A stretch of DNA of 64,000 bases, from assembly GCA_963815095.1 (NCBI GenBank), contig CAWFFH010000003.1:1376001-1440000 (forward strand), given 5' to 3'. The stretch comes from Candidatus Bathyarchaeota archaeon. Lineage in GTDB: Archaea > Thermoproteota > Bathyarchaeia > Bathyarchaeales > Bathycorpusculaceae. Under the pieces are notes generated by a model. It ran no database searches and was not told the origin of the DNA. It saw only the letters and a list, made by a program, of their open reading frames with translations. How positions within the stretch are numbered: position 1 is the first letter of the stretch; the number at the start of each line of letters is the position of its first letter. This document shows, piece after piece, positions 1 through 64,000 of the stretch. The position numbers were made by a program, and so were the translations under genes.

Positions 1-80
1 ACTGCCCCACGTGCAACCGCCTCGTCACCGTTAAGCAAGGCAAAATTGCCCGGCTTACCTGATGCAATCTTAGAAGTCAT
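1..80 (-). CDS. iorA: Indolepyruvate:ferredoxin oxidoreductase alpha subunit, 5' part (runs off window)
   Basis: Manual translation from ATG at 80: MTSKIASGKPGNFALLNGDEAVARGA, resembling the IorA N-terminal LLGNEAIARGA motif; directly downstream of paaK. Confidence 0.7.
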   Translation of the reverse strand, partial: MTSKIASGKPGNFALLNGDEAVARGA

Positions 81-91
81 AAGTTTGTCCT

Positions 92-1411
92 TTACATTTT
101 GCCCTTGCGCAAATCCAATACCCTTTTTGCTTTGCCTTCAGTTCTTGGAAGTTCGCCTGGCTTCACAATTTGGACGTCAGCAGATATACCTGTCACAATG
201 TGGATTCTCTTTTGAATTTCACTTATTAAGGCGGCCTTATCGAGCTGTGGATTTTTGTTGGCTTGCTCACACAACTCAACCTTAACCACAAAAGTATCCA
301 ATGCTCCTGGTCTATCGAGAACGATGAGGTACTGAGTTGCTAATTCTGAAAAGCACATTACGGCATATTCGATTTGAGATGGAAACACGTTTACTCCACG
401 GATAATCAGCATGTCATCTGATCTTCCGGTAATTCTCTCCATTCTTGCATGGGTTCTTCCGCATGCACATTTCTCCGTGTTGATTTTGGAGATGTCTCTT
501 GTTCGGTAACGCAACATGGGTAAACCTGTTTTGGAGAGTGCTGTGAAAACTAATTCGCCTTCTTCTCCTGCAGGCAACACTTCGCCTGTGTCAGGGTCGA
601 TTGTCTCCACAATAAAATGGTCTTCCCACACGTGCAATCCCTTGTGCTCGGGACATTCGATTGAGACACCAGGACCACATAGTTCAGTTAACCCGTAAAC
701 GTCGAAGGCTTCTATTCCCATTTCTTTTTCGATTCGCTCTCGGATTTTATGGGACCATGGTTCAGCGCCGAACATGCCGAGTCTAAGTTTAAGGTCCTTT
801 TGTGGAATTACGCCTTCTTGAACCATTGTTTCAGCAAGATAAACTGCGAAACTTGGCGTGCAAGCTAAAATCGTGACATCCAAGTCTTTCATAAGTTTGA
901 TTTGGCGCTGGGTCATTCCGCCGCTAGCTGGAACGATTTTTGTTCCGAGTTTTTGGGCGCCGTAGTGGAAGCCTAAGCCTCCTGTGAATAAGCCATAACC
1001 GTAGGCGATGTGGATGACGTCTTGGCGTCTTCCTCCCGTAGTGTAGATGGAGCGGGCCATGAGTTCTTGCCACATTTCCATGTCGCCTTTGGTGTAGGCA
1101 CCAATAATTGGGTTTCCGGTGGTTCCGCTGGAAGCATGAATCTCCACAATATCTTCTGATTTAGCGGCTACCATGCCGAATGGGTAATTGTCCCTCAAAT
1201 CGCTTTTTATGGTAAAAGGAATCTTTTGCAAGTCGTCAAGGGACTGTATATCTTGGGGTTTGAGGTTAACGCTGTCAAATTTTTTGCGGTAAAAGCTGCT
1301 GTGTTCGTAGCAGTGTTTGACTTGTTCTTTGAGCTTTTGGAGCTGAATTTTTTTTATTTCCTGTGAAGGCATTGTTTCTATTTTTTCGTTCCAGTATTTG
1401 CCATCCGCCAA
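92..1411 (-). CDS. paaK: Phenylacetate--CoA ligase
   Basis: HASSGTTGNP, YGYGLFTGGLG, DVYGLTE, RYRTRD, GRSDDM and C-terminal GKAKRV motifs. Confidence 0.92.
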   Translation of the reverse strand: MADGKYWNEKIETMPSQEIKKIQLQKLKEQVKHCYEHSSFYRKKFDSVNLKPQDIQSLDDLQKIPFTIKSDLRDNYPFGMVAAKSEDIVEIHASSGTTGNPIIGAYTKGDMEMWQELMARSIYTTGGRRQDVIHIAYGYGLFTGGLGFHYGAQKLGTKIVPASGGMTQRQIKLMKDLDVTILACTPSFAVYLAETMVQEGVIPQKDLKLRLGMFGAEPWSHKIRERIEKEMGIEAFDVYGLTELCGPGVSIECPEHKGLHVWEDHFIVETIDPDTGEVLPAGEEGELVFTALSKTGLPMLRYRTRDISKINTEKCACGRTHARMERITGRSDDMLIIRGVNVFPSQIEYAVMCFSELATQYLIVLDRPGALDTFVVKVELCEQANKNPQLDKAALISEIQKRIHIVTGISADVQIVKPGELPRTEGKAKRVLDLRKGKM

Positions 1412-1429
1412 GTTTCTTGTCCCCTTTGG

Positions 1430-2134
1430 TTAAAGGCCTAGATACACTTCTTTTATGTGACTATTAGATAAAAGTTCCCTACTCTTTCCTTCCAAGATTA
1501 TCTTCCCTTCCTCAAGAACGTAGCCTCGGTCTGCGACGTTCAGGCTGTCGTGGATATTCTGTTCTACTAAAAGCACGGTTACGCCTTCTTCGTTGATAGT
1601 GCGTACAGTATCGAGAACCTTCTCAACTATAATTGGCGCTAAACCCAATGAAGGTTCATCTAAGATTAGCAATTGCGGATTAGACATTAAGCTTCGGCAG
1701 ATAACAAGCATCTGCTGCTCGCCGCCGCTGAGAGTTTGAGCTAACACCTTGTCTTTCTTTTTCAGAACGGGAAAAATATCAAAAACTTTCTCTTTAGTTT
1801 CCTTAATTTTCGCCTTGTCTTTTATGCTGAAAGCGCCAAGTTGAAGGTTTTCTTCGACAGTCATGCGTGGAAAGATTTCTCTTCCCTCAGGAATCATGGT
1901 TAATCCTTTTTTGACTATCTCGTAGGTAGGCAGTTTCTCGATGTTTTCGCCATTAAACTTAATTGAACCAGTTTTCGGATGCAAAAACCCCATGATGGTT
2001 TTTACAAGCGTGGTTTTTCCTGCGCCGTTGGGTCCAATAATACTGACGATTTCACCCTGTTCAACCTTGAAGTTAACGTCGCGAAGTATTTGCACCATGC
2101 CATAAGCAGCAGATAAGTTCTCAATTTCCAGCAT
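1430..2134 (-). CDS. livF: Branched-chain amino acid ABC transporter ATPase (LivF-like)
   Basis: GPNGAGKTT, LSGGEQQML, LDEPSLGLAP, LLVEQN. Confidence 0.88.
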   Translation of the reverse strand: MLEIENLSAAYGMVQILRDVNFKVEQGEIVSIIGPNGAGKTTLVKTIMGFLHPKTGSIKFNGENIEKLPTYEIVKKGLTMIPEGREIFPRMTVEENLQLGAFSIKDKAKIKETKEKVFDIFPVLKKKDKVLAQTLSGGEQQMLVICRSLMSNPQLLILDEPSLGLAPIIVEKVLDTVRTINEEGVTVLLVEQNIHDSLNVADRGYVLEEGKIILEGKSRELLSNSHIKEVYLGL

Positions 2135-2874
2135 TACTCTTCCTCACCAAAGTTGAACCGCTTACCCAAGTAAACCTTCACAACGTTCTCGTCGCAAACC
2201 ACTGTTTTTGGATCTCCTTCACAGATTTTTTCGCCATGATTCAACACAATAACATGGCTACATAATCCCATAATTACCCGCATGACGTGCTCAACGATGA
2301 GCACTGTTACTCCTTGCTTGTTGATTTGCTTGATTATTTCAATAGCTTCGTCAGATTCCTTGGGTGTAAGACCAGTAAGCAACTCATCAAGCAGAAGCAT
2401 TTTAGGATTCGTAGCCAACGCTTTCGCAAGCTGAATACGACGCAATTCAACAACGTTTAATTTTTTTGCAGGCAAATCAAACTTTTCTTTACCCAAACCA
2501 ACAAAACCCAAAAGCTCCTGCGCCCTAGGTAACGCCTCAGTTTTGCCAGTATATTTTTTCTCGTTGAACAGCACACTTGTTAATACGTTTTCCGTCGCGG
2601 TCATTTCGGGAAAAGACTGAACGGTTTGGGCAGTTTTGGTGATGCCCTTGGCGCAGATTTTGTAGGGCGGAAGTTTTGCAATGTTTTCTTCATTGAAGAG
2701 AATTTGTCCAGAATCGGGCTTATACACGCCACTGATGAGGTTTAACAGTGTAGATTTTCCTGAGCCGTTGGGTCCAACAAGCCCAGCTATCTCACCGTCG
2801 GCTATTGAGAAGTCAACGTTTTTTAATGCTTGAAGTCCGCCAAACCGTTTGGAAACCTCGATGCACTTTAGCAA
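2134..2874 (-). CDS. livG: Branched-chain amino acid ABC transporter ATPase (LivG-like)
   Basis: FGGLQAL, GPNGSGKST, LLLDE, IVEHVM, C-terminal VYLG; ABC signature is degenerate. Confidence 0.85.
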   Translation of the reverse strand: MLKCIEVSKRFGGLQALKNVDFSIADGEIAGLVGPNGSGKSTLLNLISGVYKPDSGQILFNEENIAKLPPYKICAKGITKTAQTVQSFPEMTATENVLTSVLFNEKKYTGKTEALPRAQELLGFVGLGKEKFDLPAKKLNVVELRRIQLAKALATNPKMLLLDELLTGLTPKESDEAIEIIKQINKQGVTVLIVEHVMRVIMGLCSHVIVLNHGEKICEGDPKTVVCDENVVKVYLGKRFNFGEEE

Positions 2875-2981
2875 ACTTGCGCACTCCGAATAGCAAGCAA
2901 TTATTCAAGTGCAAATATAAAGGTTGGTGGAAATGACATTTTCCTGAAATTTTGGTTAAAGTTAAATATTAACGGAAACTA

Positions 2982-3449
2982 TTGGACTGTTGGTGTAATT
3001 GTTTGCCTATAACGCAAGTAAGCGTGTTTCTTGATAATCATCCAGGTTCTCTTTTTGAAACCATGTCGCAGCTGGACAAGAACAAAATCAAAGTCTTCGC
3101 CTTATCCATCGCAGACGCCGGCGAGTTTGGCTTGGTTAGATTGATAACTGAAGACCCAGAGAAAGCCAAACGTCTCTTGGAGGATGCAGAGTTTAACCTT
3201 GCAAAATCAAAAAAGAACACCGAAGTCACAGCTATTTTCATATCTGAACAAAATACGATTTCGAATATAACCAAGATTTTGGGTGACGGCGGCATAAACA
3301 TTGAGTATGCTTATTCTTCAGCGGTGCACGTTGAAGGGAAGGTTGCTTTGATTCTGCGTCCTAGTAATGTTGAGCAGGCAGAGCAAATGTTAGCTGCAAA
3401 CGGCGTTGCTGTTCTCTCGCTTGGGGAAATCAAAAAATACTTCCAATAA
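2982..3449 (+). CDS. Tandem ACT-domain protein
   Basis: QVSVFLDNHPGSL, ALSIADAGEFGLVRLI, INIEYAYS; this family is typically found next to paaK; start uncertain. Confidence 0.8.
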   Translation: MDCWCNCLPITQVSVFLDNHPGSLFETMSQLDKNKIKVFALSIADAGEFGLVRLITEDPEKAKRLLEDAEFNLAKSKKNTEVTAIFISEQNTISNITKILGDGGINIEYAYSSAVHVEGKVALILRPSNVEQAEQMLAANGVAVLSLGEIKKYFQ

Positions 3450-3602
3450 CTACCTTTTTGTAATATATTTTTGTTCATACCCTATAATTCAGTAACGACA
3501 GTTTTTTTCGCTTAGTATGGGCATATATTCACAGAATAATGATTCTGAGACAATAAGCTTTAATTTGTGGCGTTTGCACGACCCTAAGCAGAGGTCAAAT
3601 TA

Positions 3603-6425
3603 ATGGTTACCACAAACCTTGACAAAATTTTCAATCCTCAAAGCGTAGCCATCATCGGAGCCAGTGATGTTGAAGGCTCAGTTGGATATGCTATAGTAAA
3701 AAATTTTACTCAGATGGGCTACACCGGCAAAGTTTATTTTGTTAACTTTCGAAAACCAGAGATTTTAGGTGTAAAAACTTACCCGACAGTTGACCAGATT
3801 CCTGAACCTGTTGACTTAGTAATCATTGCTACCCCCGCCAAAACCGTCCCAGACGTCATGGAGGAATGTGGCAAAGCACAGGTGAAAGGCGCAATAATTG
3901 TTTCTGCAGGCTTCAAAGAAACAGGTCCAGCAGGCAAAGCTTTAGAAGAAAAAATTCTTGAAGCATCCAAAAAATACGGAATCAGAATTATCGGTCCAAA
4001 CTGCATTGGAATTATCCGACCCCGAAATAACCTTAACGCAACCTTCCTTGATAAGATGCCTAAGGCTGGCAACGTAGCTTTCCTCTCCCAAAGCGGCGCC
4101 TTAGGTTCCGCAATCCTTGACTGGGCACTCCACGAAAACATCGGCTTTAGCAACTTCGTCTCAGTCGGATCCATGCTTGACGTGGACTTTGGCGATTTAA
4201 TTGATTATTTTGGTTCTGACCCAAAAACAAAAAGCATCCTCATGTACGTTGAAGGCATAACTGAAGCCCGCAAATTCATGAGCGCCGCAAGACACTTTGC
4301 ACGAACCAAACCAATCATAGTTGTTAAGTCAGGCAAATTTTCCGAAAGCGCAAAAGCTGCTGCTTCTCACACAGGTTCCCTTTCAGGGGAAGACAGCATT
4401 TATGATGCAGCATTCAAACGCGCCGGCATTGTACGCGTTAGCGAAATAGCTGACCTGTTTAATTCAGCTGAAGTTTTAGGCACACAACCGTTGCCTAAAG
4501 GTCCAAGACTTGCCATAATAACTAATGCAGGCGGACCTGGCGTAATGGCAACTGACTCACTTATTGGACAAGGCGGCAAACTGGCAAAACTAAGCCAAAA
4601 AACACTAGACTCTCTCAACGCTGTTTTGCCTCCATTCTGGAGCCACGGCAACCCCATCGACGTTTTAGGAGACGCCAAATCTGAACGGTATAAAGCAGCC
4701 GTTGAAGCATGCCTAAACGACGACAACATCGATGGCATCATGATTATTTTCACTCAACAAGCCGTTTCAGAATCAGTAGAAATAGCAAAGAACATCGTTG
4801 AATTAGTACGCAGCAAATCCTACCAAAACAAAACAATACTTACATCATTTATGGGATTTGGCGCAGTCCAAGAAGCCAATAACATTCTAAACGCAAACAA
4901 CATCCCCACTTACACAACACCCGAACAAGCCATTCGAACCTACATGTACATGTACAATTACAACCGCAACATAGACCTCCTCTACGAAACCCCCGAAGAA
5001 CTCCCAGTAGATGCAGCACCACCAAAACGCCCCATAATGGCAATTCTAAGAAACGCAGCATTTGAAGACCGCGAAATCTTAACCGAGGACGAAGCCAAAA
5101 AAATACTCAAATACTATAATTTCCCAGTCGTCAAAACCGAAGTTGCCAACACCGTTGACGAAGCAATAGCGTACTCTCAGGAAATGGGGTTCCCAGTTGT
5201 CCTAAAGATCTTGTCACCTCAAATCATCCATAAAAGCGATGCAGGCGGAGTAATCTTAAACGTTAATTCACCCACCGAAGTCCGCGAAGCCTTCGATCTT
5301 CTAATTCAAAGAGCAAACGCATACAACCCCAGCGCACAAATAATCGGCGTAACTGTTCAACCCATGATTGAAAAGAAAGGTCACGAACTCATCATCGGAG
5401 GAAAAACCGACCCCGTCTTTGGTCCAGTAATTCTCTTCGGTATGGGTGGAGTCGGCGTGGAACTCTTCAAAGACTACTCAATTGGACTTCCACCACTAAA
5501 CACAACCCTCATCCACCGCATGATGGACGAAACCAAAGTTTACCGCTTACTCAAAGGATGGCGTAACGCACCCGCGGTGAACCTCAAAAAACTCGATGAA
5601 ACAGTGCTCATGTTTTCTCAGCTGCTAGTTGATTTCCCCCAGATAAAAGAAATTGACATAAACCCATTGCTAATTAACGAAAAAGACGCTACCGTCCTTG
5701 ATGCTCGAATAGTCGTTGATAAGGATAAAGTTTGCAGGAAATTTGAGCCCCACGAACACATGGTTATCAGCCCGTACCCCAAAAAATACGAGGTACTGTG
5801 GTTACTCAAGAACGGTCAAGAAGTTCTCTTGCGCCCCATAAAACCTGAAGATGAACCCATGTGGCTTGAGATGTTCCAGAGCTTCTCAGAAGAAGCAATT
5901 CGCTACCGTTTCTTCCAAATGCTAAAAGATACACCGCATGAAGTCCGCGTCCGCTACTGCAACATTGACTACGACCGAGAAATCGCTATCGTCGCAGAAA
6001 TGGTGGATAATGGTAAAAGAAAAATCCTCGGTGTTACCCGACTCAGTCTTGAATCCGACGAAAAGAGTAGCGAAATGGCTTTCATTGTAAGCGACTATTG
6101 GCAGGGTTTAGGTTTAGGCACCAAAATGGTTGATTACGTGCTTGACATCGCCAAAGAGAAAGGCATGGAAAAGGTTCACGCAATCATATTACAAGACAAC
6201 TACCGCGCATTGAGCTTGACAAAGAAGATGGGCTTCAAAATCGAATACCTAACAGACGGCACCGTCAAAGCAACACTTGACCTAAAAGATGAAGACCTAG
6301 ACTTTCGATGTGCACAACTAAAACTGCCCGAGCCACCTCAAACAAAACAAGAAAAGAAACCGGAAGTAAAAGTTTCTGAAAGCAAAAAAGCAATCCGCGA
6401 GCCGCCAGAAGCGGCACCCGCTTAA
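3603..6425 (+). CDS. ADP-forming acyl-CoA synthetase alpha-beta fusion with C-terminal GNAT domain (Pat-type acetyltransferase architecture)
   Basis: CoA-binding IIGAS, GPNCIG, SQSGA, SHTGS, TNAGGPG, NPIDVLGD, ATP-grasp HKSDAGGV, DINPL, then GNAT RPIKPED...WQGLGLG. Confidence 0.9.
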   Translation: MVTTNLDKIFNPQSVAIIGASDVEGSVGYAIVKNFTQMGYTGKVYFVNFRKPEILGVKTYPTVDQIPEPVDLVIIATPAKTVPDVMEECGKAQVKGAIIVSAGFKETGPAGKALEEKILEASKKYGIRIIGPNCIGIIRPRNNLNATFLDKMPKAGNVAFLSQSGALGSAILDWALHENIGFSNFVSVGSMLDVDFGDLIDYFGSDPKTKSILMYVEGITEARKFMSAARHFARTKPIIVVKSGKFSESAKAAASHTGSLSGEDSIYDAAFKRAGIVRVSEIADLFNSAEVLGTQPLPKGPRLAIITNAGGPGVMATDSLIGQGGKLAKLSQKTLDSLNAVLPPFWSHGNPIDVLGDAKSERYKAAVEACLNDDNIDGIMIIFTQQAVSESVEIAKNIVELVRSKSYQNKTILTSFMGFGAVQEANNILNANNIPTYTTPEQAIRTYMYMYNYNRNIDLLYETPEELPVDAAPPKRPIMAILRNAAFEDREILTEDEAKKILKYYNFPVVKTEVANTVDEAIAYSQEMGFPVVLKILSPQIIHKSDAGGVILNVNSPTEVREAFDLLIQRANAYNPSAQIIGVTVQPMIEKKGHELIIGGKTDPVFGPVILFGMGGVGVELFKDYSIGLPPLNTTLIHRMMDETKVYRLLKGWRNAPAVNLKKLDETVLMFSQLLVDFPQIKEIDINPLLINEKDATVLDARIVVDKDKVCRKFEPHEHMVISPYPKKYEVLWLLKNGQEVLLRPIKPEDEPMWLEMFQSFSEEAIRYRFFQMLKDTPHEVRVRYCNIDYDREIAIVAEMVDNGKRKILGVTRLSLESDEKSSEMAFIVSDYWQGLGLGTKMVDYVLDIAKEKGMEKVHAIILQDNYRALSLTKKMGFKIEYLTDGTVKATLDLKDEDLDFRCAQLKLPEPPQTKQEKKPEVKVSESKKAIREPPEAAPA

Positions 6426-6513
6426 TTTCTTTCTTTTGTATTCTGGATAGTTTTAAATTTTCAAGCATCCACCTATTAGTGGTGGAACCATAAGAAAACT
6501 CATCTGCATACTC

Positions 6514-7959
6514 TTGCTCATCGTTGTTTTGATATGCAGCATGCTCCTTGTTACCAACGTAAAGGCTACCACCAATGTCAGTGGACTAATCTCTTCGGAT
6601 ACAACTTGGACACAGGCTAACAGCCCCTACTTACTAACTGGAACCTTAACAGTGAACAGTGGCGTCACCCTAACCATTCAGCCAGGCGTAACCGTAGACC
6701 TTGCTTCATATTCCTTTCTGGTCGGAGGCACATTAAACGCTACAGGCACAAGCGACAACAACATAATCTTTCAAACCTCATATTCTTACAGTTCAATTCG
6801 AATCCAGTTCTTATCCACGAGCGAGAATTGGACTGCCACGACAAATTCTGGCTGCACAGTTACCAATTCCCTCTTTAACTCAGTCGGAATAATAGTTACG
6901 AACTGTTCACCCAAAATAAGTAACAATTACTTTACCAACAACAGATTTACTCCAATTTCAGTAAATGGTGGCTCAGTTTTGATTGTAAGCAACACGTTCG
7001 ATTGCCAAGCAACAGCCATCACTGTCAGTGGTGTATCTGCTTCGCCTACAATTTCCAGTAACTTCATCAAATCCAACAGCTATGGCATTTACGTTACAGG
7101 TAACAACGCCTACATCTCAGACAACAACATAACCCGTTGCCCGACAGGCGTTTTTGTCACAGGCAACTCAACTATCACAAGAAACCTAATCACCAATAAC
7201 ACCAATGGAATTTACTCTCTAACCAATTTACCATGGATCGCGAATAACATAGTTGCCAATAACGGCATTGGCGTCATGGGTGGCGGAACCATACAAAATA
7301 ACACCATTGGAAACAACACAATAGGTGTCGGCGTATCTATTACTCCCAGCAACATAAACCAAAATAATTTTTTTAACAACACACAATTTAACCTTGGTTT
7401 AGCGATGTCAAATGCGACCGATGCAACCAATAACTGGTGGGGAACCACTGATATCTCGGCTATTAATCAGACAATTTATGACTCTAAAAATTCTACAAGT
7501 TTAGGCACTGTCAACTTTAATCCATTTTTGACTGAGCCAAACCCCAACGCACCTGCAATTGAGAGCATAAATTATGTTCCCGTGCCAACTCCTACACCTT
7601 ACCCAAGCTTAATTCCAGCTCCAACAATGACACCGTATCCAACAATTCATTCAACCCCACCACCATACCTAAACATTACAACGCCAACTCCGACGCCTAC
7701 ACCAACAGATACCCCAACACCCATACCAACACCATCCCCCCAACCAACCCCAAGCCCAATCCCCAAAAAAATGCCCGGCACACCGCTGAATCTGGCAGAC
7801 GCATCATTTATTGAAGGTATCTCGCAATTCGACATAACAAACGTAGCTAAACTCGTGCTCATTGCCTTAGGGATCATGTGGTTAATCATAATCTTGGTTT
7901 ATATTGACCGCGATTTCGGCAAAAAGACCACAAGAAAAGTAAGAAATAATGTCTGTTAG
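6514..7959 (+). CDS. Secreted right-handed beta-helix surface protein with Pro/Thr linker and C-terminal TM anchor
   Basis: Signal peptide, TTWTQANSPY, Asn-rich repeats, NNWWG, PTPTP linker, TM helix plus basic tail; paralog of 40812..42161. Confidence 0.8.
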   Translation: MLIVVLICSMLLVTNVKATTNVSGLISSDTTWTQANSPYLLTGTLTVNSGVTLTIQPGVTVDLASYSFLVGGTLNATGTSDNNIIFQTSYSYSSIRIQFLSTSENWTATTNSGCTVTNSLFNSVGIIVTNCSPKISNNYFTNNRFTPISVNGGSVLIVSNTFDCQATAITVSGVSASPTISSNFIKSNSYGIYVTGNNAYISDNNITRCPTGVFVTGNSTITRNLITNNTNGIYSLTNLPWIANNIVANNGIGVMGGGTIQNNTIGNNTIGVGVSITPSNINQNNFFNNTQFNLGLAMSNATDATNNWWGTTDISAINQTIYDSKNSTSLGTVNFNPFLTEPNPNAPAIESINYVPVPTPTPYPSLIPAPTMTPYPTIHSTPPPYLNITTPTPTPTPTDTPTPIPTPSPQPTPSPIPKKMPGTPLNLADASFIEGISQFDITNVAKLVLIALGIMWLIIILVYIDRDFGKKTTRKVRNNVC

Positions 7960-7973
7960 GAGCAAAGACGAAG

Positions 7974-8528
7974 ATGGTTGAGACGTTTTATCTGCACTTA
8001 GAATTCGCAGCCAAAAATGGCGGATGGTCCATTAATTTGCCTTTTTTGTGCAATAAATGCGGGGTCTGCTGCACCTTAGATGATTTCTTGACTGCAGGAG
8101 AAATCAACGCCAAACCCAAAGAGCAACCCGACGTCTTTGCCAAAATGAAGATCGTTACCGAAGAACTTGGTAAGATGTGGGGAGCTGACGAAGAAAAATA
8201 CGACCAATACATCCAACGCAAACCCTGTCCCTTTTTAGTAGAGAATGCCTGCTCTATCTATGAGATTCGACCTGAAGGGTGCCGCCGATTTCCCAACACC
8301 AAATTTGGCATGCTCACACAAGACTGCGAACCGTTGAATCGATTCAAAAAGCAACGCACAGCCTTAAAGAAAGCAAGAGCCACCAAAGAAACCTACCACT
8401 CAACAGAGGCAAACATTAAGCCGGTAAAATATGCAGAAAACCAGTTCCAAGCGTGCCTCACAAAACTACGTCAAGCTGGCATAACAGACGACGAATTAGC
8501 CCTTTTCAACGCCTTCAACGGAAGATAA
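7974..8528 (+). CDS. YkgJ-family cysteine-cluster (CxxCxxCC) protein
   Basis: FLCNKCGVCC, PCPFL...CSIYEIRPEGCRRFP. Confidence 0.8.
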   Translation: MVETFYLHLEFAAKNGGWSINLPFLCNKCGVCCTLDDFLTAGEINAKPKEQPDVFAKMKIVTEELGKMWGADEEKYDQYIQRKPCPFLVENACSIYEIRPEGCRRFPNTKFGMLTQDCEPLNRFKKQRTALKKARATKETYHSTEANIKPVKYAENQFQACLTKLRQAGITDDELALFNAFNGR

Positions 8529-8537
8529 ATTGCCAAT

Positions 8538-9110
8538 CTAATATTTCAGTTGGGCATACCTGAAGCAGCAGACTAAGTGGTCGTTTACTAACCCAGCAGC
8601 TTGCATGAAAGCGTAGCATATGGTGGGACCAACAAATTTGAAGCCCCTCATTTTCAGTTCGCAACTCATCGCTCTGGATAGCTCTGTCTCGGCTGGCACT
8701 TCAGAAAAATCGTTGAAGACATTCTGAACGGTTTTTCCATCTACGAACTTCCAGATGAACTTATCAAAGGAGCCGAATTCTTTTTGGATCTTAAGAACCT
8801 GCTGCGCATTAGTTATGGTCGCCAAGATTTTGGAACGGTTCTTAACTACACCAGGCGCTACCATTAAACGCTCAACATTGTGGTCACTGTACTCTGCAAT
8901 TTTTTTTGGTTCAAAGCCGTCAAATGCCTTCCTGAACATTTCTCGCCGGTCCAAAATCAGCCACCAAGACAATCCCGCCTGAAACGCATCCAAAACCAAA
9001 AACTCAAACAACTTCACATCATCGTGGACAGGAACGCCCCATTCTTCATCGTGGTACCTCAGATAGAGGGGCTTGTCAACGTTCCAACATCTCTTTAGCG
9101 GCGCAGTCAT
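8538..9110 (-). CDS. tag: DNA-3-methyladenine glycosylase I
   Basis: YHDEEWG, FQAGLSW, GFKFVGPT, QAAGLVNDHLVCC. Confidence 0.92.
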   Translation of the reverse strand: MTAPLKRCWNVDKPLYLRYHDEEWGVPVHDDVKLFEFLVLDAFQAGLSWWLILDRREMFRKAFDGFEPKKIAEYSDHNVERLMVAPGVVKNRSKILATITNAQQVLKIQKEFGSFDKFIWKFVDGKTVQNVFNDFSEVPAETELSRAMSCELKMRGFKFVGPTICYAFMQAAGLVNDHLVCCFRYAQLKY

Positions 9111-9141
9111 GGTTTGTTCACCCTTAAAGCAGAGTTAAAAG

Positions 9142-9693
9142 CTACTTGAGTTCTTTTCCTATACTCCAAGCTTTGGCGAATTTTTTGCCCAACCCATAGT
9201 AGCTCTGGTCATTCATAACAAACAAAATAGGCTGCACCTTCTCAAAATCTACCTCACCGTCAGTTAGGACTGATTCGTCGCAGAAGGTGTTTACAATTTT
9301 GCCAATGAATATATCGTGGCTTGGGAAATCAACAGTTTTTACAAGTTCGCATTCCATGTTGATGCTGCATTGTTCAATCATGGGGGCAGTTTTGAGTTTT
9401 CCATAGAACGTTTTGAAAATGGCTGCTTTGTTCTCGGTTTTTCCTGAAACTAAGCCACAGTGGTCGGTTTCTTTAACCATCGCTGTGGATGGTATGTTGA
9501 TGCTGAAGGTTTTGGATGCTTTAATGCCTCCGTTTGTGTAGTGGCGTTTGTTCATGCCAAGCGAAACCGACTCAAGTTCCATAATGCCCATATGCGCTAT
9601 GGTGACGTAATTGGGTTTTCCACCAACCAAAGCTCCAATAAGAGTGGTCGGCATTGGATAAAGACAGTTTTTTGCACCAAGTTCAATCTTCAT
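9142..9693 (-). CDS. Flavin reductase-like protein
   Basis: LYPMPTTLIGA, FSINIP, CGLVSG, APMIEQC..NMEC, HDIFIG. Confidence 0.85.
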   Translation of the reverse strand: MKIELGAKNCLYPMPTTLIGALVGGKPNYVTIAHMGIMELESVSLGMNKRHYTNGGIKASKTFSINIPSTAMVKETDHCGLVSGKTENKAAIFKTFYGKLKTAPMIEQCSINMECELVKTVDFPSHDIFIGKIVNTFCDESVLTDGEVDFEKVQPILFVMNDQSYYGLGKKFAKAWSIGKELK

Positions 9694-9897
9694 TATTTAA
9701 ACCTCAAAAAATTCTTGCCTATTGAAAAGTGTTTTTCTTAGTATTTTAAGTAAGCGACGAATAACGCCAATTGCTTGTTCATCTATTAATGTTAAGACTG
9801 TGTTTACAGGATTTTCTCAACTATAACTAATAAAGAACTAGCGGCTTTTTTTTGAAACTCTTATATACGCCATTTGATAATTTCTCTGTTGAGTGTC

Positions 9898-10206
9898 ATG
9901 GCTGAAGTTTGTTCAACGTGTGGACTACCTAAAGACCTTTGCGTTTGTGGAGAAATAGAGAAAGAGCAACAGCGCATTCGTATACGTCTTGAAACCCGAA
10001 AATTCGGCAAAGCAACTACCATTATCGATGGCATGGATGATAAGAATTCGAATTTGACAAGCATTGCTCAAAAACTCAAAACATACTGTGCATGCGGCGG
10101 AACCCACAAAAACGGGCAAATCATGCTCCAAGGCGACCACCGCGACCGCGTACGCGATTTCCTTGTTAAGATGGGTTATCCACAAGAAAACATCGAACTA
10201 CAATAA
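9898..10206 (+). CDS. sui1: Translation initiation factor aIF-1 (SUI1)
   Basis: CSTCGLPKDLCVC, RKFGK, LKTYCACGGT, LQGDHR; ATG at 9898 chosen as start. Confidence 0.92.
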   Translation: MAEVCSTCGLPKDLCVCGEIEKEQQRIRIRLETRKFGKATTIIDGMDDKNSNLTSIAQKLKTYCACGGTHKNGQIMLQGDHRDRVRDFLVKMGYPQENIELQ

Positions 10207-10241
10207 TCGCGTAGTCCCCAAAGCAAGGTGAATGGTTCTTA

Positions 10242-10469
10242 ATGAAAAAGTCAGATGGCATCCGCGATATTCTTAAAAACACCAAACATCGAAAACCCAC
10301 CCAAATTTACTGTCCTCGATGTGCTAGCCCAAAAATCAAGTTGTCTAGTAGTTTAGATATTTGGTTAACTCCAAGGCAATACTACTGTGAAAACTGTGGT
10401 TACCTTGGCATAATTGTTATGGAACTCGAAGAAAAAAACGAAGATGAAAAAGAAAAAGAAGAAACTTAG
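10242..10469 (+). CDS. Small zinc-ribbon protein
   Basis: CPRCAS...YYCENCGY; GGTGA RBS-like sequence upstream. Confidence 0.7.
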   Translation: MKKSDGIRDILKNTKHRKPTQIYCPRCASPKIKLSSSLDIWLTPRQYYCENCGYLGIIVMELEEKNEDEKEKEET

Positions 10470-10494
10470 ATTTGCTCAAATTAAGAAATATGCC

Positions 10495-11439
10495 CTAATC
10501 GGGCAATTCAAGATTTAATTGTTTTTTGAGTGTCTTGTAGCGGTTGCGCACTGTTACTTCGGTAACGCCGGCGGCTTCAGCGATGTCTTTTTGAGTTTTC
10601 TTCTCGTTGTTTTGCAGGCATGCAATGTATAGGGCAGCAGCAGCTAAACCCATCGGGTCTTTTCCTGCCGCAGCACGCTTTCGCCTTGCTTCACGAAGAA
10701 TTTGGATAGCTGCACCTTGAGTTTTGCCTGAGATGCCTGTTTTTTCAGCAATCTTTGACACGTATGTTAGTGGGTCAGCGATGGGCATATGAACGTCGAG
10801 TTCTCGCAATAGGAGTCTGTAGCATCTTGCAACATCTTTCTTGTCAACTAGGCTGGCTTCTGCGATTTCTCGGAGGGTTCTTGGGGTTCCGCTTCCACGG
10901 CACGCAGCATACAACGCGGCTGCGGCTATTGCTGCAATTGAGCGACCGCGAACTAAGCCTTTGTCGAGTGCTTTGCGGTAAACGACAGCGGCTTTTTCTT
11001 TAATTGGTGGAGGTATGTAGACTTTATCTGATAAGCGGTCAAGTTCAGCCATGGCTTGGGCAAGGTTGCGGTCAATGGATGAGTGAACTCTACTTCGAAT
11101 TTGCCATTTGCGAAGACGCCACATCTGCAGCCTAGTTGAAAGGGGCAGTTTTCTTCCAAACGCATCACGGTCCACTTGGCTGATGGCTGTGGATAAGCCT
11201 TTGTCATGAACGGAATAAGAAGTGGGAACTCCAACTCGGCTTCTGGAAGCTTTTTCTTCTTGGGTAAATGCGCGCCATTCAGGTCCTTTATCCATCATCT
11301 GCTCGTAGACGACCAGTCCGCAGTCGCCACATACGGTTTCTCCTGTATCGTAATCGTGAACTAAATTCTCGCTACCGCACTCTGGGCACTTGTCTTGCAA
11401 GCGCTGTGCTGTTTTGGGTGGTGTTTCTTTTTTGCTCAA
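10495..11439 (-). CDS. tfb: Transcription initiation factor IIB (TFB)
   Basis: CPECGS...CGDCG Zn ribbon, GPEWRAF, two cyclin repeats, GVTEVTVRNRYK. Confidence 0.97.
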   Translation of the reverse strand: MSKKETPPKTAQRLQDKCPECGSENLVHDYDTGETVCGDCGLVVYEQMMDKGPEWRAFTQEEKASRSRVGVPTSYSVHDKGLSTAISQVDRDAFGRKLPLSTRLQMWRLRKWQIRSRVHSSIDRNLAQAMAELDRLSDKVYIPPPIKEKAAVVYRKALDKGLVRGRSIAAIAAAALYAACRGSGTPRTLREIAEASLVDKKDVARCYRLLLRELDVHMPIADPLTYVSKIAEKTGISGKTQGAAIQILREARRKRAAAGKDPMGLAAAALYIACLQNNEKKTQKDIAEAAGVTEVTVRNRYKTLKKQLNLELPD

Positions 11440-11811
11440 TCTCTCTACCTCGATTTTGCTATGCGTAGAACCGTCACCAAGGCCATTTGGCTAGAAAGTA
11501 GTATATTCGGCCCGCGCAAACTATGCAAAGGAACGGACCTAATATTTAAGATTTGTGGTTTATTAAACTTATTGCACATAATGGTTTCGAATTGCCCAAA
11601 ATATCAAAATTCGCATATGGAAAATAACATAAAAAAGTGTAAAAAAGATCATAACTGCGTGAGGAAAAACGTCACTTTATATCATAAATCTCAATCAATA
11701 ATCAAAGAAAACCTAATCAACTTCCACCGCCAACCGTCAGAACGCTTATTAACAAAAAAGCCACCCATAAACCTCTAACAATAAATAAAACAGTGCTAAT
11801 TGAAACCGTGC

Positions 11812-11884
11812 AGCCCGGTGGTGTAGTGGTCAAGCATAGAGGGCTTTGGACCCTTTGACGAGAGTTCGAATCTCTCCCGGGCTA
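11812..11884 (+). tRNA. tRNA-Gln (TTG)
   Basis: Acceptor AGCCCGG/CCGGGCT, anticodon arm GAGGG-CTTTGGA-CCCTT, T-arm GAGAG-TTCGAAT-CTCTC; no intron, CCA not encoded. Confidence 0.93.
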
Positions 11885-12092
11885 CTTTTCGCGCATCTTG
11901 AGTTGGAGTTTTTATTCAAACCATTAAGCGAGATTAAGATAATATTAGATCGAACATCAAAGGTCAAACCACCCCAAAGATAAGGCAGGTTTTAGATAAA
12001 CGGACCCGAGAGTTCGGGCGCGGACTTAGTATTAACTTCGAAAATTCGTCAATTAGATAGAATAAGATTCACGTTAACTTTACGATAACAGT

Positions 12093-13196
12093 TTAGATTT
12101 TCACTTTGCAAATTTCGTATACAATCAAATGCGGATATTTCAAGTAAAACCTGTATAAATGAGGATTTTCTTTTTCCAATTCAACACTTGGATTGGGCTC
12201 ATAAATCCTAAAAATAGCCAAGGAATTCTCGCTAAGAGCGCTCGTCATTTCATCAAGGGTAAACCAATGGTGCGGATTGTCTTTAGCATTGTACTCTATT
12301 TTGTAATTAGGCAAACGTCCATGAAAGCGTCCTTTGCTTGAGGAAGTTATGCCTTTCGCAAGTTGACCAAAAAACGGATGCGCCTCAATAATAAAAAATC
12401 GACCCTCATCTTTCATAACTCTTCTAATTTCGCTTAAAGCCTGAGTGAAATCCTTATGATTATGCATTTGTCTACAATAGTCAAAACTCACAATCGTATC
12501 TATCGCGACAATATAGTCAAACTTTTCAGACGGCACATTTTTTGCAAAATCAAGAAAATCCCCCTGCAAAAACTCTACATTTTCAAGTCCTAGTCTTTGC
12601 TTAAGTTCATTTGCTTTCGAAATCAGAAATGCACTTCTGTCAATTCCAGTTACGTGTGCTCCATGTTTGGCTAAAATCTTGGAAAAGTAACCTGGTCCAC
12701 ATCCAAAATCGAGGATTGTCTTTCCAGATATTTTTTCTTTTGTAAAAAATTGGGTAACGAAATTTTCTACACAATATTTGTAGTATACTCGGCTTTCAGG
12801 TCGTATGTCTGAAACGTCATCGTAAAATTTCATTTTAAACCATTTTTCCATAGTCCCTTGCTGCTCATCATATTCCTTCAAAGTCTCACCCATTGCAGTT
12901 GTTATTGAATTGTTGACAGCCGACGCCACCAGCTTATTGATGTTTTGCAGGGACATATTTGAACCATAATTGTCTATGATTTTTTCGCCAAATGCAGAAT
13001 TTAGCCATTCTTTGTACTCGGGCAACATTTTTTCGATGACTTCACGGACGGTTGATTGCAGTTTTGCATAAATTTCTGGATCTAACTTTTCAAAATATGG
13101 AAGTTTTTCCGAAGGTGCGTTCAGGCGTTGATTTTGTTTTTTGGTTTTTGTATGTCTTTTAGAGAGGGTTTTGGTTGTTGGTTTATTTTTAGGCAA
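12093..13196 (-). CDS. Class I SAM-dependent methyltransferase with N-terminal domain homologous to the adjacent precursor peptide
   Basis: Motif I ILDFGCGPG, VTGIDRS, EFLQGDF, KFDYIV, RVMKDEGRF, HPF; residues 31-108 align with the precursor leader and follower. Confidence 0.88.
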   Translation of the reverse strand: MPKNKPTTKTLSKRHTKTKKQNQRLNAPSEKLPYFEKLDPEIYAKLQSTVREVIEKMLPEYKEWLNSAFGEKIIDNYGSNMSLQNINKLVASAVNNSITTAMGETLKEYDEQQGTMEKWFKMKFYDDVSDIRPESRVYYKYCVENFVTQFFTKEKISGKTILDFGCGPGYFSKILAKHGAHVTGIDRSAFLISKANELKQRLGLENVEFLQGDFLDFAKNVPSEKFDYIVAIDTIVSFDYCRQMHNHKDFTQALSEIRRVMKDEGRFFIIEAHPFFGQLAKGITSSSKGRFHGRLPNYKIEYNAKDNPHHWFTLDEMTSALSENSLAIFRIYEPNPSVELEKENPHLYRFYLKYPHLIVYEICKVKI

Positions 13197-13375
13197 AAAT
13201 AATCGCTGCTCTCTTTATGATCTCTCAAGATAATATTTATGTTTTTTTGCAGGATATGGAATCAAAAAGGAAACTGGCGGAATGCAAAGAAAAATGGTAG
13301 CCACTACACCTTTACTGCGTAAATGGTCGAGCGATTTTCAGTTAATGGCGTTCGGTTTCTGAACTGCGAAGCTTC

Positions 13376-13834
13376 TTATTTGAACTGCTCTTTCAAAGCT
13401 TGACGAATTGCTCCCATCATAGCCTCGTTGACAGCATTAACAACCTTGTCATCAATGTTTTTAGCTGGCGTGGGACATTGGTTGCTGCATGCACTGCACA
13501 ATTGTGTTGGGCAGTCATTTCCACATGAACTACACAGCTCTACTGGACAATCGTTTCCACATGAACTACAGATTTCTACCGGGCAATCGTCGGCTGCTAT
13601 CAATGAAGAATTTACCCATCGCTGATATTCCGGCAAAGTTTTTGCTACAGCATCACGTATTGTTGATTGCAGCTTTGCATACATTTTAGGATCCAGTCTT
13701 TCAATAGTTGGCATTTTTGCCAAAGTTTTCTGTAAACGCTTCTTTTGGGCTGGAGTCAATTTTTTTTCCAATGGAACAGCTTTTGATTTTTTTAAGGAAG
13801 AGTTGAGTATACGTTTATTTTTTGCCAAAAACAA
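13376..13834 (-). CDS. Putative RiPP precursor with Cys-rich 12-aa repeats flanked by leader and follower
   Basis: Core DCPVEICSSCGN-DCPVELCSSCGN-DCPTQLCSACSN-QCP (10 Cys); lies between rSAM/SPASM and methyltransferase genes on the same strand. Confidence 0.8.
   Translation of the reverse strand: MFLAKNKRILNSSLKKSKAVPLEKKLTPAQKKRLQKTLAKMPTIERLDPKMYAKLQSTIRDAVAKTLPEYQRWVNSSLIAADDCPVEICSSCGNDCPVELCSSCGNDCPTQLCSACSNQCPTPAKNIDDKVVNAVNEAMMGAIRQALKEQFK
13472..13588 (-). repeat. 36-bp coding tandem repeat (3 copies plus a partial) in the precursor core
   Basis: tttccacatgaactaca occurs at 13518 and 13554, 36 nt apart; the third copy is more diverged. Confidence 0.9.
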
Positions 13835-13916
13835 TCACTACATTGAGGTATTAACTCGCTTTATTTAATGTTTATTGTGAAGTAAAGTTGGGGGCTGGAT
13901 TATTGGACAGAATTCT

Positions 13917-15332
13917 TCAACCGTTGGCTTCTGAACATTGGTTTTTTTGAGATTCCAGCAAGAAATTGTATGAAATTAGGAGCTTTAGTATTTCATTTTG
14001 AAAAGCACAGAAGTAGTCTTCTTTTATGCCAAGTTGGCCAGTTTTAACATAGATATCGTAGGCGCATCCTCCGCCGCAAATTCCAATCGCCGCACATCGC
14101 ATGCAATCTTTATTTTTTAGAGTGCCTATTTCCAGCCATTTGTGAAATAATGGTTCTTCTTGAATTTTCAAATCATCTTTAATTGGAATTTGACATTTAC
14201 CCGACGGATAGAACGCATGACATGGTCCGACTGTTCCGGTTGGCGAAAAAAATAGTAGCTGACCAAAGGCTGGGCAATCATATATGTGAAATATTTCTTT
14301 GAAAAAATAATTTGCTCGCCGATTATCAATGCGATCTTCAAACATGTGTAATTCTTTTGCTCTCAAGTAGGCCGCAAAAAGATGATGCGCAAGCTTTTTG
14401 GGATCTGGCACCTCAAATTCGGTTGGCTCTTTAAGTCTGGTTAACAAGTTGAAGCCTATGGTTCTGATTCCCAGTTTTTGGATAAACTCTATTATTTCTT
14501 CTGCGTGCTCATAGTTCTGTTTTGTGATTGTGCATGATATTCCTATATTTAAGCCTGCTTCTTTCAGAAGAGCCAACGCTTTAAGTGCTGAATAGAAGGT
14601 TTCTTTTCCATCGGTGAAAACGCGGTTTCTATCAATGTTGGCCCATCCGTCAAGCGACAATCCAACGGCAACGTCGTGTTTTTTAAGTTTTTTAGCTATC
14701 TCTTCGGTTATTAGGCTCCCATTTGTTACGCAGGAAAACAGGAATTTCTTAGATGCCTGCTCGAGCTTCTCAATAATGTAGAAAACAATTTCGCTGTTGC
14801 TAAACGGCTCTCCCCCATAAAATGTAACCCTGAATTCTGGAACTTGCTTTGCCTCGTTGATTAGAACATTTATGACTTTATCCGCTAAATCCTTGGACAT
14901 CACTGTACTTGGTCTTTTCAGATTGTTTTCTATAAAACAGTAACCGCACCTGAAATTGCAGAAGTCAGTCACCAAAATATAGCCAAGGCTAGGTTGGGGG
15001 CTTTTCCTAAGCAAGCTGGCAGCAACGGCATCAAACACTTTTTTCGCATCAAAACCCCGAGGGACAACAAATTTTAGTTCAATTAACTCCTTGATGTCGC
15101 TACTGCGGATTCCGCTGCTTAGATCTGCCAAAATCTTTTCGTACTTTTTGTTGGTTAAATATATTTTTTTGAGAGTTAAAGAATTGAAAAGGCACTTCGT
15201 TGATTCATCAATATCGAACAGGTGGACAAACGGCGAAAGAATTAACTGGGCAGACTCTTCTCGGAGCATTTGCTTAGAAGGCTGGTTCTTATTTATAATC
15301 TCATTAACATCTTTAGACTGTTTTTTGCTCAT
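13917..15332 (-). CDS. Radical SAM/SPASM-domain peptide maturase with probable N-terminal RRE
   Basis: CNFRCGYC, FYGGEP, TNGSL, SLDG; SPASM cysteines YDCPAFG..GPCH..DCMRCAAIGICGGGCAYD..FC; about 110-aa N-terminal extension. Confidence 0.9.
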   Translation of the reverse strand: MSKKQSKDVNEIINKNQPSKQMLREESAQLILSPFVHLFDIDESTKCLFNSLTLKKIYLTNKKYEKILADLSSGIRSSDIKELIELKFVVPRGFDAKKVFDAVAASLLRKSPQPSLGYILVTDFCNFRCGYCFIENNLKRPSTVMSKDLADKVINVLINEAKQVPEFRVTFYGGEPFSNSEIVFYIIEKLEQASKKFLFSCVTNGSLITEEIAKKLKKHDVAVGLSLDGWANIDRNRVFTDGKETFYSALKALALLKEAGLNIGISCTITKQNYEHAEEIIEFIQKLGIRTIGFNLLTRLKEPTEFEVPDPKKLAHHLFAAYLRAKELHMFEDRIDNRRANYFFKEIFHIYDCPAFGQLLFFSPTGTVGPCHAFYPSGKCQIPIKDDLKIQEEPLFHKWLEIGTLKNKDCMRCAAIGICGGGCAYDIYVKTGQLGIKEDYFCAFQNEILKLLISYNFLLESQKNQCSEANG

Positions 15333-15520
15333 TTACCCACCTAAAAACAATGCCATCTTAAATGTCCCTAAACTAACAAATTATTAAAATCTTTCCTAAA
15401 ATCTCAATGGCGGCACTTTTAATCCATATTCAGATCAGCTTTAAAACTCTAGAATCCAAAAAACACGACAAGTTATGAAGCGACAAGACATAAAAGCAAC
15501 TAAAGGACCTGTCTAGAAAC

Positions 15521-15988
15521 ATGAAGAATATAGACCAACCCAAGGGTGAGTCTCCATCCCAGCTTATAGACGCAAGAATCCAGCAGCTAGGCGACTGGCG
15601 CGGAGAAATGCTTTCCCGCATCCGCGCTTTGATCAAGCAAGCCGACCCTGATGTCGTGGAGGAAGTAAAGTGGATAAAACCCACCAATCCATTGGGAGTT
15701 GCGGTTTGGTCTCACAAAGGGTTGATTTGCACCGGTGAAGTCTACAAAAATGCCGTAAAGATGACCTTCCCCAGCGGTGCTTCTTTGAGCGACCCTTCGG
15801 GTCTTTTCAGCTCCTGTCTCGAGGGTAGCGCGAGGCGTGCAATTGATTTCCACAAGGGTGAAAAAGTCAATGAGGAGGCCCTGAAGGCTCTTATTCGTGC
15901 AGCGTGGCGCACAACATCTCCTCTAACTGAGCCAGATAAAGAGAAAGGTGTATGTAAATTCCCTGCTCATTTAAGATTGTTGTCTTAG
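15521..15988 (+). CDS. DUF1801 (YdhG-like) protein, C-terminus probably frameshifted
   Basis: IDARIQQLGDWRG, EEVKW, VWSHKGLICTGE, ASLSDPSGLF, RRAIDF; apparent 1-nt loss near 15904. Confidence 0.8.
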   Translation: MKNIDQPKGESPSQLIDARIQQLGDWRGEMLSRIRALIKQADPDVVEEVKWIKPTNPLGVAVWSHKGLICTGEVYKNAVKMTFPSGASLSDPSGLFSSCLEGSARRAIDFHKGEKVNEEALKALIRAAWRTTSPLTEPDKEKGVCKFPAHLRLLS

Positions 15989-16303
15989 CCCAACCACGTT
16001 TCCGTCAACGTCCTTGACCTGAGCTATCAATAAACGGCCACCTACGTCCTTAACATCTTGTACAACAACAGCACCGACCTTAACCATTGCTTGGAGACTG
16101 CTTTTGATATCCTTTACATCAGTGTAAGCAATGGGTCCCATCTTAGAGTTAGGGTCTAAGCCGACTTCCATGTTGCCAACCTTATAGCCTACATAGTAGG
16201 GGCTTGCGACATACGGTTCGGCGTCTAAAAACTTGCTATAAAATGCTTTAGCTTTTTCTACATCTTTAACCGGATAGACAATAAGTTTAATGTTTTGTGA
16301 CAT
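15971..16303 (-). CDS. VOC/glyoxalase family protein
   Basis: YPVKDVEKAKAFY, VKDVGG..LIAQVKDVDGNVVGL. Confidence 0.85.
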   Translation of the reverse strand: MSQNIKLIVYPVKDVEKAKAFYSKFLDAEPYVASPYYVGYKVGNMEVGLDPNSKMGPIAYTDVKDIKSSLQAMVKVGAVVVQDVKDVGGRLLIAQVKDVDGNVVGLRQQS

Positions 16304-16804
16304 ATTATATCTCCACTAAAATTAATGACTAATAACTGTACAATCAATTTGCTTGATAAAGTTATTGTTAATGAGACAAACCATTCCCGCAGCAAACCTG
16401 GAAATAGTTAACATTTAGAAGGAGAAAAACGGGTTAATTTCTGCTGAATCTGCTGTTTTTCTTCTTTCAATTTAATGTCACCGGTTTACAAAAACAACAA
16501 TGCATGCCATCCTAATTTGTCCACAGATCTTCCCAAAATCAAAAACTGAATGTTAGAAGTAGTCGTCTAGGAGATTTGCTTAGACAACTACTACCAGATA
16601 CAGAAATTAAATTAGAAGCAGCTCGTTAACTGTTAGACGAAGTGCAATTTTTTCAACTTCCTTCTTCTTTTTAAGATATTTCTCCTTTTCTCAAATTTCG
16701 AGGATGTCGATCAGCTCTGTATCTTTTTTTTAAATTTTTCCAGCAAAATAGTTGGAAATAAGCAGAAGGTAGAAAAACAATCTCCCACATACTCTTAGTC
16801 TTAG

Positions 16805-17365
16805 GTGTTCAAGTTGGCGTTGGATTGTTTTCTGCCTGACAAAACGATTCTTATAGACGCTTCAGGATGGAGCGACCTCTTACTAGGCGTTGTGGTAGGT
16901 GCACTAAAACCCCCCCACCCAATGCTCATGGAGCGACGAATTCCTACCGCGTCCTTTCAGCCTCCTAACTTTAAAAACAAAAAATACTTAGAAGACGCCA
17001 TAAAAATCGCCAACGAAATCATCACCGTAATGCAGCCGGACGCTGAAACATGCTTCAAAGTTTGCACAGAATACGTCTTATCCAGCGTGGCCTTGTACTT
17101 AGAAAGTCAAGGGTTCAAAGTTACAAGAGTTGAATCCACCGGCGAGCTCAAACCGTTGGTTGACCAAGCCTACATAAGATGGTGTGTAGAAAAAGGCGTG
17201 CCCGAGGAGATCCTGAAGGATAAACGGCGTTTTTGGGTATTTCTGGATTGGGTTGCTGAAAATCCTCATCTAAGGGAGGGGCTTGTGAAGACTGGGTGGG
17301 CAAGCTGGGAACAAAAATGGCGCGAAGAAATATACAAAAACCCTAAACTAACTCGACCAAAATAA
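16805..17365 (+). CDS. Hypothetical protein, possible RNase H-like fold
   Basis: ILIDASGWSDLLLGVVVG resembles the RNase HII first strand; C-terminal VKTGWASW. Confidence 0.55.
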   Translation: MFKLALDCFLPDKTILIDASGWSDLLLGVVVGALKPPHPMLMERRIPTASFQPPNFKNKKYLEDAIKIANEIITVMQPDAETCFKVCTEYVLSSVALYLESQGFKVTRVESTGELKPLVDQAYIRWCVEKGVPEEILKDKRRFWVFLDWVAENPHLREGLVKTGWASWEQKWREEIYKNPKLTRPK

Positions 17366-17366
17366 T

Positions 17367-17987
17367 TTGATTCAGAAACCTTTCGTGACAGCCATGGCTA
17401 AAACAAAGAAAATAATAGGGCACAATCAAACATCCAAACAATTAACCCTCGACCATCTGCCTAATACACCAAAGCATGAATCCACCGAAACCACAGCGCA
17501 AGTTCAAGAGAAAAGAATAATCATTACTGAAGTTGGTACCGTAACTAAAGAGGATGAGTTAGCCGTAAAAATAAGCTTCAAACTCTTTCCCTCAAAAACT
17601 GCATTTTCAAGAGTGCAGTCAGATTTATCGTTTGATAACCCAAAAATCAGTTCCGTTCCGGTTAGGATTCCTCAGGGGCCTTTATCGGCAGACGAGTTTG
17701 AACTAACGCCCGTGCTGGATATGAAAGGAGTACCTGCAGGAGTTCATAACATAAGAGTAGAAATGTATGAGTTGTGGTCTTCAGGTGAGAGGCTTTCCGA
17801 AGCCGCCAAGGAAGTGAATGAGGATTATGTGCCTCAAACCCGCGAATCCAAGTTCGTTAAAGTTCCAATTGTTAAAAGTGTTGCAGGGGCTGATTTAGCG
17901 GTGGTCTCTGAATCCGAGAGGGAAGTTTATCGAGAAATTGAAAAAACAATGAAAAAGGAGCAATTAAGCCAACGGGACGACTGGTAG
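17367..17987 (+). CDS. Hypothetical protein (beta-rich, possibly Ig-like)
   Basis: 206-aa ORF co-oriented with 16805; PAGVHNIRVEM motif; true start may be downstream. Confidence 0.55.
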   Translation: MIQKPFVTAMAKTKKIIGHNQTSKQLTLDHLPNTPKHESTETTAQVQEKRIIITEVGTVTKEDELAVKISFKLFPSKTAFSRVQSDLSFDNPKISSVPVRIPQGPLSADEFELTPVLDMKGVPAGVHNIRVEMYELWSSGERLSEAAKEVNEDYVPQTRESKFVKVPIVKSVAGADLAVVSESEREVYREIEKTMKKEQLSQRDDW

Positions 17988-18290
17988 TTTTTCCAGTTGA
18001 ACCTTAAGAGGTTATTTCTTTTTTCCTTTTGGAGGAAGTTGACTTAACATAGCTTTCTTTTTTGCTTCTTTTTCTCTTTCAAGTTTCTTTCTTTGTTCAA
18101 GCTGTGTATTTTTATTTTTTCTACTCATAACGCTCATATTTCGACACTACAACAAATAAGTAACAATTCTCACACTAAAACGTTATCTTTTTAAATTAGA
18201 CCTTTTCATTTGTCAAAAAAAAAACTTATCATCGATTTATTCATTTTTATCGAAATCGTTATGAGATAAGAAGATAATATTTACTTTGGT

Positions 18291-18473
18291 TTGCTCGTTT
18301 GGAGTTCAAGGATTTTGACGACTAAGACTTTGCTTTGCGGTTGCGTTTACGAAGAGAACGAGTGGATGCTTGTTCGAATCAAAGAGTGTGAAAAGCATCA
18401 TAAGGAACGGCATAAGAAAGTAGAGTATCGTCCAAAAGCAGAATGCAATCGTAATGATACGAGAGGCGAATAA
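18291..18473 (+). CDS. Possible small Cys/His protein
   Basis: LCGC...ECEKHH in an AT-rich region; short, with no other support. Confidence 0.3.
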   Translation: MLVWSSRILTTKTLLCGCVYEENEWMLVRIKECEKHHKERHKKVEYRPKAECNRNDTRGE

Positions 18474-18606
18474 GACTAATTAACTCCATCTGTGAGTTTA
18501 TAGTTTCTAATTAAGTCGCTATTATTTTGACTTAACCGTTATTATTTTAACTATGATACTGGTAGTGTTATATAGTGAGATTACCGCATATATAGTGTGA
18601 AACAGA

Positions 18607-18909
18607 TTGTCTAAACAAGAGAAAATTAAAAGCAAGCATGTAGTCGCAAAAGTAACTCCGGTCAAAGAAATCCCAGAAGGAAGAAAAATCGCCAAAATAC
18701 CCGAATATGATGTGGTCTTCAAACAAATAGTTGAAAGCTCTGAAAAAATGTTCAAAATTGAAGTCGAAGGCAAAACCGTACGGTCAATGTACGCTCCATT
18801 TACATTCAGAGTAAAAAAATTCAACCGAACACCAGACAGAAAATTCAACCTAGCACTCAGGGTACGCAACAAAGAAATTTACATTGTGAAGTTAGAAAAG
18901 AAGGACTAA
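18607..18909 (+). CDS. Small basic hypothetical protein
   Basis: 100-aa Lys-rich ORF, TATA-like sequence upstream, T-tract downstream. Confidence 0.6.
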   Translation: MSKQEKIKSKHVVAKVTPVKEIPEGRKIAKIPEYDVVFKQIVESSEKMFKIEVEGKTVRSMYAPFTFRVKKFNRTPDRKFNLALRVRNKEIYIVKLEKKD

Positions 18910-18949
18910 AATTTTTATCTTTTTCCCCAACCTTTTAACTATTACATCA

Positions 18950-19194
18950 GGATTGTCTTTATCAAATTTTATGATGCATCTTAAGAAAGAAAATCCACTT
19001 GACATACGAAACCGACAGTTTAGTGAATATTTGAACGCTTTCTTTGACCGCATGGTTAAACGTTGAAAGAATCAAAGTTGGAAAAAGAAAAACGATTGAT
19101 ACGTATTAGTGAAGAAGCTTTGTTGTTTGCCAAGTATTTGAGAAACGAAAAGAAAGACTGGAATCCAAGAATAGCTAATTGGAAGCTTGCGTGA
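18950..19194 (+). pseudogene. Probable frameshifted 3' remnant of a cas1/casposase-like gene
   Basis: Joined frames give NFMMHLKK..KIHLTYETDSL..LNAFFDRMV.VERIKVGKRKTIDT.ISEEALLFAKYLRNEKKDWNPRIA; recognised from memory as a Cas1 C-terminus, not searched. Confidence 0.55.
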
Positions 19195-19220
19195 CAAGTT
19201 GAGTTAGTAAAGAAACCTTA

Positions 19221-19258
19221 GCTGTTCTTTTACGGAACAGGCTGTTCTCTGGGGAGAG
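19221..19258 (+). repeat. Intergenic element, copy 1 (TGTTC..GAACA palindrome followed by TGTTC..CTGGG(G)AGAG)
   Basis: gctgttcttttacggaacaggctgttctctggggagag; similar copy at 21628-21666. Confidence 0.6.
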
Positions 19259-19294
19259 TTATGAGTAACAGTGATTATTTCTAAGTTAGAGAAT

Positions 19295-20112
19295 ATGAAA
19301 CCAAAGATAACACTACTCAGCTCAGTGCTTATTTTATTTTTATTAGTTCCCTCAATATCTGCAACACAAATTACTAATGTTGCACCTACACCATATACAA
19401 CTTACCACAAAGGTGACCTATACACTACTGTTTATTTTCCAAGTGAAATAACTCCACCAAATGGAACAAAACCACCAAAAATAGAAATCACATCTATGTT
19501 TAACTGTTCTGTAATAGCTTCAAATAATCTACCTTAACTTTTAATTTGACTTTGGTTTCACCAACCGCTTTTTATTCTATTATTCTTCAAGGGGTCTGTT
19601 ACAAACCAAGTTGGCAATCAGGTAATACTACTATTGACTTTGGTTCAAATAACAAGTTTTACAATAAGACGTTAGCCTTCTCAATCTCTTCTACCAATAT
19701 GACGGATGGAACAAAATCAGTTACAGTTTATGCAAGCACAATGTATGAGTTTAAAACAAGCAGAGAGAATGTTGCAGAACCAGTTAGTGGGATTAAGGGG
19801 ATTCCTCCTTATGGAAACTATCTCCATTATTCTAATTATTACTTTATAGAAGGCTCTTCCTCTGTTAACTTTATGATTGATACTTCCCCAACAGCTACAC
19901 CAAGCGTAAACAATGATTCAGGTTCAGGTTATAAAACCAACATTCTCCTGTATACAATTGGAATAATTACTCTTCTGATTGTGGCTGCTGCTTTGTTGGT
20001 TTATCACAAACGCAGAACCAAACAATTTAGTCCAGAAACCTTTACTGGACTTAGTCAAGGAAGCTGTACAAGAAGTCTTATAACGAAAACTCTTCCAACA
20101 ATAAAGTGGTAG
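19295..20112 (+). pseudogene. Surface/Ig-like protein gene split by a frameshift near 19530
   Basis: Signal peptide in the first ORF, TM anchor LLVYHKRR in the second; one extra base restores ...SNNL-TLTFNLTLVSP. Confidence 0.65.
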
Positions 20113-20114
20113 CT

Positions 20115-21614
20115 ATGAGTAAAACTATAGCTTTAGCAATTGTTTTGGTCTTTCTAACAGCATCAAGCATAATTACCTTTTTGCCGGCCAAAGCTGAAAC
20201 TAAAGCCATCATTGTTCCAGATGATTACCCAACTATATCTGATGCATTGATTGCTGCTGCCGACGGTGACACCATATGTGTGAAGAAAGGAACCTACAAG
20301 GAGGGTACATTGGTGATAAACAAAACAGTGACCCTTATAGGCGAAGACCCAAAAACAACCATAATACAAGACCCCTGGTTAACTCCTCATTGGGACCCCT
20401 CTTCATCACCTTTTCCTCCACCAAAACCCACCACCATACAAGTTAAAGCAGACGATACGACGATTTCAGGATTTACTATCACAGGCAACGCTATTCCTCT
20501 AAGCATTCTTGCTAACAGAGTTCAAGTCATTGCCAGCATCATGGATAGTATTGAAGTGTATGGCAACAATAATACCATCAGCCAAAACAGCATAAAAACA
20601 TACGTCAAATGCGATGGTTCGTACAACAACTTTCTAAGTAATCCAATGATTGGCGGAGGGTACGACGGCTTTTTAGTTAATGGAGATTTTAACGTAATTT
20701 ACAACAATAGACTTTCGGGTTGTTCCATTGAAGTGAGGGCAAAAAATAATACCATAGCAAAGAACAGCGGTTATTTCTCTCTAAGCTTAACCAAGAGTTC
20801 TTCAAATAACGTAGTTTTAGGCAACCGAATAAGTGGAGACTTACTTCTGATGGGGTTCAACAATACTTTCTATGCAAACGAGATTACTTATGTGGGAATA
20901 GGTGGATTTCACGGTGGCACCACGGATGCGGCATATAATAGTTTTTTCCAAAATAACTTTGTTGGCAAAGCACCTGAATTTTCAGTTAGCACTAAAAATC
21001 CTGGTACTCTCTTTTGGAATAACGGTGGAAAAGGGAACTATTGGCGTAGTTTCAATGGCACCGACTCAGATACCGACGGGGTAGGAGACACAACCTACCA
21101 AGTATATGCCGAGTACCACTATTTTGATGGCGCCATTCGTGAAGATACAACCGTTTCTTTGGGTCAGGACAAATATCCACTCTTGTTAGCTTTTGAAATT
21201 GATAGCGTAAAATTTGATAAGTCCAAAATTACAATCCCTGTAGTTGTGTCAGAGTCGTTGTTAACTGTTCTTTCGCCTCAAAATAATAAAACCTACAATG
21301 TGAAAGATGTATCGCTTAATTTTTCAATATCTCAACTGGCTAAATTGGTAAGGTATAGTTTGGATGAACAAGATAATGTTACGGTCGCTGGTAACTTTAC
21401 GCTTACCGATTTAGCTAATGGTGTACATAATATAACATTTTATGCCGATGACCCGTTTGGGAATACCCAAGCATCAGGAATAATTGTTTTCAATGTAGAA
21501 GTTCAAGCGTCTTTTCCTGTTGTTCTTAGGTTCGCTGTTTCTGTTGGAGTAGTCGCCTTGGCGGTTGCTGGTTTGTTGGTATACTACAAAAAACACAAGA
21601 CGAAAACAGCTTGA
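20115..21614 (+). CDS. NosD-like beta-helix plus Ig-like surface protein with C-terminal TM anchor
   Basis: IIVPDDYPTI, GNYWRSF..DSDTDGVGDT, YSLD, GVHNITFYA, GLLVYYKKHK. Confidence 0.82.
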   Translation: MSKTIALAIVLVFLTASSIITFLPAKAETKAIIVPDDYPTISDALIAAADGDTICVKKGTYKEGTLVINKTVTLIGEDPKTTIIQDPWLTPHWDPSSSPFPPPKPTTIQVKADDTTISGFTITGNAIPLSILANRVQVIASIMDSIEVYGNNNTISQNSIKTYVKCDGSYNNFLSNPMIGGGYDGFLVNGDFNVIYNNRLSGCSIEVRAKNNTIAKNSGYFSLSLTKSSSNNVVLGNRISGDLLLMGFNNTFYANEITYVGIGGFHGGTTDAAYNSFFQNNFVGKAPEFSVSTKNPGTLFWNNGGKGNYWRSFNGTDSDTDGVGDTTYQVYAEYHYFDGAIREDTTVSLGQDKYPLLLAFEIDSVKFDKSKITIPVVVSESLLTVLSPQNNKTYNVKDVSLNFSISQLAKLVRYSLDEQDNVTVAGNFTLTDLANGVHNITFYADDPFGNTQASGIIVFNVEVQASFPVVLRFAVSVGVVALAVAGLLVYYKKHKTKTA

Positions 21615-21627
21615 TACTTATTGGGTG

Positions 21628-21666
21628 GCTGTTCTTTTTGGGGAACACTGTGTTCCTCTGGGAGAG
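21628..21666 (+). repeat. Intergenic element, copy 2
   Basis: gctgttctttttggggaacactgtgttcctctgggagag. Confidence 0.6.
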
Positions 21667-21705
21667 CTAAAAGTCAGATTGTTGCATACACAATTAGGGT
21701 TAATC

Positions 21706-22605
21706 ATGAATCGTCAGTCAAGCAGGGTAACCGTGTTTGCGGTGGTTCTTTTGGGTTTACTGTTGATTGGGCTCCAACCTGTTTTAGGTAGCACTGTGGG
21801 TCCAGTTTACCTCTCTGACTACATCACCGTCTACAGCCCCGTCAACACAACCTACAACACCAAAAACATCCTCTTCAACTACACTGTTGGCGTCGGCATA
21901 GGCATGCACATTTCCCTAAATTACACCCTGGACGGAACCCTAGCAGACGCCATGCCCTTCACAGTCATAAACCCAAACGAGCTGCACGTGATGTATTTAG
22001 CGCGTGGTCAAGTACAGTTGCCCGAGTTATCAGAGGGACAACATACTTTGACAATTGCATACTATACAGACTTTAACTTCTACAAAGATGCACATTCTTA
22101 CGTGGACACAATTCATTTTACCGTCGACTCAGCGGCACCCGACGTTGTTTTAGATGCAACCCCACCCAACATAACCATACTAACACCTAAAACAAACCAA
22201 ACCTATGCAGGCGCAGTCCTGTTAAATGTGCTCCTAAGCGAACTAACCACACCATTTACAGTAAACATAGACGGAAACAGAACCATAACTCTGCCAGCGC
22301 AAAACACCACTCTAACCGACTTAACTGTAGGCAAACATAGCCTCTCCATTAAAGCAAACGACCTTGTAGGAAACCGAGGGTACTCAAACAGAGTCAGTTT
22401 TTACGTGACTCAACCCACGTCAACACATACGCCAACCCCAACGCTTACACCAACTCCAATGCATACACCAACCCCAACGCCTATAATCCCAACAAGTAGC
22501 TTCAATTCGCAATTAATGCTTCCAATAATTGCGGTTGTAGTTTTAGCCGTTGTAATTATCTCTTTGTTGCTTTTTAGACTATATGAAAGACGAGTGAGAA
22601 AGTAA
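21706..22605 (+). CDS. Ig-like-domain surface protein with Pro/Thr linker; last 8 residues are encoded by the IS110 left end
   Basis: Signal peptide, YSPVNTTY, LSEGQHTL, PPNITIL, PTPT linker, TM; original tail RHRKTISQNQPNV* lies at 23853-23894. Confidence 0.82.
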   Translation: MNRQSSRVTVFAVVLLGLLLIGLQPVLGSTVGPVYLSDYITVYSPVNTTYNTKNILFNYTVGVGIGMHISLNYTLDGTLADAMPFTVINPNELHVMYLARGQVQLPELSEGQHTLTIAYYTDFNFYKDAHSYVDTIHFTVDSAAPDVVLDATPPNITILTPKTNQTYAGAVLLNVLLSELTTPFTVNIDGNRTITLPAQNTTLTDLTVGKHSLSIKANDLVGNRGYSNRVSFYVTQPTSTHTPTPTLTPTPMHTPTPTPIIPTSSFNSQLMLPIIAVVVLAVVIISLLLFRLYERRVRK

Positions 22606-22731
22606 CTCTTGCTGGCTAGTCCGGTGCCTTCTTGGCCCTTGCGGCCGATTTTTAGACTGGGCTTGACCTGAGCTGCTATAGAACTGGGCATTCGCCCGTA
22701 TGAGAGATTGCAGCCTGAAAGCCAGCAGGAG
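22606..22731 (+). ncRNA. Putative IS110 bridge RNA with target-binding and donor-binding loops
   Basis: Outer stem CTCTTGCTGGCT/AGCCAGCAGGAG. Loop 1: AGTCCGGT..ACTGGGCT with guides tgccttct and tttttaga. Loop 2: GCTGC..GCAGC with guides tatagaact and atgagaga. Confidence 0.75.
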
Positions 22732-22742
22732 AAAGAAAAAAA

Positions 22743-23789
22743 ATGGTGAGATATGTAGGAGTAGATGTTGGCAAAGCCAAATGCAGAGCAGCAATAATGA
22801 ATCAAACCGGCGCCATCGAGAGCGAATTCTTCTTTGAAAACAACACTAAAGGAATAGAGTCTTTGACGTCTATGCTAACTGTTGAGGATCAGGTTGTTAT
22901 GGAATCTACAGGGAATTTGTGGCTAAGCATATACGATGCATTGGATAATAGAAGCATTAAGGTAGTGCTGGCTAATCCATTGAAGACTAAAGTGATAGCT
23001 TCAGCGAAAATAAAAACTGATAAGGTGGATGCTAGGATTTTGGCGCATTTGCTGAGAGCTGATCTTGTTGCTGAAAGCTATGTTCCGCAAGGAAGCATAC
23101 GTGAAATGCGAGGTTTAGTTAGGCATAGGCTGAGCTTGGTTAGAATGCGCACGGCTATAAAGAACAAGGCACATGCAATCGTTGACAAGTATAGTTATCG
23201 TTGTGAATTCTCAGATATGTTCGGTAAAGGTGGAATTGCTTGGATGAGGTCACTGATACTTAATGAGCTTGATAGACTGATTTTGGAAAACCATCTTTCG
23301 CTGATTGAATCTATTAACTTGCAGGTCGGGATGGTGGATAAAGCTATTCGAAAAATCGCTTGTGAGGATGAGGATGTTCGGTTGCTACTTAGCTTGACTG
23401 GTGTTGATGTTTATGGTGCATTGTTGATTCATAGTGAAATTGGTCCGATAACGCGGTTTAGTAGTTATAAGAAGTTGATTTCTTGGGCTGGTTTGGCTCC
23501 GTCGGTGCATCAATCTGGGAATGTTGAGTATACTGGTAGGATTACTAAGCGTGGTTCTAGCTTGTTGAGGTGGGTTATGGTTGAGGCTGCGAGGACTGCT
23601 GTGCAGTATGATGAGAAATTGGCTGGGTTTTATGAGCGTGTGAGGGCTAGGCGTGGTGATCAGAAGGCTGCTGTTGCTGTTGCTTGTAAGATGCTTAAGA
23701 TTGTTTGGTTCATGCTAAGTAGGCGTGAGGTCTATAGCTGTGCTAATACGAGGCGTTATGGAGAAAAGCTAAAAAAGATTGGTGCGTAG
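22743..23789 (+). CDS. IS110 recombinase/transposase
   Basis: DEDD motifs YVGVDVGK, VMESTG, KTDKVDA; C-terminal WAGLAPSVHQSG, ITKRGS. Confidence 0.95.
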   Translation: MVRYVGVDVGKAKCRAAIMNQTGAIESEFFFENNTKGIESLTSMLTVEDQVVMESTGNLWLSIYDALDNRSIKVVLANPLKTKVIASAKIKTDKVDARILAHLLRADLVAESYVPQGSIREMRGLVRHRLSLVRMRTAIKNKAHAIVDKYSYRCEFSDMFGKGGIAWMRSLILNELDRLILENHLSLIESINLQVGMVDKAIRKIACEDEDVRLLLSLTGVDVYGALLIHSEIGPITRFSSYKKLISWAGLAPSVHQSGNVEYTGRITKRGSSLLRWVMVEAARTAVQYDEKLAGFYERVRARRGDQKAAVAVACKMLKIVWFMLSRREVYSCANTRRYGEKLKKIGA

Positions 23790-24209
23790 TTTGGTTTACT
23801 GGCTTTCAGGATAAGTTGGTCGCTGGCTTAGAGAACCGTCTTTCATGAGAGAAGGCATCGAAAAACAATCTCTCAAAACCAACCCAACGTTTAAAAAAAA
23901 GCATAAACTAAATTTTAAAGGAAAAGTTTGATAAACTCAACTTTCTTTGTATTGAAAAAACATCTAAGGATATTTTTAATTAAAAACTTTAGTTCTTTCT
24001 TTCTGTGTTTGTCTGTCTTGTGTGTGCTAAAGGAGAGAGAGAGAGTAGTAGTAAAAGTAGTTAGATGAAAGAAGTAGTCAATAGTAGTTAGTTAGAAGCA
24101 TAGGGGAAAAAGACTAAAATTTTATCCTTCAATAGTCTTTTGTTTTATTAAGAAGAAAATAAACATTATTAGATTTTTTCAATTAAACTGCTTTTAAAAT
24201 TCGACCTGG

Positions 24210-25205
24210 TTATTTTGCTTTGGAAGGTTGTTTGGGCGATTTGTAGAAGAGCAAAGGCAAAGCAACCAGAGGCAGCGCCAGCATCCATAAGTCCATGTTG
24301 TGCCCAAGGAACCACGCATACCAATCATTCCATACATTGCCCGCAAAGAAGACCCAACTGAAATAGTTCCATAAAAAATACAATCCAAGCGCAAGCAATA
24401 TGACGCCGATTGCTTGGTGTTTGAGGTCTTCCAAGTTTTCCACGTGGACAGATTTCTTGGTGATGTAGCCAGAGTATATTGCCAACGCTAGTAAGCCGAA
24501 CGCTGTTGTGATAAAACTTACCAAGTGTTCCGGGTGGGGAATTAGTTGTTCTACTCCGTTGACTTGCATGGGTACAACCCAAAGATATTCGATTCCTTTG
24601 GTTCTAATGATACCTACCCATATGCTTGTATTAATCAACCAGAAAACAACAATGTAGAGTGTACTAGTGATAAGTCCCCACTTCACAGGCGCCTTTAGAG
24701 ATTTGTTGGGGTTTAACTTGAAAGCAAAGACGAACAGGATGATTGGGAGAACTATTGCTTCCATTACACTTGGAATAACGCCCAAAAACAACGAATTTAA
24801 CAAGTTAATTAACGATCGGCCATGAGCAAGCGTCTGATCAAAGCTTTGAACAGTATAGCCTGTGGTTGCGCTAAGACCCAACCAATAAATTCCCTCAAAA
24901 ACCAAAACAACTCGCAGAACTGTGTACATTGTGGGTTTTGAAAGCTTCTTTTGAGAAAAGTAAGCGATGATAGCTGCGAGAGCTATAATGCTGGCTGCAA
25001 ACCTGAAAACCAGGCCGACGGTTGCAAAGATATCTTCCGTTAAAATCATGGTTCCAAAGGAGCCACCTCCAAGGCGGTTCCATTCACCAATCCATGAGAG
25101 CGTAAACATTGCGTGCAAAGTGAATAAGAAATATGCAACAATAACTGTTAGTAATCCTAATTTTATTGGCGTGACGAATTTCTGCTCTGCCATAGAATCA
25201 ACCAA
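24210..25205 (-). CDS. Polytopic membrane protein, function unknown
   Basis: About 8 hydrophobic segments. Confidence 0.7.
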   Translation of the reverse strand: MVDSMAEQKFVTPIKLGLLTVIVAYFLFTLHAMFTLSWIGEWNRLGGGSFGTMILTEDIFATVGLVFRFAASIIALAAIIAYFSQKKLSKPTMYTVLRVVLVFEGIYWLGLSATTGYTVQSFDQTLAHGRSLINLLNSLFLGVIPSVMEAIVLPIILFVFAFKLNPNKSLKAPVKWGLITSTLYIVVFWLINTSIWVGIIRTKGIEYLWVVPMQVNGVEQLIPHPEHLVSFITTAFGLLALAIYSGYITKKSVHVENLEDLKHQAIGVILLALGLYFLWNYFSWVFFAGNVWNDWYAWFLGHNMDLWMLALPLVALPLLFYKSPKQPSKAK

Positions 25206-25312
25206 ACTTGGTTAAGATTAACTCGTTTAGTTGCGTATATTATATTTGTGGTAGCTGTAGGGACGGTTAGTGTTAAATACAAAATTCACTTTAGTATTAA
25301 TGGAGATACCTT

Positions 25313-25537
25313 GTGTTAAGCGAAAAACGAATGCACAATTTCTTGTTTGCCGTTCAAGGAGTCGGTATCGTATTTGTGGCTATTTTCCTATTGGCTTACT
25401 TAGGTGGTCTGCCCACAACCAATGTTCTCCATAATCAACTTGTGTTCAGAATTCCGTTAGCTATTCTTGGTGTTGTGTTTTTGGTAATTACATTTGCAAT
25501 GGTAGTTTTGGCGGTTTTTTCAAGAAAAGAACGTTGA
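25313..25537 (+). CDS. Small 2-TM membrane protein
   Basis: Two hydrophobic helices, basic tail, GGAGA upstream. Confidence 0.6.
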   Translation: MLSEKRMHNFLFAVQGVGIVFVAIFLLAYLGGLPTTNVLHNQLVFRIPLAILGVVFLVITFAMVVLAVFSRKER

Positions 25538-25555
25538 TTTAAGATAATTCATTGT

Positions 25556-26188
25556 TTAACTCAAGGTTTCCCGTTTGCCATTATTAAATAAATAAACCTT
25601 ATTGATGAAAGACAATTTTCCCTTATCGCAAACAATAGCTGAACTTTTAGGAACAGCAAAAATGTCCTCCTCCTTCGACAACTCTATCAATTCTTTATCA
25701 TTGCCTAATCGGTAATGCGCCTTCAAGGCTATGTCTACTAGATCTAACCCATCAATAATCTTGACTTCCGAGGTACTTCGATAGGTAATTACACATTTCC
25801 TGCAAAGCGCCAAAGCTCCTGCACTTCGCCCAACAATAACTCCTTCAAAGTCGTTTAGTAAGCTTTGAATGCCTGATTTTTTTAAGCGTTCCACCAAAAC
25901 GGTGGGTACACCACCAGTTAAATAAATAAGGTCTGATTCAGAGATTTTTTCCTTAATTTCTGAAAATGAACACGAGTAATCGACGTTATTTACTGTGCTT
26001 GCACCTAAGCTTCTAAAATAATCGAACATGAGTTTGCTTTTAGGGTATGCTTTATCGAAAGATGCTCTTGCCCACGAAAACACAAGAATTCTCGGTGCCT
26101 CACCAGCATCCTGGAAGGCTCGTTGGTTTATTTCCTTCGCATCTCTTTTGTGGGTGTTTTCTCCACCTAAAAGATAGATCCTGGGCAT
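25556..26188 (-). CDS. Peptidase S51 (PepE-like, class I glutamine amidotransferase fold)
   Basis: LIYLTGG, nucleophile motif GRSAGA, GLDLV..AHY. Confidence 0.8.
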   Translation of the reverse strand: MPRIYLLGGENTHKRDAKEINQRAFQDAGEAPRILVFSWARASFDKAYPKSKLMFDYFRSLGASTVNNVDYSCSFSEIKEKISESDLIYLTGGVPTVLVERLKKSGIQSLLNDFEGVIVGRSAGALALCRKCVITYRSTSEVKIIDGLDLVDIALKAHYRLGNDKELIELSKEEDIFAVPKSSAIVCDKGKLSFINKVYLFNNGKRETLS

Positions 26189-26317
26189 AACAATTCTGAC
26201 ATGCTTGGAAGTTTAAAAGATTACCGTCAAGTTCTCAACCCATTCAATGGGTTGTATAATTGGGTCATTTACTGATAATGCTTATTAGGTTTAAATTAAA
26301 AGTTAGCTCGATGCAAG

Positions 26318-26539
26318 ATGGTTCCTGAAGGCTACATTGAGTATAAGCGCCGAGAATTCTGCAAAGATGTTAAATGCTCCGTGCAAATCGAGTTAAACCA
26401 GCAAACTGATGGTTCGCCAGCTTACGAGCAGGCACGCCAAAAATGCAGCACCGCATGTCTATACACGACATGGCAGTTTCATCATTGGCTCATAGAAAAA
26501 GGTTATTTAATTCTAAAACCAAAAGCTTCCTCGGAGTAA
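26318..26539 (+). CDS. Small Cys-containing hypothetical protein leading the lsrF operon
   Basis: EFCKDVKC...CSTAC...WQFHHWL; 6 nt upstream of lsrF. Confidence 0.7.
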   Translation: MVPEGYIEYKRREFCKDVKCSVQIELNQQTDGSPAYEQARQKCSTACLYTTWQFHHWLIEKGYLILKPKASSE

Positions 26540-26545
26540 TGAATT

Positions 26546-27343
26546 ATGGATTGGGGAATGAAGAACCGCTTAAGTAGACTCATCCAGAAAGACGGAAAAG
26601 CCCTCTTTTTACCAATTGATCACGGATACTTCCAGGGACCAACACATGGCCTGGAACATCCCGAAGAAACAATTAAACCAATCATCCAATACGCCGACGG
26701 CCTAATGTGCACCCGCGGCGTTCTGCGCAACTGTATCGACCCCGCGATCGAAAAACCCATCATCATGCGAGTTTCGGGCGCAGTTTCGGTGGTTGGGGAA
26801 GACTTAGCTAACGAAAGCGTAGTTACCTCCATAGAAGAAATCCTCAGATTAAACGCCTCAGCAGTTTCCATGTCAGTATTCGTTGGAACCAAATACGAAA
26901 ACAAAAGCCTAAGCAACCTCTCCAAACTCGTCGACGAATGCGAAGAATACGGCGTACCCGTAATGGCAGTTTGTGCAGTCGGAAAGGAACTTGAAAAACG
27001 AGAAGCCCGATATTTAGCCTTAGCCGCCCGTATAACAGCGGAAATTGGTGCACGAGTTGTTAAAACTTACTATTGTAAAGAGAACTTTGAGAAAGTAGTT
27101 GATGGCTGTCCAGTTCCAATCGTGATTGCGGGAGGACCAAAAACTGAAACGCAACGAGAAGTCTTTGACTTCGTTTACGACGGCATACATAAAGGAGCAA
27201 TAGGCGTCAATTTGGGCCGCAACATCTGGCAAACTCAGCATCCAGTAGCTTCCATCAAAGCTATTCGGGCCATAATTCATGAAGGGTACACCGCTCAAGA
27301 AGCCGAAGACTTCTACAACCAAATCATAGCAGGCAAAGCCTAA
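26546..27343 (+). CDS. lsrF: LsrF-type thiolase (class I aldolase fold)
   Basis: MDWGMKNRL, DHGYFQGPT, TRGVLR, VVKTYYC, IVIAGGPK, GRNIWQ. Confidence 0.88.
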   Translation: MDWGMKNRLSRLIQKDGKALFLPIDHGYFQGPTHGLEHPEETIKPIIQYADGLMCTRGVLRNCIDPAIEKPIIMRVSGAVSVVGEDLANESVVTSIEEILRLNASAVSMSVFVGTKYENKSLSNLSKLVDECEEYGVPVMAVCAVGKELEKREARYLALAARITAEIGARVVKTYYCKENFEKVVDGCPVPIVIAGGPKTETQREVFDFVYDGIHKGAIGVNLGRNIWQTQHPVASIKAIRAIIHEGYTAQEAEDFYNQIIAGKA

Positions 27344-27353
27344 CCTTTCTTTT

Positions 27354-28394
27354 TTGGTGATTATTTTGCTTGCTGCCTTTTACTATAACAATCATGACAT
27401 TCGCGTTGAACAAATCCCTCTTCCGAGCATTGGTGAAGATGAAGCGTTGCTTAAGGTGATAGCTAGCGGTATCTGCGGTAGCGATGTTTTGGAGTGGTAC
27501 CGTATTCCTAAGGCACCCCGTGTGTTGGGTCATGAAGCTACAGGCATTATTAGTAAAGTTGGCAGCAAAGTTAACAGCATCAAAGTTGGCGACCGGGTGT
27601 TTGTTTCTCACCATGTTCCATGCAATACATGTAGGCACTGCCAACGCGGAAACCACACCGCCTGTCACACACTTCACACAACCAACTATTACCCCGGCGG
27701 CTTTGCACAATACGTTCAAGTTCCCAAGATCAACGTCCAAATCGGTACCTACAAACTGCCTGATGCTATGAGTTTTGAAGAAGGCACATTCATTGAGCCA
27801 CTTGCATGTGTCTCACGGGGGCAACGCCTCGCCAACCTGCAAAAGGAAGACTCGCTTCTAATCATTGGCAGCGGCATCTCAGGCATCCTCCACGCACAAC
27901 TTGCCAAATTCAAAGGCATAGAGAACATCATTGTAGCGGACATCAACCCGTACAGGTTGGAGCTTGCTAAAAAATTCGGCGCAAACCACGCTCTCAACGC
28001 CAAAGATAACCTGCCTGAAAAACTCAAAGAAGTAAACGATGGGCACTTAGCCGATCAAGTTGTCGTTTGCACAGGTGCAACTTCTGCGGCAATGTCTGCC
28101 ATGGACTGCGTTGAAAATGGCGGAACTATACTGTTCTTTGCCGTGCCCGACCCAACTGTGAAGCTGCAAGTGCCCATTAACCAGTTTTGGCGAAACGAAA
28201 TTTCCATGCGCACGAGCTATGGGGCAGCCCCAAATGACCTTGAAGATTCGCTTAGGTACTTGGCTACTGGAAAATTAAACGTTAAAGACATGATTACTCA
28301 CAGGTTTAGCTTGCGCGAAGCTCAAGAGGGGTTCCGTTTGATGGCTGAAGCAGGGCAATCGCTCAAAGTAATTTTAGAGCCAAACAGCGAGTAA
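27354..28394 (+). CDS. Zinc-dependent medium-chain (polyol-type) dehydrogenase
   Basis: GICGSD, GHE, CNTCRHC..C, GSGISG. Confidence 0.88.
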   Translation: MVIILLAAFYYNNHDIRVEQIPLPSIGEDEALLKVIASGICGSDVLEWYRIPKAPRVLGHEATGIISKVGSKVNSIKVGDRVFVSHHVPCNTCRHCQRGNHTACHTLHTTNYYPGGFAQYVQVPKINVQIGTYKLPDAMSFEEGTFIEPLACVSRGQRLANLQKEDSLLIIGSGISGILHAQLAKFKGIENIIVADINPYRLELAKKFGANHALNAKDNLPEKLKEVNDGHLADQVVVCTGATSAAMSAMDCVENGGTILFFAVPDPTVKLQVPINQFWRNEISMRTSYGAAPNDLEDSLRYLATGKLNVKDMITHRFSLREAQEGFRLMAEAGQSLKVILEPNSE

Positions 28395-28429
28395 AAGAGA
28401 TAAAAACACATTTCAATATACACTCTGCT

Positions 28430-29047
28430 ATGCCAGACTTATTTGACATGATTCGCTCGAGGCGAAGCATTAGAAAATTCCTTCCCCGCCAAGTTCCCAA
28501 AGAGCTTGTCTTGGAGGTTTTGGCGAATGCTGGTTGGGCACCCTCCGCCCACAACGCTCAACCATATGGATTCATCGTTTTAGAAGATGCCCAAATTAAA
28601 CAAGAGTTGGCGGATGCGATGGCTCAAGTTTGGGTTGCAGACCTAGCAAAAGACGGCCAAACCATAGACGCTGATAAACTTCAGGAAAGAGTTGAACGGT
28701 TTGCAAAAGCACCAGTCCTTATCTTGGCATGTATAACAGGAATTGAAGGGCTGCCAAACTATTCTGATGAGCGACGGCGGTCATGCCTTCATGACTTGGC
28801 GGTTCAGAGTTTGGGTGCTGCGATTGAAAACTTGCTTTTGGCAGCGCACGCCAAGAATTTGGGAGCATGTTGGTATTCGTCACCATGCTTCTGTAAAGAG
28901 ACAGTTAGGGAAACATTGGAAATTTCTAATGTGGTGGAGCCGCAGGCGTTTGTCGTTTTGGGTTATCCTGATGAAACTCCAACGGTGCCCAAGAAAAAAT
29001 CGCTTTCTGAATTTTGCTTTGTGGATGCGTGGGGTAGAACGGTTTAG
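28430..29047 (+). CDS. Nitroreductase-family protein (FbiB C-terminal-like)
   Basis: RRSIRKF, WAPSAHNAQP, ENLLLAAH..LGACW, LGYP. Confidence 0.85.
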   Translation: MPDLFDMIRSRRSIRKFLPRQVPKELVLEVLANAGWAPSAHNAQPYGFIVLEDAQIKQELADAMAQVWVADLAKDGQTIDADKLQERVERFAKAPVLILACITGIEGLPNYSDERRRSCLHDLAVQSLGAAIENLLLAAHAKNLGACWYSSPCFCKETVRETLEISNVVEPQAFVVLGYPDETPTVPKKKSLSEFCFVDAWGRTV

Positions 29048-29385
29048 GATTTTATCATAGTTAGGAGCATTTTGAACCTTGTTTTAGCCGATAGGGCATG
29101 CGGTTGGTTTGCTGGCAGGATGGTCATTTCGCCCTGCTTGAGACTAACTGGTTTGCCTGATATGGTGACTTGCACTTCACCTTCAAGCACATATACCATT
29201 GCGTCGTAGGGTGCCGTGTGTTCGCTTAAGCCTTGATTATCATCAAACGCAAACAATGTCACGGTTCCAGTTTTCTTGTCAATTAGGGTTCGACTAACCA
29301 CTGAGCCTTTCTGATAATCAATTAAGGCCAACAGGTTAGATGATTTAGCTTGAAGCTCATGATTTTTGTTTGACATAATAACCAC
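29044..29385 (-). CDS. Cupin domain protein
   Basis: VVSRTL, TLFAFD..QGLSEHTAPYDA, PANQPHAL. Confidence 0.85.
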   Translation of the reverse strand: MVIMSNKNHELQAKSSNLLALIDYQKGSVVSRTLIDKKTGTVTLFAFDDNQGLSEHTAPYDAMVYVLEGEVQVTISGKPVSLKQGEMTILPANQPHALSAKTRFKMLLTMIKS

Positions 29386-29409
29386 TTTATTGTTTGAAGA
29401 CTGAACGAG

Positions 29410-30210
29410 TTATTTCTTTTGTTTTTCTTTTTCCTTATCCCAACTTTTGAGCATTTCACTAATTATTTTGGGTCTTAGCGTGAAAATTTCTTGGGGCTTA
29501 TCAACATAAATGTAAACACTGAAAACTTTGGTAACGCCTGTTGACCCCGTCAACAAGTACTCAGGTTTTCTATGTAAAATGTTTGAATAGGTCTCGAAGA
29601 CTTCATCGAATAGTGTGTTTAATCGCTCTGTTGAGATGCTGTGGTCAAAGCCCATTTCGAAAGTGTAGCAGTAAAGGCTGCCGTTTCTTGTGCTTTCGTA
29701 GACATAGTTGGTGATGTCGCGATCCAAAATTTGAAGGTTGCTTATTGAAATGACGTTGTTGTCTGAGGTCAAAATTTTTGTGTAATTCATGGTTATTTCT
29801 TGGACTAAACCTTCATCCGTGCCAATTTTGACGTACTCACCTACTTTAAAGGGTCTAGCGGCTAAAAGGAAAAGGCCAGCGATGAAGTTACCGATAGTTT
29901 TTTGTGAAGCAAAACCTATGGCGGCGCCGCCTACAGCGGAAACTGACAACAGCCATTCAGCTTGGACTCCGCCCACACTGCTTATGGCTAATACGGCAAA
30001 GATTAGAATTAGAATTCGGAAAGTTAAGACAAGGTTGTTGCGTGCACTTGGTTCGAGTCTAATGCGTTTGGCAAAACCTGTTAGGTAACGGCTAAGTAAT
30101 CTTTCCAAGGTAACTGCTACTATGGCAATAACAATGATGTCGAATATAGTGGAAAGGGGAATTTGGACTCCGAAGATGTCAGCCAAGCCAAACCGCTCGT
30201 TTACTGCCAA
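29410..30210 (-). CDS. mscS: MscS-family mechanosensitive channel
   Basis: AIGFASQKTIGNFIAG, RPFKVGEYV. Confidence 0.85.
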   Translation of the reverse strand: MAVNERFGLADIFGVQIPLSTIFDIIVIAIVAVTLERLLSRYLTGFAKRIRLEPSARNNLVLTFRILILIFAVLAISSVGGVQAEWLLSVSAVGGAAIGFASQKTIGNFIAGLFLLAARPFKVGEYVKIGTDEGLVQEITMNYTKILTSDNNVISISNLQILDRDITNYVYESTRNGSLYCYTFEMGFDHSISTERLNTLFDEVFETYSNILHRKPEYLLTGSTGVTKVFSVYIYVDKPQEIFTLRPKIISEMLKSWDKEKEKQKK

Positions 30211-30259
30211 CTTGCAATAAGTCGTCTATAACTCTTTCGCGAAGAAACCCAGCAGGCGA

Positions 30260-30664
30260 CTATTCCTCTTTTTTGTCAGGAATAAAATCCATCGACATCG
30301 AATTAACACAATGCCGCGTATCTTTTTCCGTCAAGTGCTCGCCAGTAAAGACGTGGCCGAGGTGGGCACCACAGTTAACGCACTGGATTTCTGTTCGCCT
30401 ACCATCAGGGTCTGGCAAACGTTTTACAGCTCCTGGGATTTCATCATCAAAGCTTGGCCAACCACAATCTGATTCAAACTTATTTTCTGAACGGTAAAGT
30501 TTTGCGCCGCAGCGTTTGCAGACATAAGTGCCTTTATCCCAAAAAGCGTAGTATTTGCCTGTGAAGGGCATTTCTGTTCCTTTGTTTACGATGACTTGTT
30601 CTTCTTCAGGGTTAAGTTTCTTAAAATTGGTTTGGGGTTGAGAAGCAGACAATAAAAACACCAT
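30260..30664 (-). CDS. msrB: Methionine-R-sulfoxide reductase
   Basis: GTEMPF, CKRC, GWPSF, RTEIQC..CGAHLGHVF, RHCVNS. Confidence 0.93.
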   Translation of the reverse strand: MVFLLSASQPQTNFKKLNPEEEQVIVNKGTEMPFTGKYYAFWDKGTYVCKRCGAKLYRSENKFESDCGWPSFDDEIPGAVKRLPDPDGRRTEIQCVNCGAHLGHVFTGEHLTEKDTRHCVNSMSMDFIPDKKEE

Positions 30665-30788
30665 TATAGACTATGATTTGGAAAGTAAAAAACCATTCTG
30701 CTTTCACTGAGGCACTATTATGTTGAGAGCTCGGAGGGCAAGCAAACAGGAATAAATATATTTAAAACGATTCATTTGTGACGTTCAG

Positions 30789-31799
30789 TTGGTTACATTG
30801 GATAGAATTGCAAAGGCGGCTTTAGTGGCAGTGGTGTTTGTGGTTATCTTGGCTTTAGCTTTGGCTGCAACGATTATTTCTTTACCAGAGCAATCCTATC
30901 GACATGGCGAAGGTTATGTAGACCCAGCAAGCGGAATTCACATAACCCCTAACGGATACATTACGGGTTCCTCAGACTCTTCAAGCACAATTATTCGACA
31001 TGATGGAAACGTCTACACGCTTACAGGCAACACGACAAACATGGTTACAATCGAAAAAAGCAACATAGTATTCGATGGCAGGGGCTTCTCGTTTATTGGA
31101 CCGCAGGGTTTAAGGCTAGCAGAAGTTTCCAATGTTACCGTAAAAGATCTAAACATTGAAACACATTATCTTCGCATCATATTGGATAAAACAAAAAACA
31201 GCTTAGTGCAAAACGTTTCCTCTAACTATGAGTTTATCCTTTCCCAGTCAGAAAACAATTTAATTTTTAATTGTTCGGGCGTTGTAAGGCTGGAGAACTC
31301 CAACTTCAACACAATCAAAAACTGTGCAACTGGAGAAATATCGCTCAAACAATCAAACGGCAACTCTCTTCTCTATAATACACTTTGGACTCGGGGTCCA
31401 AGCTTAGGATTCTGGCAATCCTCTAATAACTTGGTTTTCGGCAACACCTTTGAGAAGTTCTGGTCATGGATAGGCATGGGTGGCGGTTCCACTAACAACA
31501 AGATTGTTGCAAACAACGTTTGGGCAGGGCAAATCTACCTTGTAGACAAGTTAGAAGGAACTAACTATATCTATCATAACAACTTCTGGAATTTCCATTG
31601 GAACCAATCCGCTACTACTAACTCAGCCAACGTATGGAGCGATAACATGCAGGGTAACTACTGGGGGAGCCCCTGGGGTTCAGACGCTAACCATGACGGC
31701 ATCGGTGACTCACCCTACATCATCGACAGAACAAACAGAGACAACTACCCTTTGATGGCTCCAGTGAACATCGCCGATGAGCCAATTCCTTCCCTCTAA
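30789..31799 (+). CDS. NosD-like beta-helix membrane-anchored protein
   Basis: N-terminal TM, IEKSNIVFDGRG, YHNNF, GNYWG..DGIGDSPY..DNYPLMAP. Confidence 0.8.
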   Translation: MVTLDRIAKAALVAVVFVVILALALAATIISLPEQSYRHGEGYVDPASGIHITPNGYITGSSDSSSTIIRHDGNVYTLTGNTTNMVTIEKSNIVFDGRGFSFIGPQGLRLAEVSNVTVKDLNIETHYLRIILDKTKNSLVQNVSSNYEFILSQSENNLIFNCSGVVRLENSNFNTIKNCATGEISLKQSNGNSLLYNTLWTRGPSLGFWQSSNNLVFGNTFEKFWSWIGMGGGSTNNKIVANNVWAGQIYLVDKLEGTNYIYHNNFWNFHWNQSATTNSANVWSDNMQGNYWGSPWGSDANHDGIGDSPYIIDRTNRDNYPLMAPVNIADEPIPSL

Positions 31800-31848
31800 A
31801 AAACAGATATAAAGAAGCGCTTGGTATTTACTACCTGAAGGTTTTTGT

Positions 31849-32130
31849 ATGGTTGAAATTACAAAGTTATTTTGGAAACCAGCTTTGACTTCCGACGGTT
31901 TTATGCTAGGTGAAGTGCAGAGCGCCGAACTGGACATGAGCAATTGGCAAATAATCAATTTATTTGTCTCTTTAAGTGAGGAAGCATCCCAAAAAATGGG
32001 GTTTAAACATCCTTACCTTGGCAAAGTTATGGTTTGCTTACCTGTATCTACAGTTGAATCCGTCACGGATAAGGTAGTTTTGAACAAAACCATCGAGGAA
32101 TTGCGCACTCTCAGGCAATGCCGAGAATAA
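31849..32130 (+). CDS. PRC-barrel protein
   Basis: TSDGFMLGEV..D..WQI, LPVSTVESVTDKVVL. Confidence 0.75.
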   Translation: MVEITKLFWKPALTSDGFMLGEVQSAELDMSNWQIINLFVSLSEEASQKMGFKHPYLGKVMVCLPVSTVESVTDKVVLNKTIEELRTLRQCRE

Positions 32131-32383
32131 TTTTTTCTTTTTTATTGTTTTAATTTTTATCTCGCCATCTAAGGTGCAACGAAAGGGCGGCACCGAATAA
32201 TGTTACTAAGGCAATTTCTGATGAGACATAAACAACAGCTTTTTTGGGTAAATCGCGACTTGTTTTTCCATTAAAAACAGGGAAAAATCCATCAAGGTTT
32301 GGCTGAAACTTTATTAGTGGATATGGGCTTTTCTGAATCTAGCACTTGTGTGCTATCTAAATTAACTGTCAAGGTTAAACCAT

Positions 32384-32944
32384 ATGACTGAGGCAGCAAC
32401 TCCTACCCAAAATAGGGAACAGCCCATAAAAGCTTCCGAGTTAGACCCAAAGTTCAAGTATGAACTGGTCAAAATACATGGAAGCGAAAAAATTCTAAAA
32501 TGTTTCCAGTGCGGAACATGCACCTCAGACTGCCCAGTAGCAAGATTCAGCGATTCTTACAGACCACGCACCCTAATTCATATGGCACAATTGGGTTTAA
32601 AAGACCGCGTTTTAAACAGCGACACACTTTGGCTCTGCGCAGCATGCTTCACCTGCACTGACCGATGCCCACAAGACGTCGAAGTCGCAGCAGTCATTCG
32701 TGTCTTCCGCAATTTAGCAGCAGAAAAAGGCTGTTTCCCACAAGTCTTCAAAGACCAAGCTCAAAGCCTACTTGAGACAGGCTACGCCTTCAAAATTCCT
32801 GAACTTCGAGTAAAAAAACGTGAATCCCAAGGACTCCCACCACTTCCCAAAGGTAACCCCGAAAAAGTCTGCAAAACCCTCAAGGGCGTAAAATTCTTCG
32901 AGAAAATCCAAAAACCCGCAGGAGATAAACCAAGTGGGCAATAA
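32384..32944 (+). CDS. hdrC: Heterodisulfide reductase subunit C
   Basis: CFQCGTCTSDCP and WLCAACFTCTDRCP. Confidence 0.9.
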   Translation: MTEAATPTQNREQPIKASELDPKFKYELVKIHGSEKILKCFQCGTCTSDCPVARFSDSYRPRTLIHMAQLGLKDRVLNSDTLWLCAACFTCTDRCPQDVEVAAVIRVFRNLAAEKGCFPQVFKDQAQSLLETGYAFKIPELRVKKRESQGLPPLPKGNPEKVCKTLKGVKFFEKIQKPAGDKPSGQ

Positions 32945-33827
32945 ATATCTAATTTTCCTTGGATGCGCTATTCCATACCGTGTTTCATCTTATGAGATTT
33001 CTGCACGCAAAATCTTAGCTAAGCTCGATATTGAGCTTGTTGAGATGCCTGAGTTTAATTGTTGTGGTTTGCCCTTGGATCCAGTGAGTCATGAAACGAT
33101 GCTTATTTTGGCGGCGAAAAATTTGGCTTTAGCTGAACAGCAAGGGCTAAACATCTTAACATTGTGTCCGGGTTGCGCTGGGACGTTAAAGAAAGTTAAC
33201 AAAATTCTCAAAGCTGATAAAGTCCAGAGAGAGGAAATTAACTCCCATCTCAAAGAGGTTGGGTTGGAATTCAAGGGAACCATCGAAACTAAACACCTGC
33301 TCCAGCTCCTCAAGGAAGATGTTGGCTTAGAAAAAATTAAAGCTTCAGTTGTAAAACCACTTACAAACCTTAAAGTTGCCGAACACAACGGTTGCCACAT
33401 TCTAAGGCCCAAAGAATACATCGAATTTGACGACCCCGAAGACCCCCAAACCCTAAAAGCTCTCATCGAAGCCACAGGAGCCACTTGCCTCGATTACATC
33501 GACGAAACCGAATGCTGCGGTGCACCGAGCGTGGGAGTTAGCGACAAAGTCGCGTTGGCATTGGCAAGAGACAAACTAAACCACATAAAACAAGTAGAAG
33601 CCCAAGCCTTAATCACAATTTGTCCCTTCTGCCACATAATGTATGATACAAACGAGTTGCGTATAGAAAAAATGTTTAATGAGGCCTATGGTATTCCAAT
33701 CCTCCATTATCCTCAATTGTTGGGGTTAGCTATGGGCATGTGTCCTGAAGAGTTAGCCTTCAACGAACTTCGAGTAAATGCATCAAATCTATTAAAACAA
33801 ATAAGCCAAGGTGCAAACAAACCATGA
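32934..33827 (+). CDS. hdrB: Heterodisulfide reductase subunit B
   Basis: FLGC, two CCG motifs, CPGC, HNGCH, CPFCH, HYPQLLGLA. Confidence 0.92.
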   Translation: MGNKYLIFLGCAIPYRVSSYEISARKILAKLDIELVEMPEFNCCGLPLDPVSHETMLILAAKNLALAEQQGLNILTLCPGCAGTLKKVNKILKADKVQREEINSHLKEVGLEFKGTIETKHLLQLLKEDVGLEKIKASVVKPLTNLKVAEHNGCHILRPKEYIEFDDPEDPQTLKALIEATGATCLDYIDETECCGAPSVGVSDKVALALARDKLNHIKQVEAQALITICPFCHIMYDTNELRIEKMFNEAYGIPILHYPQLLGLAMGMCPEELAFNELRVNASNLLKQISQGANKP

Positions 33828-34813
33828 GTCAAAACAAACTAAAAATAGCCTTTTACTGGGCTGCAAGCTGTGGCGGCTGCGAAATAGCTGTCTTAGACTT
33901 AAATGAAAAAATCCTCGACGTAGTGAAACTCGCTGACATTGTTTTCTGGCCAGTTGCCATCGACGTCAAATATAAAGACGTGGAAGCTCTTCCAGACAAA
34001 CACATTGACATAACCTTTTTCAATGGTTCCATCCGCAACAGCGAACAGGAACATATGGCAAAAGTGCTCAGAGCAAAATCCAAAACTTTAGTTGCTTTTG
34101 GCTCATGTGCTCACGAAGGATGCGTTCCAGGCTTAGCAAACCTCAACGACAAAAAAGAAATTTTTGAACAAGTCTACATAAAAGACAAATCAAACGTTAA
34201 CCCACAATCAACTATACCAAAAACTCAGTCACAGGTCAAAGAAGGCACTCTCAAAATCCCAGAATTCTACGACACCGTAAAAACACTCGCCCAAACCGTC
34301 GACGTAGACTATTACCTCCCAGGTTGCCCACCCCCAGTCAAACTAATCGCTGGCGCAGTCGATGCAATTGCGAGTGGCAAGCTACCACCCAAAGGTTCCG
34401 TACTCGCCCCACTCAAAGCGGTATGTGATGAATGCCCCCGAAAACGTGACAACAAAAAGATCGACAAAATCTACCGCGTTTATGAGAAAGTTCCCGAACC
34501 AGAAAAATGCCTGATGGAACAAGGCATAATTTGCATGGGTATGGCAACAAGGAGCGGTTGTGGGGCACAATGTCTCAAAGTTGATATGCCCTGTACTGGT
34601 TGCGGTGGAAAAGCGCCAAATGTGCCCGAGCAAGGTGCAGCTATGATAACTGCGTTAGCTTCGATTCTTGGATACGATGGCGTTGAAGGCAAAACAAAGT
34701 ACACAGAAAAAGAGATTGAAGAATTAATGAATCAAGTCAAAGACCCTGTTGGCACAGTATACATGTACAGTCTTCCAACATCAATTTTAAAACGTAAGGT
34801 GATTAAGAAATGA
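33824..34813 (+). CDS. mvhG: Group 3c [NiFe]-hydrogenase small subunit
   Basis: SCGGCE, GSCA..G, PGCPP, CDECP, CMG..TRSGCGAQC..PCTGC. Confidence 0.88.
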   Translation: MSQNKLKIAFYWAASCGGCEIAVLDLNEKILDVVKLADIVFWPVAIDVKYKDVEALPDKHIDITFFNGSIRNSEQEHMAKVLRAKSKTLVAFGSCAHEGCVPGLANLNDKKEIFEQVYIKDKSNVNPQSTIPKTQSQVKEGTLKIPEFYDTVKTLAQTVDVDYYLPGCPPPVKLIAGAVDAIASGKLPPKGSVLAPLKAVCDECPRKRDNKKIDKIYRVYEKVPEPEKCLMEQGIICMGMATRSGCGAQCLKVDMPCTGCGGKAPNVPEQGAAMITALASILGYDGVEGKTKYTEKEIEELMNQVKDPVGTVYMYSLPTSILKRKVIKK

Positions 34814-36261
34814 AAGAAATAGTAATAGACCCAATCACTCGCCTTGAAGGACACGGAAACGTATCCATATTCCTAAACGACCAAGGCGAAGTAGCAAACG
34901 CATACCTCAAGATTCCTGAACTGCGTGGCTTTGAGAAATTCTGCATTGGCAGAAGAGCCGAACTCATGCCGCAGTTAACCACCAGAATCTGCGGTGTTTG
35001 CCCCGTTGCCCACCATTTTGCGGCGGTGAAAGCTTTAGACCAAGCCTTCAACGTTGAAGTGCCGTCAGCAGCAGCGAAACTGCGCGAACTCATGTACAAC
35101 GCCTACTTCATCTACGACCACACCCTACACTTCTACTATCTCGGCGGACCAGACTTCATCGTTGGACCCGACGCACCAGCAGAAAAACGCAACATCCTAG
35201 GCGTCATCGAAAAAGTTGGCATGCCCATAGCTTCCGAAGTCATAAAACACCGTGCATACGGACAGAAAATAACTGAAATCATCGGCGGAAAAGCAACCCA
35301 CCCGGTCTGCGGTTTACCTGGAGGAATTTCCAAGCCACTTAGCGAAGAGAACAGACAAGAAATCGAGAAAATGGCTGCTTCCTGCGTAGACTTCGCAAAG
35401 TTCACAATAAAAATCTTCCACGACATAGTCTTAGGTAACCCCAAATACGTTGACATGATAACAAGCGAAGCCTACACGATGCCAACATACTACATGGGCA
35501 CGGTTGATAAAAACAACAAAGTTAACTTCTACGACGGCAAAATCCGCGTTGTAGATCCAACCGGCAGAGAATTCCTCAAGTTCGAATCAAAAGACTACCT
35601 CAAACACATCGGTGAACACGTTGAAGAATGGACATACAGCAAGTTCCCATACCTCAAAGCAATTGGCTGGAAAGGACAAGTTGCAGGCGCAGACAGTGGC
35701 GTATATCGCGTTGGTCCACTTGCAAGATTAAACGCATCAGACGGGATGGCAACACCTCTTGCACAAGCAGAATACGAAGTAATGTACAAGACATTGGGCA
35801 AAAAACCAATCCACAACACACTCGCTTTCCACTGGGCAAGAGTAATTGAACTGCTATACGCAACCGAACGTGCAATGGAACTGGTTAAAGACAAAGAAAT
35901 CACGAGCACAAACATACGAAACAAACCAGGCGAACCCGGCGAAGGTGTAGGTGTCACTGAAGCAGCACGCGGAACCCTAATTCACCACTACACACTCGAC
36001 AAAGACGCACTCGTCAAAGACGTAAACCTCATCGTTGCAACAACCAACAATTACCCAGCAATATGCATGAGCATACGCGATGCAGCAAAAGGCTTAATCC
36101 ACGGCGGCAAAGTCGACCAAGGCATCTTAAACAAAGTTGAAATGGCATTCAGAGCTTACGACCCATGCTTTGGCTGCGCAACACACGCAGTCGGGCAAAT
36201 GCCACTAACTGTTGAAGTTTTCAACGCCCAAAAACAATTAGTTTCCTCTGTTAGCCGTTAA
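34810..36261 (+). CDS. mvhA: Group 3c [NiFe]-hydrogenase large subunit
   Basis: TRLEGH, RGFEKF, RICGVC, EAARGTL, RAYDPCFGCATH plus a cleavable C-terminal extension. Confidence 0.92.
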   Translation: MKEIVIDPITRLEGHGNVSIFLNDQGEVANAYLKIPELRGFEKFCIGRRAELMPQLTTRICGVCPVAHHFAAVKALDQAFNVEVPSAAAKLRELMYNAYFIYDHTLHFYYLGGPDFIVGPDAPAEKRNILGVIEKVGMPIASEVIKHRAYGQKITEIIGGKATHPVCGLPGGISKPLSEENRQEIEKMAASCVDFAKFTIKIFHDIVLGNPKYVDMITSEAYTMPTYYMGTVDKNNKVNFYDGKIRVVDPTGREFLKFESKDYLKHIGEHVEEWTYSKFPYLKAIGWKGQVAGADSGVYRVGPLARLNASDGMATPLAQAEYEVMYKTLGKKPIHNTLAFHWARVIELLYATERAMELVKDKEITSTNIRNKPGEPGEGVGVTEAARGTLIHHYTLDKDALVKDVNLIVATTNNYPAICMSIRDAAKGLIHGGKVDQGILNKVEMAFRAYDPCFGCATHAVGQMPLTVEVFNAQKQLVSSVSR

Positions 36262-36360
36262 GTTAGCCCTTTTTCTCCGGGCAACTCTCAATTTTTCATT
36301 TTTGTTTTTTTAATTCTAAAGTAAATCTTATATTCCATTGCGGTTGAATACACACATGTT

Positions 36361-36846
36361 GTGGGATCACATTTGAAAAGTTTAGTAGTTTATTACACAA
36401 GGGGCGGTAACACTCGTTTCGTTGCCCAAACAATCGCTGCAGAAGTAGGGGCAGACGTTGAGGAAGTTGTTGACCTCAAAAAACGAAGCGGCATTCTTGG
36501 CTACTTGAGCGGTGGTAGAGATGCAAGGAATGGCAAAGAAACCGAAATAGCTCCAACTGTAAAATCACCCGTCGGTTATGACCTTATAATCTTTGGAAGT
36601 CCCATTTGGGCTGGAAGACCTGCTCCTGCAATCACCACATATCTTAAGAAGAATGATGTTTCAGGCAAGAAAGTCGCCATTTTCTTTAGTCAAGGGGGGA
36701 AAAAACCGCAAGGTTTTGAACAATTAAAAGCTCTGATGCCAAAATCGGAATATATTGGTGAACTCTCGATAACTCAACCGTTACGCAAAAAAGAAGAATC
36801 TGAAAAACAAATCTTAGCTTGGTGCAAAACCCTCACCTCAACATAG
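36361..36846 (+). CDS. Flavodoxin
   Basis: VYYTRGGNT, GSPIWAG. Confidence 0.8.
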   Translation: MGSHLKSLVVYYTRGGNTRFVAQTIAAEVGADVEEVVDLKKRSGILGYLSGGRDARNGKETEIAPTVKSPVGYDLIIFGSPIWAGRPAPAITTYLKKNDVSGKKVAIFFSQGGKKPQGFEQLKALMPKSEYIGELSITQPLRKKEESEKQILAWCKTLTST

Positions 36847-36923
36847 AAAACTTTAGGTTATTTTTTTTAGCAAAACCCTAACATTTTAGGGTAAATCTTT
36901 ATGTGCGAACAGATGGTTAGTTA

Positions 36924-37301
36924 TTGTGTAAGCTGATTTACATGCAACCGCAACCACCTAACCCAGAACATAAAAGAATGAAACGCGAAAAGAAAACCAT
37001 CGGGTACATGGTAGAAATTTACTGCAGAAACCACCACGGCGCTCACGGCGAAATATGCCCCGAGTGCAGACAATTCCAAGAATACGCATTCCTCCGACTT
37101 GACAAATGCCCCTTTCAAGACAAAAAAAGCACCTGCGGCAAATGCGTTATCCACTGCTACAAACCTGATATGAAAGAAAAAGTCAGAACCGTTATGCGTT
37201 ACGCTGGGCCACGAATGCTAATCCATCACCCAACCTCGGCGTTACACCACGCTTGGGATGCCCACCGAAAACCACCAGTGCTTGCAAAGAAAGCAACTTA
37301 G
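36924..37301 (+). CDS. YgbA / nitrous-oxide-stimulated-promoter family protein
   Basis: REKKTI..IYC..H, CPEC, CPF..K.TC..C.IHCY, VMRYAGPRM. Confidence 0.85.
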   Translation: MCKLIYMQPQPPNPEHKRMKREKKTIGYMVEIYCRNHHGAHGEICPECRQFQEYAFLRLDKCPFQDKKSTCGKCVIHCYKPDMKEKVRTVMRYAGPRMLIHHPTSALHHAWDAHRKPPVLAKKAT

Positions 37302-37348
37302 CGACAAACTTTTTCAAGCCTCAATCCCTTTTTCAATTGGTGCCCTCA

Positions 37349-37834
37349 ATGATTGGAGACATTAAGGCAGAACTAGAAAAATGGTTTGTTGGCGCAGAAA
37401 AAACTGTAATAGCGGGAATCGGAAATCCCATTCGCCAAGATGACTATGTTGGGCTAAAAATTGTAGAGACCCTGCAGGGCAAGGTCCCAGCAAAGGTTTG
37501 CCTTTTGGAATGCGAGACAGTTCCCGAAAGCTACCTGTTAGATATAGAGCAGTTTAAGCCAACACATGTTCTTTTGATTGATGCTGCATTTTTAGGATTA
37601 AAACCTGGCGCAGCAAGCCTGTTTGAAACTGAAAAAATTGTTGATTATCCCGCAATCACCAGTCATCTGTTGCCTTTGAAGATTTTCTGCGAGTACATTA
37701 AACAAGCTACTGGCGCAAAAATTGGGTTGTTGCTAATTGAACCCAAATCTATGGAGTTTGGTGAAGGCCTAAGTATTGAATTGCAGTCAGCGGCGGATGA
37801 CTTTACAAAGATTTTGCTTTCGCTGCTGGGTTAA
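37349..37834 (+). CDS. hycI: Hydrogenase maturation endopeptidase (HycI-like)
   Basis: GIGNPIRQDD.VG, ETVPE, LIDAA, TSHLLPL; ATG at 37349 chosen as start. Confidence 0.85.
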   Translation: MIGDIKAELEKWFVGAEKTVIAGIGNPIRQDDYVGLKIVETLQGKVPAKVCLLECETVPESYLLDIEQFKPTHVLLIDAAFLGLKPGAASLFETEKIVDYPAITSHLLPLKIFCEYIKQATGAKIGLLLIEPKSMEFGEGLSIELQSAADDFTKILLSLLG

Positions 37835-38169
37835 GGTGTTTTCCTCTTGAAAACGCAGTTTAGCCCGAAGTATTCAAGGATTAAGATCAAAAGTTTTAAG
37901 AAGAGTGCCCCCGCCTTTTTTTATTTGAACCTTCCTTTATCAAGGTAATCGTTTAGAGTCAGTTTAAATTCTTTTCAGGAACTCAAAGGAAAGAAAGCAG
38001 GGGTGAATTAGAACCTTATAACCCGTATCACCCGCATTTCCCCTTTTTCACTTCTAAAGGTAGTATGCTCTTTCAGACTTGCCATATTCTAACTTCTACA
38101 TGGGTAGACTATCGCGCCATTTTTATTGGTCTGGTCTCATTGATTTTAGGAAATGAAAGTTAGTGATAT

Positions 38170-38421
38170 TTACGACTGTGGGGTTCGTCCTTTCAGCGTC
38201 TGCTCGTCGATTTCTTGGAATATGATTTCCTTGATAACATGCTCTGGAAGTGTGACCGAAGTACCTTCTAATTCCGATTTCTTGCTTTTTTCTATTGAGT
38301 AACTTGGCTTAAAGGTTACAAATGAACCCTCGAATTCAACCGAATTTGCGATGTAGATTTTTTCGCCAAGCTTTTCATTCGTAAAAATAAAGTACCCCAA
38401 AAAATGCTTCGATTCTGTCAT
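38170..38421 (-). CDS. Small hypothetical protein
   Basis: 83-aa ORF with ATG in a long intergenic gap. Confidence 0.5.
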   Translation of the reverse strand: MTESKHFLGYFIFTNEKLGEKIYIANSVEFEGSFVTFKPSYSIEKSKKSELEGTSVTLPEHVIKEIIFQEIDEQTLKGRTPQS

Positions 38422-38772
38422 TCAATCCCGCTCTACTTTCTATTACAAGCAATCGCTTATTTACAGATTATTATAGTTCGTTTTTGTTGAGGGTTAAGTA
38501 GGAAAGAAAGAGAGAATGAAAGAATATACGTAAAAATACAAGTTAATAAACGTACGTACGTGGGTTTGGGATTAAATTTTAATGTACACCACATTTTTAC
38601 GCTTCGCAGCTTAGGTTTTTTCAGTAGTCAGTCTAAAATGTAGCCAAAGCGATTACGCACGCTCAATAGAAAAATAATGTACGTCTAAACGCTAAGACAA
38701 ACAGTTCAGAAGACGAATTGAAAAGCTTAACTGCGTTTTTGCCCATTTAGCTTTTAATAGGTATGGGTTACA

Positions 38773-39276
38773 ATGCAATATGAAAATGTAATATTTCCAG
38801 ATTCAGTAGGCTTTCAATGCACGAATTGTGGAGTTTGTTGCAGAGACCAACCACCAGATATCAATTTGAAAGAACAACAACGGATTGAAGCCAAAGGATT
38901 CGTGAATTTCTTGGAAGACCCTAATGACCCTTCTAACAGGAACATTCGCAGAAAGAAAGACGGAAGCTGTTTCTTCTTAACCGAAGAGAACACTTGTAGG
39001 GTTCACGATGTCAAACCGTCAATATGCATTTTGGAGCCATTTATTATTACAGATTACGATGATAAAACAAATAGGATTTTTGTCGGCTTAAACCCGCTTG
39101 CAGTCATAAACTGCAAAGGTATTTGCACCGGAGAAATGATTGTTCCAGAAGAAATAGGAAAAGCTGCCCAAACCATCGTAAAAGAATTTTTAGAAATAGT
39201 CGCGAAGAAAACAGGACTCCCGGTTACAGATAAGAAAGTTTCTTCATTAACAAGGAAACTATTATTACGCTTTTGA
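38773..39276 (+). CDS. YkgJ-family cysteine-cluster protein
   Basis: FQCTNCGVCC, GSCFFL..CRVHDVKPSICILEPF. Confidence 0.82.
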   Translation: MQYENVIFPDSVGFQCTNCGVCCRDQPPDINLKEQQRIEAKGFVNFLEDPNDPSNRNIRRKKDGSCFFLTEENTCRVHDVKPSICILEPFIITDYDDKTNRIFVGLNPLAVINCKGICTGEMIVPEEIGKAAQTIVKEFLEIVAKKTGLPVTDKKVSSLTRKLLLRF

Positions 39277-39603
39277 TTACGGTGTACAGTTGTTCGAGTT
39301 CCTCTTTGTTATTAGTTTTTTTGGATTAAATTTAATCCTAAATGCACTGATGAAAGTAGATTGGTGAATTTATGGTTTAATTTTGAAAATCTCCTCAAAT
39401 ATTGCTCATTTTCAATAGACTTATTGCTAGCTTCATTATTGAAATTTCATGGAAAAGAAAATGATAGAATTGCTTTAGTGAACGCACCTTTATGGGTTAA
39501 ACGGTTTCGGCAAAGATTTTTCGCTGATAAATAGCTAATTTTTTTTGGGCTTCTTAAAATATTAATTAGCCAGTTTCAAGTTAGCATTGGTTGTGAAACC
39601 GTT

Positions 39604-40083
39604 ATGGCTGGAAAAGCAGTAATTATCATGGGTTCTGAGCGGGACTTGGATTTCTCCCGTGAAATTGCAAAATACCTTAAACTTTTAGGTGTAAACTATG
39701 AGTTTAGGGTTGCTTCTGCCCATAAGACTCCTGAGAAAGTGCTTGAGGTTATCAAGGAATTCGAGGCAGAAAAAGTCGTTTACGTTACTGTAGCAGGTCG
39801 TTCAAATGCGTTAAGCGCTTTTATCGATGGTAACACCACAAAACCCGTTATCGCTTGTCCACCTTACAGCGAAAAATTCGGAGGCGCAGACATCTACTCT
39901 TCCCTTCGAGTGCCTAGCGGAATAGGCAGCGTTGTAACTATTGAGCCTGAAGGCGCAGCGATTGCGGCAGCAAAAATTTTGGCCCTTGAAGATGCACAAT
40001 TGAATGTTGGTGTGAGAACATATCAAGAAGGTAAACGCAAAGAACTCGACAAAGCCAACGAATCAGTCAAAAAACTAAAATAA
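39604..40083 (+). CDS. purE: AIR carboxylase / N5-CAIR mutase
   Basis: IIMGSERD, VASAHKTP, AGRSNALS, SSLRVPSG. Confidence 0.9.
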   Translation: MAGKAVIIMGSERDLDFSREIAKYLKLLGVNYEFRVASAHKTPEKVLEVIKEFEAEKVVYVTVAGRSNALSAFIDGNTTKPVIACPPYSEKFGGADIYSSLRVPSGIGSVVTIEPEGAAIAAAKILALEDAQLNVGVRTYQEGKRKELDKANESVKKLK

Positions 40084-40097
40084 AAAAAAATTGGTTT

Positions 40098-40721
40098 TTA
40101 GGTTGGCGTATTTGGTACGGTATTAAATGTTGAGCCCTGTATCCAAGAGTCAGGGTTTTTATATCTGACTACGGGTGTTGCGTTTCTTAGTCTGTCTGCT
40201 TCTTTAGTTTCAAAAGCATAAATAATTTCTAAGAGGGTTTCTTTATGTGCTTGTTTTTGCGCAGCGAAGTTTTCGAAGATTTTCTTAAAATTTTTCGTGT
40301 TTATTGCAAATTTTGAGAATTCATCAGATAGTACTCGCATCAATGCGGATTCTGAATAATTTGTGTAGATTGAAGTGAGTTGGTCTTCTAAATTGCTTAG
40401 CTCTCTTAGAGATTCGCAAACTGTTTCATAGTCCACATTGTTGATTTTGCGGATTTTTTTGCAAAAATCGGTGACGCTGGTTGTTAGTTCCGCGAATTCT
40501 TTTTTTGGGTTAACATTTTCTGTTTCTGCTATGTCAAAATAGTCTAGCATTGATTGGATTGTTTTTGCACATTTTAGGCTGTCGAAGGCGAGTCCTGTTA
40601 TGAAGCTGCTTTCGGGTTGGTTGATTTTTTTGGATAGTGTTTCGTAAAGTTTGAAGGTTTGGGTTTCTAGGTTAGCGCAATTCGTTAGGTAGATGGTGCT
40701 TTCTTGTAATTTTCCGTTCAT
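40098..40721 (-). CDS. Hypothetical protein, degenerate ferritin-like helical bundle
   Basis: ANLE..T..LY, DSLKCA, LSNLE..L..IY pattern; metal ligands look degenerate. Confidence 0.55.
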   Translation of the reverse strand: MNGKLQESTIYLTNCANLETQTFKLYETLSKKINQPESSFITGLAFDSLKCAKTIQSMLDYFDIAETENVNPKKEFAELTTSVTDFCKKIRKINNVDYETVCESLRELSNLEDQLTSIYTNYSESALMRVLSDEFSKFAINTKNFKKIFENFAAQKQAHKETLLEIIYAFETKEADRLRNATPVVRYKNPDSWIQGSTFNTVPNTPT

Positions 40722-40811
40722 ATATGGTCATATGAACTTTGTATATGGAATATTAATAAACATTATTAAATTTGGGTTTAACTGCTTACATGTTGGGCAA
40801 GAATACAGAAA

Positions 40812-42161
40812 CTATTTTCTCTTGCGCACATTTACAAGAATAGCCCCAAGCAAAACAGCGATGACTGCCAACAATGCAAAAATGCCAATTTCTACCCAGT
40901 TGAAAGGTTGCGTGGTTCCAGGGCCAGATTGTCCCGTTACAGTTGCTGTAGGGTATTGCGTGGATGTTGTTTCAGTGGGTTTAGTTGTTTGGTTTGGAAT
41001 GGGTGAAGTTGGATTGAGGGTTGGGAATTGTGTATTGGGAGGTGTAGCTTGGGTGTTTGGTGAGGTTAGAAAAGGCGTAAAGGTTACTGTACCAAGATTG
41101 AAGTCGTATTTGCTATCATAAATAGAGTTGCTAATTATTGATTGGTCGATTGTTCCCCAATAATTGTTGGATAGTGTTACCCCTGCAGAACTGGCTTGTA
41201 TATTGTATTGTGAATTGTTTTGAATGTTGTTTCCCGTTATTAGTTGTAAAGAAGTTGGTTTGGAAATTCCCATTATGTTGTTAGTGATTGTGTTGTCTTG
41301 AATTGTTGAGTTGCCATCAGCTTTATCTATAAGAATGCCCCAATAATTGTTGGTTACTAAATTCTTTTCAATAATTGTCATGCCAGTTTGGTATCCGCTA
41401 TGTCGGATGCCTGCGCCGCTACCACCCCAAATTACGTTACCACTGATAGTTCCTGAGTCTCCAGCAATGATAACGTCATTTCCCTGTTGGTTTGTTATGT
41501 TATTGCCTGAAAATAAATAAGTACCAACACCAGCTGCAGTGTATTTCCCGCCTGCAATGTTAATTCCGCCAAGAAAAGTGTTGCCTGTCACTGTCGAAGC
41601 GCCTCTTAACAAAACTGCTCCATCAACGAAGCTTTTGTCAATCGTTGTAAAACCGCCAACCGAAATTTCAGAATTACCCTTCAGCGAGCAGCCGATTAGT
41701 GTTACCGTTGCGTTGCTGATGTAGCTATCGCCATTTATCGAGGTTTGGTTTAATATCGCATTTTCAATATTGCAGGTTGGATATTCATAGCCCAAAAAAA
41801 TGTTATTGGGCGAGTTACTTAGCATATTGTAGTTGTTTGGGGGGCCAGCATAACGATTGTTAGAATTGAAGAAAATTTGATCTGCCGCTGAGCCCTGCGC
41901 ATTCAGGGTTCCGTTTACTTCTAAATAGAATGTGCCAATGTCTACTGTTACTCCTGGTTCAATTGTTAAAGTTGCGCCCTTGGCTATGCCTACAGGTCCA
42001 GTGAATATGTAGGGGCTGTTTGCTTTGGTCCAAGTGGTGTTTTGGGTTATTACGCCGTTTTCAGACGTTGAAGCTCGTACCCTGCCAGGAAATGAGCCCT
42101 CGACGAAAAGTAATCCACAAATCAAGATGGATAACAAGATAACGCCCAGGATTCTCTTCAT
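40812..42161 (-). CDS. Secreted beta-helix surface protein with TM anchor
   Basis: TTWTKANSPY, NNYWGT, PT-rich linker, TM plus RKRK; paralog of 6514..7959. Confidence 0.8.
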   Translation of the reverse strand: MKRILGVILLSILICGLLFVEGSFPGRVRASTSENGVITQNTTWTKANSPYIFTGPVGIAKGATLTIEPGVTVDIGTFYLEVNGTLNAQGSAADQIFFNSNNRYAGPPNNYNMLSNSPNNIFLGYEYPTCNIENAILNQTSINGDSYISNATVTLIGCSLKGNSEISVGGFTTIDKSFVDGAVLLRGASTVTGNTFLGGINIAGGKYTAAGVGTYLFSGNNITNQQGNDVIIAGDSGTISGNVIWGGSGAGIRHSGYQTGMTIIEKNLVTNNYWGILIDKADGNSTIQDNTITNNIMGISKPTSLQLITGNNIQNNSQYNIQASSAGVTLSNNYWGTIDQSIISNSIYDSKYDFNLGTVTFTPFLTSPNTQATPPNTQFPTLNPTSPIPNQTTKPTETTSTQYPTATVTGQSGPGTTQPFNWVEIGIFALLAVIAVLLGAILVNVRKRK

Positions 42162-42307
42162 TGCATAACCCCATTTAGCATGTTAACGAAATAGTTGATT
42201 TAAGGATTTGCGCAAAATGCCCTCGTCAACTGATTTTATTGTTAACTGCGAGATAAAGCGATATAAGCACAAAAACAATAATTACCAAACAATTCGAGGC
42301 AACCAAG

Positions 42308-43366
42308 ATGGGCAGCGTAAAAGATCTACAAATAATCGCGAAACCAACCCAGACAGCTATGGGAACGGGGAGGTTTCTCTTTTCCGACCGCTACAGCGTT
42401 TTTGACTGGGGAGAAATGCCCGACCACATTGATGGCAAAGGTGCCGCTTTGTGCCTTATGGGCGCTTACTGTTTCGAGCAACTTGAAAAGATAGGTGTTA
42501 AAACTCACTACAAAGGGTTGGTTAACGAAAAGGGAAAAGCGGTCAAAGTTGCTGAACTCAAACAGCCCTCCTGCATTATGGAAGTCGCTTTAGTTAACGT
42601 TTACAAACCCAAAACAAGCGTGGCGGGTGGTAAGATAGTTCACGATTACAGCATGTACACTTCTAAACTTAAAAACTGCCTTATTCCACTTGAAGTGATC
42701 TACCGGAATGGGTTGCCCGACGGTTCATCAGTTTTCAAACGATTGGCACAGGGAAAAGTAACACTAAAAGACCTCGGATTAGACCACCACCCCAAACCAG
42801 GCGAAACTCTAGCTAATCCAATCTTTGATGTCAGCACAAAGTTGGAAGAAACCGACCGTTACGTTACATGGAATGAAGCCCAGAAAATCGCTGGCTTAAC
42901 CAACAAAGAATTAGCTGACGTTAAAGCGGTTTTGCTAAAAGTGGATGAAACTATAACCAAAGCTGCCTCAAATGCAACCTTGAAGAATGAAGACGGCAAA
43001 ATCGAATTAGCTTTTGATGACAAAAGAAAACTAATGCTTGTTGATGTTTTAGGCACGTTGGATGAGTGCCGCTTCACTTACGATGGCGTGCATGTGAGCA
43101 AGGAAGTTGCCCGGCAATTCTACAAAAATACCAGTTGGTATGGAGATTTGGAGCAAGCCAAAAAAGATGCTGAAGCAAAAGGAATCCAAGATTGGAAAGC
43201 GCTCTGCAAATCACAACCGCCAAAACTTGACCCCAAACTTAAAACAATCATAAGCCAAATGTACATGGCAGTGGCAAACGAGATGACAGGGCATAAACTG
43301 TTTGTTTCTCCGAAGCTTGCCAAGGTAATTGATGATTACAAAGCCTACATGAGTGAAAGAATATGA
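42308..43366 (+). CDS. purC: SAICAR synthetase
   Basis: MGSVKD, FSDRYSVFDWG, STKLEETDRY, DGKIE, GTLDECRF. Confidence 0.9.
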   Translation: MGSVKDLQIIAKPTQTAMGTGRFLFSDRYSVFDWGEMPDHIDGKGAALCLMGAYCFEQLEKIGVKTHYKGLVNEKGKAVKVAELKQPSCIMEVALVNVYKPKTSVAGGKIVHDYSMYTSKLKNCLIPLEVIYRNGLPDGSSVFKRLAQGKVTLKDLGLDHHPKPGETLANPIFDVSTKLEETDRYVTWNEAQKIAGLTNKELADVKAVLLKVDETITKAASNATLKNEDGKIELAFDDKRKLMLVDVLGTLDECRFTYDGVHVSKEVARQFYKNTSWYGDLEQAKKDAEAKGIQDWKALCKSQPPKLDPKLKTIISQMYMAVANEMTGHKLFVSPKLAKVIDDYKAYMSERI

Positions 43367-44463
43367 TGATGAAAGATAAAATAAAAGACACAATCGCCAA
43401 TTACGACCAAAAGAAAATTCGCATCGGCGTCTTAGGTTCACATTCCGCATTGGAAATTGCTTCAGGTGCTAAACAGGAGGGCTTCGAAACAGTCGTTGTC
43501 TGCCAAAACGGCAGAGAAAAAACCTACGCACGCTACTACCGAAACATCTTTGACAAATTCATATTACTCAACAAATTCTCAGACATCACCAACCCAGAAA
43601 CCGTTAAGGAACTAACCGACCTAAACACCGTTTTCGTTCCCAACCGCTCATTCAGCGTTTACGCAGGCTACGACGCGATCGAACAAAAATTCGCCGTTCC
43701 CCTTATGGGCAACAGGTACCTGCTAAAAACCGAGGAACGCAACGCCCCCAAAAATCAGCTTTGGCTCCTCAAAGAAGCAGGCATAAAAATTCCCAAAGCC
43801 TTCAAATCTCCCAAAGATATCGATTGTCCTGTTATTGTGAAAGTGCCTGAGAAGGGCAGAACGATTGAGCGTGCGTTCTTCTATGCTTCAACGCCCGAAG
43901 AGTATGAGCGGGAAGCTGAAAAACGCATAAAATCAGGCATCATCACTCGAGAGGCGCTCAACCAATCCGTAATCGAAGAGTACGTGATTGGCGCGAAGTT
44001 TAACGCTAACTATTTCTGGTCACCTTTAACCGACGAGATAGACCTTCTCGGCTTTGACCGAAGAATTCAAACAGACCTCGACGGCGTCCTCGACCTCCCA
44101 GCAAAAGAACAATTAGAACTCAACATTGCAACCCAGAACATCGAAATCGGCCACATGGGCGTAACCATGCGTGAGAGCCAGCTCGAAAAAATCTTCGAGG
44201 CTGCAGAAAAGTGGGTGCAAATATGCAAAAAAGAGTTCCCGCCAGGCATGATTGGACTCTTTGCACTCCAAGGCGCAGTAACCAAAGACTTAGAATTCCG
44301 CGTTTTCGACGTTAGCCCACGTGTTCCAGGCTGCCCCTGCGTAGAACCGACCTCGCCTTACATGAAGTACAAGTATGACGTTGAGGTGGGTCCAGGCAAA
44401 CGGGTTGCTATGGAAATAAAACGAGCGCTTAGGAAGCATAGGCTTGCTGAAGTGGTAACATGA
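43363..44463 (+). CDS. PurP-like ATP-grasp paralog
   Basis: GSHSALEI, GAKQEGF, PNRSF, RESQLE, VSPRVPG; lacks the GAKGGRG loop. Confidence 0.85.
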   Translation: MMMKDKIKDTIANYDQKKIRIGVLGSHSALEIASGAKQEGFETVVVCQNGREKTYARYYRNIFDKFILLNKFSDITNPETVKELTDLNTVFVPNRSFSVYAGYDAIEQKFAVPLMGNRYLLKTEERNAPKNQLWLLKEAGIKIPKAFKSPKDIDCPVIVKVPEKGRTIERAFFYASTPEEYEREAEKRIKSGIITREALNQSVIEEYVIGAKFNANYFWSPLTDEIDLLGFDRRIQTDLDGVLDLPAKEQLELNIATQNIEIGHMGVTMRESQLEKIFEAAEKWVQICKKEFPPGMIGLFALQGAVTKDLEFRVFDVSPRVPGCPCVEPTSPYMKYKYDVEVGPGKRVAMEIKRALRKHRLAEVVT

Positions 44464-45545
44464 TAGATAGCAAAGCCGTCGGAAAAATAATTGAAAAATA
44501 CGATCAGAAGAAAATCGCAATCGGCACTTTGGGTTCTCATAGTTCGCTCAACATTTTCAAGGGCGCCAAAGAGGAAGGCTTCAGAACAGTTTGCATCTGC
44601 AAAGAAAAAGATGCCATAATGTACCAGAAGTTCCCGCTGGTTGACGAGTTAATTATCGTTAAAGATTTCACCGAACTCCTCGGTGAGAAAATGCAGGAAC
44701 GGCTGCGTGAATTGAACGTGGTTTTGATTCCGCATGGTTCATTTACAGCTTATTTGAGCACTGAACAATTAACCGACAGCCTTTTCGTGCCAATGTTCGG
44801 CAACCGTCAACTCTTGCATTGGGAAGCCAACCGCAAATCCCAGGAAGAATGGCTCCGCCAAGCTGGGCTACGACTGCCAGCAACCTTCAAAACCCCTGAA
44901 GACATTGACCGCTTAATAATCGCAAAACTGCAAGGTGCAAAGGGCGGCAGAGGTTACTTCCTTGCCAACTCACCCAAGAATTTCCACAAACAATTCAACG
45001 AAATGGTCAAACGTGGCATGCTAACACAAGACGATTTGCCAAGCATCCACCTGCAAGAGTACGCACTGGGCGTGAACGTTTACCCCAGCTACTTTAGCTC
45101 CATCATAAACGACGACGTCGAAATGCTCTGTGTGGACCGACGATACGAATCCGCAGTAGACTCAATAGGCAAAATCCCCGCTTGCCAACAACTGGAAATC
45201 GACATAAACCCCACCTACACCGTAATCGGAAACTTCCCCATCGTGCTCAGAGAATCTCTTTTGCCCGAAATCATGCGCATGGGCGAAAACGTCCACAAAA
45301 AAGCCCGCGAACTCGCCCCGCCCGGAATCATTGGACCCTTCTGCCTCGAAACTGTCATAACTGATGAAGCGAAAATCTACACCTTCGAAATCAGCGCACG
45401 CATAGTCGCTGGAACCAACGTCGGCATCGGCACATCACCATACGCTTACCTGAAGTACGGTGAAAACATGTACATGGGCAGACGCATAGCGATGGAATTC
45501 AAAGAAGCCATCAAACAGAAACGGCTACAAGATATCGTAGCCTAA
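44460..45545 (+). CDS. purP: FAICAR synthetase (formate--phosphoribosylaminoimidazolecarboxamide ligase)
   Basis: GSHSSL, PHGSF, GAKGGRGYF, DRRYES, EISARIVAGTN. Confidence 0.9.
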   Translation: MIDSKAVGKIIEKYDQKKIAIGTLGSHSSLNIFKGAKEEGFRTVCICKEKDAIMYQKFPLVDELIIVKDFTELLGEKMQERLRELNVVLIPHGSFTAYLSTEQLTDSLFVPMFGNRQLLHWEANRKSQEEWLRQAGLRLPATFKTPEDIDRLIIAKLQGAKGGRGYFLANSPKNFHKQFNEMVKRGMLTQDDLPSIHLQEYALGVNVYPSYFSSIINDDVEMLCVDRRYESAVDSIGKIPACQQLEIDINPTYTVIGNFPIVLRESLLPEIMRMGENVHKKARELAPPGIIGPFCLETVITDEAKIYTFEISARIVAGTNVGIGTSPYAYLKYGENMYMGRRIAMEFKEAIKQKRLQDIVA

Positions 45546-46309
45546 AACTTTGGAAGGCATAGTTCAAGCAATCCTTCAAAGTTTTCCCTATTTTCGTTCT
45601 GCTTAAAATTTCTCAAAGCTGAAATTAAAATTGATTTTTCCTTGATGCCGAACACTTCGCTTAGCATCTTTGCTGCCCTGCTGTTTCCCATAAAAAGAAA
45701 CTGACACACCGACGTAACGTTAATCACTCTGCGAACTATGCTTGCGGTTTCAAAATCCACAATGAAAGATTTGTTCTCCTTATCCACGAGCAGGTGCTTT
45801 GTTGCCTTGCTTATCTCTCCATGGTCCAAGCTTGCTTCGTCCAGGCGCCAGCATTGCTCCAGTATGTCAATCAAAACTCTGCGAATGAGTTCTTTTTCTC
45901 TTTGGGGTTCAAGCCAATCTTCAAGCAAATCCCCGTCAATAAGCTGGGAAAGCATAAAATTGTTGCTTATCGCGATGAACTTGGGACCGACACCGATTGC
46001 GTTGGCTTTCTGGAGCATTTCAGCTTCATGGCTAAAATCTGTTCGGTCGGCATCTATTCTACGCATTTTCAACGCTGCTTTTTGACCTTTCAGATACGCC
46101 ACTACCACAACACCAACGTAGCCTTTGCCCAATACAGGAATGTTAGAAGCGTTTGTTTTTCCACTGAACTCAAGCGCTTCAACGCCAAGCTGTTGCAGTT
46201 CCTCTATTCGCCTCTGTATCTCAGCAGGGTTAGTTCTGGGATAACAAACCACTGACGCGTAAGGTTCAACGTCAAGGTTCTCCACAAGCACTATTGCGGT
46301 CGGCTTCAC
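45542..46309 (-). CDS. Atypical (RIO/Bud32-like) Ser/Thr protein kinase
   Basis: LGKGYVGVV, ALKMRR, LDHGEIS, IVDFE. Confidence 0.82.
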   Translation of the reverse strand: MKPTAIVLVENLDVEPYASVVCYPRTNPAEIQRRIEELQQLGVEALEFSGKTNASNIPVLGKGYVGVVVVAYLKGQKAALKMRRIDADRTDFSHEAEMLQKANAIGVGPKFIAISNNFMLSQLIDGDLLEDWLEPQREKELIRRVLIDILEQCWRLDEASLDHGEISKATKHLLVDKENKSFIVDFETASIVRRVINVTSVCQFLFMGNSRAAKMLSEVFGIKEKSILISALRNFKQNENRENFEGLLELCLPKF

Positions 46310-46411
46310 TGCAAATCCTTCTATTGGCTATTGCAACGACGTTAGTTAATTAAAGCTTAAGTGCCGTTTTTGTAAAGTAATTGGACAGCGTGGACTAGCA
46401 AGAACGGAGGA

Positions 46412-48013
46412 GTGCGACTGAGGTTACCTTTATGGTTGCAGTTTCGTCTTAACAAGTGGCAACTAGCCGTTTTAGTTTTTGCGTTGGCTTACGCTTTTCT
46501 GATTACCTTAAACTTAAGCTCTATTCCGATGCAGTGGGATGAAGTTACCCATTTCAATGGTGCCCTCCAATTAGTCAGAGGCCAAATTTGGCAATACATC
46601 ACCACGAACTCGTTCTATCCGCCATTATACAATCTGGTGATGGCTGCCTACTTTGCTCTGGCAGGAGCCAGCGTTCTAACAGGACGGCTTGTAACGGTAA
46701 CGTTTTCGGTCCTTTCCATATTTATCGTCTACAAAATTGCTAAAGAAATGTATAATGAAAAAACCGCGTTGGTTTCTGCTGTGTTGTTTGCGGTTATGCC
46801 TGGAATCGTTTGGCTTTCCAATATCGCTATGATTGAAATCATGTTACTTTTCATGTTTTGTCTGTCTATGCTGTTCTTCTTTAGGTGGCTGCGAACTAAC
46901 CGAGATCGAGACTTAACATTGAGCGTTGCTGCACTTCTTGTTGGAATAACGGTGAAGTATCAAATTCTTGTTGTTGTACCCGTAGTTATGGTTGTAAGTG
47001 TTCTTGTTTTTGGTAAAGGCACCTTCCTGAAAACTCAAGCTGAGAGGTTTTTGCACTCTAAAAGGATATGGCTGGGCGTTTTGTTATTGGTCGTTGCTGC
47101 GGTTTTGCTCTATGTGTTCTTCGTTTCAGGCCTGCTGAATGAATGGTTATACGCTATGCAAGTCGGAAACGTTGGTCAATCTTGGTACAGTAACCGTTTT
47201 CCTGCTCCAATTTTTTACTTACTTGAAATGGTGTGGCCTTACAATAATGTGCATCCTATGTCGCTGTTGCTCTATGGTTTGGGGCTGACGGGTTTAGGCT
47301 TTTTTGCGTGGAGACGAAAACCGCAGGACAAGTTTTTGCTTGTTTGGTTCATAGTTATCTTCTTTGTTTTCACTCTGATTCCAAATAGGCAATGGCGTTA
47401 CGTGACGCCTCTGTTTCCTGTGTTGGCGATTTCTGCTGCAGCCCTCTTAGTCTCAGCCTTAGGATATGCCCAGAAAATCTGGCAAGCAGCAACGACCACT
47501 CTAAACAAAAAGCGACTTGCAAAGATCTCAGCGGCGCTCCTGATAATTTTCACTGCTACAGGGCTCTTCTACAGTTGCATGGATGCTTACACTTGGGTGT
47601 CAGGAAATAATCAAGCCCATGTTCCCATCGAGCAGGCAGCAACATACGTGGCTAGTAAATCTAACACAAACCAGTCGGTGATAGTTTTGTGTCCTTATAA
47701 CTTCTTCAACAAAGACATGGTTTGGTTTTATCTAAATAGCAACAGCCCCAGTCTAACACCAGTGTTCCAGTACCCGACGTTAGCCGTCGATGCATACACT
47801 CCTGAATTCAATATAACCGAATTTGTGAATTATTGCCAGACAAACAACACAGGCTACGTTATGCTCTACGAGTACGGGGGAACCATATCATATTACAACA
47901 GCAACTTAACTGAACAAGCCGTCTATGGTATGTTAAACAACACAGAAAGATTTACCCTGCAATCAACTTTTGGCGTAGCCCCTCAACGAATCTTCGTTAT
48001 GTCCTTCAAATAA
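46412..48013 (+). CDS. GT-C glycosyltransferase (GT39/ArnT-like)
   Basis: WDEVTH, YPPLY, GRL, multiple TMs, KY, RY motifs. Confidence 0.85.
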   Translation: MRLRLPLWLQFRLNKWQLAVLVFALAYAFLITLNLSSIPMQWDEVTHFNGALQLVRGQIWQYITTNSFYPPLYNLVMAAYFALAGASVLTGRLVTVTFSVLSIFIVYKIAKEMYNEKTALVSAVLFAVMPGIVWLSNIAMIEIMLLFMFCLSMLFFFRWLRTNRDRDLTLSVAALLVGITVKYQILVVVPVVMVVSVLVFGKGTFLKTQAERFLHSKRIWLGVLLLVVAAVLLYVFFVSGLLNEWLYAMQVGNVGQSWYSNRFPAPIFYLLEMVWPYNNVHPMSLLLYGLGLTGLGFFAWRRKPQDKFLLVWFIVIFFVFTLIPNRQWRYVTPLFPVLAISAAALLVSALGYAQKIWQAATTTLNKKRLAKISAALLIIFTATGLFYSCMDAYTWVSGNNQAHVPIEQAATYVASKSNTNQSVIVLCPYNFFNKDMVWFYLNSNSPSLTPVFQYPTLAVDAYTPEFNITEFVNYCQTNNTGYVMLYEYGGTISYYNSNLTEQAVYGMLNNTERFTLQSTFGVAPQRIFVMSFK

Positions 48014-48060
48014 AATAAAAAGATAATATGCACAGTAGAGTTATCATAGCGGGTTAAGAA

Positions 48061-50181
48061 ATGCCGCGGTTTAAGCAAATCCTTGAAATTCAACAGTTAA
48101 TGGGCAGAAAAGAACTTATCAGAAACATAGGTATTATTGCGCACATAGACCACGGCAAAACCACCCTCGCAGACTCGCTTTTGGCTGGGGCAGGTTTGCT
48201 GTCGACTCAAATGGCAGGCATGGCGAGGGTACTTGATTATCTTGATGAAGAGCAGAAACGCAAAATCACCATAAAAACAGCCAACATTAGCCTACTCTAC
48301 AAAACTGCAGGCACCCCATATATCATAAACCTCGTTGACACGCCGGGGCATGTGGATTTCACTGGCAAAGTCACAAGAGCCTTACGAGTTATTGACGGTG
48401 CTGTAGTTGTGGTTGATGCCGTAGAAGAAATTATGGCACAAACCGAAATCGTCACAAGACAAGCCCTCGAAGAACGAGTGCGCCCCGTATTATTCATCAA
48501 CAAAGTCGACAAATTAATGGTTGAACTGCAATTAAACGAGGAGCAAATCCAAAAGAAACTCGACCAAATAATCAGCCGATTCAACGATCTAATCGAAACC
48601 TACGCGGAACCACAATTCAAGAACCAATGGAAAATCAGCACTTCAATGGGCAATGTGGCTTTTGGTTCAGCTTTGCACGGTTGGGGTTTTACAATGAAAA
48701 TGGCAAAGCGGCAGAACATAAAGTTTTCAGACCTAATCAAAGCCAACGAAAACAATCAAGAAACGAAACTAAAATCAACCTTACCCGTTTACGAAGCAGT
48801 TTTTGAAATGGCAATCGCTGTAATTCCGAGTCCACCAGAAGCGCAAGCATACCGCATTGAGAAGGTTTGGGATGGACATATCGATTCCAAACTAGGCAAG
48901 GCATTGGTTGAATGCCGCGATGATGCGCCAACCATCATGTATGTAACAAATGTACATTCTGATCCTAACGGTGACACCTTGGCAACAGGGCGAGTTTTTT
49001 CTGGCAAAGCCAAGAAGGGTGACAAATTACATCTGGTAGATGCACTAACTGAAACCGAGGTTAGAGAAGTCTCCATCGACATGGGTTCGCTGCGGGAAGA
49101 AGTGAGCGAAGTTTCAGCTGGCAGTTTAGCCTCTTTTACTTTGACTGGACATGTTAAGGCTGGTGAAACCCTCGTTGATATAGCACACAAAGTCGAAATG
49201 GTGCCTTTCGAGGGAATATGCTACGTTTCAGAGCCAGTTGTAACTTTGGCAGTTGAACCCAAAAACCCCCAAGACATTCCATTATTGCTTGATGCACTTG
49301 AAAAACTTGCGGCGGAAGACCCAAACCTCAAAGTAATTGCGGATAAGCAAACTGGCGAGTATCTGCTTAGTGGCATGGGCGAATTGCACTTAGAAATAGC
49401 TATGCACCAACTGAAAAAAGACGGGATTAACGTCACTGTATCTTCGCCAAGAGTTGTTTACATCGAAAGCGTTCAGAAGAAAGGTGTTGTTGCTTTGGCA
49501 AAAAGCCCCAACAAACAGAATAGTTTCTGGGTACAGGTTATGCCTGAAACAGAAGAAAATGAACATCCTGCGGACGTAGACTCTGGCAATGTTCTATCTG
49601 TGGATGAGCATCGAAATGTGCTTTTAGATTGTTGCGGAAAAACGGAAGCAGTTTCGGAGAACGTTTTGGAAGCAATCATTGCAGGGTTTGAGTACGCTTG
49701 CAGAGCGGGTCCCTTATGCGGGGAACCTGTCAGGCGTTTAAAGGTGAACTTGACCGATTTACAAATTTGCGAAGGCGAAGATGAGGGTTCAGAAATCATG
49801 CGTGGCGTCGGCAAAGCAATTTTTGGCAGCTTCCTAACTGCTGACCCAGTCCTGCTTGAACCCATCTACAAAATCATCATATCCGTGGCAACAGAACTAT
49901 CTGGCGAATGCCAAAGAATGCTCAGCATGAGACGCGGAAAAGTAACTTTATTCGAGCAAAAAGGTCTTTTAAACATAATCACCGGTTACATCCCTGTCTC
50001 TGAAACTTTTGGCTTCTCACAAGAACTTCGCTCAGCAACTTCAGGACGGGCGTTTTGGCAATCATATTTTGACCACTGGGAAAAGATGCCACCAAAACTT
50101 TCTTTGCAAGTAACCACTGATTTGCGGCAGCGAAAAGGTCTAGTGCCAGAAATGCCTAAACCCGAGAAATTTATGGAGTAG
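48061..50181 (+). CDS. Elongation factor 2 paralog (aEF-2p-like)
   Basis: AHIDHGKTT, DTPGHVDF, NKVD, SGMGELHLE, LRSATSGRA; the diphthamide loop is replaced by acidic ICEGEDEGSE. Confidence 0.85.
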   Translation: MPRFKQILEIQQLMGRKELIRNIGIIAHIDHGKTTLADSLLAGAGLLSTQMAGMARVLDYLDEEQKRKITIKTANISLLYKTAGTPYIINLVDTPGHVDFTGKVTRALRVIDGAVVVVDAVEEIMAQTEIVTRQALEERVRPVLFINKVDKLMVELQLNEEQIQKKLDQIISRFNDLIETYAEPQFKNQWKISTSMGNVAFGSALHGWGFTMKMAKRQNIKFSDLIKANENNQETKLKSTLPVYEAVFEMAIAVIPSPPEAQAYRIEKVWDGHIDSKLGKALVECRDDAPTIMYVTNVHSDPNGDTLATGRVFSGKAKKGDKLHLVDALTETEVREVSIDMGSLREEVSEVSAGSLASFTLTGHVKAGETLVDIAHKVEMVPFEGICYVSEPVVTLAVEPKNPQDIPLLLDALEKLAAEDPNLKVIADKQTGEYLLSGMGELHLEIAMHQLKKDGINVTVSSPRVVYIESVQKKGVVALAKSPNKQNSFWVQVMPETEENEHPADVDSGNVLSVDEHRNVLLDCCGKTEAVSENVLEAIIAGFEYACRAGPLCGEPVRRLKVNLTDLQICEGEDEGSEIMRGVGKAIFGSFLTADPVLLEPIYKIIISVATELSGECQRMLSMRRGKVTLFEQKGLLNIITGYIPVSETFGFSQELRSATSGRAFWQSYFDHWEKMPPKLSLQVTTDLRQRKGLVPEMPKPEKFME

Positions 50182-50186
50182 TCTTC

Positions 50187-51047
50187 GTGCTCTTTGATGT
50201 TGCTTTTGATTTGGATTTTTCGCTTTGTTGCGGACAAGTGTTTAGGTGGAAAAAGCTCGGGGGCTGGTGGTATGGTGTCGTCGGAGAAGATGTGTTTAAG
50301 GTTCGCCAATGTGGTAGTGAATTAGAGTTTGAGGGTGTCAGCGAAGACTTTGTCCGCTACTATTTCGGTTTAAACGATGATTTAAAACAAATTAGCCGAT
50401 GCATTTCTAAAGACGATTATATTCGCAAAGCACTGCGCAGGTTTGAGGGTTTGCGTCTTGTTCGCCAGAAACCTTGGGCGTGCCTCATTGGCTTTATTTG
50501 TTCCACATACAAGAATATTGCTGCCATTGAATTGATGCTTCAGAAGCTTTCGGTAAAGTTTGGGGAAAAACGCGTTTTCGATGGACACGATTTTTATTTG
50601 TTTCCAACTGTTGAAAAACTGGCTTTTGCAAGCGAGGCTGATTTAAAAGAATGTGGTTTAGGTTACCGTGCTAAATACGTGCAGAAAACCGCCGAGAAAA
50701 TCCTTGACGAAAAGATTAACCTCAAAAACCTGAAATCTCTATCTTATTTGGAAGCGCGGAATTTGCTTCTAGAGTTTCCTGGCGTCGGGATGAAAGTGGC
50801 TGATTGTGTTCTGCTTTTTTCACTCGAAAAGTTTGAAGCTTTTCCGGTGGATGTTTGGGTTAAACGCGTTATCTTAAATCATTATGCTGACCAGTTACCT
50901 GTCGAAATGGTAAAAAAAATGCAAAGTCACAATTCCTTAACTAACGGTGAATACCTAAAAATCAGCGATTTCGCCCGAAACTACTTTGGAGCCTACGCCG
51001 GCTACGCCCAAGAATACCTCTACCACTTCGAGCGAACGCAACGTTAA
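50187..51047 (+). CDS. 8-oxoguanine DNA glycosylase (OGG1-like HhH-GPD)
   Basis: CGQVFRW, GLGYRAKY, PGVGMKVADC, FPVDVW, AGYAQEYLY. Confidence 0.88.
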   Translation: MLFDVAFDLDFSLCCGQVFRWKKLGGWWYGVVGEDVFKVRQCGSELEFEGVSEDFVRYYFGLNDDLKQISRCISKDDYIRKALRRFEGLRLVRQKPWACLIGFICSTYKNIAAIELMLQKLSVKFGEKRVFDGHDFYLFPTVEKLAFASEADLKECGLGYRAKYVQKTAEKILDEKINLKNLKSLSYLEARNLLLEFPGVGMKVADCVLLFSLEKFEAFPVDVWVKRVILNHYADQLPVEMVKKMQSHNSLTNGEYLKISDFARNYFGAYAGYAQEYLYHFERTQR

Positions 51048-51084
51048 AATGTTGACAAACAGCATTTCCATACTGGTGCGACCT

Positions 51085-51339
51085 ATGAGTGAGGGCAAAA
51101 TTGAAGATTTAATCAAGCACAAACGAGTTTTCCTAAGACAAACCACAACAGATTATTCTGCAGGCGGCAATGACATGCTCGATGATGTTGACGCGGCACT
51201 AAAAGAAGCCAAAGCAGAAATCGCCCATAACTTGGAACTCGTCAACTGTCTGCGCAAAGACGAGGGCGAACAAGCATGGCAAAAAGACTGCCTATCCATG
51301 TTTAACGCATGGTACGAAAAATGGTTCGGCAACCCCTAA
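51085..51339 (+). CDS. Small hypothetical protein
   Basis: ATG at 51085 after GGTG; helical, ends WYEKWFG. Confidence 0.55.
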   Translation: MSEGKIEDLIKHKRVFLRQTTTDYSAGGNDMLDDVDAALKEAKAEIAHNLELVNCLRKDEGEQAWQKDCLSMFNAWYEKWFGNP

Positions 51340-51421
51340 CCCTTATCCGTTTAGTTGCTTCTCAATCGGCGGAAAATGTTTAAATCTTAACTGGAACAGC
51401 AATATTAGAGAATAGCTCTGT

Positions 51422-51499
51422 GGGCCCGTAGCTCAGTCCGGCTAGAGCGCCAGACTCATAATCTGTTGACCGGGTGTTCAAATCGCCCCGGGCCCACCA
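51422..51499 (+). tRNA. tRNA with CAT anticodon, probably tRNA-Ile2 (agmatidine type)
   Basis: GGGCCCG/CGGGCCC acceptor typical of archaeal Ile tRNAs, loop CTCATAA, T-loop TTCAAAT, encoded CCA. Confidence 0.85.
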
Positions 51500-51609
51500 A
51501 TCATCCCACACAGTTAACCATTTGGTAACTTCTGTCCCTCATTATTTGAGAATAACCTGCTAAAGCGAAGGCTTATACCGAGGTCAACTCTTACGACATA
51601 CGTAAGGAA

Positions 51610-51750
51610 ATGATAGATATGACTTTTATTTCTAAAGAGCATTTTTTCCAAAATGGTTGGGATTGTAATAAGTGTGGAAAGATGACGGAGCACCGGAAAG
51701 AGGGAAAAGGCCCTACCGCTAAATTAGTCTGTATGGTATGCGGGTCATAA
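51610..51750 (+). CDS. 46-aa zinc-ribbon microprotein (below the ORF-track cutoff)
   Basis: MIDMTFISKEHFFQNGWDCNKCGKMTEHRKEGKGPTAKLVCMVCGS*; two CxxCG knuckles. Confidence 0.65.
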   Translation: MIDMTFISKEHFFQNGWDCNKCGKMTEHRKEGKGPTAKLVCMVCGS

Positions 51751-51965
51751 ACTAAAAACCTCCTTTATCGCGATTTTGAAGAATCTTTTGGCTTCTTTTT
51801 TTAGGCCGGTTCTTGATCCGGCGGATGCAATAGTTAAATAGCTATTTTCTATGTTCCCTAATAACAGGCAGCCAATCAACCCATTAGAAAGCGACCTTCA
51901 GATGATAGACAATGAGAATTGACTAAAAAATAATGAATATGGACTAAAAATTCTTCGGCAATCGA

Positions 51966-52277
51966 TTATATATTTAAGCTGTGAATTTTACTAAGTAGCG
52001 ATCTGCAATCTTCCAACCCCTTCTCAGTTATTTCCACAACCTGATGTACGCCGCCCCAAGACCTAACAGTCCGGACTCTGATTAGACCAGAAGCTTCCAT
52101 CTTTGTCAGATGATTCTCCAAACTACCCTTTCCCAACCCAACGAAAGAACGCAACTCCACTGAACTCAACTTCTTGTTCATGGCAAGCAGAATCAAAATC
52201 AGTATTCTGGTTGATGATTTGAAGGTAGGGTCATTTAGCTGCTCGTTTAATGATTTAATTATGTCTGTGTAGGGCAT
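51966..52277 (-). CDS. Winged-helix (ArsR/MarR-like) transcriptional regulator
   Basis: TRILILILL, LGKGSLENHLTKMEASGLI, ITEKG. Confidence 0.8.
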   Translation of the reverse strand: MPYTDIIKSLNEQLNDPTFKSSTRILILILLAMNKKLSSVELRSFVGLGKGSLENHLTKMEASGLIRVRTVRSWGGVHQVVEITEKGLEDCRSLLSKIHSLNI

Positions 52278-52300
52278 TTTGAAGTCGGGGTTCTGGTCGG

Positions 52301-52972
52301 TTACCAATTTGGGGGATTCTCCAGAGAGTTGGGAGGTTTCCGTCTGCGTGCATATGCAGAAGCTAAGATAAGAACGACAAGAAGGATTACCCAAAGAATT
52401 AGGTAAAAGCCCGCGTTGGCTTTTAGGAGAGAAACAACAAAACCCCCTAAAGTGTAAATAGTCAACGCTGACACAACCGCTTTGCTTTCTCGTGGTAGCC
52501 GCTCAGGGAACGAACCTTTAAGCGCAAAGAATAAAGGAAACACAGTTGTGGCCAAAAGTCCGAATCTAAAAGCCAAAAATTCGTGGCGCAGCAAGAAAAT
52601 TGCGGCAAGAATCGGCAAATAGTAGGCCGTCCAAACTAATGCTATCCATGAAGGCTTCAGCAATTTTGTCCACATTGAATCCATAATTTCTCTGCGTACA
52701 AGCATGGAGTTATAAGCCTTCTTGAAAATCCAAGCAATCATGGCAGCGCCCACAACGCTCACCGCTGTGTTAACCAAGATCGCAACAACAAGAAAATAGC
52801 TATCTGAAAGCCCAAGGAATAGGATAATCGAGGGCAGAAAAGTTATGAGGACAATTTCAGCGGCGACTGCAGCATAACAGAGTCCCCAAGCTCGTTCTAG
52901 TATGTACTGTTCTATAACCAGGGCTTTTTCTGCCACACGCTTAATTTGCTCTGGTGAAACATTCTCGACCAC
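52301..52972 (-). CDS. Membrane protein co-transcribed with the wHTH regulator
   Basis: About 6 hydrophobic helices. Confidence 0.7.
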   Translation of the reverse strand: MVENVSPEQIKRVAEKALVIEQYILERAWGLCYAAVAAEIVLITFLPSIILFLGLSDSYFLVVAILVNTAVSVVGAAMIAWIFKKAYNSMLVRREIMDSMWTKLLKPSWIALVWTAYYLPILAAIFLLRHEFLAFRFGLLATTVFPLFFALKGSFPERLPRESKAVVSALTIYTLGGFVVSLLKANAGFYLILWVILLVVLILASAYARRRKPPNSLENPPNW

Positions 52973-53120
52973 ACTTTACCTCCTTAATTTCTATATCTGA
53001 ATGCAAAGGTTCTTTTGACTTTATTCTTTCTGGTACAAATTTTGTACTCGGGAAAGTTATTTATGAAACATCACTTTACTGTTTCAGACAATCAATCCGC
53101 TCAATCCAAGGTAATAACAG

Positions 53121-54038
53121 TTGATAGATACTGACAATCTTACAAAAAAGTTCGAGGATTTAACAGCCGTAGAAAACCTTACCCTTCACGTTAACGACGG
53201 CGAAGTATTCGGTTTTCTCGGCCCGAATGGCGCAGGGAAAACAACAACCGTCAGAATGCTCTGCTGCCTAATATCAAAGACAAGTGGAAGCGCCAAAATA
53301 GGCGAGTATGAAATAGGCAATAAGGAAGACGCGCTGAAAATCCGCAAAATCATCGGGTTTGTCTCTGATAACGTTGGATTATCTGAAAATCTGACAGCCT
53401 ACGACAACCTAGACTTTTTTGCAAAGATATATGATTGCCCGGAAACCCAAAGAAAAGAGAACATCAAGCGTTTTCTTGAGATGTTAGGGCTTTGGGATAA
53501 GAGGAATGTTTTGGCAGGAACTTTTTCTAAGGGTATGAAGCAAAAACTCGCCATAGCCCGAGCCCTCATTCATGAACCACAAGTTATTTTTATGGACGAA
53601 CCTACCGCGAATCTAGATCCTGAGGCTTCGAAAACAGTTCGAGATTTCATTCTTCAACTGAAAAAAGAGAAGAAGACAATCTTTCTAAACACCCACAACC
53701 TTGGCGAGGCACAGAGAATCTGCGACAGAGTGGCAATAATGAATACAAGTCTTAGAGCAATTGGTACCCCGCAGGAACTTGAAAGGTCCGTTAGTGGCAA
53801 GAAGACTGTTATCGGATTGGAACAGCAAGTAAACGGTGCTGTTTTGGTGGCATTGAAAAAACTGGCTCTCAAAAACCTGTCCAGCGGCGGCGACACTATA
53901 ACATTTGACGTGGAAAACCCAGACAAGGAAAATTCACCTGTTATAGAGGCTATAGTGCTAGCGGGAGGTCGTGTCAAATCAATCAATGTGGTAGGCTCAA
54001 CTTTGGAAGATACCTATCTAAAACTTGTGAGGAAATAA
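53121..54038 (+). CDS. ABC-2 type exporter ATP-binding protein
   Basis: GPNGAGKTT, FSKGMKQKL, MDEPT, NTHNL. Confidence 0.9.
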   Translation: MIDTDNLTKKFEDLTAVENLTLHVNDGEVFGFLGPNGAGKTTTVRMLCCLISKTSGSAKIGEYEIGNKEDALKIRKIIGFVSDNVGLSENLTAYDNLDFFAKIYDCPETQRKENIKRFLEMLGLWDKRNVLAGTFSKGMKQKLAIARALIHEPQVIFMDEPTANLDPEASKTVRDFILQLKKEKKTIFLNTHNLGEAQRICDRVAIMNTSLRAIGTPQELERSVSGKKTVIGLEQQVNGAVLVALKKLALKNLSSGGDTITFDVENPDKENSPVIEAIVLAGGRVKSINVVGSTLEDTYLKLVRK

Positions 54039-54040
54039 AT

Positions 54041-54784
54041 ATGCGAATCTCAAAGGCGTTGATTATAGCAGCTAGAGACTTCAAAATATTTAGGCGAGTA
54101 AGAAACGTCTGGACCTCGATAATTATTTTCCCAGTTGTTATTTCGGTTATGTTTCCGGTGATACTGGAGTATTTAACGATAAGGGGGAACCACGGACTCG
54201 CAGCGTCGGGTGTGCTTCCAAATTTGCTTACCTCCTTTTCTTTCTTTTTAGTTATAGGAGCAGCATACGTTCCCTTAGGGATTGCCTCTTACAGTATAGT
54301 CGGGGAGAAAGTGGAGAAGAGTTTGGAACCGCTTCTAGCCACGCCGCTAACTGATGGAGAAATATTGCTTGGAAAAGCCATCTCTGCAGTTATTCCAACT
54401 TTAGTTGCAATGTATGCGGCTGCGGCAGTGTTCATGGTGGGCATTGATGAGGTTACTTTCAATACGCTTGGCTACTATTATTTTCCAAACTGGAACATCG
54501 CCACTTTGCTGTTAGTTCTGATGCCGGTCGCCATTGTGATGAGTGTTCTGTTCAGTGTGATTGTTTCTTCGCGAGTTAATGATGTGCGGAGCGCTAACAG
54601 TTTTGGAGTTTTTATACTCTTTCCACTTCTGGGCATATACCTTCTCAGCGAGACAAGCATAATAACCCTTGACATAAACAGCCTGCTCATAATTTCAGGC
54701 ATTATCTTGGCAGTTGATGTGGCGCTTTTCTATGTTAGCACCAAGACTTTCCGTAGGGAGGAAATACTAACAAAATGGAAGTAG
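54041..54784 (+). CDS. ABC-2 type exporter permease
   Basis: SIVGEKVEKSLEPLLATP..EILLGK, FRREEIL. Confidence 0.88.
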   Translation: MRISKALIIAARDFKIFRRVRNVWTSIIIFPVVISVMFPVILEYLTIRGNHGLAASGVLPNLLTSFSFFLVIGAAYVPLGIASYSIVGEKVEKSLEPLLATPLTDGEILLGKAISAVIPTLVAMYAAAAVFMVGIDEVTFNTLGYYYFPNWNIATLLLVLMPVAIVMSVLFSVIVSSRVNDVRSANSFGVFILFPLLGIYLLSETSIITLDINSLLIISGIILAVDVALFYVSTKTFRREEILTKWK

Positions 54785-54806
54785 TAAAGTTGGAAGCAAA
54801 GAGGAG

Positions 54807-55025
54807 GTGGGAAAAATGGTGGACATGAAAGATTATTATCAAACAAATAAAGGGCGACTCCTTGGAATTGGGGGAATATTAATTGTTGTGGGTCTTGTCC
54901 TCTATTTTGCAAGACATCAAGAATTAGTGCTCGTATTACCCATCGTTGGGGCTGTTTTGTTCATTGCCGGAGTTATTTATAAGCCTCAAAAGAAAACAGA
55001 TAGCACCCCTAAGGTGACTGAATAG
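54807..55025 (+). CDS. Small 2-TM membrane protein
   Basis: GGAGGTG upstream, two hydrophobic helices. Confidence 0.6.
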   Translation: MGKMVDMKDYYQTNKGRLLGIGGILIVVGLVLYFARHQELVLVLPIVGAVLFIAGVIYKPQKKTDSTPKVTE

Positions 55026-55469
55026 GTTAAGCATCGGCAAAAAATGTTGAGGCACTTGGTTTTTTCTTTTTTCAATTACTAAGAAGGCATTTTGATCCAG
55101 TGTTGGTGACAAGAGCGGGACCAACAGAGAACGTTAGAAGTTGTTGTTGTTGTTGCTGCTGCACCTATATTCTGCAGACCGGTTGCAACAACAATCAAAG
55201 ACAAACCCAAATTGCCCAGTTATTCTTAACTGAAACACAAGTCAGACCCATCGAAGATAATGATGCAACCCAATTTGCACACAACAGCATCATCAATCAA
55301 AAATAACCCACTAAAAACCGATTAGTTACTTATGATTTGGATTATTTTTTTTATACAATACTATTCCTTCAATCAAGAATAGACTCTTTGCGACCCCATT
55401 CGTGCCTGTAAGGAAAAGGAAGCTGATTTCAATCAATAAACCATTAACTATTTAACACAAAAAAGAAAA

Positions 55470-55955
55470 TTACTGCCTTTGATGTAGCTTTAAAACTAAA
55501 ACTGCGACTCTTCTGCCCAACTCCTCGCATTCGACAAGATCTTCTTTACTTGGTACACCCATAACCGCAACTCCGTAATGTGCATCGTCAGCTCTGCCCT
55601 GAACAATCATGCCGTGAATAAGCATAGCATGTACAATTGAGAGAGGTGTGGTTTCGGCTCCTGAAGCGGTTCCGCCGCTGCTGGTAAATGCGCCGCCGAC
55701 TTTGCCGCCTAATTGCTTGTGGACCTGTTCGGATCGGTCGATTAGTGCTTTAAGTTTAGCAGACATTTGCCCAAAATATGTTGGCGACCCCAAAATTATC
55801 CCGTTAGCGGCTAACAAATCACTTGGATTTGTTTCTGCAGCTTTTTTCACAATAACTTCCAAATCACTTTCTTGCGCTGCTCCTTTCCCCACCGCTAACG
55901 CCATTTTTTCCGTGTTTCCAGAATTAGAATCATAAACAACAAGTATTTTTGCCAT
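55470..55955 (-). CDS. WrbA-like flavodoxin / NAD(P)H:quinone oxidoreductase
   Basis: YDSNSGNTEKMA, GSPTYFG, GKVGGAFTSSG. Confidence 0.85.
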   Translation of the reverse strand: MAKILVVYDSNSGNTEKMALAVGKGAAQESDLEVIVKKAAETNPSDLLAANGIILGSPTYFGQMSAKLKALIDRSEQVHKQLGGKVGGAFTSSGGTASGAETTPLSIVHAMLIHGMIVQGRADDAHYGVAVMGVPSKEDLVECEELGRRVAVLVLKLHQRQ

Positions 55956-55959
55956 AATT

Positions 55960-56526
55960 TCACTTCACAATTTCCTGTATTATCTCATTAACCGCCATAA
56001 TCTTTGCGTTGTAAACATACTCCAAATATTTTAGGCTCTGCTCTTGGTCTTGAGGTGTAAGGGCTTCAACGCCGTCTTTGGTGATTACTATTTGGTAGCC
56101 TCGGAAGAAAGCGTCTGCTGCTGTGTGGCGGATACAGATGTTTGTGTGTAAGCCTCCTAAAATTAGAGTTTTTGCACCTTCGCCCTCGTAGAGGCTGCGT
56201 AAGAGTGGTTCTAAACCTGTTTCGTAAAAGCCGCTGTAAGTGCGTTTCTCAACGATGTAGTCTTTTCCTTCTTCGGGTTTGAGGTCGGCAATAACTTGGG
56301 CGCCCTGGGTGCCTTTTATCGCGTGAATACCCCATTTTTTTGTGATTTCAAAATCTCTTGGGTAGTGAGCGTCGATGCTGTATAAGACTGGGACCTGGTT
56401 TATTCGAGCGGCTAATAGGAGCCTTTGGAGGGGTTCAATTATGTTCTTGACGTTTTTTATTTTCAGTGGACCTGTGAAAAAATCGTTCTGAACATCCACA
56501 AGGATAACTGCGGGGTTATTTAACAA
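55960..56526 (-). CDS. Isochorismatase-family cysteine hydrolase
   Basis: VDVQNDF, KRTYSGF, GLHTNICIRHT. Confidence 0.87.
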   Translation of the reverse strand: MLNNPAVILVDVQNDFFTGPLKIKNVKNIIEPLQRLLLAARINQVPVLYSIDAHYPRDFEITKKWGIHAIKGTQGAQVIADLKPEEGKDYIVEKRTYSGFYETGLEPLLRSLYEGEGAKTLILGGLHTNICIRHTAADAFFRGYQIVITKDGVEALTPQDQEQSLKYLEYVYNAKIMAVNEIIQEIVK

Positions 56527-56573
56527 AAAATCACTCTCAAATGAAAGAGGAAGCAGCGCCTAATTTAGTTTAC

Positions 56574-57626
56574 CTATGGCATGCAAGGGCCAGCAGTCAG
56601 GACTTCGGCACCGTTTTTGGTGACAAGAACTGTGTCTTCAATTCGAACTCCACCTAAACCGGGCACGTAGATTCCTGGCTCATCTGTTACCACGTTTCCC
56701 GCCATCAGAGTGTCTTTGCTGTCTGGGCTCAAAATGGGTGCTTCATGAACTTCCAAACCGACGCCATGACCAAGATTGTGGACAAAGAACTCGCCAAAAC
56801 CCGCCTCCTCAATTACACACCTGGCAACTCTATCAACTTCACTTGCAGCAACTTGGGGTTTAATGGTCTCAAGAGCTTTATCGTGTGCAAGCTTAACCGC
56901 GTCGTAGATTGCTGCTTGATGGTAGGTTGCTTTGCTGGCGATGAAGGTTCGGGTTAGGTCTGAACGGTAGAATTTGTAGGTCGCGCCAATGTCCACTACG
57001 ACAAAGTCTCCGTCTCGGATGGTGCGCTCGATGTTGCAACCGTGCGGGAACGCTGAAGATGGGCCAGATGCTACGATGGTTTCAAATGCCAGACCGTAGC
57101 AGCCTGCCTTACGCATGGCATACTCGATTTCCGCTGCCGCAGTTTTCTCTTTTGTTCCAAGCCACATAGTTTCTTTAGCAGTCTGCATCCCAATAGCTGC
57201 TATTCTGCAGGCTTCACGGATAAACTTTATTTCTTGGTTATCTTTGACGCTGCGAAGTTCCCGAATCAGATTATTGATGGGTTCGAGTTTTTCTTCTCCG
57301 CCGACAGTTTTGGCTAACGTTCGCCAGTTCTCAATTGACAAGGCGTCTATGCCGAATTCTTTGGCCGAGGCTTGCTTAGCGATTTTTTCCATCAAGTTTT
57401 CGCCACGCTTTAGAAGTTCTATCGTTACGCCTTTGGCTTCTTCTTTTGCCTGTTCATAATTCACTCCCGAAACGTAGAGGATGCTTTCACCTTGTTCGGG
57501 AATGTAGAGGGCCGTTGCTCCTGAAAAGTTCGTGAAATAGGTTAAGTTGGTTTGGTTGAAGATTAGTAAGTTGGAGGGTTTGCTCTGTTTCTGGGCTGCT
57601 TGTTTTAGTGCATCGGTTCGATTCAT
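56574..57626 (-). CDS. Xaa-Pro aminopeptidase/prolidase (M24)
   Basis: PH, VVDIG, SDLTRT, HNLGHGVGLEVHE, EPGIY, RIEDTV; ATG at 57626 chosen as start. Confidence 0.9.
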   Translation of the reverse strand: MNRTDALKQAAQKQSKPSNLLIFNQTNLTYFTNFSGATALYIPEQGESILYVSGVNYEQAKEEAKGVTIELLKRGENLMEKIAKQASAKEFGIDALSIENWRTLAKTVGGEEKLEPINNLIRELRSVKDNQEIKFIREACRIAAIGMQTAKETMWLGTKEKTAAAEIEYAMRKAGCYGLAFETIVASGPSSAFPHGCNIERTIRDGDFVVVDIGATYKFYRSDLTRTFIASKATYHQAAIYDAVKLAHDKALETIKPQVAASEVDRVARCVIEEAGFGEFFVHNLGHGVGLEVHEAPILSPDSKDTLMAGNVVTDEPGIYVPGLGGVRIEDTVLVTKNGAEVLTAGPCMP

Positions 57627-57748
57627 GAGTTTTCGCCAATCTAAGGGGAAGGGCTTGGGTTGGTTTAAGTTTTCGCTTCTAAAGTTGCTTGTTGAGGGTG
57701 TATTGAGGTTAATTATTGCGTTATGCAACCAAAAGCCAGTCGAATTTT

Positions 57749-57799
57749 GCCGTGATTTTTTAAATGAACAAGCCATTAACTTAATATACTTTTCAAATG
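57749..57799 (+). promoter_or_regulatory. aor1 promoter block, duplicated at 60751-60801
   Basis: 42/51 nt identical to the block upstream of aor2, including TATA-like TTAATATA. Confidence 0.7.
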
Positions 57800-57833
57800 C
57801 CTTCTAACTTACAAGACATGAGGGGAAAAAAGC

Positions 57834-59747
57834 ATGTTTGCTTATGCGGGAAAAATTTTACATGTTGACCTCACAACAGGCCAAACAAGAACCGAGCCAC
57901 TGAGTGAACAGATGGCTAAAAGCTACATTGGCGGCATCGGTTTAGGTATTCGATTACTTATGGATAACTCAAAACCAGGCACAGACGCCTTCCACCCAGA
58001 CAACCCAATAATCTACTGTACAGGTCCGCTCAGCGGCACCATGGGTCCAACAGCCGGCAACGGCTATGCAGTAGTTTCCAAATCACCAGCCACGGGCGGA
58101 GTCGGGGAAGCAAAGGCACACGGGTTTTTTGGTCCAGACCTAAAACGCGCAGGATACGACGCCGTCGTAATCACTGGAAAAGCACCAAAATTATCTTACC
58201 TTTGGATTGACGATGACAAAGTAGAAATCCGAAACGGCGAATACCTCAAAAACGCCACAGTAGGCGATACAGATAACAAAATCCGAGATGAACTCGGAGA
58301 CTTCTATATTCGCGTATCAGCCATTGGCGAAGCAGGCGAAAAACTCTGCAGGTTCGCAGCCATCATAAACGACGAATTCCGAGCAATCGGACGCACAGGC
58401 ATGGGCGCAGTGATGGGCAGCAAAAACCTCAAAGCCGTCGCTGTAAGGGGAACAAAAGACGTTAACGTAGCTAACATGGAAGGCTTCAAAGAATACATCA
58501 AAATGATCCATGAACGAATGAAGGGTCCAGCTACCAAGAAATACAAGACCTTGGGTACACCTGAAAACGTACTAGTTTTAAATTCGCTTTCAGCTTTAGC
58601 AACAAGAAACTGGACGAACGCAACTTTTGAAGGCGCTAATAAAGTCAGCGGCGAATACTTAAACGAACATTATGTTAAGAAAATTGTCGGTTGTGCAACT
58701 TGCGGTATGCGTTGCGACCACATTGCCGTTGTTCCTGAAGGACCATACAAAGGATCAACTTCAAGACTAGAATTCGAATGCCTCTGGAGCATGGGGCCAC
58801 TTTGCGGTGTTGACCGTTTAGACGCAATTATCGAAGCAATGCGAATCGTCAACGAATACGGCATGGACGGCATCTCAATTGGTGTCGTTGTCGCATTTGC
58901 GATGGACCTATATGAACATGGCATAATCACCAAAGAACAAACTGATGGAATCGACCTCAAATTCGGCAACTCTGAAGCATTAATCGCTATAATCCACAAG
59001 ATTGGTAAACGTGAAGGTTGGCTTGGCAACATTCTTGCAGAAGGTGTTGAGAAAGCAGCCGAATTAATCGGCGGAGACGCATACAAATATGCATGCCACA
59101 TCAAAGGCTTAGAACTACCAGGCTACGACCTAAGAACACTAAAAACAGCCGCCCTAGGCTTCTCAGTATCATTCCGAGGTGCCTGCCACCTAAGAAACGG
59201 AGCATACTCACCGGACGTAAAAGGCAAAGTAAACCGCTTCAAAATCGAGAAAGGCAGAGGCAAAATGATCACCGACGAGAGCCACATGTACAACATCATC
59301 GACTCACTAATCGTCTGCAAATTCAGCAGAGGCACATACTACGATGGCTGGAAAGACCTAGCTAACTACTACACCCTAGCAACAGGCATCCCGATTACCC
59401 CAGAAGAAATGACTCAAGACGGCGACAGAATAGAAAACCTCGCACGCCTCTTCAACATACGTGAAGGCAAAGGCACACGCAAATACGACGATGTCCCCTA
59501 CAAAATAAAGAATTTCCCAGTACCCGACGAAGGACCAGCTAAAGGCGTCTGCGTTAACGACGAAGAAATGGCAATCGGCTTAGACGATTACTACGCTTCA
59601 AGAGGATGGACCGCCGATGGCATACCAACTGTTGAGAGACTTAACTCGTTAGGGTTAGGCGATTTAGCCTACATTGCCGAAGATGCAATGAAAGTCGCTA
59701 AAGAAGCCAAGCCTCAAGCAGCGGTTGCAACTGTGGGAGGAAACTAA
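57834..59747 (+). CDS. aor: Tungsten aldehyde:ferredoxin oxidoreductase family protein 1
   Basis: KSPATG, GRTGMGAVMGSKNLKA, CATCGMRC, EFE, GMDGIS, RGACH, LIVC. Confidence 0.92.
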   Translation: MFAYAGKILHVDLTTGQTRTEPLSEQMAKSYIGGIGLGIRLLMDNSKPGTDAFHPDNPIIYCTGPLSGTMGPTAGNGYAVVSKSPATGGVGEAKAHGFFGPDLKRAGYDAVVITGKAPKLSYLWIDDDKVEIRNGEYLKNATVGDTDNKIRDELGDFYIRVSAIGEAGEKLCRFAAIINDEFRAIGRTGMGAVMGSKNLKAVAVRGTKDVNVANMEGFKEYIKMIHERMKGPATKKYKTLGTPENVLVLNSLSALATRNWTNATFEGANKVSGEYLNEHYVKKIVGCATCGMRCDHIAVVPEGPYKGSTSRLEFECLWSMGPLCGVDRLDAIIEAMRIVNEYGMDGISIGVVVAFAMDLYEHGIITKEQTDGIDLKFGNSEALIAIIHKIGKREGWLGNILAEGVEKAAELIGGDAYKYACHIKGLELPGYDLRTLKTAALGFSVSFRGACHLRNGAYSPDVKGKVNRFKIEKGRGKMITDESHMYNIIDSLIVCKFSRGTYYDGWKDLANYYTLATGIPITPEEMTQDGDRIENLARLFNIREGKGTRKYDDVPYKIKNFPVPDEGPAKGVCVNDEEMAIGLDDYYASRGWTADGIPTVERLNSLGLGDLAYIAEDAMKVAKEAKPQAAVATVGGN

Positions 59748-59748
59748 A

Positions 59749-60261
59749 ATGGGCCGTCCCCAAGACAGAAAATTCGTAACAGCCGACCCAGACAAATGCA
59801 TCGGCTGTCTAGTATGCGAATATGCTTGCAGCATGGTTAACGAAAAAACCTTCAACCCAAACAAATCACGCATACGCGCCATGCGCCTAGGTCCACTAGT
59901 AAACCTCGCAGTTACCTGTAGGCACTGTGAAGACGCCTCATGCGTAGCTGCCTGCCCAAGAGATGCTCTAAAACAAGACTGTGATAGCGGTATAATCCGC
60001 GTTGACGAAAACGCATGCAATGGTTGCGGATGGTGTATTAGCGCATGCCAATTCGGCGCTATGAACATGCATCCAGACAAAAAAGTAGTATTTACCTGCA
60101 ACAGCTGCACCGACAACGAAACTAAAGAACCTCAATGTGTTAAATGGTGTCCCGAAGAAGCCTTATCATTTGTCAGCGCAGAAACATTATCGCAGAAATA
60201 TCGCCAGAAAGCAGTCAAGAACCTGTTCCAAACAGCTGAAGAAGCCAATAAAGCTAAATAA
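59749..60261 (+). CDS. 4Fe-4S polyferredoxin subunit (DmsB-like) partnering AOR1
   Basis: CIGCLVCEYAC, CRHC..C..CP, CNGCGWCISAC, CNSC..CVKWCP. Confidence 0.88.
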   Translation: MGRPQDRKFVTADPDKCIGCLVCEYACSMVNEKTFNPNKSRIRAMRLGPLVNLAVTCRHCEDASCVAACPRDALKQDCDSGIIRVDENACNGCGWCISACQFGAMNMHPDKKVVFTCNSCTDNETKEPQCVKWCPEEALSFVSAETLSQKYRQKAVKNLFQTAEEANKAK

Positions 60262-60322
60262 ACTCAGTTTAGCGCTTTTTTGCGCTACTTTTTGTTTTTT
60301 TTCGAAAATGTTTTCTATCGTT

Positions 60323-60610
60323 TTATCCGCCTGTCATCAGCGACATCAGGATTATGCTGTCACCGTTTTTTAGGGATGTGTTTACGCCTTGTAGCTGATC
60401 CATCAAAACACCATTAACCATTGCAACAAATGTTGCTTTCATTTCCTTCTTGACCGGGTCATAGACTTCCTGTATGAATTGTTTGCCGTAATCTCCGGCG
60501 ATTTTGCCCAGCAAATCCGACAGTAAACTGCCATTTGGAAGTGTGAATTCATCTTGGCTTGTGTTTGTGTAGGATTTAACCAAGCTGATATAGTGGACTT
60601 TAACTTCCAT
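60323..60610 (-). CDS. MoaD/ThiS/SAMP ubiquitin-like sulfur carrier
   Basis: MVNG, LKNGD, C-terminal GG. Confidence 0.87.
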   Translation of the reverse strand: MEVKVHYISLVKSYTNTSQDEFTLPNGSLLSDLLGKIAGDYGKQFIQEVYDPVKKEMKATFVAMVNGVLMDQLQGVNTSLKNGDSIILMSLMTGG

Positions 60611-60705
60611 TTCTTTTCCTTCTGCTCTGGTCTAATAATTGTTTTGGGGTTCTGATATTTCTTTTCTATTCTCGATATAGTTTTAGCCTTGAAAACCTCG
60701 ATTAG

Positions 60706-60729
60706 CGTTATGTGAAATTGTGCATAACG
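60706..60729 (+). promoter_or_regulatory. ModE-like palindromic operator
   Basis: CGTTATG-N10-CATAACG, i.e. CGTTAT-N12-ATAACG, between the divergent moaD-like and aor2 genes. Confidence 0.55.
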
Positions 60730-60750
60730 ACTCCTACATCCACGTGGAAA

Positions 60751-60801
60751 GCCATGACTTTTCAAACTAAGAACCCATTAACTTAATATATTGTTCAAAT
60801 G
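60751..60801 (+). promoter_or_regulatory. aor2 promoter block
   Basis: Paralogous to 57749-57799. Confidence 0.7.
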
Positions 60802-60821
60802 AACTAAATACTTTAAAACGC

Positions 60822-62693
60822 TTGGAGGAACAAGGTTTGCTAGGTTACGCGGGAACAATCTTATATGTTGATTTAACCACAGGCAAAACTCGCAAAGAAA
60901 AACTGAACGAGGAAGTCGCCAAAAAATACATCGGCGGCATCGGCCTTGGCATGGAACTCTATTTATCCAATTCAAAAGCAGGTGTGCATCCACTTAGCGC
61001 AGAAAACCCGCTTGTTTTAGCAATTGGACCCGTTTCAGGAACCATGTTTCCAACAGGCGGCAACGGACACGCCTTTATATCTAAATCACCCGAAACAAAC
61101 GGAGTTGGCGAAGCTGTAAGCCACGGCACCTTTGGCGCTGAACTAAAAAGAGCAGGATACGACGCAATAATCTTAACTGGCAAAGCTGAAAAGCCAACTT
61201 ACCTTTGGATTGACGACGACGCAGTCCAACTTCTTGATGCTTCACAAATCTGGGGCAAATCACCCGGCGAAACTGAAGACGCCATCAAAAATGAAACAGG
61301 CGACTATTACGTTCGGATAGCATCCATAGGTTTAGCAGGCGAAAAACTCAGTAAAATTGCCACTATTATTAACGAGAAAACCCGCGCCGCTGGCAGAACA
61401 GGTCTTGGCGCCGTTATGGGCAGCAAAAACCTCAAAGCCATCGCAGTTCGAGGCACCCGCGACATAGTTGTAGCGAAACCGGACGAATTCATGGAAATGG
61501 TAAAAGAATTCCACGAACGCATGAAAGGTCCAGCTGCACAGAAATACCGCACCTTAGGCACATCTGAAAACATCGTGATTCAAAACTCACTTTTCTGCAT
61601 GCCAACCCGCAACTTCAACAACGCTCATTTTGACAACGCTGAAAAAGTCAGCGGAGAAACCCTCAACGAACGTTACATCACAAAAATCATAGCCTGCAAC
61701 TCATGCGCTATGCGATGTGAACATGAAGCATTAATCCGCGAAGGACCCTACAAAGGCACCTTGGCAAGAATGGAATATGACAATATCTGGGCATTGGGAC
61801 CAAACTGTGGCGTAGACAAACTAGATGCCATAATAAAAGCTGCTGAACTCTGCAACTACTACGGCCTTGACGCAACAAGCGCAGGCGTAACCGTCGGTTT
61901 CGTGATGGACTGCCACGAAAAAGGTATCCTGACCCACGAAGACCTTGGCGGATTAGATGCTCACTTCGGCAACGCAGATGCACTCATCCAACTTATCGAA
62001 AAAATCGGCAAACGCGAAGGAATCGGCGACATGCTTGCTGACGGCGTGAAAGCGGCTGCACAAAAAATTGGCAAAGGCTCCATGGAGCTTGCTCAACAAA
62101 TTAAAGGCTTAGAAGCTACAGGTTATGATTTGCGATGCCTGAAAACTGCCGCTTTAGCTTCAGCAGTTTCGTTCCGCGGAGCAGACCAGAACCGCAGCGG
62201 CGCTTACAGCATTGATCTAAAAGGCAAAGTTGACCGTTTGAAAGCCGAAAAAGGACGCGGCAAACTCGTCAAAGACGCAGAAGACATCTACGCATTAATC
62301 GATTCCCTTATCATCTGCAAAAACGCCAAAGGCACCCTCTACAAGGAACTCGCCGACATGGCAAAACTCTACAGCCTAGTCACAGGCATCGAAATGACCC
62401 CTGAAGAACTCAGCCTTGCAGGCGAACGAATAAACACACTCGCAAAACTCATTAATGTCCGAGAAGGATTTAGTCGCAAAGACGACACATTGCCCTGGAA
62501 AGTAATGAACCAACCAATCCCCGACGAAGGACCCGTTAAAGGCGCGGTCGTAACTCAAGACGAACTTGACCTGCTACTTGACGATTATTATCAAGCTCGT
62601 GGCTGGAATGTCGAGGGTATTCCTACAAAAGCTAAACTCGAAGAATTAGGCATGCAAGATTACCAGACTATAATTGAAGGAAAAGAGGCATAA
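60822..62693 (+). CDS. aor: Aldehyde:ferredoxin oxidoreductase family protein 2 (divergent active-site motifs)
   Basis: GRTGLGAVMGSKNLKA, CNSCAMRC, GLDATS; has EYD and RGADQ in place of EYE and RGACH. Confidence 0.88.
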   Translation: MEEQGLLGYAGTILYVDLTTGKTRKEKLNEEVAKKYIGGIGLGMELYLSNSKAGVHPLSAENPLVLAIGPVSGTMFPTGGNGHAFISKSPETNGVGEAVSHGTFGAELKRAGYDAIILTGKAEKPTYLWIDDDAVQLLDASQIWGKSPGETEDAIKNETGDYYVRIASIGLAGEKLSKIATIINEKTRAAGRTGLGAVMGSKNLKAIAVRGTRDIVVAKPDEFMEMVKEFHERMKGPAAQKYRTLGTSENIVIQNSLFCMPTRNFNNAHFDNAEKVSGETLNERYITKIIACNSCAMRCEHEALIREGPYKGTLARMEYDNIWALGPNCGVDKLDAIIKAAELCNYYGLDATSAGVTVGFVMDCHEKGILTHEDLGGLDAHFGNADALIQLIEKIGKREGIGDMLADGVKAAAQKIGKGSMELAQQIKGLEATGYDLRCLKTAALASAVSFRGADQNRSGAYSIDLKGKVDRLKAEKGRGKLVKDAEDIYALIDSLIICKNAKGTLYKELADMAKLYSLVTGIEMTPEELSLAGERINTLAKLINVREGFSRKDDTLPWKVMNQPIPDEGPVKGAVVTQDELDLLLDDYYQARGWNVEGIPTKAKLEELGMQDYQTIIEGKEA

Positions 62694-62695
62694 AC

Positions 62696-63190
62696 ATGGT
62701 AAAGCTGCACGAAAGAAAATTTGTTTCCACAGACCCAGAAAAATGCGTCGGCTGCCAAATATGCGAGTACGCCTGCTCATTCACCAAAGAGAAAGCTTTC
62801 AACCCACTCAAATCACGCATCCGTGTCGTCCGTGTTAACCAATTAGCCAACATGGCTGTAACATGCCGACTCTGCGAAGAACCAGCCTGCGTAGCAGCCT
62901 GCCCACGTGATGCACTCACTCAATCCAAAGAAACAGGTAACATAGAACTCGATAAAGACAAATGCAACGGCTGCGGCTGGTGCATCGAAGCCTGCGATTA
63001 CGGGGCAATAATGCTTCACCCAGAAACCAAAGTCGTCTACGTCTGCGACATGTGCAAAGACAAACCTGAAGGGCCACAATGCGTCAAATGGTGCCCCGAA
63101 GAAGCCATAACCGTCGTTACAAGCGATGTATTAGCACAGAAAGCAAGAATCGGCGCAATCAAAAAACTCTTCCAAGAAAAAGAAAAATAA
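62696..63190 (+). CDS. 4Fe-4S polyferredoxin subunit partnering AOR2
   Basis: Paralog of 59749..60261 with the same four Cys clusters. Confidence 0.88.
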   Translation: MVKLHERKFVSTDPEKCVGCQICEYACSFTKEKAFNPLKSRIRVVRVNQLANMAVTCRLCEEPACVAACPRDALTQSKETGNIELDKDKCNGCGWCIEACDYGAIMLHPETKVVYVCDMCKDKPEGPQCVKWCPEEAITVVTSDVLAQKARIGAIKKLFQEKEK

Positions 63191-63303
63191 ACGAACATTT
63201 TTGCTCATTTTCTAATTTTTAAAATTCAGTATTTTAATTTGAAGTAGCGTTTTGGAAAACCTATTAATAACAACATGCCAACAACGTCTCAGGTGCCCCA
63301 CAT

Positions 63304-64000
63304 TTGCTTGACCACCTAATCATCACAATTATTCTGGGATTAATTCAAGGCTTCGCAGAATGGCTACCCATATCCAGTACCGCTCACTTGCGAGTTGCAG
63401 AGCACTTTTTAGGGTTCCCTGCGATGCCCCTGTTCAATGTTTTCTTACACATAGGCACACTTGGAGTTGTAATATTCTACTTTAGACACGACATTAAGGT
63501 AATTCTAACCGCTTTTCTGCATAGAGATTTTCATTCAGAATATGGCAGATTCATCCCATTAATTATTGTCGCATCCATACCCACGGGCATAATTGGAATC
63601 CTCTATGACCTTTACCTAGGCGACAACTACCAAACAATCCTAATCATCGGCATAACATTCCTATTCGGAGCCGCACTCCTATTCTCATCAAAGTTTGGAA
63701 AAGAAACTAAAACTCAAATCTCCTACCGCGAAGCACTTGTAATGGGAACCGCTCAGGGAGCGGCAAGTTTTCCGGGGCTTTCTAGGAGTGGTTCAACAAT
63801 ATCCAGCGGGCTGCTGCAGGGCGTTAAACGTGAAATGGTTTTTAAATTTTCATTTTTGCTCTCAATTCCCGCAATCATCGGGGATTTAGCCGTTGAAGCA
63901 TTTCATGATCGAGGCAGTTTTTCTCAAGGCGTCGGGGTCAGCTCGTTGAACCTTTTCATTGGTTTAATCTTTGCAGTTTTAGCAGGTTACTTGGCAATTG
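63304..64000 (+). CDS. uppP: Undecaprenyl-diphosphate phosphatase, partial (runs off window)
   Basis: Manual translation from TTG at 63304: LGLIQGFAEWLPISSTAHL ... PGLSRSGSTI ... FSFLLSIP. Confidence 0.88.
   Translation, partial: MLDHLIITIILGLIQGFAEWLPISSTAHLRVAEHFLGFPAMPLFNVFLHIGTLGVVIFYFRHDIKVILTAFLHRDFHSEYGRFIPLIIVASIPTGIIGILYDLYLGDNYQTILIIGITFLFGAALLFSSKFGKETKTQISYREALVMGTAQGAASFPGLSRSGSTISSGLLQGVKREMVFKFSFLLSIPAIIGDLAVEAFHDRGSFSQGVGVSSLNLFIGLIFAVLAGYLAI

Follow-up and report, generated by a model that had tools for sequence, protein, structure and literature searches.

In a 64,000-nucleotide stretch of a Candidatus Bathyarchaeota genome (the window), a gene for a predicted surface protein is interrupted just behind the codons of its C-terminal membrane helix by an IS110-family insertion sequence, whose first bases are read in frame as a new, short and basic cytoplasmic tail. 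We consider it likely that this is a bridge-RNA-guided element set to a 12-mer that encodes the anchor tail, and that it swaps this tail in a way the host protein tolerates. Under this explanation, the left end of the element would encode an RNA with two internal loops, the first matching the target and the second pairing with the element's own ends. The host gene would be read eight codons further, across the terminal bases of the element, the inverted repeat and a spacer of 18 nt, giving LYERRVRK, and a TAA abutting the RNA stem would end translation. Only a cytoplasmic tail of 9-13 residues would be exchanged, for one of similar charge, so that the insertion would be tolerated and the protein would probably still be anchored.

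An insertion sequence interrupts the anchor tail of a predicted surface-protein gene

The interrupted locus (locus A) comprises the following features.

21706 to 22605, + strand: surface-protein gene A, interrupted allele, ending LLLFR-LYERRVRK*
22513 to 22575, + strand: codons of the C-terminal membrane helix (LMLPIIAVVVLAVVIISLLLF), from sequence and translation
22571 to 22577, + strand: left target half TTTTT plus core AG; codons (C)TT TTT AG(A), L-F-R; identical in four copies and equal to the 3' guide of loop 1
22578 to 23851, + strand: IS110-family insertion sequence, 1,274 bp including the right-hand AG core, from the aligned junctions of four copies
22579 to 22605, + strand: replacement tail LYERRVRK plus TAA, element-encoded and in the host frame, from translation
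22583 to 22591, + strand: left subterminal inverted repeat ATGAAAGAC, 5 nt in from the end, reverse complement of 23838-23846
22743 to 23789, + strand: transposase (recombinase) gene, 348 aa, from Pfam and PDB matches
23838 to 23846, + strand: right subterminal inverted repeat GTCTTTCAT, 5 nt in from the end, pairing with the left repeat
23852 to 23894, + strand: right target half (AAGGCA), displaced native tail (R)RHRKTISQNQPNV and TAA; the host frame resumed beyond the element

Gene A is open over 346 codons (21565-22605 in the list of open reading frames), with its probable start at the ATG at 21706, which is Met48 of that frame. The predicted protein begins with a signal-peptide-like N-terminus (MNRQSSRVTVFAVVLLG...), continues with an ectodomain that has weak Ig-like matches (Big_13, Ca_tandemer and OmpL47-type in NCBIfam/Pfam, every one below cut-off), and passes through a Thr/Pro linker into the C-terminal membrane helix. 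Directly after the helix stand AGA at 22576-22578 and then CTA TAT GAA AGA CGA GTG AGA AAG TAA at 22579-22605, and the C-terminus reads ...ISLLLFR-LYERRVRK*. A preliminary description of this DNA, made from the letters, had given the same ending for the inserted allele, and the sequence at 22513-22605 bears it out. The empty allele that it set beside this one is a reconstruction from the two flanks: the native frame does resume at 23852-23894, and similar tails stand uninterrupted in other species.

The limits of the element were set by comparing its four copies in the genome (G000), which differ from one another by 0-1 nt. The AG core at 22576-77 is repeated at 23850-51, and all four copies carry AG on both sides within a common flank, TTTTTAG to the left and AAGGC to the right, as in the site-specific insertion of the IS110 family. 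The inverted repeat is a perfect 9 bp. The transposase matches DEDD_Tnp_IS110 (PF01548, 4.8e-28, residues 5-150) and Transposase_20 (PF02371, 7.4e-22, residues 213-298), and in the PDB the IS621 transposase (E 6.1e-15); its frame is open in all four copies, and its best plasmid-protein match, at 46.8% identity, is a haloarchaeal protein with the generic label 'IS110 family transposase'. The gene leaves a non-coding left end of 165 nt (22578-22742) and a right end of 62 nt (23790-23851). By its DEDD transposase domains, 22578-23851 is an IS110-family element, and it is probably active or was recently so. Among the public runs listed for this DNA, none is an RNA run. In public data, one contig (X3) joins the right end of the element to a further flank, and contigs from two other studies hold 96-98%-identical right ends adjoining RHRK-type flanks, which are evidence of presence only.

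The left end is predicted to encode a two-loop guide RNA

Folding of the left end predicts the following features.

22606 to 22731, + strand: predicted bridge RNA, an outer stem around two stem-loops, each with an internal loop
22625 to 22632, + strand: loop 1, 5' side, UGCCUUCU, complement of the top strand of the core plus right target (AGAAGGCA)
22649 to 22657, + strand: loop 1, 3' side, UUUUUAG plus AC, sense of the left target, core and first two element bases, pairing with the bottom strand
22677 to 22684, + strand: loop 2, 5' side, UAUAGAAC, of which UAUAG (22677-81) is complementary to element bases 2-6 (CTATA)
22699 to 22709, + strand: loop 2, 3' side, UAUGAGAGAUU, of which AUGAGAG (22700-06) equals the last 7 element bases including the core

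The predicted RNA has a minimum free energy of -54.3 kcal/mol (z = -2.68), and the consensus fold of 13 sequences contains 28 pairs, with compensatory changes in 8 of these. Relatives of the element carry reprogrammed guides at fixed positions: the word of the left flank occurs at nt 70-76 of the left end in 14/14 elements. For the right flank, known in 12 elements, the reverse-complement word stands at nt 47-51 in 10, the match being poor in the other two (L025, L026). These fixed-position matches hold over about 10 different targets. The 5' side of loop 2 co-varies with the left end in the alignment of relatives (UAAGG/CCTTA, UAAAG/CTTTA, UAAAC/GTTTA), and relatives with a TG core have AUGAGUG in the 3' side of loop 2 and ...ATGAGTG at the right end. 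The element termini are themselves conserved, with TATGAAA of the left repeat invariant in 13 relatives and ...CTTTCATGAG(A/T)G retained at the right end.

Fold, guide matches and covariation in relatives together point to a two-loop guide RNA of the kind found in bridge-RNA and seekRNA elements, which would presumably be made and used as in IS621. A search of 22000-24500 against Rfam 15 returned no family at E <= 1 on the left end; the sole match in this interval is a chance-level sR28 (E 0.3) within the transposase gene. One might imagine, purely as an idea, that the terminal repeat, T(A/T)TGAAAG, also acts as a TATA box of the archaeal kind, some 25 nt upstream of the RNA.

The target is a coding 12-mer at the membrane boundary of a few secreted proteins

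Loop 1 would recognize the site TTTTTAGAAGGC, and the 12-mer that it matches, TTTTT-AG-AAGGC, encodes (L)FRR at the membrane/cytoplasm boundary. In the genus, (L)FRR(H) at this boundary appears to be encoded as a rule by the 12-13-mer, so an element directed to it would always enter in the orientation of the gene and in a single codon phase. The frames that hold copies A, B and D have 342, 416 and 459 open codons, respectively, and the copies stand in them at ...LLLFR/R(H)RK..., and copy C lies in a remnant frame of 16 codons; all copies are co-oriented with the host frame, and LYERRVRK* is read in 4/4. Four of the five exact 12-mers in G000 are occupied and zero exact 13-mers are left empty, the single empty 12-mer being mid-gene, at the 110th codon of an opposite-strand frame of 195 codons. 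Since all four copies share the 12-mer, which occurs exactly only once more in the genome, the association is more than chance. The targeting of L-F-R-R codons just after the helix, as first proposed in the preliminary description, is therefore real: three of four copies stand there in long intact frames, and the predicted bridge-RNA guides account for it.

Across the genus, genomes contain 0-5 exact 12-mers each. LFRRHRK-coding sites number 58, in 37 of 101 genomes, against 17 for a reversed control, and 22 of the 58 have the exact 12-mer (hand counts from the table). In other species, 6 of 30 sampled 12-mer sites show uninterrupted ...LLLFR/RH(R/Q)K... tails, in frames of 304-483 codons, and the RHRKT... 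tail is conserved across species even at synonymous sites. The ectodomains of the target proteins are unrelated and only the junction is common to them. No archaeosortase-type sorting model (PGF-CTERM and the like) was found in NCBIfam at E <= 0.05 on proteins A, B and D or the neighbouring gene, the queries bearing the element-derived tail, and sorting-signal models were likewise absent from a Pfam search of the target proteins. The target is probably a conserved anchor module shared by a few otherwise unrelated secreted proteins.

A broader proposal, also made at the outset, was that a large family of paralogous surface proteins offers, in its common tail, a multi-copy safe harbour and that the copies drive rearrangement among these genes. 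There is some ground for it: G000 has 236 frames of at least 100 codons ending in a helix and a basic tail, unrelated ectodomains share one junction, and the closest homologues of the protein A ectodomain in other species (72% and 76% identity), as well as a paralogue in the same genome (72% identity), bear different anchors and tails, which indicates that anchors are exchanged over time. However, the 236 frames differ in sequence, exact 12-mers are as few as counted above, and by our own reading of the tables only about 7 RHRK-type tails occur in G000, so no large paralogous tail family is seen. Rearrangement fares no better: the four copies retain matching AG cores on both sides and flanks that restore a short tail, the short frame of copy C has in G075 (L103) an uninterrupted equivalent that shares its right flank, and hybrid junctions were not found, the tails being too alike and too short to show a swap. 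A BLAST search for collinearity, with the 700-nt flanks of the four copies against the 30 sampled loci, gave zero matches at 1e-8. We regard this proposal as very unlikely.

Still less credible, and very improbable, is a reversible switch in which insertion and excision toggle the cytoplasmic tail or the expression of surface proteins as phase variation. The targets are surface proteins, and precise excision is described as a trait of the IS110 family (PMC11208160), but no joint bridging the element, that is, no empty allele at locus A, was seen in the contigs of 4 public runs (20 listed), contigs being prone to lose rare variants.

The sites of relatives were also compared, the preliminary description having asked whether related elements sit at the same codon and keep an in-frame basic tail, and having named varied sites and an unconserved left-end frame as grounds for refutation. 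The relatives go against it. Of the 10 for which both flanks were recovered, none sits in an anchor tail; their sites are crossed by short frames or by none, with one inside a 265-codon frame, and their guides are reprogrammed. Some close relatives lie beside or within inverted repeats (L002, L022, L023, L149, L150). The part of the left end that encodes RVRK-stop is a spacer that is not conserved among relatives, and tails read in the same phase from 13 relatives are 10-34 aa long, with 0/13 short and basic.

The replacement tail resembles the native tail in charge

The tail supplied by the left end has 5 K/R in 9 residues and native tails have 4-6 K/R in 10-14, which upholds the early claim that the element brings a basic replacement. 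One independent, though weak, support for tolerance comes from another species (G044), in which an intact 402-codon Kelch-repeat frame (Kelch_1, 4.1e-33) ends LLLFR-LYERRVRK* and is followed by only nt 1-92 of the element at 94.6% identity, although this is one case in a metagenome-assembled genome, where a misjoin inside the repeat is possible. In this remnant, the 27 nt that code for the tail carry one change, a synonymous one, and 4 of the other 65 nt are changed. On the preferred explanation, proteins with a swapped tail would still work. The insertion looks tolerated, and the assertion that it is nearly neutral has the G044 frame, with its LYERRVRK tail, in its favour; against it, the copies in G000, differing by no more than 1 nt, are young, and a mildly harmful insertion would not yet be purged. 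The native RHRKT... tail is conserved and may do more than carry charge, in which case its replacement would perhaps not be neutral.

In another account, the tail is a by-product seen through survivorship. The guide would match a coding 12-mer by accident, the basic tail and early stop would be chance products of a purine-rich left end, and the insertions would be young and mildly harmful or neutral, with no adaptation to the host gene. The recent age of the copies fits this account, as does the Y-E-R part of the tail, which is fixed by the inverted repeat (x-Y-E-R/K is encoded in 14/14 elements, whatever the target). A stop within 10 codons is common, occurring in 26-39% of simulated spacers; the sole empty exact site is mid-gene; and a copy that is 97.6% identical and has the same loop 1 occupies a site of which only half matches, 3 codons short of the stop in a non-membrane frame, which suggests that the survivors are insertions near gene ends. 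Against it, tails that are both short (<=10 aa) and of net charge >= +3, a criterion picked after the tail had been seen, come up seldom in simulation (0.1-0.6%): in 0.135% of trials with random spacers and in 0.575% of those in which the spacer of the element itself was shuffled. The short basic tail is absent from 13 relatives, and the G044 remnant preserves the peptide while its remaining sequence has changed. We consider the by-product account rather unlikely. Shaping of the spacer by selection, as an adaptation of the tail, is plausible but unproven, and we lean somewhat against it.

The stop codon might instead serve the element, with the TAA shielding the bridge RNA from ribosomes, transcripts that read through from the promoter of the surface-protein gene supplying RNA and transposase, and the basic residues incidental. 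The geometry is suggestive: the last base of the TAA is 22605 and the minimum-energy fold begins its outer stem at 22606, the copies are co-oriented with the host frame, and in relatives outside genes this phase stays open for 10-34 codons and often reaches into the RNA. This would, however, leave the charge of the tail unexplained, and the stem that is conserved across the 13 relatives begins only at 22610, so the abutment of stop and stem stated in the preliminary description holds for the minimum-energy fold but not for the conserved one. We judge this role for the stop improbable; it is compatible with the preferred explanation, a guided element that swaps the tail tolerably.

In the boldest form of the preferred explanation, evolution has built into the left end a 'prosthetic' of eight codons and a stop, a stop-transfer tail that would allow the element to land, as its natural site, in the 3'-terminal coding part of a conserved surface-protein anchor module; copies that decay would leave the tail as a permanent host C-terminus, as may have occurred in G044. 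An RNA-guided lineage would then take part in the turnover of archaeal anchors, and would be an IS110-IS1111 intermediate, with its RNA upstream and IS1111-type guide order and repeats. Taken as a whole, we find this version possible but doubtful.

Implications for RNA-guided elements

Most known bridge-RNA elements come from bacteria, and intergenic repeats make up the majority of their natural targets. The lineage described here is archaeal, with guides that appear set to a coding 12-mer and an element end that seems to stand in for the lost piece of protein. If this is true, an RNA-guided insertion sequence can live within genes cheaply, in parallel with elements that rebuild the gene ends they enter, and dead copies could give host proteins new C-termini. 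The family further provides an archaeal guide set of about 10 different natural targets within one genus, and its mixed design bears on the relation between the IS110 and IS1111 groups.

Comparison with known systems

Bridge-RNA elements have been described for IS621 and the IS110 group (Durrant et al. 2024, PMC11208160; Hiraizumi et al. 2024, PMC11208158). Our element resembles them in its DEDD/serine recombinase with the same two Pfam domains, in the long non-coding end upstream of the transposase gene, and in a dinucleotide core on both sides with no target duplication past the core. In the loops of IS621, the bottom-strand guide (LTG, LDG) occupies the 5' side and the top-strand guide (RTG, RDG) the 3' side (PMC11208158), whereas here this order is reversed, the 5' sides complementing the top strand and the 3' sides sharing its sense. 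Inverted repeats in the IS110 group are given as 2-3 bp (PMC11208160), against 9 bp here; the core is AG (TG in some relatives) and not CT as in IS621; and the host is archaeal and the target within coding sequence, unlike those of the elements in these accounts.

In the reversed guide order and the repeats, the element is closer to the IS1111 group, for which subterminal inverted repeats of 7-17 bp are reported (PMC11208160) and in whose seekRNA the complement of the top strand lies 5' of the match to the bottom strand (Siddiquee et al. 2024, PMC11187229). Natural reprogramming among close relatives is described there too, as we find. In contrast, the IS1111 RNA usually lies downstream of the transposase gene and the RNA predicted here (22606-22731) lies upstream. 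The element therefore mixes traits that have been used to separate the IS110 and IS1111 groups.

The landing site has its own parallels. IS110 members such as ISPpu9 and ISPpu10 target REP sequences (PMC11208160), which are likewise short multi-copy sequences where insertion does little harm. The repeated sequence here differs from REP in being coding, an anchor-tail junction at which the element must provide a stop and a tail.

Some integrating elements insert into tRNA or protein genes at the 3' end and bring a replacement for it, and Tn7 recognizes the conserved end of glmS through TnsD and inserts downstream of the gene, not within it. These systems share with our element the use of a conserved gene end as a safe landing site, and the 3'-end integrating elements also share with it the restoration of a usable gene terminus by the element's own end. 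They rely on tyrosine or serine integrases, or on TnsD, where our element would rely on an RNA guide; and 3'-end integrating elements usually restore the same sequence, whereas here a different peptide of similar charge would take its place.

An IS110-family element replaces the end of a surface-protein gene

Aligned junctions of four copies in the genome holding the window (G000; 9 contigs, 2.69 Mb, about 41-42% G+C) delimit an IS110-family element, with an AG dinucleotide preceding its first base and the same AG forming its last two bases. The copies differ pairwise at 0 or 1 position, and the transposase frame is open in all four.

Features of gene A and of element copy A in the window
21706-22605, + strand: gene A frame, secreted protein, probable start 21706 (sequence and translation)
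22513-22575, + strand: C-terminal hydrophobic helix of protein A (sequence and translation)
22578-23851, + strand: IS110-family element, copy A, 1,274 bp (aligned junctions of four copies)
22583-22591, + strand: left inverted repeat, perfect, 9 bp, 5 nt inside the left end
22606-22731, + strand: predicted bridge RNA (fold of the 165-nt left end)
22606-22617 paired with 22720-22731, + strand: outer stem of the predicted RNA (fold)
22743-23789, + strand: transposase gene, 348 aa, both IS110 Pfam domains, PDB match to the IS621 transposase (6.1e-15)
23838-23846, + strand: right inverted repeat, perfect, 9 bp, 5 nt inside the right end

A plasmid search with the transposase returned only the generic label 'IS110 family'. 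Protein A has a signal-peptide-like start, a Thr/Pro linker, a C-terminal hydrophobic helix and weak Ig-like matches in profile searches. Its gene ends ...ISLLLF, then AGA, CTA TAT GAA AGA CGA GTG AGA AAG TAA, which reads R-LYERRVRK-stop, and 3' of the element, at 23852-23894, the interrupted frame resumes as (R)RHRKTISQNQPNV-stop; these end codons, the transposase gene and the resumed frame all agree with the preliminary description of the locus, which was correct. The replacement tail keeps the charge of the native one (RLYERRVRK, 5 K/R and 1 E; native tails, 4-6 K/R).

Several secreted-protein genes follow one another in tandem at 19271-22605 (+ strand). A helix and basic tail closes each of the last three (19546-20112; 20106-21614, a NosD-like β-helix; gene A), with the LLLFRR junction in gene A only. 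The two homologues from other species most similar to protein A (L132 and L133; 72% and 76% identity) and an in-genome paralogue (G000:C3:448367-449119, 72% identity) carry different helices and tails, for example ...KKLKRR-stop and ...RKKRSG-stop when compared with window 21706-22578. Because these proteins end so differently, surface-protein genes must exchange C-terminal anchors, and the anchor module is not inherited together with the ectodomain.

Insertion sites of the four copies in G000 (hyphen before the native tail, junction)
Copy A, 22578-23851, + strand: interrupts a 342-codon open frame at ...LLLFR-RHRKTISQNQPNV-stop
Copy B, C3:1060826-1062099: interrupts a 416-codon open frame at ...LLLFR-RHRKLVELRKLEN-stop
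Copy C, C4:83627-84900: inside a 16-codon frame ...LSLFR-RHRKNR-stop, downstream of a gene
Copy D, C4:1392-2665, minus strand: interrupts a 459-codon open frame at ...LLLFR-RRKTVSLSK-stop

LYERRVRK-stop is read at all four copies, so the replacement basic tail proposed for the element is real. The short frame at copy C has an uninterrupted counterpart in another genome of the genus (G075, L103). Protein B gives weak NosD-type and Ig-like matches and protein D a NosD β-helix (9.1e-17); the ectodomains of A, B and D are unrelated. A helix and basic tail (QRRHRLPMHQCI) also close a convergent 503-codon frame (G000:C3:1062154, minus strand), whose stop lies ~54 bp past the right end of copy B.

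A predicted bridge RNA accounts for the target

Folding of the 165-nt left end gives -54.3 kcal/mol (z = -2.68), and the outer stem of the predicted RNA encloses two stem-loops with an internal loop in each. The 5' side of loop 1, UGCCUUCU, is the reverse complement of AG+AAGGCA, and its 3' side reads UUUUUAG then AC, that is, left flank, core and the first two element bases; in loop 2, UAUAG on the 5' side is complementary to element bases 2-6 and AUGAGAG on the 3' side is the same as the last 7. This layout recurs, with differing flanks, in relatives (57-76% protein identity) found both within the genus and in other genomes labelled Bathyarchaeia or Nitrososphaerota, and their loops vary in step with those flanks: the left-flank word stands at left-end nt 70-76 in 14/14 elements, and the reverse complement of the right flank at nt 47-51 in 10/12; L026 has no match there and L025, judged by eye, a single mismatch. 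Where the core is TG, loop 2 contains AUGAGUG. Thirteen sequences share a consensus fold of 28 pairs, of which 8 show changes on both sides, and an Rfam family search with the left end gave no match. Published work defines a bridge RNA or seekRNA by such features (PMC11208160, PMC11208158, PMC11187229). The left-end RNA belongs to that class by definition, and we infer that it is expressed and active; the targeting is real and is explained by its guides.

The target junction is a low-copy module

The target, TTTTT-AG-AAGGC, codes for (L)FRR at the membrane/cytoplasm boundary. A genome-wide search of G000 found no empty exact 13-mer (the target plus one base), with 8 sites at one mismatch and 130 at two. 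One of the one-mismatch sites is the sole other exact 12-mer, empty and lying on the opposite strand, at codon 110 within a frame of 195 codons; as this only leftover is empty and mid-frame, every harmless perfect site is occupied and the harmful one is free. G000:C1:164466 and C4:5474 (minus strand) are degenerate or near-cognate tail sites that depart from the 13-mer at two positions; in-frame stops in one of them (FFRRH*KAISQN*PNV*) mark it as a decayed copy of a tail like that of gene A.

In G000, 236 frames of at least 100 codons end in a hydrophobic run and basic tail, with differing sequences; RHRK-type tails number only about seven (read by eye from tail and site lists). Among 101 genus genomes, 68 contain the 12-mer, at 129 sites in total versus 53 for the reversed control (table sums); of 30 sampled sites, 6 are the anchor tails of frames of 304-483 codons that end LLLFR-RH(R/Q)K.... 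The degenerate L-F-R-R-H-R-K pattern gave 58 sites in 37 of these genomes versus 17 in the control; since 22 of the 58 hold the exact 12-mer and most others are one base off, the junction is a conserved module even at synonymous sites. With 0-5 junctions per genome the module is a target of low copy number rather than a large one, and with G000's basic tails so different in sequence the idea of a large paralogous family serving as a safe harbour is not supported, nor is the claim that copies drive rearrangement among surface-protein genes. Synonymous positions of LFRRHRK are kept across species and unrelated ectodomains, one DNA form being by far the commonest, which could reflect recent spread of the module or constraint on DNA or RNA.

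Insertion looks tolerated

A search of 120 genus genomes found the element's left end only in G000 and G044. In the latter, a metagenome-assembled genome and a single case, an open frame of 402 codons that encodes four Kelch motifs (4.1e-33) terminates in AALLLFR-LYERRVRK-stop, followed by element nt 1-92 (94.6% identity over these bases) and then unrelated DNA, with the rest of the element absent within 1.5 kb. The 27 tail-coding bases hold one change, synonymous (CGA to AGA), and the other 65 hold four. Because the frame is intact and only nt 1-92 remain, this is probably a dead remnant whose tail was left as the end of a still-open gene.

An off-target copy on a metagenome contig (L130; 97.6% identical, identical loop 1) occupies a half-matching site (one mismatch on the left, a poor match on the right) that lies in a non-membrane frame, 3 codons short of its stop and in the phase of the anchor-tail copies; both contig ends carry putative sequencing-adapter sequences (by eye), and the extreme ends are not trustworthy. 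Surviving insertions are those landing at gene ends. Insertion had been described as nearly neutral: the kept charge, the remnant behind an open frame and the off-target copy at a gene end favour tolerance, whereas the conservation of the native tail suggests that it does something and counts against strict neutrality.

The habit belongs to one lineage, and the tail may be an adaptation

Rebuilt sites with both flanks were recovered for 10 relatives. Four (L022, L026, L028, L002) have no open frame of at least 60 codons across the site and five (L023, L024, L025, L027, L029) only short ones; the last (L032, approximately 2821-4107) lies inside a 265-codon frame continuing ...GLDV-HKDSTYATIL..., which looks like a putative N-terminus of another IS110-type transposase and would make this a nested insertion. 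As these rebuilt sites differ, the wider family varies in site, frame and left-end reading frame; relatives thus do not share the codon position and in-frame basic tail, and the anchor-tail habit belongs to this one lineage.

Read in phase 1, the inverted repeat by itself yields x-Y-E-R/K in 14/14 elements; an 18-nt spacer, unconserved among relatives, encodes the remainder of the tail. The tails encoded by relatives' left ends would be 10-34 residues long, at net charges of -1 to +4, and in 0/13 is the tail both at most 12 residues and at least +3. When the repeat was kept constant and the spacer drawn at random at genome-like composition (20,000 trials), 0.135% of random spacers gave a tail of at most 10 residues and at least +3, as did 0.575% of shuffles of the element's own spacer; the criterion was chosen after the tail was known, so the simulation is suggestive. 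Adaptation of the tail is plausible, if somewhat on the doubtful side. The stop may instead keep ribosomes off the bridge RNA, whose stem begins at the base directly after the stop codon, a reading compatible with tail adaptation.

Comparison with known systems

A full-text literature search, judged by titles and abstract openings, gave no report of an IS110-family element whose target is a coding anchor tail, nor of a Bathyarchaeia bridge RNA; the accessible part of Durrant et al. (PMC11208160) mentions archaea in general terms only. According to two reports, top-strand complement on the 5' side of loops and inverted repeats of this length are IS1111 traits (PMC11208160, PMC11187229). This element is alike in both, with the 5'-side complement in both loops and its 9-bp subterminal repeats, and, like the IS110 group, has its RNA upstream of the transposase gene. 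It would work like IS621 and ISEc21-type elements but with group traits mixed. Reading both target and donor on the other strand makes the loop geometry equal to that of IS621; the chemistry need not differ, and only the cargo would be turned round relative to the crossover site.

Among the relatives, L002, L022, L023, L149 and L150 have targets beside or within inverted repeats, resembling REP/hairpin targeting by bacterial IS110 members: the first three share one target, GAAGT-AG-TAGTC, in three different genomes, the target of the last two is ...GTTGTTG, and the repeats are short, for example the target's reverse complement again ~20-30 nt downstream. Conceptually, the anchor-tail element is closest to IS110 members that target REP sequences, to integrating elements that enter a gene and restore its 3' end, and to Tn7 at glmS.
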